Of a DNA stretch of 14,932 nt, positions 1 to 14,932 are shown piece after piece (the first letter of the stretch is position 1; every line of letters begins with the position of its first letter). Origin of the DNA: Promethearchaeota archaeon (GTDB lineage Archaea > Asgardarchaeota > Lokiarchaeia > Sigyniarchaeales > SOKP01); assembly GCA_048940925.1 (NCBI GenBank), contig JBHLOC010000068.1:1-14932 (forward strand). Direction: 5' to 3'. Position numbers and translations under genes: made by a program. A model generated the notes under the pieces. The model saw nothing but the letters and a program-made list of their open reading frames with translations. It was not told the origin of the DNA and ran no database searches.

Positions 1-42
1 AAGGATTATTCTGATGAAATAAAAGCACTTGAGCAATTATAA
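1..42 (+). CDS. Possible 3' end of an upstream gene (partial, ...KDYSDEIKALEQL*)
   Basis: Frame +1 is open from base 1 to TAA at 40-42 with protein-like composition and converges on the 63..320 ORF. Too short to assign. Confidence 0.5.
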   Translation, partial: KDYSDEIKALEQL

Positions 43-62
43 GAGTTTTATTTAAAATATAT

Positions 63-320
63 TTAATCTTTGCTACTATTAGCGTTTAGACTCTCTTTAT
101 CCAGATAATGTAAAGATAGAAGATATATACAAAATGTGGATGTTAATAAAAAACTCCCCGAAATTATAGTTATGGAAAAAATTAAAAGATATTCAGGAGA
201 ATGAAAAGTTAAAAAAATTATATTAGACCAAATTAAAATTGTCCAAGGTATCCAACTAAAGATATAGAAATATTTGATATTCCGTTTAAATTTGTTTAAA
301 TCTGATTCTACAAACAACAT
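63..320 (-). CDS. Small hypothetical membrane protein (2 TM)
   Basis: 85-aa ORF with two hydrophobic stretches (YFYIFSWIPWTILIWSNIIFLTF; YLLIFSITIISGSFLLTSTFCIYLL); fills otherwise empty space. Confidence 0.6.
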   Translation of the reverse strand: MLFVESDLNKFKRNIKYFYIFSWIPWTILIWSNIIFLTFHSPEYLLIFSITIISGSFLLTSTFCIYLLSLHYLDKESLNANSSKD

Positions 321-473
321 TTTATAATCAATAATAAATGTAGTTAAGAATCATATTGTTTAGTAAATATATTAAGTGTTTGTCAAAAACTCTGGTTTTT
401 TATAGAGGTATTAAGAATCAATTATAGACCTAAAACTAGTTTAATCATTTAATCTTAGTAGAAGAAATTAAAA

Positions 474-2405
474 ATGGAAGAAGATGAATTAATTTGGCAA
501 TCTCGCATTAATATCACCCAAGCACCAGAGTTATTTATCCCTAAACCTACACCTGAGAATGTAGTTCCTTTTTATCAAAAACATGAGGATATCAGGTCGT
601 TCCTGTATGATCCTTTTGGAGAAGATCCTCCTGGTACATATGGGCTGGAGTTGAGAGCCAACGAGAAGGTGGAATGCTTTTTTTTTACGAGAGCAGAATC
701 CCGAACTGACGCAATACAATTAGGTTATGCCTGGCTAACGAATCTAAAGTACAAGTTTATAGGATTAGATGGAGTAGTCAAAGCAGAACAAATTAAACAA
801 GATCCTCAGGAAATCCAGAAGAATAACCATTTATTGGAAATCGAGCTTCCAAAAGGATTCATCAAGAATAAAATAAACATAGTAGAGAGGTTTATCAATG
901 CGTTTTATGGTATGAAAGATCGTGAGGTTCAATTGTATATATTATGGCGAAGAGAGCCTCGTTCAGAGAAATCTCAAGAGCAATCAAATTTATTTAATCT
1001 AAGAGTGCTCGTAAGATATTATTTTGAAGGTTCCAATACAGACGAGGAGCTGAAGCTTAAAGGGATTATACAATTTTTGGCGATGGATATAGAGAACCAA
1101 ATGGGTGATCGTGCTAAAGCTGTTAATCCCTCTGGTATCTCACATATAGAGATATTGAAAGGAGAAGTTTTCAAGAACAAAGAAGAATCGTTGAGAACTT
1201 TTGTACAAGAAGATGTGAATTTTGATTTTCCTGAGAATTTACCGCTTCCAAAGCTGCCTATTCTGAAAAATGAGAATGTGAGATATATAGATATTAACGA
1301 AGAGTTTAAAAAAAGAGCGATTACTGTGGGAAAGCATATTAAAGATGGTGTTATCACAGAACATGAGACATTTGTACCAATAAATAAACTTCCTCAAGAT
1401 TTAGCCATTTTTGGGAAATCGGGGAGTGGTAAGACCTATTTTCTTGCTCGATTTATAGATGAACTTTCGAATAAAGCTGGAAATGTAGGCATCTTAGTTC
1501 TAAATGTTGCGAAAGAATCTCAAGAGATATTTTACCGTGATTTCAAGAAGGTGAAATATTCTGACGAGGATTTTCATATACCCTATTATACTGACGCTGA
1601 GAAAGAAACTTTAAACAAACGGTTGCAGGAAACTGCCACATATATTTGTGCTTCATTAGGATTAAAGAATGTATTTGAAAAAATTATTTACCGCACTGAA
1701 GTAGGTTTTTTAGAACTAAAAGGTCAGTTACCAGAATACTTTATAGCGTTACTAAAAGGAGTGGAGACATACATTAGAAACAATCCGTACGGTCCAGAAG
1801 AACAAGCTAATCTATTACAAGTCTTTAGGAATCGAATGAACACTTTTGATGAAGATAAAATTCAAGACGTATTGAAAATCACTGAAAGTTTGCCGAATTG
1901 GGTTAAGGATTGGTTGAGCGGTAAGAATATCTTCCTTAATTTATCAATGTGTAGTAAATTTGTAGAGATGTTGATTGTGAATGCAATATTTCAACTTATA
2001 AGAACGCTAACAAAAGATAGTGAAGCGGAAGAGTTAAAGTATCTCATTGTTATTGATGAGGCTCACGCTATTTTGGAAAAGCCAATTACCATGAACAGCG
2101 ATGACGCTGACTTTATTATGAAGGAACAGATGGCTAAAATATTTTCAGAATTATTAAAGGAATATCGAAGCCGAGGTGTTGGCTTTGTTATTGCAGACCA
2201 ATCTCCTTCTCGATTATTTGATGATGTAGTGTCTCAACCAAGTATTAAAGTAATTTTTAGGGAGGATTACCCGAACAACCTTCTATTTTCTGAAGATCCT
2301 ATTGAAAGACAAATCTTTACTCAATTACCAAATAGGTTAGTATTGGTAATCAATGGAGCAACTGGGGAAAAATTTCTTATTGAAACATTGGATTACTTTT
2401 TTTAG
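474..2405 (+). CDS. HerA/DUF87-family P-loop ATPase (FtsK-HerA superfamily) with about 280-aa N-terminal extension, soluble
   Basis: Walker A AIFGKSGSGKT, Walker B LIVIDEAH, arginine-finger segment LLKEYRSRGVG, sensor IADQSP. No TM segment seen. Confidence 0.9.
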   Translation: MEEDELIWQSRINITQAPELFIPKPTPENVVPFYQKHEDIRSFLYDPFGEDPPGTYGLELRANEKVECFFFTRAESRTDAIQLGYAWLTNLKYKFIGLDGVVKAEQIKQDPQEIQKNNHLLEIELPKGFIKNKINIVERFINAFYGMKDREVQLYILWRREPRSEKSQEQSNLFNLRVLVRYYFEGSNTDEELKLKGIIQFLAMDIENQMGDRAKAVNPSGISHIEILKGEVFKNKEESLRTFVQEDVNFDFPENLPLPKLPILKNENVRYIDINEEFKKRAITVGKHIKDGVITEHETFVPINKLPQDLAIFGKSGSGKTYFLARFIDELSNKAGNVGILVLNVAKESQEIFYRDFKKVKYSDEDFHIPYYTDAEKETLNKRLQETATYICASLGLKNVFEKIIYRTEVGFLELKGQLPEYFIALLKGVETYIRNNPYGPEEQANLLQVFRNRMNTFDEDKIQDVLKITESLPNWVKDWLSGKNIFLNLSMCSKFVEMLIVNAIFQLIRTLTKDSEAEELKYLIVIDEAHAILEKPITMNSDDADFIMKEQMAKIFSELLKEYRSRGVGFVIADQSPSRLFDDVVSQPSIKVIFREDYPNNLLFSEDPIERQIFTQLPNRLVLVINGATGEKFLIETLDYFF

Positions 2406-2425
2406 AGGATTGACAGAAACGTAAA

Positions 2426-2434
2426 TTTTATAAA
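2426..2434 (+). promoter_or_regulatory. Candidate archaeal TATA box for the zinc-ribbon gene pair
   Basis: TTTTATAAA in the short intergenic gap after the ATPase stop, preceded by a purine-rich BRE-like stretch. The AT-rich background weakens this. Confidence 0.35.
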
Positions 2435-2454
2435 TCATATGAATCTTTTGAACA

Positions 2455-3012
2455 GTGAATATCCAGAAAAATAAAAAAGAGAAAAAAAATAACGGGTCAA
2501 TTATGACTTTAGAAGATAAAAAAAAAAAATTTCCTTATATTTGCTCCTCTTGCGGAGAACTTTATCAAGCTTTTAACAAATATTGCGAAAAATGTGGAAC
2601 ATCTTGGTCTATCATGGTGGCTGCGGATGCAGACTATGAAAAAGATTCTACTAAGCGAAAAAGGATAAGTATACCAAAAGAAGAAGTAAGGAAGGGTTTA
2701 ACTTATAGCCTAGTTGCGATTGTTGTAACATTCTTTCTTGCTTTATTTGGTTTAAATTACCTTATTCCAAATTCAACAGGAATCTTTTTAACCTTAACAT
2801 CACTCACATTTATGACAGTTGGGATAGTTTCATTAATAATCTATTTTGTCAATCCCGAAATAAGTTATGGGATGTGGATAAGTAGAAAGAAAAGCAAATA
2901 TCTTGACAATCGAAATGTTTTAGTTGGAAGAAGAATAGTATTGGTAATTACGATTATTGGATTATGTGTATCCACTTTTGTTTTTATTATAATCATCAAT
3001 GCACTTCTTTAA
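2455..3012 (+). CDS. Membrane protein with N-terminal zinc ribbon and about 3 TM helices (true start may be ATG 2503)
   Basis: CSSC...CEKC pair followed by three hydrophobic helices. Annotated start is GTG; an in-frame ATG lies at 2503. Confidence 0.75.
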   Translation: MNIQKNKKEKKNNGSIMTLEDKKKKFPYICSSCGELYQAFNKYCEKCGTSWSIMVAADADYEKDSTKRKRISIPKEEVRKGLTYSLVAIVVTFFLALFGLNYLIPNSTGIFLTLTSLTFMTVGIVSLIIYFVNPEISYGMWISRKKSKYLDNRNVLVGRRIVLVITIIGLCVSTFVFIIIINALL

Positions 3013-3055
3013 TAATCATGAGGATCATGCAAATATTGTTGAAATCTAAGTAATT

Positions 3056-3751
3056 ATGAAAAGTGGAAATCAAAAGAGTTTGGAAAATTTAGATGAGTAT
3101 ATCTTAGAATTTAAGAATTATAAAAGAGGGAAATACAAATTCGGAAATTATTCGACAAAAGAACAAATTCTTGATGAATTCTTAAAAGTTAAGATATTTG
3201 TACTAAAGGGGGGATTAAGGGTAGGAGATTGGATTTTAACACTTTTGATGTTCGGGATAGCGTTAGTATCACTGTTCGCAATATTGCTTCCCGACCCTGA
3301 CCTTGGGATTTTCATAATACCTCTAATTTTCACATTACCAACAGGTTCACTTATGTTGCTTAAACCAAGAAGGTTACTAGTTATCGGTCCGTTGGGTGTC
3401 TCTTATCGAAAAATCTTAAGCTTAGGCGTCTCTTCATGGAAGGATATAATCAATATTAAACATTTTACCCAAACATACAGGGGTTTTAATATAGGGGTAG
3501 TAGTAAAACTCCTAATATCTAATGGGAGAAAAATAAGATTCGGATCAAGTGATTACCTCAATAAGGAATTCCCGAAAAAAGTTCATCGAGAAATGTTTAT
3601 AAATCTTTTTTATATTTACTTTAAACTTGGACAAAATAAAACCTCTAAGGGGTCCTCATATACATCTTATACATGCAAATTATGTGGTTTTAAGTTAACT
3701 ACGGAGGCAGAATTTTGTCCCCAGTGTGGGTTGAGGATCATGTTACCTTAG
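3056..3751 (+). CDS. Membrane protein: 2 TM, beta-rich (PH-like?) soluble domain, C-terminal zinc ribbon
   Basis: Two TM helices, then LLVIGPLGVSYR...SWKDIINIK (resembles bacterial PH-like folds; inference), then CKLCG...AEFCPQCG. Confidence 0.75.
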   Translation: MKSGNQKSLENLDEYILEFKNYKRGKYKFGNYSTKEQILDEFLKVKIFVLKGGLRVGDWILTLLMFGIALVSLFAILLPDPDLGIFIIPLIFTLPTGSLMLLKPRRLLVIGPLGVSYRKILSLGVSSWKDIINIKHFTQTYRGFNIGVVVKLLISNGRKIRFGSSDYLNKEFPKKVHREMFINLFYIYFKLGQNKTSKGSSYTSYTCKLCGFKLTTEAEFCPQCGLRIMLP

Positions 3752-3872
3752 AGAAACAATTTTCTACAAATAACGACGACGACGACAATTTAGGATTATC
3801 CTAATAACCTTCTTTTCTGAAGATCTTTTCGAGCGACAAATGCTTACTTAAATTCCCAAAGCAAAGAAATTT

Positions 3873-4370
3873 ATGGAAGAGGGTTTAAAGCTAGCAGAAA
3901 AATTAGGAGATTTGCACCATAAAAGTATAATGCTTGCAAATTATGGTTTTCTTAATCTGAAATGGAATGAAATCTTGCAAATTATAAAAGAGTCTAATGA
4001 ATTTGTATATTTAATTAGTCCATACTCTCAATTTGAAAGAGACTTATCTACTGAATTGACTTTGATTAAAGATGCTATTATTAATTCATTAAAAAGAGAT
4101 GTTGATGTCAATTTCATCACTCGATCAAGCGATTATAATAAATTAAAATTCATGCATGACGAAGGCTGTAAAATTTATGTTATCCCTAAATTACATTCAA
4201 AAATATATTGTAATGAGTCAAAAGCTCTAATTACGTCAATGAATTTGTATCTAGCTTCCATCTTAAACAATAAGGAAATAGGAATATTATTAACAAAGAA
4301 TAGTGAATTGACAGAATTTAATCAAATTATCTCTTATGCAGTGGATCTAACAAAAAGTAGCAGTATTTAA
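3873..4370 (+). CDS. Phospholipase D-superfamily single-HKD protein (putative nuclease) with an N-terminal TPR-like fragment
   Basis: LISPY, LHSKIYCNE (HxK-x4-E variant), TSMNL and NKEIG motifs in the order expected for a PLD-like domain. Confidence 0.85.
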   Translation: MEEGLKLAEKLGDLHHKSIMLANYGFLNLKWNEILQIIKESNEFVYLISPYSQFERDLSTELTLIKDAIINSLKRDVDVNFITRSSDYNKLKFMHDEGCKIYVIPKLHSKIYCNESKALITSMNLYLASILNNKEIGILLTKNSELTEFNQIISYAVDLTKSSSI

Positions 4371-4416
4371 AAATTATAAAGAATAGAGAAATGAGTAAGT
4401 TATATTAATCCTAAAC

Positions 4417-4458
4417 AATGATCTATATTTTTTGATAGCCTTAAAATACAAGATCATT
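4417..4458. terminator. Stem-loop between the convergent PLD and S8 genes, overlapping the S8 stop codon
   Basis: AATGATCT(4417-24)/AGATCATT(4451-58) plus TATTTT(4426-31)/AAAATA(4443-48), 11-nt loop. Function inferred from position only. Confidence 0.4.
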
Positions 4459-6202
4459 TATTTCTCAGTTTATTAAAGGGTTTAAAGACTCCCATTAGAA
4501 AGTGAACGACGGGAGAGACAACTAATTTCTTAATAAAATTCCTGAAAAGGTGATTTTGTTGCATAGTTCGTGCTACACGTGGACTGAATTTATAGTAAAT
4601 CCACTCATATGCATCAATAAAGAGTGCTCCAATTCTCCGTTTTCTTAATCTAACATCTCTAATATGTCGTAGAAATCTCACTTGTGGAGCTAATGGAGAT
4701 CCGTAAGCTGCTGTAGCAATGAAGCAAATTTTTCCTGAAACAGATGCTTCTGCGTCGACTAATCCATGTCCTGTTGCATCATCGATTCCTTCGATGGCAA
4801 TGTCACCACATGCAGATGTACCTTTTGTTATATCTCTTGCCTTATTAACCAGCTTGTGTTTAATTAAGGCAGGAGTAAAATCTACTCCATCTCCACGGTA
4901 TCTTTCTATCATAAGTGCAGCTACTCCCGCTACTTGTGGGGCTGCACTAGAAGTTCCGCTTCCAACAATCCAACCATCATCTGTTTCTGTTTGATCAGCA
5001 CCGGCAAAACTATTATCTGCTTCACAGTTAGGTTGCGTTGGTAATGTTATAAAAATTCCATTTGGAGCTTGACCAACAATACCACATACATCTGGAATTT
5101 TTCTTGGACCTGATGAATCGGAATATAAAACTGATTCTCCACTGCTTGCATAACTAGATGCTTCCCAGTTATTTGAGTCTTCCCAGTTCTCTAGATTGTT
5201 TATGTATGCTCCACCTACAGATATAACCTCTGGCATAGTACTTGGCCAACCAACGATACATTGAATAATTTGTTCTTTATTTCCTGCAGCAAATATGACT
5301 GTTATATTTCTATCTATTAAAGCTTCAATCTCTGCTTCCAATACTGGTCTATATTCAATAAAATCTTCCGCGAGAAGCATACACCCTTCGGGTATCCCCC
5401 AACTACATGAAAGTATATCGACTTTACTACCAGCATCAACAAAGGCGGTAGCAAAAAGTGCAGTTGAAAGATCGCAAATTTCCCATTCTTCATCGAATGC
5501 TTTAATCATAGTTAAATGTACATCTGGAGCAACTGCAAAAAGATTAGCTGCAATTGCAGTTCCGTGTCCTACGTCATCATTATCAACACCACCAACAACC
5601 GAGTGGACATCAATAGAATAACCTCTTGAAGAATAATATGGATGCCTATAAAATCCTGAATCAATCATAACTACATGCACTCCTCTCCCCGTATAACCCC
5701 AATTATGACATTCCGAGGCTTTTAAGAGTTCAGCTATTTGATCTGGGACTTTTAAATGATGATAAGCTGGAGATGGCGGATTTGGAGATTGAAAAAATCT
5801 AAAAGGAGGGGAAAAGGTTACTTTTTCAATTAAATCAGCCAACTCTTCAGGGATTTTAATTTCTGTAATTGGTGAAAAATATCTTGCTCTCGGCTTTCTT
5901 GCATCTATATATACAGAAAACCTCCTTTTTTTTAACTTCACTCTAAAAGTTTCTTCAAAGAGAGTTCTGGGAGAAGATATTATAATATTGAACCTTCCCT
6001 TTACAATAACTTTAAACCCTAACTCCTCCAGCCTTTTACTTGCTGAATCAAAAGCACCTTCAGGAGGATCGAAATCTTTGAGATTTCGTTTTTTACCCTT
6101 TTCCCTCTCAAAAAGTGATTTTCCTGTGGAAGATCGAAGAGTAAGGATTGCATGAATTACATCTTCAGGTCTTTCATTGTCTATACTATTGGAAATTTTA
6201 GA
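4454..6202 (-). CDS. S8 (subtilisin-family) serine peptidase with N-terminal prodomain and C-terminal CFI-box-CTERM domain; start codon uncertain
   Basis: Catalytic D (VVMIDSG), H (DVGHGTAIA), oxyanion N (FAAGN), S (GTSSAAPQVAG); tail CFIATAAYGSPLAPQVRFLRHIRD. Manual translation shows the frame open from the track's GTG (5941) up to 6202. Confidence 0.9.
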   Translation of the reverse strand, partial: SKISNSIDNERPEDVIHAILTLRSSTGKSLFEREKGKKRNLKDFDPPEGAFDSASKRLEELGFKVIVKGRFNIIISSPRTLFEETFRVKLKKRRFSVYIDARKPRARYFSPITEIKIPEELADLIEKVTFSPPFRFFQSPNPPSPAYHHLKVPDQIAELLKASECHNWGYTGRGVHVVMIDSGFYRHPYYSSRGYSIDVHSVVGGVDNDDVGHGTAIAANLFAVAPDVHLTMIKAFDEEWEICDLSTALFATAFVDAGSKVDILSCSWGIPEGCMLLAEDFIEYRPVLEAEIEALIDRNITVIFAAGNKEQIIQCIVGWPSTMPEVISVGGAYINNLENWEDSNNWEASSYASSGESVLYSDSSGPRKIPDVCGIVGQAPNGIFITLPTQPNCEADNSFAGADQTETDDGWIVGSGTSSAAPQVAGVAALMIERYRGDGVDFTPALIKHKLVNKARDITKGTSACGDIAIEGIDDATGHGLVDAEASVSGKICFIATAAYGSPLAPQVRFLRHIRDVRLRKRRIGALFIDAYEWIYYKFSPRVARTMQQNHLFRNFIKKLVVSPVVHFLMGVFKPFNKLRNK

Positions 6203-6499
6203 TCACATATTGTTTATATTTTTTAAAATGTATGATGTTTTCATTGGATAAAAATAAGAATTATAGTAAAGTATTTAACATTTATGAAAACTTGTCCATT
6301 GGTAACAAAGATCAATTTTAATAGAAAGAGAGGAGTAAAAGGAATTACTCCTGAGAAATGCTCTTTGTTTTTTGATAACCTCAAAAAACCAGAATATGCA
6401 AGAAATAGTGATCAAATTGGTGTTTGAGTTTGGGTATTTAAATTGCCTGAATTTTGCTATTTTTTCTCTAAATATCACTTTAACCTATCATTAACTGAA

Positions 6500-6868
6500 C
6501 TAACTCATAACTTCTATAATCTCTGCTTCAGAAAGAGGTCCTTTTTCAAAAAATCCGGGGTATTGTTTTTTATCCTCACTTGTATTCCAAAAGCCTAAAT
6601 CGAGCCAATAAAGAGAATGGTAGATATCTCCTTTTTCAGTTTCAACTTCTACACCCACAAGAAACTCACCCCAACCACTTCCCCTTTTCAGAAAACCATT
6701 TGTTTTATCTCTAGAATGAATTATATTAGTCGAAAAAGATTTGTGTAGATAGTATTTAACATATTTTATATCCGCAATTTTAATACTGTCATCAGTAGTT
6801 TCTACTAAAAATATTTCCCAATCCCAATAATTACTCCTTACCCTTTTAAATTTATTCTGAACTCTCAT
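6500..6868 (-). CDS. Stand-alone prokaryotic YEATS (pYEATS) domain protein, 122 aa
   Basis: WDWEIFL...IKYVKYYLHKSF...GSGWGEFLVGVEV matches the YEATS signature (LHxSF and GWGEF). Start re-called to ATG 6868, which forms an ATGA overlap with the upstream stop. Confidence 0.85.
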   Translation of the reverse strand: MRVQNKFKRVRSNYWDWEIFLVETTDDSIKIADIKYVKYYLHKSFSTNIIHSRDKTNGFLKRGSGWGEFLVGVEVETEKGDIYHSLYWLDLGFWNTSEDKKQYPGFFEKGPLSEAEIIEVMS

Positions 6869-7497
6869 GTTAATTGCACCTTCCTCTGCTTTATACGACA
6901 TCCGTAAAGATTCCAATTTTGATCTTTATAGGTTAATGCGATTCTTACGCATGGATCTTTTAGCTGAGCGGGAATATTAATATCGATATAAGGGATAATT
7001 TTATCTCGTTCTTGGTCAGTTGTAATTGTTAAATCAGTATAAATATTAACCTGCTCGTTTTCGATAATCAATTCAGTACCTTCAAGAATTGAATAGGAAC
7101 ACTTTGTATTTGCAAAATCTTCAAAAGCGATTGGGATTAGATCGTGAGTATCACATGGAATAAATTCGAGAATTAACCGGAATTTTTCAAATCCCCCCTT
7201 TTGTAGTGCTTTCAAATTATCTTTTAATTTTTTAATTTCTTTTCTTTTGTCTTCAACAAGTCTACGGTCACCAACCTGATAAAAGGCTTCTGGTTTGAAA
7301 ATTGCTAAGAAAAAAACGAATGCAACAACCACTAAAAATAATATGAAAGGAATCATTTCTGAAATCATCCCAGTTCCCAATAATGTAAGAAAAATTGATT
7401 CGATAATTAAAATTGTTAATGTAAAAAAACCTAGTGGACTTGTCACAGCATTTATAATATTGATTTTAGCACTTCTTGTTTTATCTTCATCACTCAT
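6865..7497 (-). CDS. 2-TM membrane protein with coiled coil and beta-rich C-terminal domain, coupled to the YEATS gene
   Basis: Two helices (PLGFFTLTILIIESIFLTLL; IPFILFLVVVAFVFFLAIF-KPE), heptad-like KRKEIKKLKDNLKALQK. Its TGA stop overlaps the next ATG. Confidence 0.8.
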   Translation of the reverse strand: MSDEDKTRSAKINIINAVTSPLGFFTLTILIIESIFLTLLGTGMISEMIPFILFLVVVAFVFFLAIFKPEAFYQVGDRRLVEDKRKEIKKLKDNLKALQKGGFEKFRLILEFIPCDTHDLIPIAFEDFANTKCSYSILEGTELIIENEQVNIYTDLTITTDQERDKIIPYIDINIPAQLKDPCVRIALTYKDQNWNLYGCRIKQRKVQLT

Positions 7498-7741
7498 TTT
7501 ATCAACCTTCAGTTTGTTAATTTAGAAATATAATTCCTAAAGAAAGGATTTCAACAACAATAGACATAAATCTATTCAAAAAATAATTGATTTCATATTG
7601 ACTAAGACGGATTAATATTTAACTTTTTTGTATATTTTATTGATTTCATAAATTTTACTCATAAATTTTACAGGTATTACAATTTTTTCTTTAAATACAA
7701 AAAGAATATTGCACAGATAATGAAATAATTTAGGTGTTAAA

Positions 7742-7993
7742 ATGACTCCATATAAGGTAAAATTTGAAATTGAGATTGATGAGAATCAAGAATGTTCGAT
7801 TAATATAGGAAGGGCTGATGAAATATCCCAGTATATTGAAAATTTACATGAGTTATTACCAGATACATATCCGAATGTCAACTTAAATAGTAATGACAAT
7901 TTACATAAGCTTAAGAGTGATAATAGAACAGAATTACTGACAGTGTTCGAAGCATTGCTTGAAGCCATATTTAATGTAGAAATTCAATCATAA
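7742..7993 (+). CDS. Small acidic hypothetical protein
   Basis: 83-aa ORF with SD-like AGGTG just upstream of the ATG; divergent from the 2TM-YEATS block. Confidence 0.65.
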   Translation: MTPYKVKFEIEIDENQECSINIGRADEISQYIENLHELLPDTYPNVNLNSNDNLHKLKSDNRTELLTVFEALLEAIFNVEIQS

Positions 7994-8053
7994 ATGCTTT
8001 CAGCAAATATAGAGAATAAATTTAGAAAATGAAATTTAAAATTCTATTAGATT

Positions 8054-9328
8054 TTATGGATTCTTTAGTTTTTTCCTTATTATGAATACTACAATGGTTA
8101 TAATGCTCATTAGAAAGAATAGGTTATAGCCAGAAATTTTTAGTGTATCATCATCTCCAGATAAAAATTTTGCAATGAAAGCGTCGCGATCACCACTACC
8201 AAAACTTTTGGTATATCCAGTAATATAGATATTTCCCGAATCATCCAACACAATACTACTTCCACCATCATCATCACTCCCACCCCAGGTGAAACTACGC
8301 AAGGAATTCCCGGCATTGTCATATTTTGCGATGAACGCATCATAACCACCCGCACCAAAGCTATAGGTTCTTCCCGTAATGTAGATATTTCCCGAATCAT
8401 CTAATGTAATACCTGATCCTGGATCATAATGACTCCCTCCCCAGGTGATGTTAAACAAGGAATTCCCAGCACTGTCAAATTTTGCGATGAAAGCATCATA
8501 ATTACCCACAGCAAAGCTATTGGTATGTCCTACAATGTAGATATTTCCCGAATTATCCAACACTATATCATTCCCACTTTCAAGATTGCTTCCACCCCAT
8601 GTGATGTTGAGCAAGGAATTCCCAGCACTATCAAATTTTGCAATAAAAGCATCATAATCACCCGCACCAATACCAGAGACGCTTCCCGTAATATAGATTT
8701 TTCCTGACTCATCTAAAACAATACCATTTCCATTCCCCCCCACATCGCTACCACCCCAGGTAATGTTAAGCAATGAATTCCCAGCACTGTCATATTTTGC
8801 AATAAAAGCGTTATGACCAAAACTATCAGTCTCTCCTGTAATGTAGATATTTCCCGAATTATCCAACACTATATCATCCCCCTCATCATTATTGCTCCCG
8901 CCCCAGGTGATATTAAGCAAGGAATTCCCAGCACTATCAAATTTTGCAATAAAAGCATCATAATTACCTACAGTAAAACTAAGGGTACGTCCTGTAATGT
9001 AGATATTTCCCGAGTCATCTAATGCAATAGCATCCCCAGAATCATAATCGCTCCCGCCCCAGGTGATGTTAAGCAAGGAATTCCCAGCACTGTCATATTT
9101 TGCGATGAAAGCATCATAAAAACCCATACCAAAACTACGAGTATTTCCTGTAATATAGATATTTCCCGAGTCATCTAACACAATATCATGCCCAAAATCC
9201 CAATTGCTCCCACCCCAGGTGATATTCAAATCTGATTCATGAACACTTATGGTTGCATTGCACAAACTAGACGAAAATAAAGTGACAATAATTAGACTAC
9301 TTACGATATGTCCTTTTCTAAGAGTCAT
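8054..9328 (-). CDS. Secreted SBBP-repeat 7-bladed beta-propeller surface protein with Loki-CTERM-type anchor
   Basis: N-terminal signal-like helix; seven repeats of about 52 aa (TWGGS..D.G..I.LD.SGNIYITG.T.SF..G.YDAFIAK[YF]DSAGN); tail ISGYNLFFLMSIITIVVFIIRKKLKNP. Confidence 0.9.
   Translation of the reverse strand: MTLRKGHIVSSLIIVTLFSSSLCNATISVHESDLNITWGGSNWDFGHDIVLDDSGNIYITGNTRSFGMGFYDAFIAKYDSAGNSLLNITWGGSDYDSGDAIALDDSGNIYITGRTLSFTVGNYDAFIAKFDSAGNSLLNITWGGSNNDEGDDIVLDNSGNIYITGETDSFGHNAFIAKYDSAGNSLLNITWGGSDVGGNGNGIVLDESGKIYITGSVSGIGAGDYDAFIAKFDSAGNSLLNITWGGSNLESGNDIVLDNSGNIYIVGHTNSFAVGNYDAFIAKFDSAGNSLFNITWGGSHYDPGSGITLDDSGNIYITGRTYSFGAGGYDAFIAKYDNAGNSLRSFTWGGSDDDGGSSIVLDDSGNIYITGYTKSFGSGDRDAFIAKFLSGDDDTLKISGYNLFFLMSIITIVVFIIRKKLKNP
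8165..9220 (-). repeat. Intragenic tandem repeat, 7 units of about 156 bp
   Basis: CCCCA(G/T)GT anchor (Thr-Trp-Gly codons) recurs at 8283, 8439, 8595, 8754, 8901, 9057 and 9213; spacings 156, 156, 159, 147, 156, 156. Confidence 0.9.
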
Positions 9329-9514
9329 TGTTTAAAATAAGACAATAGTGTCTAATGTTGTTTAATGGGAAGCATCATTTTTTTTTAAATATTTTGGTTC
9401 AAACAGTATACGTTTTAAACGCTTTCCAATTTTATATCTAAACACGCATTTCCATTGTTTTTTTAAATTCTTTTTTAGTGTTGTTTTTAATGCTCTAAAT
9501 TAATAGAAAATCAA

Positions 9515-11296
9515 ATGTCTAACCTGATCGAATTAGTCTTTCTGTTTTTAGTTCTTATTCTAACGGGATTATGCATCATATATTTCATAGCTCAGAAAAG
9601 GGAGAATTCACTTGTCCTCCTAAGATATATTATCATGCTTCTTTTAGGGATCTCAGTCATCATTTTCATTATAAATTCATTACCCGTTATAACATCTGCT
9701 TCGGATCCTGAAATTTCTTCTGAAAATGTAATAATAACTAATATCCCACTTCTGTTACTCTGTTTTTCAACTGCATTGTTCATTTATTCACTAAATAATT
9801 CTGATGAAGATGTAGTAGAATTGGGCAATCCTTCAATCTTTAAATCGAGGAAAGGTACAATTAAAGTTGGCAGAGTAATGAAAGGAGAGCATAAGAAGCA
9901 CAAATTTTTTCTTTCACTTAAAGATCTGGAAAAGCACATGTTTGTTTGTGGAGCGACAGGTACAGGAAAGACAACATTTCTGCAATATTTTCTCATGAAT
10001 TTTACCAAGCATCATAATATTCCTTTTATGCTGGTAGAATTTAAGGGAGAGTACCATTTTTTACAACAGAAAATTGAAAATTTACTGATAATACGACCGG
10101 GAGAGAATTTTTCGATAAATATCTTTAATCCGGGGGACATCGCTCCAGAAGTTCATGCTGAACGAGTTTTCGATATATTAAAGAGTGGAAAGTTTTTAGA
10201 TGAGAATGCTGAGTTTAGCCCCCAAATGGAAATGGTTCTCGTTGAAATTCTAACAAAGGTATGTGGGCACAAACAATTTCAGAGTTGGAAAGGATTTTAT
10301 GATTACTGCAAGGGGTATGCGAAGAATAAAAAGGATGAGATACCAATGTTAAGTCAGACTCTCATCAGCATTACAAACAGGATTAGGCGGTTTTCCTTAG
10401 GATCTTTAAAAGCATTATTTGACACAGATCATAAAATTAAAATAGACAATATCTTCGAAAGAAATATCCTCATTGATTTGAGTTCAATTATACGATTGGG
10501 AGGAGAGAAAGAAGATGCTCTTTTCTTTTTGAATATGCTATTAAAATACTTATGGGATAAAAATCTCACACGGGGAGCGTTTAATTTTAAGGGTATAAAA
10601 CATATGACGATTGTTGAAGACACCCAATATTTTGCCCCAAAAGATCTAACACGACAAAATAAGTTGACTAGCTATTTAGAAGATATTGCTTTGCTTCAAA
10701 GAGGAACAGGAGAATGTTTAATTTCCTTAGCAACTCACCCTGATATAAGTCAAGAGATTCTGGCAAATTGTGGTGTTTTAGTATGTTTCAAAACTCACAT
10801 GGAAAAAGAAAACTTGTGTAAATTATTAAATCTTGACACAGAACATGAAGATTACCTTTCTATTTTGGAGGAAGGACAATGTTTAATTCGAACTAATTCC
10901 ATCAAGAGACCATTTCTGCTTAATGTTCCCCCTGTTAAAAGGTATTGGTTAGAAATATCAGAGATTAACAGAAATAATCAAATAATTTTAGAAAATCTTG
11001 AAAATGAAATTTTTGAGAGCTTGAAAGCACCACATTTTAAATTTATAAAGAAAATTAAGGAAAAAAGTGTTAAAAGTATGAAAAGAATAAAAAATAAAGT
11101 AAAAGGAATTAAAGAAAACCTCAAAAATAAGTTTAGCAATAAGGAAATTAATTCAATAGATCCATCCGATTTTGACCTCGAGAAAGATGATTTTAAAGAA
11201 TATGATGACATTTTTGATGAATCTGAAAAAGAGAGATTAGAATATGAGAAATTGAAAAATTATATAAATGAGCTAGCTGCAAAACAAAAAAAATAA
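9515..11296 (+). CDS. Membrane-anchored HerA/DUF87 (VirB4/VirD4/CedB-like) ATPase with 3 N-terminal TM helices and a charged C-terminal tail
   Basis: Three hydrophobic helices; DLEKHMFVCGATGTGKTT (Walker A); LVEFKGEY; MTIVEDTQ (altered Walker B); LLQRGTG; LATHP. Confidence 0.88.
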   Translation: MSNLIELVFLFLVLILTGLCIIYFIAQKRENSLVLLRYIIMLLLGISVIIFIINSLPVITSASDPEISSENVIITNIPLLLLCFSTALFIYSLNNSDEDVVELGNPSIFKSRKGTIKVGRVMKGEHKKHKFFLSLKDLEKHMFVCGATGTGKTTFLQYFLMNFTKHHNIPFMLVEFKGEYHFLQQKIENLLIIRPGENFSINIFNPGDIAPEVHAERVFDILKSGKFLDENAEFSPQMEMVLVEILTKVCGHKQFQSWKGFYDYCKGYAKNKKDEIPMLSQTLISITNRIRRFSLGSLKALFDTDHKIKIDNIFERNILIDLSSIIRLGGEKEDALFFLNMLLKYLWDKNLTRGAFNFKGIKHMTIVEDTQYFAPKDLTRQNKLTSYLEDIALLQRGTGECLISLATHPDISQEILANCGVLVCFKTHMEKENLCKLLNLDTEHEDYLSILEEGQCLIRTNSIKRPFLLNVPPVKRYWLEISEINRNNQIILENLENEIFESLKAPHFKFIKKIKEKSVKSMKRIKNKVKGIKENLKNKFSNKEINSIDPSDFDLEKDDFKEYDDIFDESEKERLEYEKLKNYINELAAKQKK

Positions 11297-11509
11297 TTTC
11301 ACTTGACTTTAGATTACCAACTTTATCTATTAAATCGGGCAATAAAGTTAATTATATATATCAACTTATCTTTTTCAGAGGTAATAGAAAATTTGGTAAA
11401 ATTGGGATAATACTTATTAAGTCACTTCTCAATATATTGGATTTTTTTTATGTCATGAGGGAAAAGTGCAAAAGTTTTAATCTTAAATTTATAAAAAGAA
11501 TGATAAAAC

Positions 11510-11887
11510 ATGACAATAAATCTTGACGGATTGTCTGAAGAACAAAAAAATAATATTTTAAGAACTTTTGAAAGTCTTAAAAGGTTCCTTCGATCTAAAT
11601 TTAAGACATTGAATTATTTTGATATAGGAAACATTATTCGTCTAGTAATTAAGAATCAAATACCTTTTAAAGCAGCTGATAAGATGGCTTCTTTATTAAA
11701 TAAAATGAAAAACAAGCGATTTCAAGACGAAAAAGATGCATATGCAACAGTCCTTAAAAAAGCAGAATTAGCTGCTGCAGCGAAACTTGCATGTGAGCAA
11801 TTAAAAATTCATGTAGAAATGAAATTCGATAGTGATATCTCGATGGATGAAATCCGAAAGTATGAGGATGAACTTGCAAACACCTAA
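11510..11887 (+). CDS. Hypothetical helical protein, 125 aa
   Basis: Intact ORF in otherwise empty space; no motif recognised. Confidence 0.7.
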   Translation: MTINLDGLSEEQKNNILRTFESLKRFLRSKFKTLNYFDIGNIIRLVIKNQIPFKAADKMASLLNKMKNKRFQDEKDAYATVLKKAELAAAAKLACEQLKIHVEMKFDSDISMDEIRKYEDELANT

Positions 11888-11907
11888 AGTATAAACTAAT
11901 ATTCTTC

Positions 11908-11970
11908 TTACACCATTAAACTTAGAGAAGACCTAAATCCAACAAGAACCCAGAAGAAAAATCCTACGTC
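11908..11970 (-). pseudogene. Orphan 3' gene end (DVGFFFWVLVGFRSSLSLMV*), a diverged copy of the end of 12687..13268
   Basis: 11912-11968 matches 12694-12750 at 53/57 nt in the same orientation and has its own TAA stop at 11910-11908. Confidence 0.85.
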
Positions 11971-12076
11971 AATAGATGTTTTTACATCCAAATTAACTGC
12001 CTAAATTCAGTTAAATCTCTTATCTTATCGAAATCTCGCATTATCCTTTAAATTTCTATTCTCTAATAAAGTTTTG

Positions 12077-12086
12077 AAAAAAAAAA
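12077..12086 (-). terminator. Oligo-T (T10) archaeal terminator candidate
   Basis: A10 on + (T10 on -), about 37 nt downstream of the 12123 stop. Confidence 0.45.
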
Positions 12087-12122
12087 GAGAAGAGTAGGTT
12101 TTAAGCTTTTTAGGTATTTGCT

Positions 12123-12497
12123 CTAATCTTCAGTTAAATACTGAGAAAAAAGAGCTATTAGGAATGTATATATTGTAGTTACAAATTGTATTGTTAGTTC
12201 CAATATATTCTCAAAATCGAAAAATCGTAAATTAATAAAAAAGATCCATAAACCTCCGCTTATTGCTGCGAGAATAATTTGTATTACTTTTTTCCTATGT
12301 AAAATTGCTATTTCAATTATCAAGGTAAGTACTATGCTAATTATTACAATGACAAGTATAGCCCATCTAGCATATATAGGGTCTTCATCGTAAAACAGTT
12401 GAAAAAATGACGAAACAGCGCCTAAGAATGAGATTACATATACAGGGACTAATTTTCCTAACCTCTTAACATTTTCTTCAAACGACAAATGAATCAT
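12123..12497 (-). CDS. Small 4-TM membrane protein
   Basis: Four hydrophobic helices; RLGKLVP..VI, Q...AISGGLW and IYTFL motifs; SD-like AGGTG directly before the ATG. Confidence 0.8.
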   Translation of the reverse strand: MIHLSFEENVKRLGKLVPVYVISFLGAVSSFFQLFYDEDPIYARWAILVIVIISIVLTLIIEIAILHRKKVIQIILAAISGGLWIFFINLRFFDFENILELTIQFVTTIYTFLIALFSQYLTED

Positions 12498-12658
12498 ACA
12501 CCTTTTTTATAATATAATGCTAAAAAAGTATCAATTAATCTAATTGATGCTTGATTTTCAACATTGGTTTTCTTTTTCGTAAATGAATTTCTTAAATATA
12601 TTCTAAAAATGAATCTTTTATAAAGTTTTACATATTTGTAAAAGATTATCAGAGATGG

Positions 12659-12690
12659 AGAGCTATAATTCTATAGAGCCGTAATTCTAT
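12659..12690. repeat. 16-bp tandem duplication at the stop codon of 12687..13268
   Basis: AGAGCTATAATTCTAT (12659-74) followed directly by AGAGCCGTAATTCTAT (12675-90), 14/16 identical. Confidence 0.7.
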
Positions 12691-13268
12691 AAAACCATTA
12701 AACTTAGAGATGTCCTAAATCCAACAAGAACCCAGAAGAAAAAACCGACGCCTAAGAATGCCATGAATTTCAATTTAGACCGTAGTATGAATTTATTAAA
12801 GAACATTAGATAAATACCTATGATTATTAAGAAAAGTGAAATTAATGAGAGGGCATTTACAAAAAAGAAAAAGGATCGTGACCAAATATCTAAACTGTGT
12901 ACATCATTCAATGAAACAGAATCGAAATCTTTCATATAACCTAACAATATTGCGGGTTCTGGTAACATTTCGAACAATTGAAATAGGGATTTTAGGAGAT
13001 CTTCTGATAAGAAGGCAAAGGCGAGAATAAAGTAGATTGCCATTCCAACTCTCCCCCTTTTTTTCACCAATTCTTCTTTTCCATGAATTTTTTCATCATA
13101 TTCGATTTCTCTGGCATTTATCAATAAAAGAGCACTGAAGATTAGAAAGAGAGAAAAGAACAAATAATTTGCATTCTTGAAGAGGATATAGAAAAAGTTG
13201 TTGAAACCATGTAGAAAAGGGATTAAGGGTTCAAAAATTTCATTGATATCAAATTCTGAGAAAAGCAT
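12687..13268 (-). CDS. Hypothetical multi-pass membrane protein (about 4 TM)
   Basis: 193-aa ORF with at least four hydrophobic helices; no family recognised. Confidence 0.8.
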   Translation of the reverse strand: MLFSEFDINEIFEPLIPFLHGFNNFFYILFKNANYLFFSLFLIFSALLLINAREIEYDEKIHGKEELVKKRGRVGMAIYFILAFAFLSEDLLKSLFQLFEMLPEPAILLGYMKDFDSVSLNDVHSLDIWSRSFFFFVNALSLISLFLIIIGIYLMFFNKFILRSKLKFMAFLGVGFFFWVLVGFRTSLSLMVL

Positions 13269-13420
13269 ATTTAGGTAAGGTGTTTCAATTGATTTATCTG
13301 ATAAATTTGATTAGACCATAAGAATATCCAAGGTTTAATATTTAAAATCAATGTATTTTAACGAAAATATCTTTATTTAAAATCTATAAAGAAAAATTTT
13401 TAATTTTTAAATCACAGCAT

Positions 13421-14317
13421 TCAAGGTTTCGGAACTGCATATAAAAATCCAGTCCTAGAACCTGAAGAATACTTATCATAAAATTCTAAATGTTCTGGTT
13501 GACGATCAAATAAGGTGAATTTCATTCCATCTAAACCTTTCTTTTTTAATCTTTTAGCTATTTCGATAACATATGCCTTCCAATACTCGAACTTATAATC
13601 TCTTGTAGCTGTAAATCGTGTATTAATAATATTATTTCTATCTGGTTCATAAGAAAAAACTGCACCAGAGGATACTAACTCATCATTTTTGTAAATAAGT
13701 ATAGTTTCAAGTTCTTTAAGTGCATCTTTAACAAAAGTTTTCACTGCTTCTTCATTTGGAAAGGTATTACTGAAGCCGGGTTCAGACATGCATAATTCAA
13801 AAAGTGCCTCCTCGTCATCAGAAGTTCCGATTTTAAATGTATAACCACTATTATCGAGGTTACTGAGGTTTGTAACATCCAAAAAGTAAGTTTTATACTC
13901 ATTTTCTATAGTACAATTGTTTTTTTTTAAAAAATCCCGTACATCCGTCCAGGAATCTTGGATTACTCCACAAACTATTTTATATTCCGGATCACGTGTA
14001 TATAGATAATTTACCATATTTTTGAACATCTCATCCTTAACTTCTTCAGGACAATCAGTTGTTGACCAAGGATATCCGATATAAACCTGTTTTGTTTCGG
14101 TCACTTTCCTTGTTTGAATATATGCAATTGGTTTATCATCATCAAATGCATATTGGACACCTTTATTATCAAAACCTTCGACCCTATATCTTTCTTTGAT
14201 CTGGTCGGCTGTTGCATTTCCAGGGGTTCCATATTTTCCAATGGCATTATTATATAAATCGGCTTGAATCTGCTCATAATCAATATCAGGTTCATAAAAC
14301 TTGTAAATAATTCCCAT
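13421..14317 (-). CDS. Hypothetical protein, probably tandem GNAT-fold (acetyltransferase-like)
   Basis: Two halves each with a GNAT-like beta-hairpin (YAFDDDKPIAYI; LIYKNDELVSSG) and a late helix (VRDFLKKN; HLEFYDKY). The acetyl-CoA motif R/QxxGxG/A is not evident. Confidence 0.55.
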   Translation of the reverse strand: MGIIYKFYEPDIDYEQIQADLYNNAIGKYGTPGNATADQIKERYRVEGFDNKGVQYAFDDDKPIAYIQTRKVTETKQVYIGYPWSTTDCPEEVKDEMFKNMVNYLYTRDPEYKIVCGVIQDSWTDVRDFLKKNNCTIENEYKTYFLDVTNLSNLDNSGYTFKIGTSDDEEALFELCMSEPGFSNTFPNEEAVKTFVKDALKELETILIYKNDELVSSGAVFSYEPDRNNIINTRFTATRDYKFEYWKAYVIEIAKRLKKKGLDGMKFTLFDRQPEHLEFYDKYSSGSRTGFLYAVPKP

Positions 14318-14479
14318 TCTTGATACATTCCTCTATTTTATTTTCATTTATTCTTGTATATTATAAATTTAACTTAGCATGCACCGTTCAAATACTTATT
14401 TATTAAAATTTCTGTGAAAAACGAATGGAAAGGGAAATTCAGTGCCTGATTTCGATGAAAATTCCTTTGAAAAAGTAAT

Positions 14480-14932
14480 CTAAGATTTCTTCAATTTTTC
14501 GCCCATTATAATTACTACAACTGATATAATGCCAAGCAGAATGAAGAGATTATATCCAGGAATTCTCTCACTGTCTTGACCATAAGTGCAAGAACCATTA
14601 TCGCTAAAAGTATTTCCTATGCAATTTTCTTCAAAAATGCAATATCTACCATTTCCTTGTAAAGTATTTCCCGAAACGATATTATAATTGCTTTCCAATA
14701 AAAATATTCCATCACCATTGTAGTTTGCAGTATTTCCTGAGATAGTGTTATAGTTACTCCAATCTAAAAATATCCCCATTCCGTTATTATTTGCAATATT
14801 TCCAGAAATAACGTTATTTTCACTACCTGATAAGTCTATCCCAAATCCGCCGTTTTCATTTGCATTATTTCCCGATACGGTGTTGTAATAACTTCCGTGT
14901 AAACCTATTCCATGAGAATTGTTATTTGCGGT
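14480..14932 (-). CDS. C-terminal part of a right-handed parallel beta-helix (NosD/CASH-type) surface protein with Loki-CTERM-type anchor; 5' end lies outside the window
   Basis: Frame open to base 14932 (TANNNSHGIGLHGSYYNTVSGNNANENGGFGIDLSGSENNVISGNIANNNGMGIFL...); about 22-aa GI.L..S..N.ISGN.AN.N repeats; tail IPGYNLFILLGIISVVVIIMGEKLKKS. Confidence 0.9.
   Translation of the reverse strand, partial: TANNNSHGIGLHGSYYNTVSGNNANENGGFGIDLSGSENNVISGNIANNNGMGIFLDWSNYNTISGNTANYNGDGIFLLESNYNIVSGNTLQGNGRYCIFEENCIGNTFSDNGSCTYGQDSERIPGYNLFILLGIISVVVIIMGEKLKKS

Follow-up and report, generated by a model that had tools for sequence, protein, structure and literature searches.

A 2TM-pYEATS gene pair conserved among Asgard archaea and metagenome contigs, and the probably unrelated S8 protease gene beside it

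Gene organization of the locus

Three adjacent genes of the minus strand were analyzed in the window (the whole stretch of 14,932 nucleotides): a gene coding for a protein with two transmembrane helices (2TM), a pYEATS gene and a gene coding for an S8 protease. The open reading frames confirmed that the three genes are real and co-oriented, as proposed by an earlier sequence-only reading, and the ATGA overlap which it had placed at 6865-6868 is present in the sequence. The gap of about 300 bp announced between pYEATS and the protease was also found: 303 bp separate the pYEATS stop (6500) from the orthologous start position of the S8 gene (6196), and 558 bp separate it from the first GTG of the S8 frame (5941). 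The features of the locus are the following:

7742-7993, plus strand: divergent ORF of 83 aa, 85% identical to an 89-aa ORF in the related locus L026
6865-7497, minus strand: 2TM gene, ORF of 210 aa
6877-6884, minus strand: Shine-Dalgarno-like GGAAGGTG, within the 3' end of the 2TM gene and 8 nt upstream of the pYEATS ATG, read from the sequence
6868-6865, minus strand: ATGA stop/start overlap of the 2TM and pYEATS genes, visible in the sequence
6500-6868, minus strand: pYEATS gene, 122 aa, start codon ATG at 6868-6866
6290-6406, no strand: putative junction of two independently inherited units (blastn against L026-L030 and against L031, DNA alignments)
6212-6227, minus strand: A/T-rich TATA-like box, ~24 nt upstream of the S8 start position (DNA alignment with L031 and L032)
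4454-6196, minus strand: S8 protease gene, 580 aa if read from the ATT at 6196-6194
4517-4726, minus strand: CFI-box-CTERM domain of the protease (NF041770)

Read from the first GTG, the S8 ORF covers 4454-5941, and its stop-to-stop frame extends up to 6202, which corresponds to 582 aa. For pYEATS, the position of GGAAGGTG supports a start at the ATG at 6868 and not at the TTG at 6916; the 2TM ATG is preceded, 7 nt upstream, by GAAGGT. The pYEATS gene is predicted to be translationally coupled to the 2TM gene via the ATGA overlap. The divergent 83-aa ORF gave no Pfam or PHROG match and its counterpart is absent at independent loci; by these comparisons it lies outside the widely conserved pair and is kept in close relatives only.

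Two HerA/FtsK-like ATPases, enzymes typical of archaeal mobile elements, are encoded on the 14.9-kb contig. No viral hallmark gene was found on the contig, the PHROGs matches being limited to HerA/terminase-like ATPase similarity. The neighbours of the pair are HerA-like and PLD/DrmC-like genes and, in relatives, weakly PIN/EVE-like genes. No PADLOC model matched the 2TM protein or pYEATS.

pYEATS carries an intact aromatic cage

Profile searches gave the pYEATS protein 46.3 bits for PF20305 and 30.3 bits for PF03366, the cut-offs being 26.9 and 22, respectively, and a genome-wide profile search revealed that it is the single pYEATS of the host genome. The profile of its family matches GAS41/YEATS4 structures (E = 1.7e-11), and the LHKSF (aa 41-45) and GWGEF (aa 65-69) motifs align with LHESY and GWGEF of GAS41. 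The residues of the aromatic cage, His42, Ser44, Phe45, Trp66 and Phe69, are all in place. In an alignment of 11 pYEATS sequences, Phe69 is invariant and His42, Phe45 and Trp66 are nearly so, and these four residues are all invariant in an alignment of seven pYEATS linked to a 2TM gene. The protein is predicted to be a small cytoplasmic one endowed with an acyl-amide-binding cage. To our knowledge, YEATS domains are experimentally known solely as eukaryotic readers of acylated histone lysines, and we know of no prokaryotic YEATS protein with a demonstrated ligand or function.

The 2TM partner combines a membrane hairpin and a beta-sandwich

Hydropathy analysis of the 2TM protein highlighted two strong hydrophobic helices (about aa 21-42 and 48-68) separated by a loop of 5 residues, and a net charge of +5 past TM2 according to the positive-inside analysis. 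In the AlphaFold2 model (pLDDT 85), an N-terminal helix is followed by the TM hairpin (about aa 21-40 and 49-67), by a long helix (75-100) and by an 8-strand beta-sandwich (103-209), in which Trp195 is invariant. The C-terminal coiled coil and Ig-like beta-sandwich are predicted to face the cytoplasm. Searched with Foldseek in the PDB and by shape in the ESM Atlas, the model found only generic matches of the Ig-like or nanobody type (TM by query ≤0.45), so that the effector chemistry is not readable from the fold.

The 2TM family counts 800 representatives, and no Pfam family was matched among 54 of its members. YLATT ('YEATS-Like-Associating Three TM') is a named membrane partner of pYEATS. 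YLATT (PF20303) gave no match at E up to 1 in the 54 members, SLATT did not match any of them either, and no match of a genome-wide search fell on the 2TM gene. The identification of the 2TM protein as a YLATT was rejected on account of the missing PF20303 match, of the two TM helices in place of three and of the soluble beta-sandwich that follows them.

The 2TM and pYEATS genes form a conserved pair

A profile built from the 54 members of the 2TM family was run on 400 genomes of the same phylum (Asgard). The family was detected in seven genomes and, in all seven, pYEATS lies directly downstream on the same strand, the copy of one genome (G012) being cut by a contig end. pYEATS itself was found in 12 of the 400 genomes, a sporadic occurrence that points to horizontal spread rather than to a chromatin reader passed on vertically. 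None of the 53 genomes of the same genus carries the pair. Among distant metagenomic representatives (P0171, P0175, P0186 and P0204), pYEATS stands next to 2TM on the four informative contigs out of four, mostly with a 4-nt overlap, and the 2TM-pYEATS loci repeatedly show either such a stop/start overlap or only a very short spacer. On the P0171 contig, the partner is a 460-aa pYEATS + AAA_22/nSTAND2 protein, and a TIR gene lies upstream of the 2TM gene, ~0.8 kb away and separated from it by a single gene. The subfamilies of the two partners co-vary, the C-terminal tail of pYEATS being found with one 2TM sub-type. Some of the metagenome contigs bearing the pair have bacterial-looking neighbours.

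These comparisons strongly support the view that 2TM-pYEATS is a conserved unit, which would have been inherited and moved as a whole across Asgard archaea and metagenome contigs; the link first suggested by the ATGA overlap is in agreement with the adjacency observed in 7/7 Asgard genomes having the 2TM family and on 4/4 informative metagenome contigs. An all-against-all BLASTP of the ORFs within 4 kb of ten loci did not reveal any conserved third gene beyond close relatives. A PLD-like nuclease was considered as third partner, a PLD-like gene being found downstream of pYEATS in two genomes (G370 and G381) and, in the window, at 3873-4370, where it is on the opposite strand and closes a HerA operon. 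It was rejected, as the copies of these two genomes and that of the window share only 24% identity.

The S8 protease is a predicted zymogen-type subtilase with a CFI-box tail

The protease matches PF00082 (E = 2.7e-22) and its catalytic residues D179, H211 and S416, together with the oxyanion N306 (numbering from the ATT), are invariant in 40 sequences. Its N-terminal domain is pro-kumamolisin-like, and the best whole-chain Foldseek matches of the structural model (pLDDT 84) are pro-kumamolisin (PDB 1t1e) and pro-TPP1; the model matches the subtilisin fold at TM ~0.8, normalised by target length. No hydrophobic N-terminus could be detected in the 10 full-length sequences, window copy included, of an 11-sequence alignment of the family, the eleventh (P0007) being a frameshifted call devoid of N-terminus. 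The C-terminal tail reached 70-75 bits on CFI-box-CTERM NF041770 for a cut-off of 40 (70.4 bits at aa 493-562 of 582). It was modelled as low-confidence helices (pLDDT 50-70 over aa 490-580) with a hydropathy maximum of 1.37, and neither the model nor the hydropathy showed a strongly hydrophobic TM segment in it. As regards a possible role of the CFI-box in sorting exported proteins or anchoring them in the membrane, the hydropathy of the tail is modest, and Asgard CFI-box proteins of ~170 aa possess N-terminal zinc ribbons and, like the 10 full-length S8 sequences, no signal peptide.

The intact triad, the absence of a signal peptide even in the extended N-terminus and the CFI-box tail, all three read previously from the sequence, are confirmed by these data, and the HMM searches that had been recommended matched pYEATS, S8 and CFI-box-CTERM alike. 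The protease is predicted to be a stand-alone cytoplasmic subtilase of the zymogen type with a CFI-box tail.

The orthologue P0006 (580 aa, 71% identical) aligns from its methionine to the ATT of the window. The start codon is ATT in the window whereas it is ATG in the orthologues, owing to a single G-to-T change, and the protease may consequently be poorly expressed or decaying; the ATT could also be an assembly error. A BHB mini-intron behind the missing start was rejected because the window is colinear with the orthologues across the start, with this single change. The TATA-like box upstream of the S8 gene is conserved in the orthologue loci L031 and L032, suggesting that the gene has its own promoter, with a short or absent leader.

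The protease gene is inherited separately from the pair

In the sequence-only reading, the protease could form a single signalling or antiviral system together with the 2TM protein as sensor and pYEATS as reader. Such a system would be compatible with the adjacency and common orientation of the genes in the window, with the lack of a signal peptide, which would put the protease in the same cytoplasm as pYEATS, and with a generic PADLOC 'subtilase' match (E = 3.6e-10). However, no S8 gene was found near the other 2TM-pYEATS loci within the flanks examined. Synteny with the closest relatives, 85% identical in DNA, stops ~95 bp past the pYEATS stop, and in them a different gene, of 502 aa, comes next; by blastn, the homology to the relatives L026-L030 ends at ~6406 and the homology to the S8 orthologue locus L031 ends at 6290. 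At three homologous loci, the S8 homologues occupy unrelated contexts, with no pYEATS or 2TM neighbour and no conserved neighbour. The CFI-box is absent from the six other 2TM-pYEATS genomes (0/6), its co-occurrence with the pair being limited to the present genome among 400. The conserved promoter-like box of the protease gene and its mutated start codon also weigh against a common system.

The comparative data come close to refuting the three-component model, to which we attach a very small likelihood, and the protease is judged from them to be an unrelated neighbour, landed in a variable slot downstream of the cassette. Of the proposed three-gene module, the 2TM-pYEATS pair was borne out and the protease as third component had to be abandoned: the gene-neighbourhood comparison suggested at that time found pYEATS beside 2TM and no S8 in the flanks examined at the other loci, and the S8 homologues examined had neither gene of the pair as neighbour. 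A three-component protease system is not worth pursuing.

Proposed function of the pair

The reading that we favour, with a probability of roughly 0.6, is that the region consists of two independent units, a 2TM-pYEATS sensor/membrane cassette of the predicted conflict-system kind and a separate S8 protease. pYEATS would be the ligand sensor and would bind an acylated or similar amide ligand arising in invasion or stress; the ligand-bound form would alter its hold on the membrane partner, and the 2TM protein would then either permeabilise the membrane or signal from it. A mechanism of this type is presumed for the computationally predicted pYEATS conflict systems in which the partner is a TM or TIR/STAND protein, and the conflict or defence reading of the pair is plausible.

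The pair could also be a housekeeping or accessory membrane-signalling device, which would sense membrane-associated ligands such as acylated proteins, lipids or metabolites. Several of its loci are situated amid ordinary genes (ABC transporter, APH-type kinase, RagA-like GTPase), which leaves room for a non-defence membrane role, neither protein is matched by known defence models, and the N-terminal 2TM module is also carried by NUDIX, 2H-phosphoesterase, nucleoside deoxyribosyltransferase-like and methyltransferase domains, possibly metabolic. We nevertheless consider this role unlikely, though deserving of attention, in view of the very patchy distribution of the pair (7/400 genomes, 0/53 in the genus), of flanks that vary even between 85%-identical relatives, and of the homologous pair that includes a pYEATS-STAND fusion and has a TIR gene close by. 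Furthermore, pYEATS is counted by a 2026 preprint among the ligand-binding domains of conflict contexts (bioRxiv 10.64898/2026.10.19.760177). More doubtful still is that the pair serves a mobile element as an addiction module of the toxin-antitoxin type, with pYEATS neutralising a toxic 2TM protein and sensing no ligand. The small size of the two-gene cassette, its translational coupling, its patchy and mobile distribution, the lack of another conserved partner and the two ATPases of the contig are what such a module would be expected to display, but even distant members keep the cage, with Phe69 invariant and His42 and Trp66 nearly so, which speaks for ligand binding, and the fusion of pYEATS to a STAND NTPase in some members is a sensor architecture, which argues against an antitoxin role.

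Extending the favoured conflict-type cassette further, the pair might be an undescribed and widespread abortive-infection or stress device in which a YEATS-type acyl-amide reader would gate a membrane effector, and the Asgard copies would show that YEATS readers served membrane-linked conflict sensing in these archaeal relatives of eukaryotes before or beside their role in chromatin; this extension is speculative and its likelihood is rather low. The pair provides a compact two-gene unit to test, with an intact cage, a defined and modellable obligate partner and clear boundaries, and the neighbouring gene to leave out is now known to be the protease. If the pair is a defence or stress module, prokaryotic immunity would gain a new sensor logic, based on the reading of acyl marks or amide ligands, and the pair would bear on the origin of eukaryotic chromatin readers.

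Comparison with known systems

What the S8 gene shares with IetAS and other protease-containing defence systems is that it codes for a subtilase whose triad is intact and whose N-terminal domain resembles a prodomain. The analogy with IetAS drawn earlier did not hold, as the only PADLOC match was the generic 'subtilase' PDLC03014: an IetA-like ATPase partner and a specific IetS match are both missing, and the S8 gene is solitary in every locus examined. The sedolisin/subtilase zymogens pro-kumamolisin and pro-TPP1 are its best whole-chain structural matches, but its triad is Asp/His/Ser and not the Glu/Asp/Ser of sedolisins, and it has a CFI-box-CTERM tail.

The pair resembles abortive-infection modules of two genes that employ small TM effectors, such as the TM effectors of CBASS and Pycsar and the SLATT-type proteins, in associating a small membrane protein with what would be a cytoplasmic sensing component. 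It differs from them by the absence of sequence or profile similarity and of a nucleotide-synthesising enzyme in the cassette. Eukaryotic YEATS readers (GAS41/YEATS4, Yaf9, YEATS2, AF9, ENL and Taf14) belong to the same fold family and share the LHxSF and GWGEF cage motifs, whereas the present 122-aa protein is stand-alone, lacks the partner domains of chromatin complexes and is coupled to a membrane protein.

pYEATS was probably introduced in a J Bacteriol paper of 2020; the terms 'CFI-box-CTERM' and 'YLATT' were not found in the literature searched. Like YLATT, the 2TM protein is associated with pYEATS in the genomes, and it differs by a cytoplasmic beta-sandwich of ~105 aa and by two TM helices instead of the three that the name YLATT indicates. 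The closest likeness is with the predicted pYEATS conflict systems, in which PF20305 occurs with YLATT (PF20303) or in TIR, STAND or ParA fusions: the pYEATS domain of the present cassette is a genuine one that passes the Pfam threshold, its gene is tightly coupled to that of a small membrane protein, the distribution is patchy and mobile, and among the homologous pairs is a pYEATS-STAND one that has a TIR gene in the vicinity.

Organization of the 2TM and pYEATS genes

The window is the entire contig C6 of a 4.8-Mb assembly of 90 contigs. ORF maps and family matches confirmed the three minus-strand genes described in the sequence-only reading, which had suggested that they could form a single signalling or antiviral module.

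6865-7497, minus strand: 210-aa ORF of the 2TM protein (ORF map)
6500-6868, minus strand: 122-aa ORF of pYEATS (ORF map)
ending at 4454, minus strand: subtilase ORF (ORF map)
9474-10407: HerA-like gene, within the DNA homology to the closest relatives

The proposed stop/start overlap is present: the ATGA at 6868-6865 is common to the end of the 2TM gene and the start of the pYEATS gene. A GGAAGGTG motif sits 8 nt upstream of the ATG at 6868, which argues that this is the real pYEATS start. The two genes are translationally coupled.

The 122-aa protein scores 46.3 bits against PF20305 (pYEATS, cut-off 26.9) and 30.3 bits against the eukaryotic YEATS family PF03366, and by these profiles it is a prokaryotic YEATS domain. 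A profile of pYEATS and its relatives matched the human GAS41/YEATS4 structures at E 1.7e-11. The LHKSF and GWGEF motifs of pYEATS line up with the GAS41 cage motifs LHESY and GWGEF, and pYEATS keeps its predicted ligand cage. Another, apparently common architecture was also encountered, in which an N-terminal hydrophobic segment is fused to a C-terminal pYEATS in proteins of ~195-205 aa (proteins P0131-P0163 and L025:1727-2311, minus strand, where the hydrophobic segment was observed). Two fusions of this type are named by NCBI as Kapabacteria and Acidobacteriia proteins.

The 2TM protein belongs to no family in Pfam, NCBIfam, PADLOC or PHROG. Its hydropathy profile displays two TM helices, with a loop of 5 residues between them, and positive charge in the stretch that follows TM2; from this charge and the hairpin, both the N- and C-termini should be cytoplasmic. 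In the AlphaFold2 model obtained from a 54-sequence alignment (mean pLDDT 85), an N-terminal helix is followed by TM1 (21-40) and TM2 (49-67), then by a long helix (75-100), and the chain closes with an eight-strand beta-sandwich (103-209) for which structural matches are generic Ig-like only. As modelled, the partner of pYEATS combines a hairpin in the membrane with an Ig-like domain in the cytoplasm. When 1.84 billion representatives were searched exhaustively with a profile, 800 relatives came up, about 60 of them full-length (160-195 aa). On its own, the N-terminal 2TM module is also attached to NUDIX, 2H-phosphoesterase, nucleoside-deoxyribosyltransferase-like and methyltransferase domains, and it may be a membrane module that nucleotide-processing or sensor domains share. 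Proteins P0214, P0244, P0282, P0307 and P0230 are headed by this module and carry such other domains.

Conservation of the pair

The suggested 2TM-YEATS link is real and conserved. Among 400 genomes of the same phylum, pYEATS is present in 12 and the 2TM family (54-member profile) in seven (G000, G011, G012, G018, G342, G370 and G381), the window's own genome among them; comparison of coordinates with ORF maps placed the 2TM gene directly upstream of the pYEATS match, on the same strand, in all seven. Neither gene was found in the 53 same-genus genomes searched. Six distant 2TM representatives were looked up. On the four informative contigs a pYEATS gene lies directly downstream of the 2TM gene in every case, mostly with a 4-nt overlap, and on the remaining two the ORF overlapping downstream is cut by the contig end. 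On one distant contig, pYEATS and a STAND-type NTPase are fused in a 460-aa partner, and a single gene separates the 2TM gene from that of a 679-aa TIR protein, about 0.8 kb upstream. No third gene common to independent 2TM-pYEATS loci was found. The 2TM and pYEATS genes are inherited together. Partner sub-types also co-vary, a C-terminally tailed pYEATS going with one 2TM sandwich sub-type; in these few lineages, this is weak evidence that the proteins may co-evolve.

A protease component is not supported

The protease had been proposed as the third component of the system, and comparison of the neighbourhoods of homologues of all three genes does not support this: in the loci compared from other genomes, it does not accompany the pair. 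A tblastn search of the 2-19 kb surrounding the other Asgard pairs gave no S8 gene, and none is present among the genes called on the metagenome contigs that carry 2TM-pYEATS. In the closest relatives (2TM 85% and pYEATS 83% identical), DNA homology covers window positions 6406-7980 and the HerA-like gene, and stops about 95 bp past the pYEATS stop; the protease is replaced there by a 502-aa protein weakly similar to PIN and EVE, followed by one of 139 aa. Conversely, the locus of the protease orthologue P0006 (580 aa, 71% identical, from another genus of the same family) matches the window over 4454-6290 only and lacks both the 2TM and pYEATS genes, and the neighbours of two more protease homologues are likewise unrelated. 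CFI-box domains were detected in 40 of the 400 genomes and in none of the six other 2TM-pYEATS genomes. An A/T-rich TATA-like box, conserved with the orthologue loci, precedes the protease start by about 24 nt and is not followed by a Shine-Dalgarno motif, which suggests that the protease has its own putative promoter and a short or absent leader.

Properties of the protease and of its CFI-box tail

The description of the protein as an S8 protease with intact triad and CFI-box tail was borne out by its S8 subtilase match (E 2.7e-22), a CFI-box-CTERM score of 70.4 bits (cut-off 40), and an Asp/His/Ser triad and oxyanion Asn that are invariant in family alignments. Between its stops, the frame reaches up to 6202 (582 aa), and the first ATG, GTG or TTG in it is the GTG at 5941. 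The 87 codons upstream of this GTG align with the N-termini of nine full-length homologues (P0007 lacked its N-terminal part in the first alignment) and are, on this alignment, real coding sequence. These N-termini are all hydrophilic and without a signal peptide, in agreement with the lack of one described for the extended N-terminus of the protease. An ATT is found at 6196-6194 where P0006 and P0007 have ATG. The start codon may have been lost, may be a rare one or may be wrong in the assembly, and the protease may accordingly be translated from a weak start, GTG-truncated, decaying or mis-assembled. An in-frame ATG-TGA is present just upstream (6194-6208, minus strand). P0007 (56% identical; L032:6750-8512, plus strand) is split by a frameshift, with the N-terminal prodomain-like part in an 86-aa ORF that overlaps the P0007 start. 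The protease model (pLDDT 84) comprises a confident alpha/beta N-terminal domain, a subtilisin core and a low-confidence helical tail. Compared over the whole chain, the model best matches two zymogens, pro-kumamolisin and pro-tripeptidyl-peptidase 1, so a prodomain is the probable identity of the N-terminal domain.

The protease is the sole CFI-box protein of its genome. Asgard CFI-box proteins are more commonly about 170 aa long, bear N-terminal CxxC zinc ribbons and lack a signal peptide, with which a purely export-tag role for CFI-box-CTERM is hard to reconcile; given this lack of signal peptide, the tail is probably cytoplasmic or attached peripherally to the membrane in this lineage. Such zinc-ribbon proteins were seen in genomes G320 (C80), G335 (C3) and G328 (C6), at loci L048-L050.

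Other genes of the contig

A block of four co-directional genes (474-4370, plus strand) converges with the protease gene and is a candidate for a defence operon of its own.

within 474-4370, plus strand: HerA-like ATPase, 643 aa (PADLOC mad8 at E 3e-15 and several HerA models)
within 474-4370, plus strand: two zinc-ribbon proteins, 185 and 231 aa
within 474-4370, plus strand: small PLD-like nuclease, 165 aa (PLDc_2, weak DrmC/DpdK similarity)

Positions 8054-9328 (minus strand) encode an SBBP beta-propeller protein, probably located at the surface, that has hydrophobic segments at both its N- and C-terminus. The 85%-identical relatives have a NosD/beta-helix protein instead; the last stretch of the window (14480-14932, minus strand) holds a NosD-like fragment. 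This SBBP/NosD site beside the pair is a second variable slot.

Proposed function and relation to known systems

In the proposed mechanism, pYEATS would sense an acyl-amide-type ligand and control its 2TM partner, which would act at the membrane. pYEATS is treated as a ligand-binding domain reported in conflict contexts (2026 preprint, bioRxiv 10.64898/2026.10.19.760177). A conflict role for the pair is favoured because of its patchy distribution, its variable flanks and the homologous pair in which a STAND fusion has a TIR gene nearby. Less probable alternatives are signalling at the membrane without an immune function and a role resembling that of a toxin-antitoxin module.

The membrane partner of pYEATS named by Pfam is YLATT (PF20303), which has three TM helices. 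No YLATT or SLATT match was obtained in the 54 members of the 2TM family, nor on the 2TM gene in the genome-wide search, and the architecture differs, with two TM helices and a beta-sandwich against three TM helices. On these profile and architectural grounds we file the 2TM-pYEATS pair as a putative variant of the predicted pYEATS-plus-membrane-partner kind and not as a YLATT member. Modules of this kind had been predicted computationally, and this one offers a clear way into experiments.
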